NCBI GenBank assembly: GCA_010405405.1
Contig: MU004236.1
Coordinates: forward strand, 1,060,070 to 1,124,069
Length of the DNA: 64,000 nucleotides
Direction: 5' to 3'
Source of the DNA: Microthyrium microscopicum
Taxonomy: Eukaryota
The notes beneath the pieces are model-generated. The model searched no databases, had not been told where the DNA came from, and saw only the letters and a program-made list of their open reading frames with translations. Numbering within the stretch: position 1 is the first letter of the stretch; the number at the start of each line of letters is the position of its first letter. The position numbers and the translations under genes were made by a program. Below are positions 1 through 64,000 of the stretch, one piece after another.

Positions 1-786
1 AGACTCCTGTACTCTACCTGAAAACACCAAAAAATCAATGGAAGCGAGCCGTCCCGATGGAGTCTAAGGCTGTGACAGTGATGTGCATTTCATAGGCAGA
101 CCATTAGACCCTATAGGACCTAACAAAGTAGCGCCGGTGACCAACATCAATACCTGCAAACCATTATCACATAAATAGCAGTGTTGTACAAGTTAGACGG
201 TCAGCTTTTACGCTAAGTTTGTCGCACAGCATCTACAGAATACGGCTGACCCCATCAGCACCAGTCTACATTATTAGGTTCTATATTCCGATTCAGCAAG
301 TTCCCGATATGCACAAGGTAAGTAACTCGCATTCGCATCTCAAGCCCACCCTTGATACATTATATGTGTTATGTTAGTCATATGCTGCGGTGAGTTTAAA
401 AGATCGAGGTAAGCTCAGGTGGCTCGGCTTCAGCCGCAAGGGAATACAGCAGCTTAGTGCATAAACCAATGTCTGGTCACAGGGGCGGGTGATATCATAT
501 TCTAAAATTAAGAGAACAGTATCGATTAGTTTGATTAACGAGTGAAGCGGACATGACTTCAACTTTCTGGAAACTAAGTCCTGGTCTAAATGTACAATCA
601 AGCGATGTAGCCATAATACATTTGCAATCCAAGCTCCAAGAAAGTAAGAGAAGTTTTCGATAGACCATATACCTCTTTTTCTAATCTGCATCCATGACAT
701 ATGCTACATGTGTGCCAGTACTACTGACTGGTAAAACCTAGAGCATCTGAAACAGATATAGGTAGTAAAAGTATGACAGCTAAAAC

Positions 787-3290
787 TTAACGACGTTGTG
801 GGTTTTGAGGTTGATAAGCGTACGGTGACGTCCTTGAATTTGCGTCTCGCATCTCCGGAGCACCATTATTATCTGCACTGCGCGAATAATTCTGCCGTGC
901 CAGAGGAGATCTACCCGCTGCCGAGCGGTGAGCTGAGGTAGACAATCGATCTCTTGGACCTGGACCGGTGGGTGAAGTGGGACTAGTAGGCATTGCTCTT
1001 TGATCATACCCATCTGGACCAAGGACAGGCGAGCTTGGCACTGTCTGAGTTGGTGAGATTTCACCGTCCTTTAATTCCTCAGCGTCATGCATAAAGGCTG
1101 TCCCTTGGTCAGTCTCAAAGTATGCACCGCCAGCAGGTCGTTGTTCGTCCTGGTGTTGATGGTAAAGACGAGCGTCCTCAGGCGACATGAAAGACTCGAT
1201 CCGCCGTGGCATGTAAACGGATTGGTTGGTCGTTGTGCCAGAAGCCACGGAATCGTATGAAGTGCGTGGATGGAGTGGAACAGAAGAAACAGCGTGATTG
1301 CGGTTCATGGTGTCTGGTAGAGTCATTCCAGAATCATTGGAATGTTGATACCAGCCACCTGGTAGTCGATCGGCGGCGGCGAAGCGACCGTCAATATTAT
1401 CGCCAGGTTGGAGCGGAACATGCGTGGTCTGGCTGTTGCCCTTTCCAGTCACCGTAGAAGGCTTGAATGTTTCCGGAACCACATTGAGATCATCTCCTTC
1501 CGCCTCTGCTTGTTCGATTGCTTGCTGTGCTGTCGTTCCATCTTCGGCTTTGCCAGCATCGGCCCGTGGACCTCCCCATGTCCTCTGCCCAGCAGTAAAT
1601 ATACCATAGACCATATAAACCCAGTTGAAAAAGGGATTGACAATGAACATGACAGGATACAGTGTGAGCTTCCAGCGGCCAAGCTTGGCACCAAAGTATA
1701 TCATCAGAAGCCAATTGAGACCGAGGGATACTCCTATGAAGCCCACGGGAAGGTTCTTGACCTTCTGAGAAGTGGTCATAATGGACACAACCATGATGAG
1801 GAAAAGTAATGCGGTCGTTCTAATGGTGTTTTGCATAAATCGGATGACGCAAAGAATTGGGTACCTTTTCCAGAGTCGAACATCAGTAAGCATACAGACT
1901 TCGTTTGTGATGAAGCCCAGGAACCATCTTCGTCGCTGCTTCAACAAACTTCGATACGACCGTACTGCTTCAGTCTTGCAAAAGGCGCCTGTATTCATCT
2001 GGATTTGATATCTCTCTTTGGCTCCAACCATGAAAAGATGGGTTAACCAACGATCTTCTCCCAAATGGCATTTGCCGTAGTCAAATAAATCCTCGCACTG
2101 TTCAGCTTTATCCGCAAAGTAGTACTTGGACATCTTCCGGAAGGCAGAAAATCGAAGGATTGTCAAAGCACCAGGAAGACAAGTTACGGCACCGCATCCC
2201 GATTCGACAGATCGCTCAAAGAGTTGGCCATGAATGTACTCCATATCCTGAAGAAGTGTGATGAATTCGTTTCTGTCAGTGGTGGAAGTAATGACTCCAG
2301 TCATGGCCAACATGTTTCTCTTGCTGCCCGGTTTCAATTCCATCTCGTACATGAAGTTTTGTATACACACTCGGTCCAAAATACAGTCCGAGTCGATGAA
2401 AAGGATAAACAGGTTGTCATTTCGTTTGAGATATTCTGTGTAGATCTTGTCAATCAGTTTGAATGTCTTCTTCTGGGTAGATCGTTTTCCGCCATGGATA
2501 AATCGAGATACTGTAATTCTGCAGCCTCGATATGCGACATCTATGCTCTTTGGGTAGCTGTCCAGCGTTAATGGTACTCCAAGCCTCTCGATTGTGTTGA
2601 GATATAGTTCGTCTTCCTCATGACCGTCAAAGGACAGGAAAACATGCATGCAAGATGGAGGATAATCGCAGTCCACGATTGAATCAACTGTTCTGATGAG
2701 AACGTCCGGAATTTCCTTGTAGCACGGTAACACTATCACGACTTTCGGAGCCGAATGTTCATCCAGAACTTGTTTTATGCGCTGCTTTCGTCCAAGATCA
2801 TGGGTAACCAATTGATAAACGCAAAATAGCCATGGAACACTGAGTAGCCCAGCAAATGACCAAAAAGCGAACCATTGAAGAAATTCGACGAGGTGGAATG
2901 GGAAGTATTGGGTAACCTGACCAGGAAGCGGTAATGTAACAAGCATCACCGGTAAAAAGATTCCTCTATTATATCGTCAATGATGGTCTAGTAGGAAAGT
3001 GTTTTACAAACCTGAAGGCTAGGAACAGAAACATCATGAAAACCGCTAGAAGCTTAACCGACCACTGGTCGGCTTTTATGTATACTTTCACCAGGCAGTA
3101 CATGAAAGCGGCTACCCAGAGAAACCACTCTAGCAAAGCTGCTAGCATGATGAATCCAACAATAGCGACATAGACAATCTAAAACCCAGGTCAGCAACTG
3201 GATTAGAAACTCAATCGGTTCTCGTACATCTTTTGTCGCCCAATGTCCGTTCCAAGCGGGCAGCCCCGCCGGGCCTAGCTTTTGTTCCAT
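787..3290 (-). CDS. Chitin synthase, ChsD-type (class VI/VII depending on nomenclature), GT2 family, no myosin or cytochrome-b5 domain
   Basis: Motifs FIDSD (DxD), TCLPG, GEDRWLT and KQRRRW. ATG at 3290 (MEQKLGPAGLP). Two short GT-AG introns (~3179-3227, ~2967-3010) join N-terminal TM exons (IVYVAIVGFIMLAALLEWFLW...) to the 720-aa ORF. Confidence 0.92.
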
Positions 3291-3333
3291 AGTCGCTTTT
3301 GTAGGTTCGACGATGTTCGATATAAGGGATGAC

Positions 3334-3432
3334 CTGAAAAGATTAGCAAAATTCTTGACTTCAATATGCATCTCGCAATTGAAGTCTCCAGTGCTCTTCA
3401 AAGAACAAAGACGGGATTAGGAAAGAACTTAC
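3334..3432 (-). other. Intron in the 5' UTR of the chitin synthase gene
   Basis: GTAAGT donor at 3432, GCTAAT branch at 3347-3342, CAG acceptor at 3334. The spliced upstream exon has an in-frame TAA before any ATG, so it is non-coding. Confidence 0.65.
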
Positions 3433-4785
3433 CCAGACGATTGACAATTAGATGTGTTCCTCGATTACGATTACAAATATATCTGCAAGTGATCTGCCGT
3501 AAACTATGATATAGCAAAAGTTTACAGAATTGCTTGAGCGATTGGGTGCATGTCGTTGGGAAATGTAGGCAGAATTAGATGCAGGGGATGATGCAAGGAC
3601 GAGTGAAGACCAGAACAGTAACAGAGAGGAAGAAGAGAGGGTATCCCAACAAGACAAAATTATTAACGATCGCAAGATAGGAGAGAGTTATCGCCTAGAA
3701 GTTTCGATCTCTGGACTGCTCGCAGGTACGCCAAAGATGCGTGTCCTCCTCGATGAGCTCGATGGATCCACACTCTGACTGTAAGCTGGAGATGACAAGA
3801 TGGAGATTCGATACCAGGCCTGGGAATGGTGGTAGGTGGCGCAAAGTCCCGTTGGAAGCTGAATATTAGTTACTGCTGTCGAGTGAGCAATTTCGACCGG
3901 TCTGGAATTGATACGCGGAAACGCAGCAATCACACGGCTTCATCGCAGTAACCTTCCAGTCGAGTTTCAAAACGGGATCCAACAAGAAGGAGTTGACGAC
4001 ACACGAAAAGGCAGTCACTGCCAAAGGCGCAAAGGAAGGGAAGCACGATGCAAGCCTGCAACAATTCCTCACTCCAAAAGTTCTAAAAGCAGCATGACCA
4101 CCTGCCGCAGGATCAAAGCAGGAACCGCCAGGCAATTGAGAGTAAACCGATAGGGTTGTTGCTGCATTCGATATGCCAACACTCAGTATATTTTAGATCC
4201 CTAGTCTAGGTGACATTTTTGCCAGGAACATTGGACAACCAAGCGTCAAAAATGGGGAAGGAAGCAGGTCCCGAACTCCTGTGGATCGGGTGGTTAGATT
4301 GATGTTTAGACGAGCGTTATATTGCCTTTTGGAGATCCATGGCCCAAAACCCAGTCTTCACGAGTTGTCTGGCCAATCTTTTCAATTCAAGAACAAAGCT
4401 TAGAAAGACCCTTCGGCCCCGCTACAGTGCTGTTACGAGGGCAGTAGCTTGATCGAAGATGGAGCTGTCATCTTTTCAGCTTGAGCTTCCTCCTGGATGG
4501 TTGCTTCTAGAATAGGGGTACGACCCAAGATCGAGGGCTTGTCGACATAAGCTCACCAATATTGGGAAAGAGCTCACGCTTCGGGTGACCAGCATGACGA
4601 TGGCAAGGAGATGATAGACGGGGCAAAAGGCAAAGGGTTTACGTCCATGTCGACGAAAATGAAGATGAGGTGAAGTTACTCAAAAGCTTGCAAGGAGCTT
4701 TGATTGTCCTCTCTGATTGGCTGACTGTGCATATCCAAGAGTACAACATGTCTTCGCTTTTCGCCATCTGATACTCTCCCTCTAG

Positions 4786-4809
4786 TACATATATATATAT
4801 ATGTATATG
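4786..4809. repeat. (TA)n microsatellite
   Basis: tacatatatatatatatgtatatg. Confidence 0.7.
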
Positions 4810-5006
4810 CAGGACATTGATCTCTGACCAATCTGAAGGGCAAGAAGCCTTCTAACATTCAAAGTAAAACTTAAAGGCTGTTTTGTCTCCAGCAGTCTGT
4901 CGTCATATAGGAAATTAGGGACTGTATCCATTTCCAAGGAAAGCTGCAACTTTCATACGATGATCGCAAAACGCTTCAATTCTCATAATGCATCCAAATC
5001 CAACCC

Positions 5007-7683
5007 TCACGCCATCCCATCAGCATCCTGATCCCCCTCCGGCCTCACCAACACACTCCCCTCCGCCTCCGTCAACGCCAACGCCGCCTGCACACTCTCC
5101 ACAAAATTCTCCCTCCCACCACAGAGCTCAACAACGCCAGAAGACTCGAGCAACTTCCACACCCTGCTCCCATCCGGCGGCGGTCTACAGAAAACGACTT
5201 GCACATCCTGCTTCACATATCCCTCCACAATATCCCGCAACACCTGCGTGCCTGCGCCGTCCATGGACGTCACACCATGCACATCGAAAATAATGGTTTG
5301 ATTATGTTCCTTACGTCGGATAGGCGGTAATGCCGGATGTGCTTTCCCCGTTCCATGGTCTTCTAGCCTTCGTAAACGCGCTTTTAGAGACCCTGTGTTT
5401 GCAAAGGTAAGTGGTTCGGGAATTTTGACGATCAAACAGCCTTCGAAGAATTCAAGGCTGCCCGGCTGCCGCTCGGCGTTTTCAAAGCGATCGTTGGTGC
5501 CAGGTACGCGGCCAAGGATTTGGATGCGTGGGCGCGTAGCATGGTGGATGACGCGCAGGAGGGAGAGACCAATACCGACAGCGATGCCGATTTTGAGATT
5601 CCAGAAGATTGTGGAAAGAAAGATGAGGGCCATGAGGAGGAGCTCAGAGTAGCCGCGGATTTGGATGAAGAAGTGGAGATCTTCGGGCATTTCTTCGAGG
5701 AGGGACCATGCTACGACGGATATCATGGCTGCGAGTACGCCTTTCTGGAGAACAGTTAGTCTCACCGTCGTTTAAGGTTGAACACACTGTCAACTTACTG
5801 GTAGGTAGTAGAAATAAGGGGTAAGGCATAACACGCTCAGAAGCGTGATCAATGACAGAAATACGCTGCTCATTGGCGTCTTGCCTCCAGTAGAAGCATT
5901 CACTTTGCTCCTTCCATAGCCACCAAAAGCCGGAAGCGCCATGAACAAGCCGCCAACGACATTTGCCGTGCCTAAAGCAACAAGCTCCCTATTGGGACTC
6001 AAATGCATATTCTTAATAACCGAACCTGTCTTCTCCCCTGTACCCAGGCTCTTTGCGGCGACTGAAGACTCAAAGAAGCCCAAAAGTGCAATGACAAATG
6101 CTGTGCTAAACGCATCAGACGCGATCTTCAGGGTAGAAGGCACATATGGCCAGCGAACACGAAAGACTGCTCCGCCAGTATGAACGTTGCCGAGGACATC
6201 GACTCCTTTTAGGTCCAAACGAAAGTAATATGTGATGAATGCGGATAAAACAACAATAATGAAGCGATCGGGTATATATGCGACGGACGGGTAGCGAGGT
6301 TGTAAATGACTTTTGGTTTGCCTGTATTTGGTGTCAGCTTGAATGCGACACAGTATCTTGACCTTGAAACTAACCTGCAAATCATGATAATGACAAAAGA
6401 ACCCAAAGACAGCGCAGTAGTCGCGCCATGCGCCCATCCCATGTACTCCAACAAGAACACCATTTTGTCCACACAGCTGCCATGTAGAACGCCGCCTACC
6501 TCCGCTGCTTTTGAGTTAAGTCCAAGTTCGGGTATAAGCTGATCAATGAAAATCACAATTCCAATAGCGCTGATAAATCCTCGCTGAAAAGGGCGGCTTA
6601 ACACATTGTCCAGAAAACCCAGACGGAAGACACCACCAAGAAGAATGATGAATCCTGCCGTGAATGTGACCATGCCTCCTACTTCTGCAGACCGCCGGCC
6701 ATCTTCATCGTTTACATCTCCTCTGTTTATGCTTTCTTTCACGACCTGGCCAGTCAATAAGGAGCCGGCCGCCTCTGGCCCAACTACCATCTGCGGACAT
6801 GTGCCTAAAAGGGCGTATATGAAAGGATTGAAAACGAATGCGTAGAGGCCGTTTAGAGCAGGGACGTGGCCAAGATTTGAGGCTAACGAGAGGGCCATAG
6901 GTATATAGAAGGACGCCATAGTAATAGCAGCGATCAAATCGCCTTGAAAGTACGACCATCTGTATTGCCGTATCCAGTTGAGAAAGGGAAAGTAATAATA
7001 GAGATATCTAATTGAAAATTAGCAACGCCGTTCCAACTTTCTCCGATATACAAATCATACATTTTCCGTCGTCCTCGTATGCCGTATTTTTGTGCCAGCC
7101 TTGTCGCTGTAGACATACTTGCGGACTCATTATCTGTTATAATGCCATCTATAGTTGAAGATAGACCTTCTGCATCCGTCTCGACTGATCGTATTGACTC
7201 GGAGTCTCCTGGATATGCGCGACCCTCGCCAAAAGTAGCAAGAAAGGACTGGAAGCTATCATAAGTTTTACTTAATCTAGGCCTGGCTGAACTCTTCTTT
7301 CGAGACACATCTGGGTTAGAAGCGGACAGTAGTCCGGTAGATTCTGTTGGTTCAGGTTCCTCGTTAGGTCGTCGAGTATTGGAAGAAGAACTACCAGACT
7401 CTGCACTCCCATTCCCGCTCGCTTGTGTGTCGCTTGGTCTGGTCATGAATGGAGTGTGGAAACGATCGTCAGGACTCGGAGTCCTCGCCGCGACGGTGGA
7501 GTTGCGAAGGCCTGAAGGCTGAGCGGGTGTGTAGAATTGGTCTCGTCGAGATATGGAGCCTGTTGATGATTGCCTTGATCTGGCAGAGCGTGAGGGTGTG
7601 GAAGGAGGGCTAAGAGAATTTGTAGGCTGAGATGGAGGAGATTTTGGCGGTGATGTTGAGGACGGTTTTGGAGGGCTAGACAT
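5007..7683 (-). CDS. SulP/SLC26 sulfate/anion transporter with C-terminal STAS domain (YPR003C-like)
   Basis: DLIAAITMASFYIPMALS, GLYAFVFNPFIYALLG, MVVGPEAA, NRELVALG, GGYGRSKVN, and STAS motifs PEPLTFANTG...IIFD...MDGAG. About 3 introns; Ser/Pro-rich N-terminus from ATG 7683. Confidence 0.93.
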
Positions 7684-8504
7684 GGTTTGGAGAGCGTGGA
7701 GAGAATTGATCAATTGCTACGCGGAGCATGGAAGGAGCGACGAGGGATGCTGTTGTAGCAGAGCGTAGTTGGAGGTAAGCTAAGCGGGCATTGCACAAGA
7801 AGCAAGGAAAATAAGGTAGATTTGTGTTCCGGAGAAGAGTAGCAATGAGGTTGGAGCTCAAGGCGAAGATTTGGAGAATCCGAGAATGACAAAAGAAGTG
7901 CTCACTGCGATATCGACCTAGATCCCTGCAAGAACTACCCTGGCCGCTCAATGAGATCATCTGCATCGACCATGTGGTATCGTCTATGTAGATGCCGGTC
8001 CTTTCTCTACAATATTGTACATTTTGATAGAGCCATCTACTATGGGCGTCGAATAGGACGAGTTGTGGCTAAATCAAAAAAGTTTATGTATGATAGACAC
8101 CAGAGCCTTTTGGTGTTGAGTCGCGACTCGCGACGCCTGTCACTTTTCAGCCGCATACCGGTACCGTACCCACCAATCAATGCACATGTATTGCACACCA
8201 TACGGTATCTGCAACTTTCGTTGCTGTGCGAGATTAGGTGTACTGGACGATGTGTAGAAGTTTAGAACGGTCACTTAGAAATAGGTCCCAGCGGATAAAG
8301 TGGAAGGAAGAACTGAAGATATGTACTGCGACATACTATCCACATTGATTATAAACTAATTTACTTTTCTAGTAAGATATCCAGCTCATTAGAAAATAAA
8401 TATCTTCATGAACATTCATGGTAGCGACTGAATTCGCCAAACGGCCATCAGTTCGATGCAAAGGGTATAGAACGCTAAAGAAAGATGATGACTCTATATC
8501 GACT

Positions 8505-10610
8505 TTATATGTTATGTCCAGAATCCGTTTTTGCGACTGGTGTCAAAGTTGCCGTGCTATTTGTGTTAGATGTGTAATCTGTATGTTCTCCCGTAAAGAT
8601 AGGGGGCAGTTTTGGAGAGAATGGTCCCTCAATGTCAAGTTTATATGCGTCCTCGTGTTCGGCCGATGAGATTGACCCATGCGAATCACTTGCTTTAGTT
8701 GAAGACGGGGCTTCCTCCTTGGTCATGCTGTATACGCTGCTTCCTCTCGATATTGGCCGGTCAACGATGTCTTCAGAAGACTGGGCTTTGTTAATGGTAG
8801 CTAAGGTTGGGGCTGTTGACCGAGATGGTGATTGAGATCGGGCGTTTCTGGTGCGATTTGGATTCCTTGATGGCAAAGCTGGTGGGATAGCTTTGGCTAC
8901 TGTGACCAAACGAGCCTTGCGGATGATTTGTGGTGAGGCAGTTACGATTTTGGGTGCACTGACTTCAATAATTTCAGAGAATTCTACTCCGTCGTCATCA
9001 GAGCTGTCTTCATCGTCTGCGTCAGCATCCTCGTCGGTTTTGTGGATGGGAACTTCTTGATTGGAGGATTGGGAAATCGGTCGCTTTGAGGCTTCCTGTA
9101 TTTTGCCATTCTTAATGGATTTTGCACCTTCATTTCCAACAAGCGCATTGGGCAGGCTTGTGGTGACAGGTCGGGCTTCGTCTTCCTGTACAGAAGACGA
9201 CATTTCCTTCAAGATGGAGTTTTGTGGCTGTGTTGGAGACATGGGCGAGGTAGCCGCGTCTCTTTGGAATGAAACAGCTTCGTTGGATGATGTTTGCAAC
9301 GGACTAACAGGTTCATTTGCAAGTGATGGAACAGGAGATACCACTCTAGCTTGGGCAACAATTGTGTTGTCAATGCTACCAATCTCTGGTATTCCAGCCA
9401 TGTTCGCTACAAAAGCGCCGCTTTGAGGTCTCGATGGTAGTGCCGGGGGTTCTGAATCAGTTTGTGTTGAGATTTCCCTCATTTGTGTGGATCTTTCTGT
9501 TATGCTTGTCTTCCAGCTACTACGTCGGCTATCAAAGTCAATGCTCCTCGGTCGACTTCCGGTGCCACCGAAAGCATGAAACAAGGGACTTGATGGACTA
9601 GGTGCAAACTGAAAGCTCTCTCTTGATGCAGGTTTGCGAGTTCCAGCTTCTCTGATTTCCAACCCTTCTTTCTCTAGAGCCAGAACCCCATATGGATCTG
9701 GATCTTCTTTGTCAGGCACACCAAAGACATGGCCAGATGCAATGTCAAAATCGCTGGGTGCTGCCTCCGTTGAAAGCATGGCTGGGTCGACGTCCGTATC
9801 TCCTTGTGCCAATTTGATGGTTTGTATTAAGCGTTGTACCTCTTCCGGTGGCTTCGTCACTCTTCCTGCCAGAATTTCCGCCACTGGAATCTTTCGGCCA
9901 TAAAACCGTTCGTTCTCGTCTGTTCGCTCAATAATTATGGAACCATCAAGCTGAACACCTGCGTAGAAGCCCCTGCTCTTGAGATATGTGAATATGGGAG
10001 CTCGTCTTTTATGGACTTCAGATTCCAAGAAACCTCCAACTCCAACAGGGCCAGCAACAGCACTGATTTCGCCGCCCAAAGTGCATCTGATCTTGGAAAA
10101 GGCGGCGACGGCTTCGTCCGTATTCAAAACGACAACGCAGTCGTATATATCAACGCCAATCAAGAACCCAACTCCAGCGGTATGTAGCAAGATGCCTGAT
10201 GGTGGCGACCATGTGCCATCAGGTAGTCGAGCGACTAGAACACCACTGCCTCCAGCACCAGAAACCCATAGGCCCGTTCGCATGGTGGTAAACACCGCAA
10301 GTCCTTTGGCATTTTTTATAACCTCGGCGGGAATTTTCTTGAGCACTTTGGAGTATCGTTTCTTCGGCGCATCGATCTCTGTTTCGCCATCTGGTGAGGT
10401 TGGGGTCTGCTGGTCCTCGTAAAAGCCATCTTTGCAGAAACTTCTTAAGATGCGCGCCGCCTTGTCAATCTCCTTGTCGAGTGTCGTTGGCCAGAATGCT
10501 TCCGATCCTACTTTGTTGGCCAGTCGATTCACTGGCGCTCCCAGCTTATCCGCCCATCCCCATACGCGGTCGAAGCCCGCCTTGCTCGTGGATCGTGCCC
10601 TTAGCCACAT
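8505..10610 (-). CDS. SYLF/Ysc84 actin- and lipid-binding domain protein (LSB3/SH3YL1-like N-terminus) with long disordered C-terminus, no SH3 domain seen
   Basis: KIPAEVIKNAKGLAVF, SGAGGSGVLVARLPDGTWSPPS, TLGGEISAVAGPVG, YLKSRGFYAGVQLDGSIIIERTDENERFYG; single 701-aa ORF. Confidence 0.88.
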   Translation of the reverse strand: MWLRARSTSKAGFDRVWGWADKLGAPVNRLANKVGSEAFWPTTLDKEIDKAARILRSFCKDGFYEDQQTPTSPDGETEIDAPKKRYSKVLKKIPAEVIKNAKGLAVFTTMRTGLWVSGAGGSGVLVARLPDGTWSPPSGILLHTAGVGFLIGVDIYDCVVVLNTDEAVAAFSKIRCTLGGEISAVAGPVGVGGFLESEVHKRRAPIFTYLKSRGFYAGVQLDGSIIIERTDENERFYGRKIPVAEILAGRVTKPPEEVQRLIQTIKLAQGDTDVDPAMLSTEAAPSDFDIASGHVFGVPDKEDPDPYGVLALEKEGLEIREAGTRKPASRESFQFAPSPSSPLFHAFGGTGSRPRSIDFDSRRSSWKTSITERSTQMREISTQTDSEPPALPSRPQSGAFVANMAGIPEIGSIDNTIVAQARVVSPVPSLANEPVSPLQTSSNEAVSFQRDAATSPMSPTQPQNSILKEMSSSVQEDEARPVTTSLPNALVGNEGAKSIKNGKIQEASKRPISQSSNQEVPIHKTDEDADADDEDSSDDDGVEFSEIIEVSAPKIVTASPQIIRKARLVTVAKAIPPALPSRNPNRTRNARSQSPSRSTAPTLATINKAQSSEDIVDRPISRGSSVYSMTKEEAPSSTKASDSHGSISSAEHEDAYKLDIEGPFSPKLPPIFTGEHTDYTSNTNSTATLTPVAKTDSGHNI

Positions 10611-11954
10611 GGCTCGGTCAATGGGTGGAATCCAAGAACCCGAGCGGGGCGATCAGGTTCGCAGTGGTCGTCAGGTCTTCAGCGAGAGGTCGCGAGAGGT
10701 ACGGCTGCTTCGGCCAAATGCCGGAAAATTAATAGACAAAGACGCATGCGATGGTCAGGTCCTCGAAGAAATCTTGGGTTGGAAGGTTGGGGCGAATTAT
10801 GGAACAGGATGACGACTGTGGAGGAAAATTTGACGGTTTGAGAGCGGGGAAATTATTGGTGTTGTAATGGCGTCCCAGGACTGCGCAACTCTGTGGCAGT
10901 CATAGACTGTTGGAAGAAATGGATGAGAAAGAAATAGCAAGAGGCGATATTGACAAGCTGAAAATCAGGTAGAATAGAATTTGGGATTAGTAGGGAAGAG
11001 TAGTGAGGCGGAGGATTACAAGGACTAGACTGCATCATGTAATCCCTTCCCGCCCGTGCCCGGAACTTGGAGAATAAGATACATTGTGCTAAGTAACCAG
11101 CGTGCCAGCTAACTTAGAGGCTGGGGAAGTCTGATCCACTGCATTCTGCATAAGCGCTTGATTCTGCCTTGTTTGTCTTCTGATATTACTAAATCCAGCT
11201 AGCTTACACGCCACGGATTGACGCGGAGTACATAATGTCCTGCATACCCAACCTTCTACTCAATCTCTGCCAGATGAGCAAGACAAACTCGACACTCTTT
11301 TCTCTCACCAACAGCCGCGGCAAGCCGGCCATATCTTTCGTAGCCACAACTAGAAGCTGGAAAATCCATGCGAATCGAGGCGGCTTTCATTCACCTATTT
11401 TGGCTACGGAGGGCAAGGAAATATGCAGTCGCGTCTGTACCTGGCTATACCTGATTGCGCCTAAGCTTTTCTGATACTTTTCCATGGATCTGGATATTTG
11501 CCCATATGGATTCTAGGATCAAGCTTGTCCAGCCACGAGAAACTTGGGAAATGCGCCTACTAAGTCCTTCCCCATATCAACACTCCGAAAAGGGCATCGA
11601 ATCGTGTCTCATCAAGCCTTGGCGATCCCAAAAGGGCGTCGAGAATCCCACACCCAGCCCCTCGTATTTGTGTTGAGATACCGTAGTGTTCTATACAAAT
11701 GTACCAGAGCTTCTCACATTCTATGAGAGCTGTGAAGGCCAATCAAAATATACTCTAAGACATGGACAATCCTCTTGTGCTCTGAATGGCCCTCAACAAC
11801 GACGAAAATGAGGCTATCGAGTTTTCCTACTTTCGGCTAGTATAAGCCAACCAGGAGACGGAATGGAGAATTGTGATTCATTGAATTGCGTGTTACTATT
11901 ATTATGTACAGTCGTAATGCTCGTCTAACATCGCACATCAAAGACCGCGTTTGA

Positions 11955-13581
11955 TCAGTACTTGAACCCACCAATACGTTTGGAGAAAAAGCCATCCGAG
12001 TCCATCTCTTTTTGCAACTGGGAGAAAGCATTATACTCTGCATAGGACTGCGTCACTGGCTGGTTATCCTGTGCGTCATTGATGAAGTACGGGGTGTAGT
12101 TCTCCAGCTTGACCTTGACATTGGCTTTCGAGGAATACTTTGACTCGAGAGTGGTGCGAAGGGCTGCAGCCTGGGTGGTGATGTTGGCGCCAGCTGTTCG
12201 GACTCCTGCGTCGGCGCTCTTCGCCCAGGTCAAATAGGTCTAATCTTCTGTCAGCTCATTTCTTCCATCTTGGGGCAAATTGTCACTTACCAACTCAATG
12301 ATGAATCTGGGGCCATCAGTCGATTTGAGTCCCATGGCATTACCGCCAGCTGCTTCTGAAGCCTTTCCGATATATGATGGGAAGGATTGGAATGCGATTG
12401 ATGGAACAGATAACCCCAGATTTGCAGCCTCAGAGGCATTATTCCAGATTTGTACAATACCCTTTTGGAACTCGGCCGCGCTGTCTCCAGGAAGGTTTGG
12501 AAGCGTCATGCTTCGGAAGCTTGTTCGAACGCCAGGAATCTCGTTCGCCCCACGGCCATTTCCTTGCAACAAATCGGCATAACTGCGAGTGGAGCAACTG
12601 TCCGAGAGGTGAGTAATGTTTTCGAATTTCTTGAACACGCCAACTGGCGGCGTAGGACCGTGCCAGAAGTAGAACATAAGCACGACGTTGATTCCAGCGA
12701 CTCTCTCAAGCGTCAATATAATTGCAGCTCGCGGATCCACGGGACTTTCAGTGAAATCATGGAACGCTTCAAGCAACGCGGGAATGGAGCCGGAGCTATA
12801 GATCCTCTGGCCTCCCCAAACTTGGACGACTGGGAAAGCCTTCATCGTGAATTGAGTAACGATTCCAAAATTGTTGGTACTGCCTCGCATGGCTCTCATG
12901 AGGGTGGGGTTCTTCGCCATGTTGACTGTCCCGATCGTTCCATTGGGGAAGACGGTCTCGAATTCTACAACGGTCTGCAGCATATCAGTCAGTGATAACG
13001 TTCATTCCAGTGTCAAAGCTGGTACTTACATCGGCAGCCAAGCCATACTGAGCGCTCAAAAAGGATATTCCACCTCCAGTGATGTATCCTCCGATTCCCA
13101 CAACTCCTAGTCGACCACCCACGATTGATACATTATATTGCTGGATACCTGCGATGGCGTCTTGCCACGGTCCGCCGGGTAGTAGTTTGGCCAGTCCAGT
13201 TGATTGGTCGTAGGTAATGCCCTTCATTCGCGCCATGGCAATTACGACACCTCCAGGCACCGAACTTTGGCCCGGATTGGGATCGTGACCGCCGCTTTTG
13301 ACCGTCCACTTCACTGCTGTGTAGGGTCGAAGCGCACCCAATGCTGTCGAGACGTCTTGCGTAGTATTTGGGAAGACAATACACGCGGGTATCTCGTCTT
13401 TGTTGACATAGCTCCAGTAGTTTGCTTGCTCTGTCTTGAATTCCGAGTCGCCACTGTACTTGACATGTGTTGGCAAAGCTGTGTCAATTGCTTTGCATGC
13501 ATCTGCAGCAGTACCTGATGAGAGGTCCGCAGATACAGATATTGCGCTTACAAGAAGCGAAATGAGAACAAGAGACTTCAT
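11955..13581 (-). CDS. Secreted FAD-binding oxidoreductase (VAO/berberine-bridge-enzyme-like)
   Basis: Signal peptide MKSLVLISLLVSAISVSA; PACIVFP, VKSGGHD (covalent-FAD His), VVGIGGYITGGG, MRGSTNNFGIVT; two introns. Confidence 0.88.
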
Positions 13582-14690
13582 TGCAGCTTGAGATGACAGA
13601 AAACTGGACTTGGCAAACGGCACGGATATCATCTATATGGTGGCTTTCATCTTATAGCCAAGATTTTGACATGCTCTAGCATGCGCACATTTTCACTTAC
13701 CACTTACTTCCATGAGCTCCCTTTAAGAACTAGTAGGGACCTGAGTAGGGCAGACCTTGTACGAAATAGCGATTGCGAGATGATCAACAGTGTTGGCGAG
13801 AGTTTAAATCTCTTGAAACCCCGCTGTGTAGGGTCAAAATAGATACATTCCATATCGATATATTGTTGTGGGACGACTTTGCGGTGATCTATTAGTTGCG
13901 CAGTTGGTCTTATAGAGAACCGTCAGGCAGGTGCAAGTGACAACGACAGCAAAGCAGGCGAATAGGGTCTCGTGGTAAAACACGACTTCACTTAGCATGT
14001 GCTCTTGAATAATAACGAACCTACGGGTCTCCTCGTGGTACGTATGTGCGTACATATTTATTGCTCACTTGACAGGTACGTATTATGGCACGTTCAGAGA
14101 CTAAACTTAAATGTTGGCAAAGCGATCCACGCATTCGGATTTTGGGAATATTGGCCACGCACTGTGGAATGGAATATTGAATCTATGCTCGTGCTACTTT
14201 TAGCTGACGGAGACGTTTGTAGACCTGAGGTTCTCTACTCCATTGTCTCCATTTTCTAAATATATCGTTTCGTGCCCAGCCAGGCCAAGCTCTCATCAAA
14301 ATTGACATTCAAATGTATTCTTACAGAAGTCATGCAAACCCCATTGAAGAGGAAGTCAATGGAATTGGATGTTCGTCAGTTTGGCAATTTACCCCATATT
14401 TTGTGCCCTGGAGAAATCGAGTGTCCAATATAATAAGCTTTTATTGATGAGGCTCCGCTTGCTTTAAACCTGGAATTAAGCCCCAAGTGACTACACGAAT
14501 CAGGAGTTTTACGCGAAATAGGAAGGTAGAGCTGGACTATCCCGGTGAACTGCTTCCTCATAGAGTCATGCTAGCCTGAACGTCCATTACTATTTTGCCA
14601 TGCGAGCCACGTTGTCCGCAGGTACAACCACGAATGCGATCTCAATTAGAGTACATTGAAGCAACGATCGACTATCAGCTGGTAGAAAAA

Positions 14691-15065
14691 ATGCCGAATG
14701 GTGGAGTTGACTTCTTTCCGACCTTTCATAACAAGGACAGCTACATTGAGCAGCAATATCCTACTCTACCTATACTGCACTATCCAGCTCTATTCATTGC
14801 AACCATTTGCCTTTATTTCAGTTGTTGTTGTTTTACTACCAAAGATCTGAACTTGGAAAATTGGAATAACTGCTCTTGCCTCCAGTCACTTCAACCCCTT
14901 TCCAGAACCCAACTCTCGGCAATCATCCGTGAGCCCATATCATGTGAAAGATGCAAACAATTACGGCGAAAGTTGGATCCTGGCAATTTCACGCTAGAAT
15001 ACTACCAACTGATCTTCGGGTTCGCCGTCTCCGTCATAGATCAACTCGATAAACGAGAAGCCTGA
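14691..15065 (+). CDS. Possible small orphan protein (Cys-containing); unsupported by homology
   Basis: Uninterrupted 124-codon ATG ORF (MPNGGVDFF...CERCK...) in an intergenic gap; no recognised motif. Confidence 0.2.
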   Translation: MPNGGVDFFPTFHNKDSYIEQQYPTLPILHYPALFIATICLYFSCCCFTTKDLNLENWNNCSCLQSLQPLSRTQLSAIIREPISCERCKQLRRKLDPGNFTLEYYQLIFGFAVSVIDQLDKREA

Positions 15066-15688
15066 AGAAAATTGCAGGCCTTCCTTCCTAGGAAACTAAA
15101 CCAGAATTGAATTTTGCCATGTGCTTTGCATGGCACAACGGCCTGCATGAGTCTGGGTTCAAGACCACTGTTGGATCGCTCCAACCACGCCAAAACGGCT
15201 TGTCCCAGCCTAACTCAGCACTTCTCTTGTTCGGCGCTCTGATTGGCTGAATGATCAACAAGCTTAGAGTCCTTTTCGGGTAGTCCCGCCTATCATATTG
15301 TAATGTTCTGCCAGACAATTCGAACGGAGTAAGATGAGGTTGCCTGTGAGCTTTGATTTATCATTGTATGGCCTCGTAAATTGCAGCCATGCCAAGATAC
15401 AAGCCTCAATTCTGTTTCATCCAGTGATGGATTTTGGTATCGTGAATAGGGGAATTTGCTTTTGATAAGCACTACTTGAACGTTTTTCAGATTTATTATA
15501 CTGAGACATGCACATAGAGAAATTGTAGCAAGGTTACTCTCCTTCTAGACATGCGTTCTATCGTGTCCTAAAACAACTTATCAAAAAGTCGAATTCTATG
15601 ACAGTCACTCTTCGTTCTTGATGTTTATGCTCACTCATTCACTCCTTAAAACTGCAGCCTTGCGTTCTGTCATTCATCCATTACCAAA

Positions 15689-17697
15689 ATGGGACCACTA
15701 TCATTAATATCTTTCTCATATTGGACATTATTTGTCCTGATACATAGGGCCTTCGCTATTGTACTTCAGGATATACCCCCGTCAGCACTACAACCACGAG
15801 GAATCTATGGGCGAAATACTGTTATGTCAGCCTTGGATTTGAGAAGCACAGAAAGCTTTCTTTGGGGAGGTTAGTCCGGAGATAGTCATTCTGTACCTGA
15901 TCAAGGATATCTGACCAGCATGATTCAGGTCCTAGCAACGGTTCGCTCACGGTTGGCAACCTCACAGTCTATGCGCCACATGAAGATGAAAATCTACTGT
16001 CAATGGAGAGATTCAATGGAATGCTATCTTCTATCGCATGCAGCAATACAACAGTCAATATGACCTTTAAAGACGATGACGCTTTTGCGTATGCCCAAAG
16101 AACGTGGGACTGGGTCAATGGTGCGGACAACCACAGGTACGTTTGACAGAAATCATTACTCAACGTTCGTCTATTAATTCTGAAGTAGTTTTGTGATGAT
16201 CGCATCGACAGGAGACTGCGGTTGGAACACTCATCGCCAACCGTTCTTGGTTAGCAATCTCACATACGACGAGCTTTCAAATAAAGCATTTCTCAACGCT
16301 ACTGTTCAGTCTTGGGAAGAAGCTATTCACACATATGAGCTTGATGTAGGCTCCTTGATGCCTCCCGAAGCTTCATCTTCTACCAAAGCTCGAAGGGCTA
16401 CAGACAAACAATTGACAATTCCCTTCGACTTCCCGTTACCACTAAGTCAATGGGTATTTCCAATTGACAAAGACAGCTCCGTTATTTTCGAGTGCGATAA
16501 TTGTGGTACACATGGTTCCTTCGCCTTCAATTTTCACATGGAAACATTTCTGTTCATCCCAACCAAAGCTCAAATTACCTTGTCACCAAGAAGTGTATTT
16601 GCAACTGTTTCGCCCCAAATATCGTTCAGTGCCAATTTCACAAGTACGAAGAACTTTGAATATGCGTTTCCACCAATTTCGCTTGATGGCATTTCAATAC
16701 CCGGAGGTATCATTGAGCTTGGGCCGGAACTGGTCATGTCTATCGGTATACAAGCAGGAGGTTTGAGAGGCTCAGCCACAGCTGGTGCAAGCGTCGCCGC
16801 TAGTTTGAACGATGATGCTCAAGTGACTGTCAATCTGCTGAAACCTGGAGTGTCAAAGACTGGTAATTGGGAGCCATCTTATACCACAAAACCTTTCATG
16901 CTGAGTGCTCAACTGTCAACCACCCTCAAAGCCTATGAAAAGAATAGCATTCAACTGGCAGCTAAAGCATTTGGTATGTATCTCCAACCTCTACTTGCTA
17001 AACTAACATCATGATAGGAATGGGATTCTCAGCCGGTCTCAATCTGTCACCGTATGTGTCGGCCACCTTCGCTGAAATCATTTGTAAGGAATGAATGTGA
17101 GCGCTTATTATCCAGTCGCTGACCCTTCAAGCTACTCAACCAGTGTGCTCTAATGACCAGCATCTGACTGGGGTCAAGATTGCTCCTGCCTATGGTGTAG
17201 AAGTTAGAGCCAGTGTCGTGATGACAACAATAAAATCAACTCCGCTTGTCGATGTCCAACTTTGGGTAAGTCTATAATATTGTGTTGCGAGCTATGATTG
17301 CTAACCATCAAAGGGACTGGAATACCCACTTCCTGGATTGTGCTACGGATTTGGGTTGACTATGACCAACAACACGTCTCCCGCAAGTTCGGGGACTTCT
17401 TTGGGAAAGAATACCACCGCCACTACTTTAAGCAGAGCAAAAGCATCAGCGACTCCTAAGCCTATGTCAAGCCACAACGCTTCAAACAGCTCGATTATAG
17501 CATCAAATTCTCATATCATGCCAAAAGTCACCGGCATCTCCCAGGCTCTAAGCAGCTCTATAGGCCTCAATAGTACCAAGACGCAGTCATTGCAGACTTC
17601 AAGTCAAAGGGAGCGGACACAATCTACCGCCTCTACTCTAATAATAGCAAGTTCGGCACATGAGAGCATGTTGTACAGGAATACTACTACAGCGTGA
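15689..17697 (+). CDS. Secreted protein of unknown function (DUF7029/DUF7223-like) with Ser/Thr-rich tail
   Basis: Signal peptide; conserved segments LDLRSTESFLWG, NLTVY, LLSMERF, TWDWVN, CGWNTHRQPF, CDNCGTHG, IPGGIIELGP; five GT-AG introns reconstructed in frame. Confidence 0.75.
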
Positions 17698-17850
17698 GTA
17701 GTTTGAGTTCATTAAAGGACTTTATCGCTCTTCTATATTTATATGATTGAATGATCTGTAATTTTAAATGATTAATACCCCTCTGGAGCGGCTGTTATAA
17801 AATTACAAACGCTTGAGGCATCTCGCATTACTCATAATTATTTTGAAACA

Positions 17851-19680
17851 TTATTCGTCAACAGGCGCGAATTTGGACATACGGCGCAGTGCTGGGCCGT
17901 ATTTCATGAAGACAAAAGGCACCGGCAATGCCAAAGCGGCGATTGCACCCAGAATACTCATGGAGACCCCTGGCCCAAGACGATTGAACCTTGTACCGGT
18001 GTTAGTATCTGGCGTCACAATGCTGATTGAATTACTTACATTGGTGCAGCAGCAAATGGCAACGCAGCGGCCAAGACGCTCCGAAGCAAAGTGTTTGCTG
18101 AAGTTGCGCTCGCGGCATATACGCGATAAGTATCGACAAGGAAGTTGATACATTGTTGGAATATTGTGTTGAAACCGGCACCGATGAATCCCGCGGCCAC
18201 AACAGAGACTGGCCACGGGATGCTTGGATCGGCTGTCCATCCAAAGACAAACAAGCCGATGACAAAAATGAATCCGCCCAGAGCCATTGGAGGTAGTCGT
18301 GCTTCAGGCACTGGCTTTCCTCCAGCCTTTTCAACTGCTCGAGCATATCGTGGCTGATTTGAAAGATTTATGCCCAGAGCTGCGAGTACGCCTACGAATA
18401 GAGCAGCGAATGGAAGGCAGCTGTTGAGTAATGACCATCCACGATTCTGATGATATACAATAGGGAAAAATTGAAGTGTCATGTACAAAATGCCAAAAAC
18501 AACTTTGGGGTGTTAGCTGCGATCTGCGATTCAGAGTACACAAGGGTTGTTCAACTTACATGAGGCATACAAAGCAATGCATGTGACCATTGGCTCGGTC
18601 AGAAGCATTTTCACAGGTCGTGCAAAATGCTTGGTGACAACAGCTTTGAAGGTCATCTCCTTATGAAGTGCTTCATGAGGATGATACCATCTGCTATCAC
18701 CGGTTTCTTTTCGAAGCTTTTCCGCTCGTTTCCGCAAAAGATATGGCGCATAAACCTCTGGGAGGCAGAAGCAGCAAAGTACAAACACGACAAAGGTAAA
18801 TATTGCTTGCACATATCTGACAGAATTAGCATTCAGCAGCAAGATGAACGTGTTCATACGTACTCAGTCCAACGCCATGAAACAGTTTGGGTTAAAGCAC
18901 CACCGAGTACAGGTGCCAGGGTTGGTCCACCAACAACGGCGATTGCGTATAACGACATGGCTGTTCCGCGGACTTTGGCGGTCCATATGTCCCCAAGAGC
19001 CTTGAATTGGTTATTAGGTAAAGGATCTGATATTAATTGATATGTTATTACTTACAGCTGCAACATTGCTCACTGGAGCTGCCCCAAATATTCCTCCGAG
19101 GAGTCTTGTAATCATGATGCTAGCAGTTGATTTGCTGGCGCCAGTACCAACGCTGAGTAATGCAAGACACAGAACTGCCGGAAGCAAACTGACTCTGTAA
19201 ACAAATATGTTAGCTGAGGGAAACCAATATGGGGAGTAAAGAAGAGTACCTTCTTCCCCAGAGCTCGCTGATAGGCGCCCATATGGAGGGCCCTATTATG
19301 AAGCCTGTGACATATAACGAGATAGTCAAGACAGTTGCCTCGCCACTGATGTTGAACTCCTTAGCAATCTGATCTTCACCAGGAGCTATGATAGCAGAGG
19401 CAGCAGAACCAGCCAGAGCCAACATGCCCAGTTGGAAAGTAATCCAACTCTTCTTTTTCGTTGACCAATTGTAAGGATTTTCGGGGTCATTGTCTTTCCA
19501 TTTAACTTCTAGACGTTCTAGCGGGGTTCTGATTCGTTCGATTTTCTCAGCGTCTCGAGTTACCACTCGTGGTAATGCACTCTCCTCATCATAATCTTCA
19601 ACTGCATCAAGGCCATGTTCTTTATCTTTGGGTGCTTCATCGAACGATTTTGACGACAAGGAAAGACGTGGATCCGCCAT
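17851..19680 (-). CDS. MFS drug:H+ antiporter (DHA1 family)
   Basis: WKDNDPENPYNWS, GPSIWAPISELWGRR, WRWT, LPEVY, PEARLP, YGPALRRMSKF; five introns. Confidence 0.93.
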
Positions 19681-20440
19681 TTCTGAATGAAGAGTTTTCT
19701 GGATTTACATCAATCCAGGCAGAATACTGATATCCCTCGCCATATTTATCAGTCTACGTATCAACGATGTCGGTTGCGGTCGACGCGGCTGTTCGGCAGC
19801 CCACTAAGACCGGGAGGCGCCGCATTTTTTTTTAATCCCGGGCTTCGCCATCATCGACTCTACGATGGTAATCCGGTTTTCAGGTCGATTGCCATTCTGC
19901 TCCTAAACCCAAAGGAATGTGCAGCAAAAGGGTTAGAAGGATTGGAAATCGCCCTCAGGCATACATTGATAGGATTTTCAAACTTGGCGATTCATACCCA
20001 CCAGGCAAGTAGCTTGGATTAGTCTAAATGTAGATTTCGTTTCGTCTATTCGATCCTGCATGATGACTGTCCATGATTGGCATGTGGCGTTTAAAATCGC
20101 GCTGCGGGTTTTGCGGTGCGAACACGGCAGCTATGCGATATCGGGTGAGTTATGCAACTGGCTGCGTGCAGTAGTCACTGGCTTCTGTTTTTGGCCCTTA
20201 GTAAAACTAGAAATAGCATGCTTTCAAGCTCTTTGGACTGAAGAAAGTATCAAACAGATATCAGAATGAGACAAGAGGTTGGAATAGAGATGTCATGACT
20301 CAAAAAGCCCTTGTCAGACAAGGCTGAAAACTTGGCAGCCTTGTCCTACATTGAGCCAACGTTTTTGTATTACCTCATATTATTCTAGCGCTAAGAGATA
20401 GAAATTATCTAAAATCTGTTCGATAAATCGTCAATTACAC

Positions 20441-21965
20441 TCAAAGCTTACTCTGGACTTGACAAGCAGGTAAAAAGTCACCATTAGTGACACGTCCGCA
20501 CAGTTCCAAGAGCAAATGTCCTCCTCTCTCGAAATCTGCTTCTTCCAAGTACACTTGAGCAGACAATCGGGTCCAAAATACTCCGGCATACCAAAGTACA
20601 ACCATGGAGGTATTATGCTGGTAGAAAAGAGTTCGCAACATCCAATCTCGGATCGCTGCGATCATTTCATCGCCTTTGAGGGTACTTCCACGGGTCTCTG
20701 CCATTGACTGGATCGCAGCAGCGTCTAGTGGTAGGCGAACATTGCTGAAGGCACAATTCTGTAGGGTGTTGTCTTCGTTCTCCAGTACTTCAGTGCCTAG
20801 TATTTTGCACACGATCTGCCCGGAGCGACGAGCGAGTGTCCAGAGATAGTCTGCAACAGCTTCTTCACCACCTAGTCTCTCCTTTCGATACTGGATGGCC
20901 CTTGGTACGCACAGATACGGTGCATTGTCAATGGTACCTACAAACTCAAAGTTGACCACAAAAGGGGACTTATTGTTTGTGGGAAGAGGGTTGTAAGCTG
21001 CTGCCGCGCCTGGCCTGGGTGTTGGAATGAAACCATGTGAGGTTGGGATTGTGGACCGCATCATTGAGTGATGTTTGGTAGGTACGTAGAGTACGGCGCA
21101 GCCTCGCGGTACGTAAAGCCACCTGTAGGAAATAAGTCAAGTGTTTTAGTTTCGTATGGTAGTACTTACTTGTGACAATTGCTAACGAAAAAGTCTGGTT
21201 GCAGTATGCTCATATCGACGTCTTTGGGTTTCAACATTCCTATAGCATGGGCTGCGTCCATACAGCTCAAAATTCCTTCCCTCTTGCACACTGCCAGAAA
21301 CCGCTCGTAGGGCATGCGAACGCCCGGCATAGACACTACAGTGTCGAACAAGGCAAGCCGAGGGTTCTTTCCCTGGTTTCGTATCTCGCTGATAGCATCC
21401 TGGAGAGAGTCGACTAGAAATGTATCACTGACAGGATATGTGTACTGTATCTTGAAGTCTTCTGCAGGAGTCGTCTCTGTGATATATGTCACGGATTTCT
21501 GACAGGCTCCATACGTGGTAGCGAAGTAGATAATGACATCTCCAGGTTGAAATACCAAATTTCGGAGAATAGTGTTGATTCCAGTAGTGGCATTGGGCAC
21601 GACTATACAGCGAATCAGCGTCAAGGTTTTAAACCAGTTACTTAGAGACTGTACAAACAACCTCTCCAACAGGAGCATTTAGCAGCTTTGCTACTTCGGC
21701 CCTAGCTTCATCTAACAGCACGGGGTAGTCGTAGAAGATGAATGGGTCTGGTCGTGCTTCTACTTGGTCCTGAAAGCTACGAAAAGTGTCTCTGACAGTA
21801 AGAGGATATGTGCCAAAAGATCCTACATTTGTGGTTAGGCACCGGTTTGTTAAAATTCTTCATTGTTTACATACCATGGTTCATATTCGTAAAGTCCTTT
21901 GCAAACAAGAAATCAGATCGCAGCTTACGCCCATATCTCTGGCTGCTCAATTCTTGAGTTTGCAT
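20441..21965 (-). CDS. PLP-dependent class V aminotransferase-fold C-S lyase (Egt2 hercynylcysteine sulfoxide lyase/LolT-like), C-terminal SKL
   Basis: ATG 21965; NMNHG|SFGTYP, EVVF|VPNATTGINTILRNL, DAAHAIG, DFFVSNCHK|WLYVPRGCAVLYV (PLP Lys), WTRLSAQVYLE; ends QVQSKL*. Confidence 0.88.
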
Positions 21966-22974
21966 TTTCAATGACGATCAAGAACCAAGATTTTAACCGA
22001 AAAGTTGGACCTTTGGAATGTGTCAACGAGCCAGTACTTATCAATGGGATCGTATTTCCTGTCGACTCATCTCATCGAGTCATTGTACTATCACCCGTGT
22101 TCAGAATTCAACTTTTCGAATGGAGTCACAACATCTGAATGCACGAATCTACTGCAGTGTCAATTGAAGGGCGCGCGATTGCGGAGGAAATGACCAATCA
22201 ATTGCCCTCTTTAACCTTGTAGCACGATTTTGGCTCAATGGATCCTGGCACCATCCGACGCAAACCGCTTGAATCCATATACATGTATTACTCTAGCCAC
22301 TCCATTGTCAAGCTCTCCAACTTCAGGTCGGCGGTGAGAGAATGGAACTCGCACGTATAGAAGACCCTGTTTACAATCAACTCAATGGGTGCGAACCGCG
22401 GCTTCATGCGTTTTCTTGCATAAAGTTTCATACTTCTCTTGGCTAACCGCCAAGGTTGAAGATGAGTGGTTAAGAAATGATAGATGTTTATCGTTTAATT
22501 CATATCTCATTTCTCCTGGCTTCTAGCTCAGATACCGAATCCTAATATAGCACAATGCGGAAAAGCATCTACTTTACAAGTGCACAGCATGCAAAAATTG
22601 GAAAAAAAAATGCAAGAATTTTGGGAAAGGTTGCTCGTCTAGCACAACAAGGCTACACAATGCCTGAACCCGTGAAAAAAATGTATGAGAAGTTGAAAAT
22701 TTTGACAAGTACCATAAGGTAAATTTTTATTCTCGCACATCAAGAAAATGGCGAAGCAAAGCTTGCATAACAAACTTGCCTAAAATTTGTGAAACGAAGG
22801 GAAGAACTTTGAACAAAATTCAAGATGAAGCGTACAGCAGAAACTCGTCTGCTGTGAGAAGTTGAATGGTAGGGTTGGGTATCTTCGATGCCGTCGTTGC
22901 GACAGGTCTATGATGGAAAAATTGACGCTTCGCTCTCATCTCAAATGCAAAATGGCCTCATCCTACATGAAGAC

Positions 22975-24180
22975 CTATATCCTCTTCACGTCTCCTGACA
23001 TCTGCGCTCGGATAGCGCTGCGATATTGTTCTCGGAATTGTATCCTTCCAAGTGTGCCAAGGCCAACTGCGGTAGAGAAGCCCACTAGCCATACTAGAGC
23101 GACGATGAGGCCAACTGGAAAGACGCCGAGAGATAGACCGGGAACGATGAAGGGTGTTGGCAAGCCCTGGGCAGCAGCAGCAAGTTTTTCGGCTGGTTTG
23201 TCGAGGAGATATTTTGGATCGGTAAGGTTTCCAGTGGCGGTAGCAAAGACGCCGGCGACAAATGAAGCCTGATTTGAGGAGACGTCAGTGCTGATTGTTT
23301 GTTTAGTTGATGGGCTAACGGCTGATATCGAAATCTGAGGTGTAAGAATGGTCTTGAAAGAATCCCTGTGAATGTTAGAGAAGAGCACCAAGTCTATGCG
23401 CTCATGAACTTACTGGCTCATCCCGGGAGTAAAGGAAGCCGGAGATATTTGACCAACATATTTGCGCACCGAGATTTCCATTGGTATGAAATTGCCAGCA
23501 GCACCAGTAGTAGCCGTAGGAGTGGATTGTCGTTCAATAAGTGCTCGCTTGACTGGCAGAGTGCCATCCGATGCTTGCACAGAAGCAGACTGGAATTTAA
23601 AGGTAACCATCATGTTTGTTGCCGACGTCCCAGCAAAGTCCCCAGATGGCATGGATACATTGAAAATGCGGAGTTCGGCCTCAAAGGTTCCCTTCTGAGT
23701 ATCCAAGAACGGGACGTTATAGCATGCGACCATTCCCGAGGGGTTTCCAGCCTGACCATTTAGCTTCATCACAACTCCTGAGCATGCCTGATCCGCTTGA
23801 GCATTCCATGTTGCTGGATCAGCTGCTTGAGTGACTGCAGCCAAGCTTGACAACGCAACACTCCCTGTCGGTATATCCGCCGCCGGTAATGATGTTACTT
23901 CCACACCGCCTGCTAATGTAAATCCAGCCGGGATGGTGACAGTCGGCCATAATGGAGCGTTGAAAACATCGCCAGTTGATACCGCCGGAAAGGAAGTTTC
24001 TGATGATGCAACTCTTTTATAGAGTGGAATGGTTCGACTTGGTTCGGGGTCTCTCTTCATATGAAGATGGAGGTCTGCATGGCGACGATGAAGACCATGA
24101 GCAATATCATGGCCGAAGGCAGCGGAACAGAGGACGGTTGCGGAGAAAACGGCGCCCCCTACCGCGGCCTCTAGCCGCAT
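22975..24180 (-). CDS. Secreted/single-pass membrane protein of unknown function
   Basis: Signal peptide, several KR (Kex2-type) sites, NPSGMVACYNVPFLD...FEAELR core; one intron (23366-23413); C-terminal TM GVFPVGLIVALVW followed by GTLGRIQFREQYR. Confidence 0.75.
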
Positions 24181-27100
24181 GTCGATTGAGTTTTCACAAA
24201 GAAGGATAGGTTGAGAGCCGGAGATCGTTATATCGGTCCAAGGCGAGAGGAGAGTATAAAAGCGCAGGTTCGCTCAGCGAAATCCAGATTGAAAGCGCCG
24301 AAGCGAGTGTGAATACATGAATGCTGCACAGCAGCTGGTGTAAGAAGACGCACAAATGGACCAGCCCCCGTCGAAGATCGTGGTGTTGAGGATGATGCAA
24401 GAGGAGAGAGGGTGGACAAGAGACTAGATGCACGGGAGGATCATGGGGCATTAAGCATGTCGTCGCGGCAGAGGAGAGAACGCCCCCTTGTGGAACAAGA
24501 TCAGGCCAAAATGAGTGCAGGGCCAGCAAGACGAAAGGCTGGATCAGACAAACAAATTGCGGGCGCCTGGCATGCGTGGACTCGGTAGGCCGTGTGTTTC
24601 CGCCTGCAAGACGAGCGCAAAACGAACAATGGTAGGTTTAGGAGTGCAGTAGCAATTTGAACGAGCAAAAACCAGTGCGTGAAATGCAGTCTGGCACAGC
24701 CTGACACTCGTGGTGGATCAGCCTCTGTTGGTGTTTTCGGCCTAGAGCGAATCGCATGCTGTCTCAGGGGATCCCGCGCTGCAAGGACACCATGAACACG
24801 CCTCTCAACCAACCACTGGGCATTGCCCCCCTGACGCCCGTTCTTCTTTGCAGCGAGCCTGAGCGAGGACCAGTTGGATCTTGGGCGAGTATGGATGAGC
24901 ATGGATAACCAACGTCCAGGGCGAGCCATTTGCAGCCAGTGATGTGGAGTCGTGAGTCCACTCTGGTGCTCTTGCTTGAAGGTTGTAATTCTCAACTAAC
25001 CGCTTTGGTGGTCCGAGATCCATACTGAGCGCTTGAAATGTCCGTAGGCCCTGTCGTGTGCCTGTCCAACTCAGGCACCATCATCAAGCCATTGGATGCG
25101 AGTAGTCGTAATCTCCAGGAAAATGACAGCTAACGGCCACGACGAGGTCGATAACCCTGCGTCAGTCCGCCCTCTAGATCCCCCTCCCCTGCTGACGTGC
25201 GTTCGACGCCTCCAAATTTCCCATATCCCTTGTATAACACATAGAGATATCCGATATCCTGATATCTACTACTCTCCACTCGCTTTTCAATGTATAGGCG
25301 GTTTCTGCGCAGTTTGAAGGCGCTCGGCAGCAGTATCACCCCTCGCAAGTGGTGATGAGATACGAATGGTACTACGGAGTATGTGAAAGGTACAGGTATA
25401 TCCGTTGCAGCCGCGATCAACCACAGCGATTATCACAACTGCTTCATCTTAGATCAACCTTGCTATGAATGGCTTTGACAGATCTTAGCATAGCGCTATC
25501 CGCTTTTCGAACAGGTTCACACCAAATGGCCGGTAGCATGGTGTGGCAGTCTCTATTTGCTGCAGTGCCCTGGATCTGGTACCTGGTTCTCGTCTCTTAT
25601 CCAGAAATGGCATGTGGAGCTTCTTTTTTCAGATCATGAAACATGGTCAAGGGTGAAAATGGGTAGAGAGACTTCCGTTACCAAGCGCCCAATGATAGTA
25701 TATCATATCTCTTGGCCTTGTTGCAGTCAACGCCATTGTTTATCAAGTTCAATAGGATTTCAACCATTAATTTTATCTGAGGATGGGCGACTATTATTGC
25801 GCTGATGGTAGCAAGGTGTTGACACAACAGAACGTATTCGTGTGAAACTATCTGATGGACTCGCCTGTACTGCAATAATCCACTTTGACTCGTCATTCCT
25901 TCTACATGGGATTGGGACGTACCTTTAAACCTTATGCCACTGGCCCGGGACCACAGTATTCATCCTCTAACCTCAACATAGGTACCCAGGTACAACGCTT
26001 CTCACCACGAGGCCGCGCTCCTGATATAGATGCAATGAAAATCTTGGAACAACCACGCCATACATTTTCTAGTACATGCGTTTTGAGCTTGGTAAGTCCT
26101 TCAAACATATTTGGCCCAATCGGTCAGGCTCGAAATTTGTGTATCTCGCCTATATTGCGAGGCTTTATTGTACGTTCGCTATATGCTTTGAAGCTTAACT
26201 TTGGAAGTTTCTATATTTTTTTGGGCTCGTAGTTATGTGGCAAGTGATGGATATACCGGTTCTGTCTACCGCGTTAGCTTGCACAGTAGTTAGTTTTCTA
26301 AACTTTATGAAATCCACGACTCTTAGCAGATCGACATGGTCGCGGGATCGAGATATCTTACTCAACTCGCACGGCACAGAAATCCAATGGCTCGTTACGG
26401 AATCTGTATGATAAGACTGAGTCAGTCAGCACACAATCAAATCCTTGGAATCCTTTAGGATCATTACGGGAGATCTCAGCTTTGGCGAGGGGTTTAAGCA
26501 CCCCAGATGCGTAGTGTGCGAAAACAAATGTGAATGCAGATCCAGTGGATTTTTATTTAGGGATGCGCCTATTGCAGTATGGCAACCAGGAATGGGATCC
26601 TGAAAACTCTGGCTAACTTCGGCCTTCTTGGACACCGGTACATTAAGAAACAAGTCTAATGACAATGAGGAAAAAAAATATATCGATGTCGTTGGGCAGG
26701 AACACAACGGAAAAGCTTGATTCCGTTATCGATCTCAAAAGAAGACCATAGATCAGTTGAGAGATTTTACAAGCCCCCACTGTATCGTATCGGTCCTTTC
26801 CGTGTGGATATCAATTATCATCAACAAAAGTCTCTCGCAACCTGTTGAGAGTATGTGATGTTTACCTCTAGCTTGTAATCTTACCTGAATAATTAGACTG
26901 CTCAGCTTCCATTGACGGGACTGGACAAGTAGAATTTTGGAATGGTGTGAAGTTGGCTGATCGACTTTTGAAGCATTTCAAAATCCCAAAGAGGAAGTCG
27001 CGATGCATGACGTGACCCTAGGCCGCTTAGGGCTTAGCTTTAAAACGCAACTCCACCTGCAGATTATCGCGAGTGACGAGTTCAATGTCGTTGAGTTCCT

Positions 27101-27251
27101 AGCCCATCGCTGATAGAAAACACCCGGCCACTTGAATTTGTACGGAGTGGTCAGATGAGCGAATATCCCCTCTCAGCCGGCCGAGAATTTGGCCACTAAT
27201 CGTGCTGCAACGATCGCGGTTGAATTGTAGCCTTCATTCAAAACCACAAAA

Positions 27252-29133
27252 ATGGCCTCAATTGCTCCAAGACGGGGCCCTGCAGTTCTTGTATGACACA
27301 AACCTTTCTCACAATTAGTACGATGATTGTTAATGAGCAATTCAGGTGACAGATTCCCGCGAAGCAGCGCGTAAGCAACAACGACCCATCGTATCAAGAA
27401 TTGGAACTGGGGCGCTGCGTGGAAACAACAACACTATTAGCGTGGATGGAATTCTTCAATACACGAGTGACATTCCATCGGCTCTGAAGCGAGGACCTCC
27501 AGACTCTCGACCATCTCATCACTCTCGCACTCCTAGTGGACGACACCCCTTAGACCCTAAACTTACGGGTAGACTTGTTCCTCAACATATACCATCCCGT
27601 ACCTCAAAGGTCTCTGAAAAGCTAGTCATTCTTCCCGAGACAGATCAAGTGGACGATGAAAGCTTTGCTCAAGCAGAGGATTTTGGACCACCTCGCGATG
27701 ATGAAATTATCGCCGGCAAACGACTGAAAGGAAGATCCTACGCAGAAAGTTTGCCTAAAGCACGCAGAGCTGAAAAGCTTCCTCGAGTGACAGCGTACGG
27801 AACCGCTCAAGCCTATAAGCTGCGACCTACTGCAGAATTTCTGAAGACAAAACATGGAGCTCGCACAAAACTATACGATGATTGTTTATATGTTGTCTAC
27901 CAGCTTCCACTTCTTCCAGGTCTAGATGGATATCGTGTTCGGAGTAGTCCGATCATGAAGTCGCCTGGCGGAAAGTCTCTCTTAGACGAAGAAATCGAAC
28001 GCATAGAGCGAAGAGAACGCCACGTGGATTACTACGAAGAGGCGCATCACTTTGAAGATAGCACCCAAAACAATCAAGAATCAAGCCATAGCCCACGCCA
28101 GGATCGGTCCCCAGATCGTGAAAGGGTTACTTCTCCTTCTATAGACCAAACTATTGCAGAAGTTTTTGTCTTTAGTTATGGAGTCGCCGTGTTCTGGAAC
28201 TTGAGCGAACGACAAGAAAAAGATATCCTAGCGGACTTGACATTCTCAAGCAGCGAGCCAGGAGTCTCGTTGGCCACTCGCCCACTATCAGAAACCGATT
28301 TTGAGACGGAAGAGTTCCATTTTGAATACAATTCTAACATTTCGCGACCGAGAGTTATGGCGGACATGTTCACGCTAAGATCTCATGACCACATGATCAA
28401 GCTTGCAATATCTCATGCAATTGCTCAAAGTACCAAATTGTCTCATTTCGAAGAACGAATGGAACGCACAATGCTGGAAGCTCAACACGCGCCACGGACA
28501 TTGGCATTGACAGGTCGATTAGGCATGAAGCGAGAAGACGTCGTCAAAATCCTAGGTCGTCTCTTTACCAGTAGAGTCAATGTCAACCTTTGTAAGCAGA
28601 CGAATCTGTGACAAAATCTGAGCTTGACTGATCTTTACTATAGCATCGAACATTCTTGACGTGCCAAACTTTTTCTGGGAAGATGAACCAACTCTTTATC
28701 CATTGTACTTGGCCGTACGCGAATATTTGGAAATTAAGCCCCGGATTCAAGTCTTGAATGAGCGATGTCGAGTCTTCTTAGATCTCGCCGAAATTCTCAG
28801 CGATGCAATTGCTGACAAGAAAATGACCCGTCAGTTGTCAGCACATAGTCTTTTCCAAGCAAGGCTAACTTGTTCTTAGATATCACTTGGATCATTATCG
28901 TGCTCATTGTCATTTCGATATTTGTCACTTGTTCCGAGGTTTTTATTCGTTTTGGACTTCTACAAAGCTCGCATGGAAAACTCGTAGGCCCCGGACCAGA
29001 TGTTTTAAACGCTCTCAACACAACCATGCACGCACCATCCGCTGGCTTCACTCTTCCATCAAATACACGAAGCATAGCACGCGTTGGGTTAGTTTCATCC
29101 TGGGTACTTCTCGGGACCTCTATGTTAGCCTAG
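27252..29133 (+). CDS. RMD1/RMD8-family (DUF155) sporulation/meiotic nuclear division protein
   Basis: ATG 27252 (MASIAPRRGPAVL|VTD); RVTAYGTAQAYKL, EVFVFSYGVAVFWN, KLAISHAIAQSTKLS, PNFFWEDEP.LYPLY, YLEIKPRIQVLNERC; C-terminal TM ITWIIIVLIVISI; three introns. Confidence 0.9.
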
Positions 29134-29225
29134 GGAGTATGTCATCATTAATAGTCACTTTTGCTAGCGAGGTGTTCTGGACTCAAGGAAATACATAATT
29201 TGATTTTGACACATCAGATGCACAT

Positions 29226-31147
29226 CTATGGCCAAGAAGCACCTTTGTGATTATCCGCCTCTTCTTGCGATTTGGGATATGGTCGGGCTCCTGTGCTCTC
29301 TGCCATGTTCTTGTTGTCAGTATCAGGGGCATACATAGCATCCTTTGCTGGTCCTTGAACTTTGCATAATCGGCCTTCGGAAAGCTTGAAGTCGTCTGCT
29401 CCGATACCAGGTGTGACCCAGAAGAGGCCGTTGGGATCAACTGCCTTCTTGATCGAGTACAGTCGGGGGTAGTTGGTGCCCCAGAAGGTTTGCTTCCAAT
29501 CAGGATTGTGAGCAAAGGCCTGTGGAAATGTTAGCTTTGGATGTTGACGACTGCAGATGTTCCACGTACCTCATTCACATAGCTGCCCATATCGGGAGCC
29601 AGCGTTCTCAATGGTGTAGCATTAGGCTGCTCAACGCCAGTGCCAATGATGTGCACATATGTCTTTCGCCAGGCTGGGTTCACACTGTTGAAATCGGCTG
29701 GCGTCTTCATGACCTTGCCACCACCAATCAAATGGCCTCTCCACATACCGTTCTTGCCCTTGGGGAAACCTTCCTTGAGCGCGGCAGCGAGCTTAGGTGA
29801 CTCTAAATGGGCTCTACCGAGCAGGCGGCTGTCCATATGCGAGATACCGCGAGGATATGCGCCTTCAAGTGGAAGTGGCTGCGCTGGATCTTGCGCAGGT
29901 GCAGCACCGAACAGAGAATCAAACCAGACTTTGAAGTTCTTGACTTCAGAATACTGATGGATCGCTTGCTTGACGCCAGCAGTCTTAGGTAAGCCAGCTA
30001 GAATGGGAGCAAAGGCTTTCTCGGCCGCAGCTTGCGTGGAATCTGGATTGATGAAACGTGCTTGGAAGCCATTTCCGTAGACGTAGAAGTAGCATGACCA
30101 GCCTGCGTCGCTGAGATCAGGCATCTTCGAGTGCATGTATGCGGCTTGGGGGAAGATGGCATCGGTGTTATTGTGATCCTCGAGCTCAATCCAGATCTTC
30201 GTTTGTCTATAAGTTGTAAGTTTTAGCTCTCAAGAACCCCATTCAACCTGTACTCACGTAATCTTGGGTGTAGGGAAAGCTCGCATTGTTGCTTCTACAA
30301 CAACTCCGAATGTACCTCCTCCACCACCTCGAAGGGCCCAGAACAAGTCTTTGTTGCTCAAGTCATTAGCGATCTTGAGCTCTCCATCAGCAGTTACGAC
30401 CTTGTATTCCAAGATATTGTCTGCGGCAAGACCCCATTTGTTTGAAAAGGCGGCATGGCCTGCGGTTTGAGCGTATCCACCAGCTGTCTTAACAGTGCCT
30501 AATATTCCGTCAGTCTAGTTAGTTCAATCATGGAAGCGTGTTCTCATACTAGCGGTTGCGCCAAGTGTATAGAGTCCAGACTTGTCCAACGCATCAGTAA
30601 GCTCCTGTCCGCTAACGCCAACACCAAATGTAATTGCCGTCTCTTTTCCAGCCTCGACCTTTACTACATTGACTTTTCCAACAGGATCGGTGTTATAGTC
30701 GACTGCTTCAGTTCCGTTCACTGAGGGAGTGAAATGCGCATGAACTCTCGAACCTTTGAAGTTGCCAGTGGATAGCCAAAGACCGCTAGTAGCATCATTT
30801 CTGAGCCTCGTCGTCAGCCTTACTCGATCAACGTCACTACTTCAAACATACCGTCCAAGAAAGTCGTGGCCACTGCTAATGAGTGTGAGGCGCACATTAT
30901 GCTTTGCGGAAAACTTGACTGCAGCTTGAACATCCTTGACAGTCTTTGCTACCATCAAGTAGTCAGGATGTGTTTCTCCACCTCCGTCTTGTTGCTGCTC
31001 GACGCCTGGGAGCTCAGCCTTCCAGACAGCCTCGGCCGGCCATTCTTTATCTCCGTGCTTGACGGTACACCCCGAAGCACCAGTCGGCTGAGCAGATATA
31101 CTCTGCGCCAGCAAAAGCACCAATCCAGAAATCACAGAAGCTCGCAT
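29226..31147 (-). CDS. Secreted FAD-dependent oxidoreductase with BBE C-terminal domain
   Basis: Signal peptide; [70 protein letters not shown]; four introns; TAG at 29226. Confidence 0.9.
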
Positions 31148-31861
31148 AATGTCAGTAACGAGTGAACAAGATCGATCTGCAGAGTTAGTGGCATGCGGGA
31201 CGCATTGGTGTAGTTAAATCATTTGGGCCAATCCTGGATTTTACCCCATACAATTGATAGATTGATTATACGCTTAAGAACAGCAGGGCACTTAGTATTA
31301 GATCCTTCTTCGAAGCATCATTGATTTTATTGATTGCGCGTTGGCTGTCAGGTACCCGGCTTTGTCGCACTTTGATTTATACGGCGGCAATCAGAACCGC
31401 TACAAGATAGAGGAGATACGATGTCCAGTATCAGGGGCATTACCTGGTAAAGACGTAAAACGAGATATTAGATGTACTCCAGAGGTGGGGATCCAAGAGA
31501 ACTACTCTCCTGGCCCTGAATAATCGCCATCTAATTAACTTTTGCGTCCCTGCGTGACAGTCACGGGCCATTTTCTATATTGTGCCGTCAGACTTATACC
31601 AAATTGTAAGGTCGATTCGCTGGCGATACGAATGACCTTGTTGACGAATACTCGTGATATCTTGTTTAATAGTTCGGATAAACAATCAATACAAATGACA
31701 TGAACGACATAGTCCGCCATTCTATTATGTAGCTTCATCAGCAGGCAAGCATGTATGTACAGACTCTCAAGTATAGCGATCAGACTTTGACGCCACAATA
31801 CCAATCAATGCAACTTGCACGTGAATTACAATTCCTCCCTACCTCTCCCATCATGAGCTGT

Positions 31862-33355
31862 TCATCGTATTCTGTTGGCAAACCGCATCTCCGCAGCACC
31901 AATATCAAACACAGCCACCACATTCTTCAAGAACACTCCACCCAGAATCGACGGCTGCAACGCTGACCGCGACGCCTGGATACCTGACATGCACGTATTG
32001 CCAGCACCAGTCCGCAACTTCAAGTCCTCGCCATCAAACCACACCATCTGTCCACCCAGCTTCATCGCCACCTTCGGCGCTTTCGCATTACAATTCACGA
32101 TAAACTGCCGCATCAATAAGTCCTGCGAAGCCGGTGGATCAAACGCCGCATTGATCGCATTAGCCACAGCAGGCGGTAAGTACGACAGCGTAGTTCCCGT
32201 GTCCAGTACCACCTTAACCTTGGTTGAATTGACTGCCGGCGCCGAGACACCTGCCGGTGATGTGATGCTCCAGCCTTCCGTCTCGACGACGTATAGCTGA
32301 TAGTCTGCTGGCGTTTTCGCACCGGGTAGGGCCATCATGAGATGCTGCATCGGCGCTTTTGCCCATTTGTCTTCAAATTTGATACTGCCACCCGGTAGTC
32401 CGCCGAGGGCAACGGCGCCGGGTCCTTCGCTGGCGCGGTTTAGTGCGATGCTGAAGTATGGTGATATGAGCTTCTTCTTCCACATGCTCGTGAAGATGGG
32501 ATCGTATGGCACGTTTCCGCCTCGCTTGTCACCTTTTGCATCAGCGCCTGGGTAGGCGCGCGTGACGGATGGAAATGCCAGGCCAGTGAGACCCGAAGAT
32601 ATGGTGTCGCCGTTCCACGCGGCGTAATTGATGAGGCCGAACTCCTGGTTTGGCACGGTAATGCCGCCGAACGTGACATCTTCACGACCCATCTCGCCAT
32701 TGAGGAACTCACCGTCCGCATAAGAGATGTTGAAATGCTGATTGGCGACAGCCTTGAAGGTCTTTGTATTATTGTAGGTTCGCGAGAAGCGACAGGTTGC
32801 CGAGGCCACGGACTGGCGGGTAAGCATACTAATGCATTTGAAGCCGGTTTGCACAAGCCAGGTATCAGCGCTGCCAGTGTCGATTACAAGTTTGAACTCT
32901 TCCGGCCCGAATTTCATTGTGGTTAGGTAGACGGTGTCGCGAATGTTTTGGATGACCTCGGCGTTCTTTGCGGGCTCTTTTTCATCTTTGTATATTCGGT
33001 CATCTTCAATTAATTGGAGGTATTTCTGGCTGAGTGGTGTGCCAGATACTGGTTCGAGTTGTAGGACATTGTCGGTCACTACAAAGACTTAGCATTCTGT
33101 ACTCAAACGTAAATTCCCGATCGTACCGATGTCTGGAGTTGCTGGTGCAAATGCTACTGCTTGCTTGAAGGCTATTCTGACACCTCGCTTCTCTAAACTT
33201 CTCCTCCTTATCCTCGAAATACCTAGATCAGCCAAGCCTCTTTCTTCATGGCTGCTCAAATCTTTGCTATGGATATCTGAGGAAGACTGTTGTTGCCGAG
33301 TGGGAGATCCATAAATGGCGGATATGAGTGAAAGCACAATTATACAGTAGACCAT
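31862..33355 (-). CDS. Secreted pepsin-like aspartic protease (family A1)
   Basis: Two catalytic motifs IDTGSADTW and LDTGTT; ISYADG flap; ILGGVFLKNVVAVFD; signal peptide and prosegment; one intron near 33079-33126. Confidence 0.93.
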
Positions 33356-34089
33356 GATGGCGAAAACGACTGACACAACAAGACACCAAGAATGAAAATG
33401 GACAGAAGTGGCCTAGAAGAATATAGAAAAGTATGTCCCCGCCCTAACTTCCGAATATAGGTACAAGATACATTCACATGGGGACTACATATAAAGAGGT
33501 TCATTCCCCAGACTTAGCCGACAGGAGAATAAACAGGTCGGACATGCTTAGTGCCATGGCAGCGGCACTGTAAATCCACGGACCGCCCGGACTCGTGGGT
33601 GGAATAAGCTTGACCCAAAGCCGTCTGGCAAGTATAAGAATACTATGTTGAGAGTGTTTGTAGCAGGCGCTTAGATCACACGTTCCGCTGTCCAGTGCTA
33701 TGGGCTGCATCAAAAAGGCAGCATATTTGGTAATGCGCGTGAATGCGACACCGAAATCGAGATACTTCCTGGCTCATAACAGACTAGACGTTACGGTTAG
33801 CCAAGTTAACTCGGTATTGAGTACGAATGTGGATGGCAGGATGCACTTACAATATAAATGTTCCGAGACCGTGGTTGACCCCATTGGTGGTTTGATATAA
33901 AGCGGCCCAAGGGTTTAATACGCCCAGTATCATAAGAGATAGGCCATATAGTGATCCTAAGTCTTATCATTTCTGGAAACGTAAATACTATTTTGAGCAA
34001 GAGTAGGATAGAAGTCCTTGAGAGTCGGTCGCATAGATATAGTTATTGCCCATGGCGAGGTGCTGCCCTGAATTGACCCTCTCATGGGT

Positions 34090-34494
34090 TCAATTCTCGC
34101 CTTCCTTCTCCTTTAATGCCTTTAGACGTAGTAGGTTTCTTTTGCCCAAGATTCGTAGCGTGTTCTTTTTTTCGATTTCCGACATTGCATCCCAATTCGA
34201 GATCCGGCTTAACGTTCCATCTTGGTTAACCACGACAGGGCCTAGATGATCAAGACTGACCGTGCTGCCGTCTCCGGAAACATCAATAGACTGCGGGCCT
34301 TCTCCTGGAGCTGGTAATGATAGTTTGATATCAGCTGCCTGCTGAGAAGCCAAACTTGGTGGACTGTTCGACGAGCTCCGAGATTCTGATGCTGTGGTGG
34401 TGGATTGAGTAGCCATATTTCGATATAGATGCCTAAGATTCTTCGAAGTAACACCTCTGAACGCGTTTCTGCCCAGGATTCGTCTCAATAGCAT
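34090..34494 (-). CDS. Small conserved fungal protein of unknown function with putative mitochondrial presequence
   Basis: Conserved core LDHLGPVVVNQDGTLSRISNW..MSEIEKKNTLRILGKRN; N-terminal MLLRRILGRNAFRGVTSKNLRHLYRN|MAT is Arg-rich and acid-free. Confidence 0.8.
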   Translation of the reverse strand: MLLRRILGRNAFRGVTSKNLRHLYRNMATQSTTTASESRSSSNSPPSLASQQAADIKLSLPAPGEGPQSIDVSGDGSTVSLDHLGPVVVNQDGTLSRISNWDAMSEIEKKNTLRILGKRNLLRLKALKEKEGEN

Positions 34495-34971
34495 ATCCAC
34501 TTGAGCAACTGCCAATGCGTCCCAGATAGCGATGGATAGACGGGGACAAAATGCTTTCACGCAGTTGTTTTGAGACGCGGGTTAGGAGTAAGCTATTAGT
34601 AAGCAACTTGAGCTATCAATGTATGGCTAAGCACTCATCAGCTCGCCCTGAGTGCACCGTCTGATCAAATGGATAAGTTGAGCTATGTGATTTTTTGCAT
34701 GATTACAGTGCCAAGATCAGTAACTGGATTGGGGTACGGCAAGAGTAAATGTAACGTGGGAGGGTTGTCAAACTTGTCACATCGCACAGTTTCGAAACAA
34801 GAAGAATGCAGATTCGACTTCAGTCTCTCAAGCAGTAATTATAGATAAATATCAAGTAATTAGGAGCCTGTATATCTTCTAAGTATACAAGACCATATAC
34901 AGTCAGGCACAAAGGATGAATAGCTATGCTAGACGAGTTAATTTATGAAGAATGATGCCTCCGCAAGGCTA

Positions 34972-37510
34972 TCAACCAGCGAATGTTTGACTGGTGAACC
35001 AACTCAAATCTAGTGAGTTTGAGTCCAAGAGTTCATCAAAGTCAAAAGACCATTGTCCAGGCAGATCAGGCTCTAAGTTGGTATTTGACCTTCCAACTAG
35101 AGGCTGGACAGGCGTAAAAGCAATGTTCGCACTGTTGTCTCCGTGGGTATCCGGCATGCTTGAAGTAGAACCTGTGGCTACGTGGTGAGATTTCCAAATC
35201 AACTGTACACGATGAGAGGAAATGACTAACTGTCTTTTGCCGCAATATGCTTGGCAATCGTTCTTCGAAACAGTTTTAGCGCGTCTATGCCTTTTCCAGC
35301 CGAAGGAATATGGTTGCTATGAAATTTGAAGATCTCGATAGCTCGATTCCATGAGGCTTTCCCAGAATCATCGTCCATTTGGAACTTGAGATCAGGACAT
35401 AACGTTGCTGCGATTAGAGCCGAAGCAGCAGCAAATGTAACTACGAATACCCACTTAGTAAATTTTCAACAGCCACAGAAACTTCCAACTTTTCGTGCAT
35501 AACTTATGAGAGGCTCGTGGAAGACTTACAGAGCAGAGCGTGCCATGCTAACGTTCTTTGTTTACCAGACAAAGCCAGATGAAGCTCAACAAGCACGTCT
35601 TGCGCTGCTGTGATGCAAAGTTCACAGATGCGCAAGTGCAATGAGTTTTGTACTTGCATCGTAGCAGTTTGTCCGGTATCTGCTTGCAGTGGTTCGATCG
35701 GGCTGCGTTTAGCAACTTGCTGTAGAAGAATTGGACGAAGTAGCTGGAGCCGCAAATACATAACTCTGACCGATGTGAGGAAAAGTTAACACCGTGCCGC
35801 AGATATTCATACCTTGCTTTCAATACATGAGCCTGCAGCTCAAAGCAGCTTGAGAGATCGCAATAATTGGAATGAGCATCTGCTTTCAAATGGAGTGGTA
35901 GTCTTTCAAGAAATCCATCCATCTCAGCACTTATATCTAGAATCGTGCCTAACTCTAGATTAGAACAATCTCGCACATTAACTGGACGAGAGCGGTCTCT
36001 AGGCGACATGGATTTGTCGGCAATAGCGGACAGGGTGAGTGATTGAATCATGAACGTAATTTTAGACTGAGTACCTGGTGGTTTCTGTCCCTGCGTAGTC
36101 GTGGAAAGGTACTCATCGTCTATCTCTGCTGGTAATGGCACGGTACTTGTTTCAGAGATTCTAAGTCGTCGCCCAAACGCATTGGAGACGAGCCTAGATA
36201 ACAGTCAGTACTTTGTAGTTTGCTTGTTTGGGTGATCTACCGATCCAATATTACACAGCCATACCACACCCTCCGACGCATTTCTCTTGTAAGTTGGTCA
36301 GAACTTCCCGACTGCAATCTCATCGTATCCAATCCCATCCCTTGGGCGGCTCCAATCGCCGCTCCGGTCGCAGTCCAACAGCGTTCTGCACATGGAGTGC
36401 GAAGAAGATATAAGGCCCGTAAGATAAGTAGCTGCACCACTGGTAGTGAGAATTGGTCGATGGTCTCCAAAGAGACTAGTTTTCGAGAGCGTAAATAAAA
36501 CTCACTTGCGCGCTTTTCTCTGTGCGCACAATCGTAGTGTTTATCATCTAAGCAGCCGACGGACATGGCCATGTTTAGTATTGCATTGAACATTACGTTT
36601 GGAATAGTTTGAGCTGGTTGTGAATAGGCAACATCACTTGTCCATAGGTTTATGTACTGGGCATCGAATGTGGGCCGGTGCAAGATGGGAGCAAGTGGAT
36701 GCATCAGCTCCCAGTAATAATTTAAAAGATGGTCGACAAGCTTGCGAGGTGGCACGACCATATGCTTGCTATCATCGCCAGAGTATCTTCTTGTTGAAAC
36801 AGGTGTATCGATTGCGAGATGACTGGATCTCCTATGGCTTGTATGGGATTTCTCTGCCGAGCCAAGGCCCTCATATCCATCTGAGGCGAAGGCAGCAGAA
36901 GTGACATCACGTACGAACAAGTTGTTTGAGGACAGGTCATAAATGGGGCCGACATTGTCAGAGTTAAGGATCCGCTCGAGAGTGGGTGGTGGATGTTCAT
37001 GGGGGCGAAGGTTTTCAGGACTTTGCAAACTAAGCATGGTAGTTTCTAACTATAGTCAGTGTACTTGCAGTTCTCAATACAATAGAAATGATGCAGATCG
37101 TGGTGAAGGTTTTACCAGATCGTTCTACACCTCCAAGAGTTGTATTTGGTTGACCCAGGAATTCAGATTGTGTGCCGAGTCCACTTTCGAGCCTTTGGAC
37201 GCGCTTCTCGAGCTCCAAAAGAGATCTATATATTCGGGAGGAACATTGTTACTCTTATGTACGCAAGCTTCTCTCACAGTGGCCACAAGAGCCATGATGG
37301 TGCTCAGACGACGTACACTGCGGGTGACTTTGAGATCTTGTCTGGATATTCACAAGTTCTTTCCCAGCCTCTTGCTACACACGATGTACAGTGAGGGCGG
37401 CGCCCATCGCAGCCAGTTTTGCGAGCTCTACACGCATGGCAAGCCAATTGGGTCTTCCGTCGCTTGTTCGGACCAGAGTCTTCCGCGTTTTCTGCGTGAT
37501 TCAGCGGCAT
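34972..37510 (-). CDS. Zn(II)2Cys6 fungal transcription factor with middle-homology (Fungal_trans) domain
   Basis: ACHACRARKTGCDGRRPHCTSC...C; LEKRVQRLE coiled coil; PILHRPTF; AQGMGL...EMRRRVWYGCVILDR; multiple introns. Confidence 0.9.
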
Positions 37511-37865
37511 TTGTAGCAGAAACCAATTATCTAAATTGGATTGATGTCAGTCAATGAAGACATTAGACTTGATTTCGCAGCGAACGTGTTGTTGAGTGTT
37601 GGTTGTCCGTAAGTAGGTCCCCGAGTGTGATCCTGGTTCCGAAACCCCCGACGCTAAGAAGGAAAGCGCTAGTGAGGCCAACTTCATCAAAGGCCCCGAC
37701 CAGCTTTTGACTTCGTGGACACTGGACTACGAGTTCGGATCCTTCCCACGACATCTTGTTCATGCTTTCATTTTCTAGTAAATGTCATTTGAGATGTACG
37801 CGTTTGCAATCCCATCGGAATCTTCGGACCTGACTGCGAGATGGCTGTTCGCATGGCTAAGAGGC

Positions 37866-37874
37866 TATAAAAAA
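37866..37874 (+). promoter_or_regulatory. TATA box of the alpha/beta hydrolase gene
   Basis: TATAAAAAA ~140 nt upstream of ATG 38008. Confidence 0.5.
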
Positions 37875-38007
37875 GGCCACGCCTTCGTAGAACCATATGC
37901 ACTCAATACCTCAATCCATCAGATTTATTTGATAGCATTGAGTTTCCAAATCTCTTTTTGGCTACGATTTTATTCTCCATCCATATAACACAAGTTATCT
38001 ACGAAAC

Positions 38008-39103
38008 ATGGCATTTCCACTGCCTCGTGCACATCCTGTTCTTCCCCGATTTGAGCGGGTCGATCTATGCTATAAGACTCTAGGCAGCACGGAGTTTGAA
38101 GCGGCTATTCTCGTTTCCCACTCTTTAGCAAGCTCCAGCAGGAAGACGAATAGGCCTTTGCTGGTTCATTTCCATGGTGGTGGGCTCCTCATGGGTACTA
38201 TTCTAGACTCCGCAATTTTATCAGTCTGGCAAGTTCATGATTTACACTTTAAGCTCCTATGGACGCAAATGTTAAAGATATCAGGCCACTCGAGCTAGCC
38301 GAAAACGAGAATGCAGTTGTCGTTTCGCCAGCATATCGACTTCTTCCTGAAGCGAAAGGAGGAGATATTCTCGACGATATCAAGGATTTTTGGATCTGGG
38401 TTCGCAGCTCCCTGCCCACTGAAATAGCCAAGAGATGGCCACACATCTCACTAGACGTGGATCGAGCCGCAGTGTTTGGAGAAAGTGCCGGTGGTTACTT
38501 GTCTCTCCAATCTGCCTTCCTTTGCCCTGAGGCGAACATCAAATTAGTCATGCCGCAGTATGGTGCAATGTTTCCGGATATCGACGAATATCTTCCAAAA
38601 GTTCCGCAGTCAACTCCCGGCTCTGATGATATCGTTGATGCGTACCTCAAAAATATCGAACCAGGAGCAATCCGGTTGCTGTCGCCCTATCCAACCTTCG
38701 GTCCTTTCGCAGGTGCTGTTGCTGGTGCAGGAAGGCACCGCGATTTACTGGGAGACGACAAGCGTTTGAACCTTGACTATGGCTTGAATAACGTGAAAGT
38801 ACTCCCACCAGTCTGGGTGGCCCAAGGCACTGATGACACCATTGTAAGTATAAGACAAGATATCTTTCTCGAGTTGCATTATTAGATTCTCTTGATATGG
38901 GCTAACATCATACCCTTTTCTTCGCCGTTAAGGTTTCCAAAGAGGCATCAGACGAGCTAGTCAAACGGATCCGGAATACCCACCCCAACACACCATTGCT
39001 CTACAGCGTTCAGCCGGGTGGGCATGGGTTTGACAATGATCATACTTTGGCAGAGCCTTGGATCACAGAAGCAATGGAGTTTGTTCAAAAACACTGGCCG
39101 TAA
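38008..39103 (+). CDS. Alpha/beta hydrolase (HSL-like carboxylesterase family)
   Basis: HFHGGG oxyanion motif, AYRLLPE, GESAGG nucleophile, QGTDD acid, PGGHGFD His. Intron 1 is GC-AG (38229-38284); intron 2 ~38844-38932. Confidence 0.9.
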
Positions 39104-40225
39104 AGGAAGGTAATGGGTGAGCAAGATCAATTGTAGTTAGAGGTGTCTCATATGCCATAGGGTGCGACGGCAGGTACAGGAAATGCTACCTAGGTATCTA
39201 GACTATGTCAGCATTATGTTTTCGAGCCAGTATCTAGTACATACTCAATGAGATTCACTATGTTAATGACACATTGTGTTTTTTAGCCGTGAAAGGTAGT
39301 AATGTTTAGGGATGTTATAATTGGCCCCTTTATTCCAGATATTTGGCCCTTAGATTCCAGATATTTGGCCCCCATAGTATCTAAAGCTAAGATCTTAGGG
39401 CACGAAGCCCTAACTCTAACTTAAATAAGCTTAGCAGCAGCTATATTTAGTTTAGTCTTAATATAATTATAGTAAGGTTAATTACTAGCGTTAAGACCTA
39501 CGTAATAATTCCTTAAGTCTTAACTTTAAGTCTAACTTTACGTTATTATAATAAATTCCTCTATATTATAATAATACTATAATATTATAACTATATATAA
39601 TACTATCTTTAATTCTAGACCCTTCTAATAGTTTATAGCTATTCTCTAAAGTAGTAATTAAAGTAATTAAAAAATATAGTAATTTATATAGTTATACTAT
39701 TAATACTTATTAATTAAAGCCTAATAGCACTATACTAGATATTTTAGCTAAAAAATATACTTATTATCTTAAATATAATCTATTTTATAAGTCTAAGAAT
39801 ATATTAACTAGACTTTAAAATAATATAGGATTAAAATAGTAGAATTACTCTTAAAAGATTATTATATAGAAAGATAATATAATAGAATAATAGGCTCTTA
39901 AATACTATAAGTTTAAATATAACTATAATCTCTCTTAAGGTCTTTCTATATACGTATTAAATTATTATAATAATTTAAAGAAAAATAATAATATTAATAA
40001 ACTTCTTAACGCTTCTTATAATAGTATCTAAACTTAATACTTAATAAGTATTATTACTATAGAGCAACTAACTATATTTAATATTAAAGATATTACTAAT
40101 TTTCTTTAAAAAGAATACTATTTATAACTAAAAGAGTATACCCTAATTAAAGCTATAATAAATACTCTAGAAGAAGATAAAGATTAAATTTATAAAGTAC
40201 TTTTAAATAAAAATAGTATATTAAA

Positions 40226-43200
40226 GGGATATTATAATTAGCCTCTATATTCTAGATATTTAGCTCTTAGATTCTAGATATTTAGTCCTTATAGTATCTA
40301 AAGCTAAGATCTTAGAGCACGAAGCCCTAACTCTAACTTAAATAAGCCTAGTAGTAGCTATATTTAGTTTAGTCTTAATATAATTATAGTAGAGTTAATT
40401 ACTAGCGTTAAGACTTGCGTAATAATTCCTTAAGTCTTAACTTTAAGTCTAACTTTACGTTATTATAACAAATTCCTTTATACTATAATAAATTCCTCTA
40501 CACTATAATAATACTATAATATTATAACTATATATAATATTACTTCTAATTCTAGACCCTTCTAATAGTTCGTAGCTATTCTCTAAAGTAGTAATTAAAG
40601 TAATTAAAAAATATAGTAATTTATATAGTTACGCTATTAATACTTATTAATTAAAGCTTAATAGCACTATACTAGATATTTTAGCTAAAAAATATACTTA
40701 TTATCTTAAATATAACCTATCTCGTAAGCCTAAAAATATATTAACTAGACTTTAAAATAATATAGAATTAAAATAGTAGAATTACTCTTAAAAGATTATT
40801 ATATAGAAAGATAATATAATAAAATAATAGGCCCTTAAATACTATAAGTTTAAATATAACTATAATTCCTCTTAAGGTTCTTCTATATACGTATTAAATT
40901 ATTATAATAATTTAAAAAAGAATAATAGTATTAATAAACTTTTTAACGCCTCTTATAATAGTATTTAAACTTAACGCTTAATAAGTACTATTACTATAGA
41001 GTAACTAACTATATTTAATACTAAAGATATTACTAATCTCTTTTAAAAAGAACGCTATTTATAACTAAAAGGGTATACCTTAATTAAAGCTATAATAGAT
41101 ATTCTAGAAGAAGATAAAGATTAGATTTATGAAGTACTTTTAAATAAGAATAGTATATTGAAAGCTTTATTCTTTATAATATTAAAGTAAATTAAGATGT
41201 TTTAATTGTATTTAGATATCTTACTAATAGACTTAATATACTATATAAACTAATATAATATGCTACTATTCTACCTTATTAATATAATACTAACAAACTA
41301 ATACTTCTTTATAGGATTTATCTTCTTATCTAGTAAGAGAATTCTAAATTATATATAAGCTCTTTATATATTTAATATATATATTTAATATAATAGGTTA
41401 AAGCTTCTAAATATTATTCTTATTAATAAATATAATAGTTTAAAAGTAGCTATTAAGGTTAAATTCCCTAGTATTTAATAAATAATATATATATTTTATA
41501 TTAATTAAGTAGTTAAAGTTTACTTTAAGTTAATATTTAGTACTATTAGTAAGCTATTAAGTTTAATTATTTTTAATATATTAATTTTAAAATAAAATAT
41601 TATTATATTAATATAGTAAGATATTATAAATACGTACTCTTTAGAGATATATAATACTACCTAGTTAAGCTTTATTAATACGTTTAATAGTAAATAGGAC
41701 CTATTATCCTACCTTTATAATTATTAGTTAACTATTTAAGATAATTTTTATAAAATATTCCTAAAGAATATTCTCTATTTTAGTATTTTTACTACTTTAC
41801 TACTAGAGAGCTTTTATAGTATAATTAAACTTTAGTTATAAAGCGCGTACTTAAACCTTAATATAGTAGTTAATATATATAAGAAATAGATATATTTAGC
41901 TATTAATAATATTTAAAAAGCTATAGCTAAAAATATATTTTAAATTTTATCTTAACTTTAACTTTTAGTTATTCTAATTCTTTCTTTATATATTTATACT
42001 ACTATATTAAATTATACTTTTAAAATAATTACTAATTAATAGCTTTTAGCTAAAAATCTTATATACTTAAACTTCTATAGTAGTATCTTTACTTTAGTAT
42101 TTAGTTTACTTTATTACTATTATATTTAAGATTACTATATATAGAATTTAGAATAAACTCTAAATAGAACTAATATTAATTTATATTAGTACTATAAATA
42201 ACTTTAAAATACTAAAGAACTTATTCTTATAGTAGAATTCTTACTAGAGCTTAAGCTTCTTTAAATTTTATAAATTCTAGTACTAAATAATATATATAGT
42301 AGTAATTACTTTTAATCTAATAAAATAGCTACTTCTACTTATTAAGATTTCTTATTTTAGGAGATTTCTACTACTTTAATAGCTTTAATATCTTTAATAG
42401 TGCTAATACTTTTAATAGTACTTCTAAAATATAAATAGGAATGTCCTTATAAGAATATAATTATAATAGCGTTAAATAGTAGTAATTTAGCTATAATAAC
42501 TTTATTAGTGCTTATAGTAATTAAAGAGGACTCTAATAAGAATTTTAAGAATATTAATATAATTCTTAGAGCTCTACTAGATCTTATTTAGGCTATTAAC
42601 TTAGCTAAAGATACTAATTAGGCTAAAGATAGTAATTAGGCTAAAGCTAAAGCTCTATAGTATAAGAAGTATATTATTAAACTATTAGTATACATTTATA
42701 AGAATATTATAGCTAATAAAGATCTTAAGATAGTAGAATTATACTACTAAATTATAACTCTTTAGGCTACTTTAGCTTAATTAATATTATAATATAAAGG
42801 GTATAGAGAGTATAGATTTTATAGAGAATAAGGAGAATAAGCTTATAATAAGTAATAATAATATTATTATACTAAAAATAGAGTTAGGATTAGATATAGA
42901 ATACTTAATTTATTACTATACTAAAAATAAGGTTAAGATATATTATAGAATAATTATTTTATACTTTAAAAATAGTAAAGAGATATTATATAGTTAGAAT
43001 TCTATAGATCTTATAGTTTTATATCTAAAATTATAGAATTCTTAGGATTATAGCTTTAAAGCTACTAGTATAGTTTTAGTATTTTAGCTTTTAAAATATT
43101 AGATCTTTAGATACTAAAATTATACTTTAGTACTATTATAATACTATAGATTATATTATAAACTTCCTATTTAGGAATAGCTTTAGAATATCTTAGCTTT

Positions 43201-43274
43201 AGATACTATAGAGGCTAAATATCTAGAATCTAAGGGCTAAATATCTAGAATATAGGAGCTAATTATAATATTCT
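40226..43274 (+). mobile_element. Nested second copy of the same MULE (3049 bp), same orientation, RIP-inactivated
   Basis: RIP-mutated TIRs (GGGATATTATAATTAGCCTC... and ...GGAGCTAATTATAATATTCT); 9-bp TSD TATATTAAA at 40217-40225 and 43275-43283; collinear with the outer copy. Confidence 0.92.
40800..42200 (+). pseudogene. Ghost MULE transposase (FAR1/HNH, DDE and GLPCxH regions), destroyed by RIP; true ends not determined
   Basis: Reversing C>T/G>A changes by eye gives YPDILLMDSTYRTNRYNMPLF (~41209), VILTD...AI...FP...ICIFHINQ (~41410-41510), TTS..ES.H..IK (~41791) and C.GVFTSVFGLPCCH (~42076). Confidence 0.8.
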
Positions 43275-45566
43275 TATATTAAAAGCTTTATTTTTTATAA
43301 TATTAGAGTAAATTAAGATATTTTAATTATATTTAGATATCTTACTAATAAACTTAATATACTATATAAATTAATATAATATATTACTATTCTACTTTAT
43401 TAATACTATACTAATATACTAATATTTCTCTATAGAATTTACTTTCTTATTTAGTAAAGAAATTCTAGATTATATATAAGCTCTTTATATATTTAATATA
43501 TATATTTAATATAATAAGTTAAAGTCTTTAAATATTATTCTTACTAATAAATATAATAGTTTAAAAGTAGCTATTAAAGTTAAATTTCTTAGTATTTAAT
43601 AAATAATATATATATTTTATATTAATTAAGTAGTTAAAACTTACTTTAAGTTAATATTTAATACTATTAATAAGCTATTAGGTTTAATTACTTTTAATAT
43701 ATTAATTTTAAAGTAAAATACTACTATATTAATATAGTAAGATATTATAAATATATACTCTTTAAAGATATATAATACTACTTAGTTAAGCTTTATTAGT
43801 ATATTTAATAGTAAATAGGACCTATTATCTTACCTTTATAATTATTAGTTAACTATTTAAGATAACTTTTATAAAGCGTTTCTAAAGAATACTCTTTATT
43901 TTAGTATTCTTACTACTTTACTATTAAAGAACTTCTATAGTATAATTAAACTTTAGTTATAAAGTATATACTTAAATCTTAATATAGTAATTAATATATA
44001 TAATAAATAAATATATTTAGTTATTAATAATATTTAAAAAGCTATAATTAAAGATATACTTTAAATTTTATTTTAACTTTAATTTTTAATTATTCTAATT
44101 CTTTCTTTATATATTTATATTACTATATTAAATTACGTTCTTAAAATAATTACTAATTAATAGCTTTTAACTAAAAATCTTATATACTTAGACTTTTATA
44201 ATAACGTCTTTATCTTAGTATTTAGTCTACTTTATTACTATTATATTTAAGATTACTATATATAGAATTTAGAATAAACTCTAGATAGAACTAATATTAA
44301 TTTATATTAGTATTATAAATAACTTTAAGATACTAAAGAACTTATTCCTATAGTAAGATTTCTATTAGAGCCTAAACTTTTTTAAATTCTATAAGTTCTA
44401 GTATTAAATAATATATATAGTAGTAGTTACTCTTAATCTAATAAAATAGCTATTTCTATCTATTAAGATCTCTTATTTTAGGAGATTCTTATTACTTTAA
44501 TAACTTTAGTATCTTTAATAGTATTAATACTTTTAATAGTACCTTTAAAATATAAATAAAGATGTCCTTATAAGAATATAACTATAGTAATATTAAATAG
44601 TAGTAATTTAGCTATAATAACTTTATTAGCGCTTATAATAATTAAAAAGAACTCTAATAAGGATTTTAAGAATATTAACGTAATTCTTAAAGCTTTACTA
44701 GATTCTATTTAAGCTATTAACTTAGCTAAAGATACTAATTAGACTAAAGATAATAATTAAGCTAAAGCTAAAGCTTTATAGCATAAAAAGTATATTATTA
44801 AATTATTAATGCGCATTTATAAGAATATTATAGCTAATAAGAATCTTAAGATAATAGAATTACGCTACTAAATTATAGCTCTTTAGGCTACTTTAGCTTA
44901 ACTAATACTATAATATAAAAAATATAAAGGGTATAGATCTTATAAAGAATAAAGAAAATAAGCTTATAATAAGTAATTATAATATTACTATACTAAAAAT
45001 AAAGTTAGAATTAGATATAGAATACTTAATTTATTACTATACTAAAAATAAAGTTAAGATATATTATAGAATAATTATTTTATACTTTAAAAATAGTAAA
45101 GAGATATTATATAGTTAGAATTCTATAAATCTTATAGTTTTATACCTAAAATTATAAAATTCTTAGGATTATAGCTTTAAAACTACTAACGTAGTTTTAG
45201 TATTTTAGCTTTTAAAATATTAGATCTTTAAATACTAAAATTATGCTTTAGTACTATTGTAATACTATAAATTATATTATAGACTTCCTATTTAGGAATA
45301 GCTTTAGAATATCTTAGCTTTAGATACTATAGGGGCCAAATATCTAGAATCTAAGGGCCAAATATCTGGAATGTAGGGGCCAATTATAACATCCCTAATG
45401 TTTACACTTCAATTAGAGGCCCCTGTCAGAAGGGTTAGGGCTACTACGTAATCTCCAAAAGCTCCCCCAGCAAGTTCAAATCATTCGATCACTCCACCTC
45501 AATCCTCCCATAAACATCTTCAAACTCACCAAACCAAACTCCTCAATCCCTAAAACAGCCTTCATC

Positions 45567-46013
45567 ATGCTCCGCACTACCTTCGCCCGATCCATTCGCA
45601 CATTTACCACCGCTCGCCCACTCATGGCCGCTGGCGATACTGGTGCCGGCGCTGGCCGACCAACCGGTGCAGCGGGAGGGTTCGTCGAATTACAATCTTT
45701 GCTGAATGGATCAGGAAACTGACTGGCTATACAGAGATGCATTCACAAAGCGTGAGAAGGGTCAGGAAGATATGTGGGTAAAGAATGAAGAGCGACAAAA
45801 GTAGGTCTCACCATGGATATTGGAGTAGAGAAGTGGATGCTAATCACAATTCAACAGACTTATGGCACTGAAAGAGAAGCTTGGCGCCCAGAAGAAGCAT
45901 ATCACAGAACTCGAGAAGGAGATGTAAGTTGCAGAGACTTGCGCAATTATAGGATGGAGCTAATGTATGACAGCGATAATATGGTTAACAAGGGCGATCA
46001 CCACGGCGAATAA
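45567..46013 (+). CDS. INH1: Mitochondrial F1Fo-ATPase inhibitor IF1
   Basis: Four small exons missed by the ORF track: MLRTTFARSIRTFTTARPLMAAGDTGAG...GG|DAFTKREKGQEDMWVKNEERQK|LMALKEKLGAQKKHITELEKEI|DNMVNKGDHHGE*. Confidence 0.92.
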
Positions 46014-46331
46014 ATCCATAGTAACAGAAGCAAATGAAGCAGAGACTAGCGATATTCGTGGCTAGGAATAAGAGAAGCGTTGGTTGAAGGAATGAACCCC
46101 ACTCAAGTAAAGTGTACATCATGTTGTTGAGTAGCAAGTATCATATGCAAATATTGAATTTTAAAGGCATACACAACGCCTTGCTTTTTTGCTGTCCTAA
46201 CTTCTACCCAACGGCCAAGTCGCACTGACTTCAAAGACCCGTTTTTCATCCCTTTACGCAGGAAGTGCTTTGCAAATAGTCAACTGCATTAGTAGTACAA
46301 ATTATGTCCTGTCACATTACGCCTGTAAAGT

Positions 46332-48250
46332 CTAACGTGTACGCCGGAAACTCCGCATGAACTCGTCAGTTGGATCAGTTCCAGATCGCCAGTCGCCGCC
46401 GTCCATGGCCTTTTGTGCTTTTTGAGCTTCTTTGACCTTGGCTTGTAGGAGTGAAGCGTCCATATCGATCTTTTGTAGTTGCATGAGATGAGAGTTGAGG
46501 ACACGGACCACATTGGATAGCTAGCTGGTATTAGTGACTGCTTATATGCGATCGAGATCCTGAGACTTACTGGATCATCAGTTCCTTTAGTGTTATTCAA
46601 TAGACTGCTGACTGCGTTGATTTCTTCTATCACATCTACGAGATCCTTGTTGAGGCCATCGAGGCGATCAGTAAGCTTCTCAGCGAGTTTGAATCTGACC
46701 TATTGTTAGTATGATCCTTTTTAAATCATGGGAAAAACATACGTTCGTTCTCTCTCCACATCGGTACCAGTAGAATCACCGCTGAGACCAGCCTTCATTA
46801 TCAAATCATCAGCGTCCTTTTCGTACTTATCTAGCCACTGTTCTAGCTCTTCTTGATGGTTTTCGACAGAGGTCAATTGCCGTTCAACCTCACCAGCATC
46901 CCGCTCAGCCTGAAATGTCTTGGCCACTAACTTGCTGATCTTGTCGGCATTTGTAACGAGAACACGATCCCACTCTGCAACTTGTTCCGCCTGTTTTTGG
47001 AACTCTTTCTGATACTTTGTGAGATCGGTAGCCCAACGGGTCAGAATTTCATCCATGGACTTGTTCTTGAGACGTGAAGCAGTATTTTGACCGGGCAAGG
47101 GGCCCAATCCTGCAAGTGGCGGGAAGGCTGTCGATGCAGCCGGTGCAGGGGCAGGGTTGACGACGGGCGTGGTGGCTGCTGGTGCTGATACTGCTGGTGC
47201 ACTCGTTGCTGCTGTGTTCGTGGCTGCTGGCGCGGCTGGCTTGGCACCGAACAGGTTGCTTGTTGGTGCTGGGGCAGCGCTCGTGGCCGGTGAAGCTGCT
47301 GGTTTAGCCGCAAATAAAGATGGTGCTGCTCCAGTGGATGAAGCTGGAGCTTGGTTGAATAGTGACTTTTGGGCTGGGGCAGAAGTTGTAGCAGTGGTCG
47401 CAGCTGGGGCCGTGGTAGTGCCCGGAGCTGCTGGAGTTGCAGCACTTGATGTTGGACGATTGAACAGATTGGAGAGTGATGGTGCGGGTGCAGAATTTGA
47501 AGGTGCAGATGCAGGCGCTATAGCAGTAGTTTGTGCCTGAAAACTTAAGCCAGACTGGGTGGTCGCTGCTGGTGCCTGAAAGCTGAGTGTCTTGGTCTGC
47601 TGCGTCGCGGGGGTTTGTGAAGGGGTTGCTGCGGTGGAGGTTGGTGTTAATGCTTGTTTACTAGGAGCGGGCGTTGCTGCGGCTTTGTTAAAGCTGAAAG
47701 CATTGGCAGATCCAGGATTTGATGGAACAGCTCCAAATAGTGGTTTTGGACCACCACCTAGAGTTGGAGGGGGAGCAGCTGGCGTTGTAGAAGATGGTGC
47801 TTGGAACTTTGGGGCTGCCGGAGTTGTAGAGCCAGTATTGAAGAGCGATACGGGTTTATTGCCATCTGATGGTGTGGCTTTGGTCGCGAATGCTGAGGCA
47901 TTGGAACCAACTGCTCCAAAGATGCTCTTCGGGGCCTCTCCTGTTGAGCTGGCAGCTCCGAATGGATTGGCTGCAGGCGCGCTGGATGCGTCTGGTTTAT
48001 TGAAAGCAAATAGTCCTCCTGCGGACGGAGCAGGGGTATTCGCAGTGTTGCCAAATAGAGTTGATTTGGCCGGACCAGAGCTTGTAGGTGTTGAGCCAAA
48101 CAATGTACCAGCAGAAGTGGCTGGCGCAGCACCGAACAATGATTTGTTCTCAGTTGAAGATGCCGGAGGAGTATTAGCGGCGGCAGGAGTAGAGCCAAAG
48201 AGGCCTTTGCCGGCACTTCCACCAGCGGCGCCAAAGTTGAAGGCAGACAT
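46332..48250 (-). CDS. NSP1: Nucleoporin Nsp1/Nup62
   Basis: FG-rich (LFG/SLF) N-terminus; C-terminal coiled coil LKNKSMDEILTRWATDL.KYQKEF..QA..VAEWDR; two introns; VRVLNSHLMQLQKID. Confidence 0.93.
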
Positions 48251-48745
48251 CGTGAGGTTGATGGATTGAAGGTTGCGGAGGGTCGAGAGACAGCAGCGCG
48301 CGGCTGTGAGAAGAGAAACTGAAAAAGTCGACAGTACAGGCGATACGAAAAAGGTTTGCGTATTTCGGTTTGATGCTAGGTTGTGTTGGGACAAGGAATT
48401 TGGCGGTTGGGTTGAAGGTTTTACGAAGAACTGAAGTGCAACGCGCTTTGATGTTCAAGACGTTGGTCGCGAGGCAGGCAAGAAGCAAGCTCCAACAAGG
48501 AAGGAGCGAACTGCTAAAATGGCAAGAACCAGTCAGCGTCAAGGTAGGAACGTTGAGAGCCAATGGCATATTGCCAAGACATTTCTACTTCTCATCTCCA
48601 GGTCCCAAGACAAGGCAGACTACACAGCACAACTTGTTAGGAACTACTTCCCAATCGTCCTTATAAATCACCCTGTGTCCAATATCTCCTCTTCTTCTCA
48701 TGCCCAACAATTTCCTTCTTTGACAACTTCGTATTTGACCTCACT

Positions 48746-50431
48746 ATGGCTGATGAGACATTATCCCCTCCTCGTAAGAGCGTCGAGCTCCAAGACCCCG
48801 GAGCCCATAATTTAGGTACAACTTTCAATCCACAATTCACAATTCCCAACTGACTCGACAAGACTCCTCAGATGAGAGCAGTGATCAATTCACCGACGCC
48901 TCCGAAGGCAGAAGACGAGCTCCCTCACAGTCGTCCCAACGTTCAGCCCGATCTCCTATTCCCGTGACTCGGGTCGAACGTGTTGATGACGAGCCGGCCT
49001 ACGGAGAAGTTCCTGGAACCGATGCATACAATAAGCGCACTTTTGACGCTGTTCCCGACGAAGTCGAAGTCATTAGTCGCAGCAGAAGTGCCTCTCGAGT
49101 CAATCTCTCAGACCGCCCACGAACGCCTAGCGAAATGCCCATCCCCAAGATCGTTGCCCTGAAAATCGACCCTGACCAGCCTGCTTATGGCGATGTCCCT
49201 GGCACCGATGCATATGAGAAGAGAAGGGCAGATGCTGTTCCGGATGTTATTCTCAAGAGCCCAGATTCTGGTCAAGCAGAAAACAATCCCTTCAGGTCTA
49301 CCAAGACAGAGTCATCCGGTATGTGATAGTATTTTATGCCACCCAACCGCATTTTGACGGTACAAGGATCGCCAACTGCGTCATTATATAGATCTCCCCT
49401 CGAAGGCCATTCCCGCAACCAATCTCATGCCAGCCCCATAGATATCTCGACCGATAATCCCGCCATCGCCGATGCCGCCTCTAACGACGACGCACACGAT
49501 GATACGGGATTTGGTGATGACTTTGATGACTTTGAGGAAGGAGAGGCGGGTGATGATGATGACTTTGGGGATTTTGATGATGGGTTCCAAGAGGGTGAGG
49601 CGGCGGAGGGCGTGGATGTACCATCTAGTCTTCCTGCTGTAGTCAATCCCCCACCCCCTTGGGTAATAGTAAGCTACACTATCCTAAAATCTTCGTGTCT
49701 ATATATGTGAAGCTGACCTATTTCCCAAGCCTGCTTTTGACTGGAGCGAAATCGATAGCATCGACGAAATAACCGCCGCCCTTGGCCCATACACCGACAA
49801 ACTTTATCCCGATGCATCACTCATATCTGCCTTGCAGCCACCCTCACCTCCACCTCATACATTTCTTTCCGATCGCCGCCTCTCCCTCTACCAACAGTTA
49901 GTAGCACCGCCTCCCCTCGCACCACCGAACTGGCTACGCTCCCGCATCCGTCGCCTCTTCTTGGTATCCCTTGGCGTTCCCGTTGATCTAGACGAAATCC
50001 TCCCAGCTTCTAAACAAAAGAAGCTCATCCTCCCCTCCTTCGCCTCCCCCCGTGGCTCCACCGACAGCCGCCGCTCGCCCAACCCGACAGCCCGACTCAA
50101 AGGCGCCAACGATAGCAGCGTTAGCGTCGACTCTTGGGGCAATGATCTTACACGACGCAACAGCAGCCGTCGGCCGCGAGAAGTCGACTCGGAACCCACA
50201 TTTGAATCAGCAGAAGCCGTGCGATTGGGCGCGACAACAATAGAAGCGCTAGCAGGAATGGGAGACGAGGAGTTGCAAGCGCATGTGAAGCGAGTAGAGG
50301 AGATGGGAGAGCGGGCTAGAGAGGCTCTTGGGTACTGGGAGCGGAGGAGGGAGGGCGCAGTCAAGGAGAAGGAGGCGTTTGAGGGGGTGATTGAGAATCT
50401 GGTGAAGCATGCGCGGAAGGTGCGGAAGTGA
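48746..50431 (+). CDS. AP-1 adaptor accessory protein, Laa2/DUF5102-like
   Basis: MADETLSPPRKSVELQDPG; acidic FGDDFDDF and FGDF motifs; C-terminal LVAPPPL.PPNWLRSRIRRLFLVSLGVPVDLDEILP and KEAFEGVIENLVKHARK; about 3 introns. Confidence 0.72.
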
Positions 50432-51604
50432 TGGGTGACTAGTAGACGATATTGTAGCTGTCATGGCATGTTCAGTTGGCGTGAAAGCCAAGACTCATGC
50501 ATATTGAGACTAGATAATTTATTACACATTACATGGTGATCTATTGATTTTCGCGTGATGGCGATGTAATATAGACATATTACTAGCTTTGAAGTTGTAC
50601 CAGATGATAGGCAGCAGGTGGACATGATTAGATGATACTCTTTCATCAAGTTTGACCTTGGAGTAAGAATATATGCTTTTATTTATATCGCATCTGATGG
50701 CCAATAGAGTATATGATATCAGTATATCAGCAATCATCGAGAATGTCCAGAGGCTGTCTGTACTAGGTGGTTTGATGATGGATTCGTACCCTTCAATCTG
50801 GGAGCGTTTGAGGGATTATTAGTAGCGGGCACGAGACGAAACGGCGAAGAGCATGCTGTGGATCAGCAATAATCTGGGGGGCTGAAGTTAGCGATAGATG
50901 ACGAGAATGGCCTGAAAATTACAGGGATGGGCTGAGTAAGTATATGCTAGCTTTATATGGCTTAGTTGGTTCATACGCAGAAGGTACGATGGGAAATGGT
51001 CGATACTCATCTCTCCTCATCAGATTGGTGTAAGATGAGCTTTTAATGTATCGCCGCCGATGTGGGATACATTACTGAAATCGGGTCTTTAACAGGAAGA
51101 AACAAAGGAGCAGTTTGCAAGGTGGTTATTTATGTCATGTCCATAATGAATGGATGAATGAATGCAGGGGGTCAGCGCCGAGGAGGAGTGGCCCACCAAG
51201 AAACATGATGGTTGAAGTTCAGTGCTCACCTTACTGTCGGAGCACTCAGCAAACCAGCCAAACTCTTTCGCCAGCCAACCCAACGAGGAGCTGGTCCTGG
51301 AACCCTCTCCCCAAGATGACTTGCAACGCGTCCACTCATTCAAAACTAGCCCACGCCGCCCTTTACTCTCCCTATTCCTTTCAACTGATCTCCTCCAACC
51401 TTTTATCATCAGTTGCATTCTCACCACCTTCGCCTCACCACCAACACGCGACGCTGCATCCTGAATAATTTAGACTACTAGCCTTGCTGGCCTCACTGCC
51501 TGCTACAACTAAAAAATAATACTAAAGCTGCCTCGCCCTTGGTTCTGCCAACACCAACTTCAAACTCTTATTCAACCTAAATCCATCTACATCCATCAAG
51601 AACA

Positions 51605-52403
51605 ATGGCTCCATCATCAAATACAGCTACAAATGGCAAGGGTAAATCTAAAATAATTACCTTACATCTACGAGACGAACTGCTACGAAAGTTTCCTTAT
51701 GAAGCCACACCTTCAGCAATTCCATCATCGCCATCAAGTTCCAATGTCGACTCTACTGCCCAGGCAACTGCCACAGCCAACACACCTGATCCATCAGCGA
51801 GTGCATCAGGATTGCTCGCTCCACCAAACCCTATGAAGCGCAAAGGCATCCCTGGCCCAAAACCAGGCATGAAGCGAACTTCATCGCAGGCAAACATCGA
51901 TGGCCTGCCAAAACCTAGAGGAAAGCCAGGACCAAAAAAGAAAATGCGAGTGTACGTTTCTTTTAGTTTAACAACTTCTATTTGCTAACCTCTTTTGTAG
52001 GGATAATGTCAACGGCACCCTCGTCCCCGTCAACGCGCCCAAACTCAATCCTAAAGCCAGCGCTGGTGCTATCAACGCCAACCTACGTGCTTTGGATCGC
52101 ACCGGCAAGCCATGTCGTCGATGGACACGCGCTCCCTTTACAATCAAGAGCTTCACTGGTCAGGCCTGGGCCTCTGGATCATGGGGTGCTTCTAAACGAC
52201 CAGCTACACCAGTTGATGAGAATGGCAACCCGATTAATGGCGACAAGAGTGATGCGAGTGCGACACCCAGTGAAGCCGCTACCAAGCAGCATCAAGACAG
52301 CAGTGCTCTGCCAAGTGAGAAGAGTGTCAATGGCGATGCAGACACACCAATGCCGACTATTGCAGAAGCGGTTGCGAGTTCTCCAGCTCTAATTGCAGCA
52401 TAG
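51605..52403 (+). CDS. IES4: INO80 chromatin-remodelling complex subunit Ies4 (DUF1711)
   Basis: KIITLHL, KGIPGPKPG, GKPGPKKK, KLNPKASAGAINANLRALDRTGKPCRRW...IKSFTG; one intron. Confidence 0.85.
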
Positions 52404-53405
52404 ACCTATGCCAGGTGATGGCTATCTTCTTGGTTCGGACCGTGTGTTGGATTATTTGCATTGGGTATATGTACGGCATGATGATTTGATTTAGCATTAG
52501 CATTGTTAGGCGTTCTGGGAACCTGGCAGACACTCGTATGTCTAGTAGTCGGAATCACTAGCTGGGACACTCGGATTATGTTTCCTGTGTGGGCTTTAGT
52601 GCGTGTACAATAGCTTCAAAATAGAAGATTCGGGCCGCTAAAACTCAGAACCAATGTTCCCGTCAAGATCAGAGTTGAAGTCGTATAGTTCAGCATACAA
52701 ATGTACAGCCAGAATAGTGCGAAGGGCGTCGCCAAAGACTTTTGGCTTTTGCCTTTACACTAAAATATATCCCTCCAAATTCGAACTCATAAAAAATGAA
52801 GAAAACATTGGATATGAAGCAATCACGATGCAGATGGCGGTTTAGTCAGTCTCATAATCTGGTTGAGAGGGGAAAATAATGCAGGCGCGCATCACTCATC
52901 CACAGCTGCACCTCCAACTCCACGTCTTTAGCTCCCAGCAGCACGATATACAACTCCTCTTTCCCCCTGCCTACCCTTTCGCTCTCCTCCAATACCTGCA
53001 TTCAGCAGATACTTCTCGAGCTTGTTTTTCTTCTACCTTTGGGAACCGATAGCTCTGGCCCTTCGTGACGACCTCAGACACTCGCCGCTACAACTACTAG
53101 TATTGAACTCTCCCGATATCCGGCCGTTTTCCAGCTTTCACGGGACTTTAATCCTACCGCTGGCTATTTCCTTTGACCTTGCTAAGACATTGACACCTTT
53201 TCAAGCCGTCTTAGCTTCAGGGCCCAATTTACTTAGGCCAATAACCCTTATACATGCTCAATCGTCGATACCTTCTCCCATAACGCCGCCATCTCGCACG
53301 CCGCTGCCTCAAGGCATCCTTCCAAAAGTTGTGCCCGCCTTCGGGCGCCACAACAGATCAACTCCTTTCTACAATAAATCTGAGCATTAGTCGCTGCCAA
53401 GGCAA

Positions 53406-55976
53406 ATGTCAAATCAACCCCCGCAACCGCCAGGCGGACCACAGGGCAATAGCAACAATGGTAACAGCAGTCACCCATCATACACTCCTGGACCACTGTA
53501 CAATAGAAGATCTTCATACGCCAGTGTTGTTGCAGGTGCTGGGTTACCTGATCCATATTTACCAAGCTCGTTCCAGTCACCATCTCCATTTCAAGCAGCG
53601 TTAGGAGGCTCTCGTCTTTCTTTGCCACAACCTTCTCCATCTTCTTCATATCCGCCACCTAATCACAATACCTGGGACCATACAAGAAACAGATCTGTAG
53701 ACATGGCGGAGAGGTCGATGCCATGGCATCGTCCTTCGGGTCTATCAACCTCTGCGCCGGGCGACAATGCAAATGCGCGTTCGAAGGGCGAAAGCACCGG
53801 TTTCTTCATACCCTCATACTTGCAAGGATCGCGATATGCCGATAAACTTGTTGAGGAAGCGCGCAACCGTGACAAAATAGTCCAAGATACAAGATCATCA
53901 CCGTATAACTCTGCCCCTGGCTCTCTTTCCACCTCCTCATCCAGTGCCAATCTTCAATCCAGGTTTACTTCACACCGGGGTCTCAACCATGAAATCGTGG
54001 AACATGCGCCTAGACCTGTATACCCAGCTGACAGCAGTGACAATAGTCCTCCGCCGCCGTTGCCGACTCGGTTCAGCGAGACTGATCGGAATCCTATGCT
54101 TGAACTACATAACGATGGCCTGGTAGTCAAGCTTACCAATCCACCTAGACGTACAGGCGACGAAGCAAGCAGTATCAGGGCAGATCATCCAATTCCCAGA
54201 ATGGCAGGAGTCTATTACTATGAAGTCAAGCTACAAGGCACTTCAAGAGGCGCCACATCCCAAGGGTATGAACATGGCCTCCATCTTCTTCATCTCGATT
54301 CTTCAGATGCGTTTTATAATTCCAACCAAGGTTCCTCTAACATTTCGAATAACAGAAGTATGGTCGGCATCGGCTTCAGTGGCGCGTCGGCTACTCTAAA
54401 CCGCTTACCAGGCTGGGAACCAAACTCATGGGCTTATCATGGTGATGACGGCAATATCTATGCGGCTCGCGATCAAGGCAAAGCTTATGGCCACAAATTT
54501 GGCAAGGGCGATACAGTTGGGTGCGGAATCAACTTTCGAACTAAAACAGCTTTTTTCACGAGAAATGGTGTTTTATGCGGTAAGTGGAATACTATAATTC
54601 TCACTAGTCAGGATCTTGTCACCTTTTGTCTTGCTTTGAAGTAGCTAACATTTCTCAAGGCTCTGCATTTCGAGACATTAAGCTGGATAAGCTCTATCCT
54701 ATTATCGGGATGAAAAATCAGAATGAGGTGGTTGAGGCCAATTTTGGTCATAAGCCGTTCATCTTCGACATTGATGAATACTATAACGCAAGTTTTGAGT
54801 GAAGGCTGGCTCTAGGATACATGTACTAACTTCCTTTTAGAAAGAGAAAGCAGTTGTGATGGACGAAGTCAAGAAAGCTAATACCGCAAATCTCGCCCCT
54901 CCGCTCACGGAACATGAACTCATCCATAAACTAATCCAACAATACTTATCACACGATGGCTATACTGAAACAGCCAAAGCCTTTGCAAACGAAGTAGCGA
55001 AAGAGAATGATGCATTAGCCTCCAATCACGACGGACCGGCAGATGAGCCTCGAAAGGTCATCGAGCCACAAGAGGACGAAGATGCCATCCTACGACAAAG
55101 TATATACTTCACAAATTCTCCTCTTCTATCTTGTATCCTCGCTAACCAGTTCTTTTCAGAAATCCGATCGGCGATTCTTCATGGCGATATCGAAGCCGCA
55201 CTTAGACTCTGCGACGCTCATTACCCAGCCGTCCTCCGCAAACACGATCTCATCTACTTCCGCCTCCGCTGCCGCAAATTCATCGAAATGGTCCGCCTCT
55301 CCACCAGCTCCACCGACCACCCCTCTGGCCCCTCGCCTCTTTCCGAGCGCCGCCAGGGCAAAAAAGCATCCCGTGGTTCTGGGCACTCGTATGACCACCA
55401 CGGCGTCTTTGATCACCAGATGGAACTCGATGACTCGACCACCGCACCGCCTGCTAATGGCAACACTGGCGCACCCACCACATGGGACGCGAACACCGGC
55501 GCTATGGATACCGGTGCTATGGACACTAGCGAAGACGCCGCTTCCCTTAACATGCCCTCAGATGCACCGGCCGTCAGCGAAACAGACCTCATTGAATACG
55601 GGACGAATCTACGCACTGAGTGGGCTGCGGATCCGAGGCCAGAGGTGCAGAGGGAGTTGGAGGGAACACTGGCGCTTATGGTGTATCCGAATCCGAGGGA
55701 GAGTAGTTTAAGGGAGTTGTTGGAAGATAGCGGGAGGGCCAAGTTGGCGGAGGACTTGAATAGTGCTATTCTGGGTAAGTCGTAATCCAACAGTGCATTG
55801 TGATTATGAGATATTGTTGCTGATTGGTTGTGCGTGTAGTATCACAGGGCAAGGCATCAAGTTCCGCGCTGGAGAAACTCGTTCAGCAGACGGAAGTTAT
55901 GCTCGCTGATCTCGGTGATGATGGCGGCCCGGGCGCTTTTCTCAATCTGCGGTCTGATTTTCTGAGACCGGAGTAG
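53406..55976 (+). CDS. RanBPM/RanBP9-10-like SPRY-LisH-CTLH-CRA protein (GID/CTLH E3 scaffold, Gid1/Vid30-like)
   Basis: SPRY: IRADHPIP, YYYEV, RLPGWEPNSWAYHGDDG, GDTVGCGINF; LisH: LIQQYLSHDGYTETAKAF; CTLH: IRSAILHGDIEAA, FRLRCRKFIEM; CRA: LAEDLNSAIL; five introns. Confidence 0.9.
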
Positions 55977-57128
55977 GAAAACGGCCGCCGCTTTAGACTG
56001 CATCTTTGGTATCTCTGGCAGGATTGGCTTTGGCAAACCTACGATAGTAAGCTTTCAGATTCACTATGTGTGTGACTTTTGTGTGTTGATGCGTCTAACG
56101 ATCCTGTGAATAGGACAGTCAATGATGGAGAAGAAGTGGTGTAAGATGAAAAAAACATGGAGGTTGAGGAAGTGGCTGAAGGAGAGTCAGCTGGCCATGG
56201 ACTTGCAGTGGGTGTCGGCGGGAAGGAGGAGTAGTCGTTAGTTGGTGTTGGTCTTGTTGTTGTTAGATGGGCGCACTTGAAGAATGTTGACGGGTGGGTG
56301 CTGCGTTGGAGGGCGTGGACGATACTCTGCTCTTTGTATAGTCGTCGTTGGGTGTTTTGTATCGTTAGCATGGGATGGGTAGATCATTGTAGTAATTCTA
56401 TTCGTTTGATAGATCGGTGCGTATAAGGCTGTGATGAAGTGTGGTGTAGGTAGGTGGGAATGGGTTGAAAGTGTTCTGCTGGATACGGAATCAGAGTAGA
56501 GTATGGTGTAGAATCGTAATGCTTTTCTGCCAATTCGAATCATATACATGGAGGGAGCTCTTTGTAAGTACCTATCCTCAGATGCTAGAGGCTATAGTCA
56601 TATGGAATTGCGTAGGCGTTATAGATGGCCATGACAACTGTAGGACGGAATAAATGGCGCGCTCCCATCAGCTTCGTTGGCTCATATCCGCTATATTATG
56701 GTATGAACTACTTCATTTCCTATCGGCGGCGAAGAAATAGGTATGAAATAGCGTACCTTGGGTGTTAGAATTGTGATATTTGAAAAGGTGTAGAGTGGAA
56801 GCCTTTTATTTCATCGACCCATTGCATTGAGAATATCAAGTGATAGTATCTGGTTTTACAATGTCCCTATCGTCTAGTTAAAGCCAACAAACCTGGAGGT
56901 ATTTACGCTTTCAGGCACGCAAACATTAAGGAGATAGCATAATGCATGATTAAGACAGAGTGAACAATTGGATAACGCTCTGGCTATATAGCTTTAGTCA
57001 TAAAGTAGGATACAAGCGAATATGAATGTCTCAGTCCCAGCTCTTGAAGCATGTCAACGGTATTGATGCCTATCCAAAAGTGGTTTTCCCTCTCAAGGCC
57101 CTCATGAGAGGTCTCCTCAAGATCTGTT

Positions 57129-57734
57129 TCACGGCATTTCAGTAGTCTCTGCCTCAATAGGATCCGCACCACCAATTGGTTCATCAGCATCCTCCGTAAC
57201 ATCTGGTTCATCAGCGTCCTCAATAGCAATCGGTTCAGCCTGCAAAAAGCCACACGCCTTGATGGTAGCCGGGTCACTGATTTGCCGCTTGGCGATTCTG
57301 TCTTGGAGAGTTCTCTTATCAAATGCCTTGTATGAGTTGGCATCCTGAAAGAGTTTGTGGACACGGCAAGTGTAGACACTATATTGTCGTACTGTTCCTC
57401 CGGTTTGGAGAGAAAAGCTCCCAACTTTCCCCATCTCGTACCATTCTTTAGACTCGGTTTCAACTTGATGATGGTTCATCAAGACTTTTGCTGCCTCCTC
57501 TTGAGTTTGGTTGACGATCTGGGCTTGAGGGAAGCGAAACAAGTTGGGGGTTTTTGGCAATCTGTCACGGTAATGTATAGGTTTTGCTGGATCGACGAGT
57601 TCGAAAAGGATACGTTTTGCGTTCCTGTGAGGCATGACAACGACCCACTCCTCTATATCGGGCCCGGCCGGTGGGATCGGTGAGAGTGGCGAGGCTTCTG
57701 AGATGGGTGCGGCTGCCCAGTTCGAGTTGTTCAT
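57129..57734 (-). CDS. Hypothetical protein, possibly catalytically degenerate Nudix fold
   Basis: 201-codon ATG ORF; WVVVMPH...RILF, FRFPQAQIVNQTQEEAAKVL (Nudix-box spacing), RIAKRQISDPATIKA; acidic repeat tail. Confidence 0.55.
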   Translation of the reverse strand: MNNSNWAAAPISEASPLSPIPPAGPDIEEWVVVMPHRNAKRILFELVDPAKPIHYRDRLPKTPNLFRFPQAQIVNQTQEEAAKVLMNHHQVETESKEWYEMGKVGSFSLQTGGTVRQYSVYTCRVHKLFQDANSYKAFDKRTLQDRIAKRQISDPATIKACGFLQAEPIAIEDADEPDVTEDADEPIGGADPIEAETTEMP

Positions 57735-58316
57735 CGTGTCGGCTTGAGCTCGATGGTTGATTATCAGTAGGCGGAAATGTTTACAGACTTGACAGACAAC
57801 GAAATCTGACAAGCGCTGTCATACTGACTTTGGGTTGTTCTTTCCCCTTGGCGTCTCCGCTGGAAAAGTCAGGCGTATACCGCCCATCATACTTGCCTGC
57901 ACCGAGAAGTGGCCTGCTTGCCCATCGCCACCTTCATCGACCCTTGTGTCTGTTCAAACGAAAACCGATAACACCTTGGAGCGCAATACTTGATGTACGG
58001 TGAAGATGGTAGACCGGAATTCTCAGTATAAAATTACAATCAGAGCAGACACGCCTGAAAAGTCTTCCCGCAGTCAATACTTAGAATGCCTATCGCATTT
58101 CGTAGCGTCCATAGCACTCAAATAGTAAATGACTTTTCTGGGAGCCATCGAGTGTGATGCGAGCTGATGCGATGGGAGATGGGTAGGCATCGAGTGCGAT
58201 GGAGAAACGATAATTTCGGGTTCATCGGCGGTTCATCGCGAGATGTGTGATTTCACAAAGGAAGATTTACCACAGACATGACAGTACATGACAGTACATG
58301 ACGCCACAAAAGGCAG

Positions 58317-60381
58317 CTAGCTATGCGAATACCCGTCAGCATAGCTACTGGTACCATTGAAGATGAAGCCTTGCTGGAACGTGGTAGGTTCGGAAGCCGC
58401 GATGTCAAAGCGGAACTGTGAGCAATTGTGTACATGCATTTCTCCCGCAGCACCGCATTCGTCGCATACCTCCTGCTCCTGAGTGCTGGAAGTGTTTGGA
58501 AGGGATGATTGACTGTCACAGGGAACCTGCAAAGCTCTTGCAGGATACAAAGACGTATCATGTTGCTGTTTGAGGTGAAGTGTCCCTATGCACGGAATTG
58601 GCCACTCGTGCTTTCCGCTCTCGATGGTAATATCTTTACTAATTGGTCCTTCGTCGAGGGTCACACAGTAGTTGACACCATTGGCTGTATCCTCTTCGAT
58701 CGATACAAGCGTTCTCAAGATTTTGAGATTTGACTCGGTCATTTGATCTTTTGCAGAGCGAGATGAGTTTTCCTCTATTCTTCTAATGACACTGTCGATT
58801 CGTGCCAAATCCTGAGGTCGTTGGTGCTCAATTACGTTTCCACGTCCGAGACGGTGCCCACTCATATGTGCCAGCAAGAGAGCCACTGAGGTCGCTACAG
58901 CCTTGTCGTCGAGCGCACGTTAGGTGAGTAATCCATGATAATCTCGAACTACAAGGAATTGATCTAGAGATTCGCGACTTGCAAACACAACCGCAAGGTG
59001 ACTATACGTATGATCCGTCGGGTTGTATATGGCTCGGTCCAATGAAAGATCGTGACTGTAGATCAGGTATGGCTGGTGAAGCACGACAAGAAGCAATTAG
59101 TGATGGAATTGCCACATGAGCGAGCCAGTCTTCTCCATCGCCTCCGAGTCTTTGATGCCATCAGGAAGAGTTGTTGATACCCACCAGCTTGTAGGATAAA
59201 ACCGGTAAACTACTCTCAGCTCGTAGTCAATATCTTTCATCTCCTCATAGTCCTTAAAGTCGTCCTCCACGCTGGAATACAACCTCGGGCGACGACGAAC
59301 CCGTTGTACATTTCGTTTGAGAATGCGATCCAAGATGATAGAGTGGCTCCGCTCCAACTTTTTACCGGGAGTATTGCCATTGATGATTGGCCGACGGTTC
59401 GGTTGCAAAATCATTGCCAACAGTGGCAGGCCGAAGGCACATCATAAGCGACAACTATCGATCTCCGTACACCAGACGGAACCAGATGGACTCTCCACGA
59501 GAGCCCGCTTTCTCACCTGGTCTGGGATCTCCTAGTAGCTGCGCAACTGCTATGCCTCGGCGGACAAGAAGCCTTGCCGTACGCAGGTTTCCTATGGACA
59601 AATAATAGCAAAATTCAAGCATGAGTGTTTCTAGTCCATCAAGTGAATCGACTAGTGAGTCCTGCGAAGTCACTGATCGTGAAGCCACATCAACATAGCG
59701 CTGTGCAATGTCCCAGGTCGACTCATTGTGTGCGATTTCAGAAACACCGTTCAGTTGGTGCATACAGAGAGCGAGTTGAATAAGCTTGCGAGCAGTATGG
59801 ATCAGATGCGTGGCTGACAATGGTTGTACAGGAATGGCTTGCGATCCCAGGCCATGATCCCTTATTGCATGAACTGGAAGATTGGTGAACTTTCCTTGAG
59901 TGAGTATCAACCTGATTGTGGCCTGCTGAGGAAGAAGCGACTGTAACAGGTCGTGAGTGGAATACCTGGATGAGGGGAAGACAGAGACTTGATTGATCCA
60001 CTCAGAGGTGATTAGATGCTGCTGGCTTATACTGGTAGCTGCTACTCCGTTCAAAATAGCTCTGTTGCTGTTTTGGGTGTTGCCAGTGCCGTCGTGAAAG
60101 CTGGCCGAGCTAGATTGAGCTACAGTTACGCCTCTCTGCTGGCATAGTTGCCCAATTATGTCTTCAACCCGAACTACGCGGTCCTGGGTTTCTGGAGGCC
60201 TACCATCATTTGGGTCCGGAAAGTCCTGACTCACACAAGGCAGTCCTCGGCGCTGACAATACACACAAGTAGAACTTGATGCTGGCCTGCACTCGCATCG
60301 GGCCTTGCGGTGTTTACACTCCCAGCAGCTGAAAGTTCCTTTGCGGACTTCACGCTGTTTTTTATAGAGAGTGGACGACAT
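58317..60381 (-). pseudogene. Zn(II)2Cys6 transcription factor pseudogene
   Basis: RKGTFSCWECKHRKARC...CVYC...C cluster; the conserved frame is broken by TAG (59455), a frameshift (~59385-59400), TAA (59097) and TAA (58920), with no usable introns around them. Confidence 0.82.
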
Positions 60382-60916
60382 TGAGGAGGTTCCATGACTG
60401 CTGATTTAGATCCAACGTCCAGGAATGAACCGGTCAGGAGTTGAAGGTTGGCCTAGCTCGTGAAGGCCTTCTTGGCCTTCAAGTGACCATATAATGCAAA
60501 GGGTCATGTTAAAATGCACTCGATGACGCTCGAAGATCTGAAGCTTTGATGCCAAGCATCACCACTCTTGCTCCCTCTTATGTCTTTCACGCCGTTTGTT
60601 ACCACTCTCCTCCTTTTCCTACTTAGCCCTTTACATCTGAGGATTCTCTCTTGAGCAGTCATTCTGGCGCCCCCAAATCGGCCTGCGCCTTTTTCAAAGA
60701 AGCTTTTGGCCCCTTTATTCCGTACCTTACTCACCAGCTTCCGCCGGCGAGGCCGCCACCACACTCAGAACTTCCGATTCCAAACTCTCCCTGCCTGGAA
60801 GCATCAAGTCCAAAGTCGGATATACCGCTATCTTGTTGCCCATCAAGCGCGTAAAGCTCAACGTCTACTCGTCCGTCCGTCCCTTCGGAAGCTCTTCCCC
60901 GCGAGCACGCGACACC

Positions 60917-60958
60917 ATGCCCCGCGCAGTAAATCACACAAAGCGAACATTACAATGA
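60917..60958 (+). promoter_or_regulatory. 13-codon uORF whose TGA overlaps the APP1 main ATG (ATGA)
   Basis: accATGCCCCGC...TTACAATGA; encodes MPRAVNHTKRTLQ*; out of frame with the main ORF. Confidence 0.55.
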
Positions 60959-63408
60959 GCACGCCGAGTGAGACTTTTAATAGTGTGGCCGGGCGAATAG
61001 GCGCCTGGCGCACTGACAGCAATGCCGGTGGTCCATCCCGCGAAAGTGGTGCTCGTCGGGCTAAATTACGCGGAATGTTGAGCGGACTGAAGGACGTATA
61101 TGACCAGAAAACTGCTGGACTAGGAAGTTCGTTTCGTGGAGTCGATGATTTTGAAGGCGGGATGGCGGAGGCATATCCGGACGCCAACATTACACGCAGT
61201 GGGCACGAAGAGATGGTGCTGTTCCCAAGCTATTCACGGCGGCATGTAGCTACAGCACCAGCCAACGAGACCGACTCTGGCGCCGAAGACGAGACTGATG
61301 GTGCTGGAGAAGCCCCTGTTCATCAGCATTGGGATCAGTATGAGGATCGAGACGCCGTCGTTGACGTCGATGTGCGAGGATGGATTTATACACCTCACAA
61401 GGGACCTATGAATCGGAAGCAAAGACTGGCTTTGGGAATTGCGAGACAACTAGCAGGACTGCCAGCACCTGCTTCTCCATCCAAGAGCCCGTCTAATAGC
61501 AGAGACTCCAGTCCACATCCGATTAGGCAGAGGATGGAGGAACATAATGCCCGAAAAGAACAGAGATTGATTGATGAAGAGACTGAGAATATGGTTCATC
61601 ATGCAAAAGAGGAGGCTCATAAAGCTGAGCGTGGTGAATATAGCGAAGGCCGCTCATCCCTTCCTAAACCTCCACAAATCGATCGTCTTCAGTCTGGCAG
61701 TAGCATAAACTCTTTGACCATGGCTCAGAAACGTGCTTCGTGGAACATACCATCAGAGATGTCACAGGACGAAGTTTCAGTGGCCAACTCAAATCTCATG
61801 AGCCGTTTGAGTCCTTTTTATGCCAATCCGCAGGGTAATACTCCTGTGAGCGCATTCTTTTATAACGAGACCGACTCGAGGCAACGGACAATCTATACCA
61901 ATGCCTATGGACAGTTTGCACTTCGAGCTTCTTTGGACTTTGTTCCAACTCATGTTCGAGTACTAGCCGGAGAGGATCTTTCAGCAAATCAAGATGTCAA
62001 GATTATGGAAGCCAGTGGAATCAGCGTCATCAGTGACATTGATGACACTCTTAAGCATACCAACATGATTGGTGGTGCCAGAGAAGCCTTTCGAAATGCA
62101 TTTCTTCGTAATCTAGAGGATCTGGTTGTCGATGGCGTTCATGAATGGTTTACCCGCTTGCATGATTTGGGCGTACACTTCCACTATGTCTCGAATTCAC
62201 CATGGCAGCTGTTTCCAGCACTGTCCCGCTTCTTCGCTTCCGTGAATCTTCCACCAGGCTCATTCCATTTGAAGCAATACAGTGGAATGTTGCAAGGCAT
62301 CTTCGAACCGGTGGCCGAGAGAAAAAAGAGTACTCTTGATCGAATCGCTCGAGACTTCCCTGAAAGAAAGTTTCTTCTCATTGGGGACAGCGGAGAGGCC
62401 GATCTGGAAGTCTACTTGGACTTCGTCCGTGAGAATCCAGGTCGTGTACTTGGTATCTTCATTCGGGATGTCACCACTCCAGCATCATCAAAAGGCTACT
62501 TTGATTCTAATCTCAGGTCCAGCGTTTCTGGGGCAAACACACCAGCCAGTACAGCCAGCAGAAACCAATCCTCAGTCACTAACAGCGACGAGCACGACCC
62601 GGAACTGAAAGCCGCTATCGACGCTTCCTTACGAGAATTCGAAGCTGAGGAGGCCCGCAGAACAGGCACATCTAATACATCTCGCTCTCGACCACTTACA
62701 TCTCGCCGGAAATCCGACGATCTCATCTCCTTCAGCGACTCGGACACCGAAACCAAAACAGCACCCATACCACCGCCCTCTCGCCGCAAACCCATTGCCG
62801 ACCGCCAATCCAGCACATCAAGCGCTTCAGCAAAACTCCCACCGCCCAAACCGCACAAAAAGCCTACCCTACGCAGCTCCTCTGTCCAGTCCGCCGAAAG
62901 TGACACCGCCAAATCCGGACCACCAATTCCTCCCAAACGCGCCTCCACCATACCAACTCCCACTCCAGACCTTTCAAACAGCCTCAACAACACACCGAAG
63001 CCCACACCACCTACCCTCCCAACCCGCAATACAACCACATACACCGACGCCGCACGCTCAACCCTCGCCTCAGCATACAATGCCCTCCCCGCAGCTCCTT
63101 GGTCCGCCGCACCACCACCAGCACCACCACGTCGACCAAATGGCTCACAGCCAACGCCAAACACAGCTGCTGCTGCGGCAGGCATGACGCGAGCAGAGAC
63201 AAACCGTCTAGAATTATGGAAACGGCGCTGGGCAAACGCAGAGCATACGCTACGAAAGGAGGGGATATTACTCCGTACATGGAAAGTAGGCAGTGATGCA
63301 CTGCCAGACAGCGAACGGATCGTTAAGCGCGAGCTGGAAGCACAGGAGCGGAAGCGGGACAAGGAAGGTGGACGATTTGGGAGGGCAGGCAAACTTATAG
63401 ACAATTAA
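60955..63408 (+). CDS. APP1: Phosphatidate phosphatase App1 (actin patch protein, DUF2183); possible non-AUG N-terminal extension from 60664
   Basis: VISDIDDTLK (DxDxT), FHYVSNSPWQL, LIGDSGEADLEVY, UIM-like DPELKAAIDASLRE, Pro-rich tail, ELWKRRW...LRTW. Confidence 0.9.
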   Translation: MSTPSETFNSVAGRIGAWRTDSNAGGPSRESGARRAKLRGMLSGLKDVYDQKTAGLGSSFRGVDDFEGGMAEAYPDANITRSGHEEMVLFPSYSRRHVATAPANETDSGAEDETDGAGEAPVHQHWDQYEDRDAVVDVDVRGWIYTPHKGPMNRKQRLALGIARQLAGLPAPASPSKSPSNSRDSSPHPIRQRMEEHNARKEQRLIDEETENMVHHAKEEAHKAERGEYSEGRSSLPKPPQIDRLQSGSSINSLTMAQKRASWNIPSEMSQDEVSVANSNLMSRLSPFYANPQGNTPVSAFFYNETDSRQRTIYTNAYGQFALRASLDFVPTHVRVLAGEDLSANQDVKIMEASGISVISDIDDTLKHTNMIGGAREAFRNAFLRNLEDLVVDGVHEWFTRLHDLGVHFHYVSNSPWQLFPALSRFFASVNLPPGSFHLKQYSGMLQGIFEPVAERKKSTLDRIARDFPERKFLLIGDSGEADLEVYLDFVRENPGRVLGIFIRDVTTPASSKGYFDSNLRSSVSGANTPASTASRNQSSVTNSDEHDPELKAAIDASLREFEAEEARRTGTSNTSRSRPLTSRRKSDDLISFSDSDTETKTAPIPPPSRRKPIADRQSSTSSASAKLPPPKPHKKPTLRSSSVQSAESDTAKSGPPIPPKRASTIPTPTPDLSNSLNNTPKPTPPTLPTRNTTTYTDAARSTLASAYNALPAAPWSAAPPPAPPRRPNGSQPTPNTAAAAAGMTRAETNRLELWKRRWANAEHTLRKEGILLRTWKVGSDALPDSERIVKRELEAQERKRDKEGGRFGRAGKLIDN

Positions 63409-63920
63409 GCACTCATGAGACATGGAGCAAGATCAGAAATAGTCGATACACGATACCCCTTTTTTGATAGCGGTAGTACCTTTTAGCATTGATATGCGAA
63501 TTTAACCTCCCTTGACCCTACCTCTCTGTATGCACGTAGAATGTTGAAGAGGAAGCGTAAAGAACATGTTTTACATTTTTGGATTAATTCAGTACCCAGC
63601 ACCCTTTGATACTAGCGGAACAAACCACTAAACCTTACAGCACACAACCCAACCTTACAAGACAAAAGGCACTGAAAGGCACTGTCCGCCCCATCTAACA
63701 TAGTATCACCGTCTTTTGCTCAACCAACAAACAGACGAATCAGATGCTTATTTCTCACTGGCTGTTCTTTCGTGATTACATGCCGCTAGAATATCTCAAT
63801 ACAAGCGAAACAAAAGACAATCCCAGCCACCCACCACAATCAGGCCGGAGGAGAGGAGCCCATCGCAGGTGGAGAGACTATCGTGGGCGGAGAACCCACC
63901 GGAGGAGGTGACACAGTCTC

Positions 63921-64000
63921 CTAGGACTGCATCATCTCGTCTTCAGGATTCACCGATTGTGCCGCCGTAGTGGCAAAGTACCGCACGTCAACGTCGCCAT
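63921..64000 (-). CDS. TPD3: 3' end (partial) of PP2A scaffold subunit A (HEAT repeat)
   Basis: Reads (D)GDVDVRYFATTAAQSVNPEDEMMQS*; DVDV(K/R)YFA is the conserved C-terminus of PP2A-A. Confidence 0.75.
   Translation of the reverse strand, partial: GDVDVRYFATTAAQSVNPEDEMMQS

Follow-up and report, generated by a model that had tools for sequence, protein, structure and literature searches.

An AUG-free, most likely CUG-initiated N-terminal extension of the phosphatidate phosphatase App1 in filamentous ascomycetes

The APP1 gene of Microthyrium microscopicum raises a basic question: does its coding sequence begin at the first in-frame ATG, or does it begin some 100 codons upstream, at a codon that is not ATG at all? 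The gene lies on the forward strand near the end of a 64,000-nucleotide stretch of contig MU004236.1 (hereafter the window). An earlier note on this DNA had proposed that a CTG in the upstream open frame starts a hidden form of the enzyme, possibly one directed to an organelle.

The main ORF (60955..63408, forward strand) opens with an ATG of the annotated type (ACA-ATG-A), runs to TAA 63408 and encodes 817 aa, in agreement with the 817-aa database protein P0002. Its assignment to App1, made in the earlier note, holds: the ORF carries the HAD-like catalytic domain APP1_cat at 62020..62469 (Pfam PF09949, E 3e-50; 170.6 bits against a curated cut-off of 27.1), with DIDDT, a DxDxT motif, at 62035, and the modelled App1 body matches the Nir2 C-terminal domain as well as lipin/Pah structures. 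Two distant APP1_cat-like paralogues also occur in the genome, with 36% (L002, G000:C2:3094972-3095487) and 29% identity (L003, G000:C4:732131-732640).

Upstream of ATG 60955, the same frame is open for 100 codons, back to TGA 60652-60654. The proposed extension (60664..60954, forward strand) would add 97 codons without an in-frame AUG, for a long isoform of 914 aa, and it contains 22 Arg/Lys and no Asp/Glu in the window copy, as had been claimed; this absence is a family extreme, Asp and Glu together making up 4.6% of the pooled extensions. The proposed start, CTG 60664..60666, has A at -3 and G at +4 (ATT-CTG-G) and is the sole one of the six in-frame CTG, GTG, TTG, ACG or ATH codons in the open stretch to combine a purine at -3 with G at +4. 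It follows a CT-rich tract (60560..60650), a likely transcription start region, where C+T reaches 0.80-0.83 at 60560-60619 versus 0.40-0.53 upstream; across 42 loci, the corresponding values are 0.56 at -100..-20 and 0.47 at -300..-220. A TATAA-like element at 60490..60494 is a candidate core promoter. Also upstream of the CTG, a weak-context ATG (CTT-ATG-T) opens 24 in-frame codons that stop at TGA 60652 (60580..60654); it would act as a uORF only if transcription began upstream of it, and it is not conserved, the nearest locus (L004) having no ATG at the aligned place. One element had escaped the earlier note, namely an out-of-frame ATG at 60917 (ACC-ATG-C), in the +1 frame, which opens 13 codons (60917..60958) and whose TGA overlaps the main ATG.

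On the other strand, a divergent gene (59455-60381) starts at 60381, which leaves a promoter region of less than 300 bp common to it and APP1; its product has a Zn2Cys6-like N-terminus with a weak PF00172 match (E 0.0097, below cut-off). Just downstream of APP1, at 63647-64000, contig depth in run X1 is 1494 versus 235 in the neighbouring segment (about sixfold), suggesting a repeat. The contigs of this run, which may derive from the window's own sample, lie flat over genic and intergenic sequence alike, free of joints and differences; the run thus behaves as DNA and bears on neither expression nor splicing.

An open, Met-free frame is by itself a modest observation, as 1.5% of 300-nt shuffles produce one. 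Chance is thus not negligible for a single gene, and the case must rest on conservation.

Conservation of the extension and its start codon

Loci for comparison were fetched from metagenome DNA with two peptide patterns taken from the downstream App1 block and not from the extension. The best 80 of 124 confirmed stretches were used, and together with the window these formed 48 clusters at about 85% nucleotide identity. As the loci share ancestry, the counts given below are not independent events and overstate how many such events there were.

The extension is in frame in 45 of the 48 clusters and is restored by splicing in another; the stops or frameshifts in orthologous leaders that had been named as a refuting sign are absent from these 46. 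In the spliced cluster (L048, L049, L051 and L064), whose tip reads AAT-CTG-G, a 65-nt GT-AG intron lies inside the extension (L051:2715-2779, also in L049 and L064), and its removal, done on L051, restores the RAQSRIY motif. The extension is broken by stops or frameshifts in the remaining two clusters (L017 and L076), which implies either that the head is dispensable in some lineages or that the assemblies contain errors. Despite its broken extension, L017 keeps AAG-CTG-G and a main ORF open over the 730 residues available.

Purifying selection on the extension is evident from close pairs. Sixteen were attempted for dN/dS and 15 computed, one of them saturated; the extension gave values of 0.06-0.31 in 14 of 14 computable pairs. 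Differences in extension length were multiples of three in all 15 pairs, whereas the 90 nt immediately upstream contained frame-breaking gaps in 14 of the 15. In fact, conservation starts at the start position itself, with the nearest stop codon a median of 15 codons further upstream (range 0-107). Pooled pS is 0.42 in the extension versus 0.57 in the main N-terminus, dS being lower in the extension.

Protein databases tell a similar story. Residues 1-260 of the long form drew 257 protein matches, 120 of which were listed, and the window extension alone matches 54 other proteins of 121 searched (E<0.01). The named matches among those listed span Dothideomycetes, Sordariomycetes, Eurotiomycetes and lichen-forming groups, classes that we assume from the genus names. 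Many of the App1 models begin at the tip (L, V or M followed by AP), run through it from upstream or start at a downstream Met. A profile of 44 extensions searched against 1.84 billion representatives gave 58 matches, essentially only App1 N-termini: 51 have the downstream App1 motif, another six, all short fragments, seem to cover this region too, and the last, P0176 (E 5e-5), has a spurious look. No other protein family carrying the segment appeared in that search. Pfam contained no family for the extension, with zero matches for the window copy and eight single-member weak matches (E 0.01-0.1) among the 44, and the ESM Atlas gave no usable match when queried with a homologue's extension. 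The window copy is divergent, with 26-38% identity to the other loci and without a conserved FP pair. Taken across loci, these comparisons confirm the extension as real coding sequence.

The tip of the extension was found by its amino-acid motif, by pattern in 40 loci and by hand in 5 of 45 where the pattern had failed or mis-picked, and the DNA was read afterwards; codon identity and the -3 base were outside the pick. The start position is occupied by CTG in 26 loci, GTG in 9, TTG in 1 and ATG in 9. All 27 Leu starts are CTG or TTG and all 9 Val starts are GTG, with no other Leu or Val codon at this position; in the main ORFs, the share of CTG among Leu codons is 0.23 and that of TTG 0.19, and GTG supplies 0.26 of the codons for Val. 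Moreover, a purine stands at -3 in 36 of 36 near-cognate starts (34 of them A), whereas, of the 187 other NTG codons that are in frame within the extensions, 78 have one. G at +4 (35/36) is mostly forced by the 'AP' motif used for the pick and counts for little. No hairpin was detected 3' of the start (mean z -0.28).

The nine AUG starts belong to one Pleosporales-like clade, and each has a pyrimidine at -3 and a base other than G at +4. Thus, the upstream start is kept weak in two ways, either by a near-cognate codon with strong context or by an AUG with weak context. The annotated AUG has a strong context, with a purine at -3 in 41 of 45 loci. Eight of the nine Pleosporales-like loci (L005, L026, L027, L030, L038, L050, L061 and L062) carry an out-of-frame CTG at -4..-2 of the AUG start (CTG-N-ATG-CCC). 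This arrangement suggests that their AUG arose by a one-base insertion just behind an ancestral CUG-GCN-CCN, which would account for the weak -3 base.

A tree was built from 39 of the 45 loci and 31 database proteins, six short loci being left out and placed by best hit. Near-cognate starts occur in its Sordariomycetes-, Leotiomycetes-, Eurotiomycetes-, Lecanoromycetes- and Dothideomycetes-like groups, with changes among CTG, GTG and TTG within four class-level groups; the window gene branches among the Dothideomycetes-like loci. Three loci (L035, L055 and L062) are whole contigs whose 5' ends lie 74-137 nt ahead of the start codon and whose 3' ends lie 1-81 nt beyond the stop. They are bounded like transcript assemblies of a library type not given, and they hint, but only hint, at transcripts in which the extension is whole and unspliced.

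The CUG start proposed in the earlier note is therefore strongly supported by the comparative evidence: the purine at -3 of every near-cognate start, the dN/dS values and the 45 intact clusters. Initiation at CUG 60664 is, on these grounds, very probable. That the resulting long isoform would exist beside a short, AUG-started one is likely too, with slightly less assurance.

Structure and destination of the head

AlphaFold2 predicts a coil at the tip, one helix over residues 15-68 and a disordered linker over residues 70-125 ahead of the App1 body; the extension folded alone gave two helices. The conserved core (aa 17-61; 60712..60846, forward strand) forms one long predicted helix and has the family consensus SLLRYLFP..R.RAR..L..FR..TLP..K.RAQSRIY.YIV.RQ. 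Over these 45 aa, aromatic, aliphatic and basic residues are conserved position by position. The first 12 residues are Pro-rich (median 3 Pro), and the net charge of aa 1-30 has a median of +6 (range 3-8), with Arg at 18.7% and Lys at 5.9%.

Cleavable presequences are net positive, hold few acidic residues, form an amphipathic helix and carry an MPP motif, R-3 or R-10; a 45-aa core conserved position by position is unusual for them. The earlier note had called the head presequence-like and proposed an organelle-targeted or membrane-binding isoform, and the composition of the head does fit a mitochondrial presequence. The best Eisenberg moment is 0.36-0.71, but on the Fauchere-Pliska scale the hydrophobic moment does not exceed that of composition shuffles (median z -0.19, above 1.64 in 0/45; window z 0.98). 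Cleavage motifs are not general, occurring as R-3 in 14/45 and R-10 in 21/45, figures that carry no chance control. Mitochondria are nonetheless our single best guess for the destination of the head, held at slightly less than even confidence.

Two other addresses were rejected. A transmembrane anchor fails for lack of any transmembrane segment in the extensions (maximum 19-aa hydropathy 1.01), and a PTS2 peroxisomal signal fails because its nonapeptide is found in 0/45 extensions under the strict pattern and 1/45 under the loose one.

A minority reading, though one with a substantial chance of being right, retains the same CUG start and differs only at the step of destination. Here, the head would be a non-cleaved helix that binds a membrane or a partner, and not an import signal, with phosphatidate-rich ER, lipid droplets, the plasma membrane or an organelle surface as possible sites. 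The position-specific conservation of the 45-aa core, the Pro-rich first 12 residues and the lack of a conserved cleavage motif all argue in this direction, as does the model, in which the helix would be tethered by a 55-aa disordered linker. Its role would be comparable to that of the N-terminal amphipathic helix of Pah1, which mediates membrane interaction (PMC11832324). The unremarkable hydrophobic moment weakens this reading as well, and the net charge of +6 per 30 aa, the scarcity of acidic residues and the phi-x-x-phi-phi motif present in 43 of 45 extensions are in keeping with an import signal. In addition, leaky dual starts in fungi have mostly yielded mitochondrial forms in the published cases covered by the accessible parts of PMC7049704 and PMC6582344.

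The out-of-frame AUG and the proposed translation scheme

AUG codons are distributed unevenly along the extension. The first in-frame Met comes 96-184 codons past the start, though Met makes up 2% of the main ORF, and in the early extension only 7 out-of-frame AUGs are seen versus 27-34 expected when synonymous codons are redrawn. This avoidance implies that scanning ribosomes must cross the stretch. In the last 90 nt, the pattern is reversed: an out-of-frame AUG with a purine at -3 occurs in 42 of 45 loci versus 20-23 expected, and 200 simulations of synonymous randomisation reached a maximum of 32 loci. It is in frame +1 in 42 of 42 loci, 14-86 nt before the main AUG, and is missing from three of the four Sordariomycetes-like loci.

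The residues over this AUG vary, with D, N, H or Y followed by A, E, G, D or V, which are exactly the codon sets that permit xAT-G. Where the next base is G, NAT accounts for 0.13 of all NAT and NAC codons in the early extension and for 0.81 in the late one, the main ORF giving 0.56; where any other base follows, the share is 0.38 in the early and the late extension alike. Of course, the bare presence of an out-of-frame AUG was rejected as evidence, as five ordinary coding windows used as controls have one with a purine at -3 in 31-35 of 45 loci. Because such AUGs are this common, the late AUG is notable only when set beside the synonymous randomisation and the scarcity of AUG in the early extension.

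The small ORF that it opens stops right on the main AUG in 11 loci, among them the window, beyond it in 11 and 2-11 nt short of it in another 11, so that none of the 33 near-cognate loci with this uORF has its end more than 11 nt ahead of the main AUG. In each of the nine AUG-start loci, which form one clade, a gap of 32-44 nt separates the end of the uORF from the main AUG. Simple forward reinitiation is thus barred in 22 of the 42 loci, those whose uORF stop lies at or beyond the main AUG. From its conservation, the out-of-frame AUG should limit the shorter, annotated form, and we lean towards a trap function for AUG 60917.

Comparison across loci establishes coding selection, conservation of the start codon and its context, avoidance of AUG and a conserved out-of-frame AUG, and a scheme of translation may be proposed on this footing. 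Transcription of APP1 would begin within the CT-rich tract that precedes 60664, or close to it, and the mRNA would offer three start sites to ribosomes that scan it leakily. The smaller share of these ribosomes would initiate at CUG 60664 and make a 914-aa App1. Its basic 97-aa head would have a tip rich in Pro, then a conserved helix some 50 aa long, and then a disordered linker. The others would cross the AUG-free stretch, and most would be caught by the strong out-of-frame AUG 60917, making a 13-aa peptide that ends on the main AUG. The 817-aa form would come only from ribosomes that leak past both starts or reinitiate, although a shorter transcript could also supply it. In this manner, the trap would prevent the long form, with its weak start, from being outweighed by the short one, and the ratio of the two should respond to start-codon stringency. 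The head, for its part, would most likely direct the enzyme to, or anchor it at, an anionic membrane distinct from the actin patch. In its fullest version, in which APP1 of filamentous ascomycetes is a three-start-site translational switch whose long form, maybe the main product, brings phosphatidate phosphatase to mitochondria, the scheme is a tentative one, and we hold it at well under even confidence.

Alternative transcription starts could also produce the two forms. A long mRNA would yield the long form only, its out-of-frame AUG blocking the short one, and a short mRNA starting after the out-of-frame AUG would yield the 817-aa form. The bar to reinitiation in 22 of 42 loci speaks for this; the lower pS of the extension is compatible with an extra, DNA-level constraint there, and a second transcription start is known to back up start-codon choice in some Cryptococcus synthetases (PMC7049704, accessible text). 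We consider this unlikely, since it leaves the avoidance of AUG in the first ~200 nt of the extension, which implies scanning through, unexplained and since the gap between the out-of-frame AUG and the main AUG is only 14-86 nt.

It is improbable, too, that the CUG-started head is a nuclear or nucleolar localisation signal that places the phosphatase at the nuclear envelope. Its richness in Arg and Lys would suit such a signal, and so would the stretches of five residues, four of them basic, that 32 of 45 loci contain, but the classical K[KR]x[KR] motif occurs in only 10 of 45 loci and is absent from the window, and the best conserved residues are hydrophobic.

Very improbable is a start at an ordinary AUG on an upstream exon, with no need of a non-AUG codon. 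The earlier note had raised this alternative as ATG 60580 spliced through an intron at 60594-60737, and the intron does keep the frame and end in a CAG acceptor at 60737; in some database models, too, upstream genes or exons are joined to the extension. However, the donor of the intron, GTTTGT, departs from the consensus, and its splicing would remove the conserved LAP tip and the first conserved block. As a conserved mechanism, the spliced-ATG model was rejected: the ATG is absent from the nearest locus, and only 2 of 45 loci have a branch point together with YAG at 45 nt or less from the start. An in-frame upstream Met in an open frame was seen in L080 only, and splicing cannot account for the restriction to CTG, GTG and TTG or for the purine at -3.

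Finally, that the extension is an untranslated relic or chance frame in M. microscopicum is scarcely credible despite the rate of open shuffles, the two related loci that have lost the frame and the divergence of the window copy, which lacks the FP pair, because that copy retains the CTG, its context, the core motif, the frame and the out-of-frame AUG, and its extension alone finds 54 of the 121 proteins.

Consequences and comparison with known systems

A deeply conserved, unannotated long App1 isoform is most likely real on the comparative evidence, with CUG as its most likely start. As many App1 models start at the downstream AUG or are fused to neighbours, this form is largely hidden from annotation, tagging and proteomics. 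Models fused to an upstream short-chain dehydrogenase or DEAD-box helicase include P0012-P0015, P0021, P0029, P0072, P0180, P0186 and P0199. Such fusions probably arise as gene predictors splice the AUG-less or weakly started extension onto a neighbouring gene. Should the head redirect the enzyme, there would be a pool of phosphatidate phosphatase at a site not described for App1. Were the switch itself to operate, leaky CUG/GUG or weak AUG starts together with the trap would set the ratio of actin-patch phosphatase to the unannotated long form, and the mitochondrial phosphatidate/diacylglycerol balance would be tied to start-codon stringency. APP1 also offers a clean natural test of start-codon logic, as a strong-context near-cognate codon and a weak AUG alternate at one position and the end of the uORF changes together with the type of start codon.

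The comparisons that follow draw on the accessible portions of the cited papers. Among the papers listed from a largely open-access literature, none dealt with an App1 extension or a non-AUG start of App1; the supplement of PMC6582344 may hold an entry for yeast APP1, and that of PMC7049704 contains no mention of APP1, YNL094W, actin patch or phosphatidate phosphatase. App1 of Saccharomyces cerevisiae is an actin-patch phosphatidate phosphatase that binds Rvs161/167 (PMC4466140, PMC11832324). Mg-dependent activity and the actin-patch location are properties established for this yeast enzyme only. The window gene shares with it the APP1_cat domain with the DIDDT motif and a proline-rich C-terminal part, and those portions mention no N-terminally extended form of the yeast protein.

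Conserved non-AUG extensions as such are already known in fungi (PMC5487733, PMC7049704, PMC6582344, PMC7214817). Fungal aminoacyl-tRNA synthetases of the DualAUG and DualNCC kinds are dual-localised (Wallace et al. 2020, PMC7049704), and yeast has non-AUG mitochondrial extensions (Monteuuis et al. 2019, PMC6582344). As in the synthetases, a weak upstream start in APP1 adds a basic extension, and in both cases a weak AUG (pyrimidine at -3) and strong-context near-cognate codons interchange between lineages (PMC7049704). The synthetase and yeast extensions are predicted or shown to be mitochondrial signals, whereas the head of APP1 is ~100 aa long with a conserved core and a destination that is only proposed. 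Furthermore, APP1 has a conserved out-of-frame AUG inside the extension, and none is described for the synthetases in the accessible text of PMC7049704. In Ustilago maydis, a non-AUG start of PGD exposes a cryptic PTS2 (Kremp et al. 2020, PMC7214817). There, as in APP1, a conserved segment is hidden in an apparent 5' leader, but the APP1 extensions are without a PTS2.

A closer parallel is cpc-1, in which an AUG-free in-frame region upstream of the main AUG and its near-cognate codons are conserved across Pezizomycotina, and in which ribosomes that start upstream avoid an inhibitory uORF lying out of frame (Ivanov et al. 2017, PMC5487733). APP1 has the same combination of a conserved AUG-free in-frame region, a conserved near-cognate codon and an out-of-frame uORF that a start at this codon would bypass. 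The two differ in that cpc-1 has two uORFs and several near-cognate codons, while APP1 has one start position (CUG, GUG, UUG or weak AUG) and one short uORF near the main AUG. Likewise, cpc-1 is backed by in vitro and ribosome-profiling data, whereas APP1, which encodes a lipid enzyme, is known here from its sequence.

Finally, mammalian C/EBP alpha and beta, though unrelated as proteins, present the same order of start sites as APP1: an in-frame weak AUG or strong-context near-cognate start, then a good-context out-of-frame AUG with a short ORF, then a downstream in-frame AUG (PMC5487733). The downstream C/EBP forms come from reinitiation. For the 22 of 42 APP1 loci in which the position of the uORF stop bars simple forward reinitiation, the short form would need leaky scanning or another transcription start.
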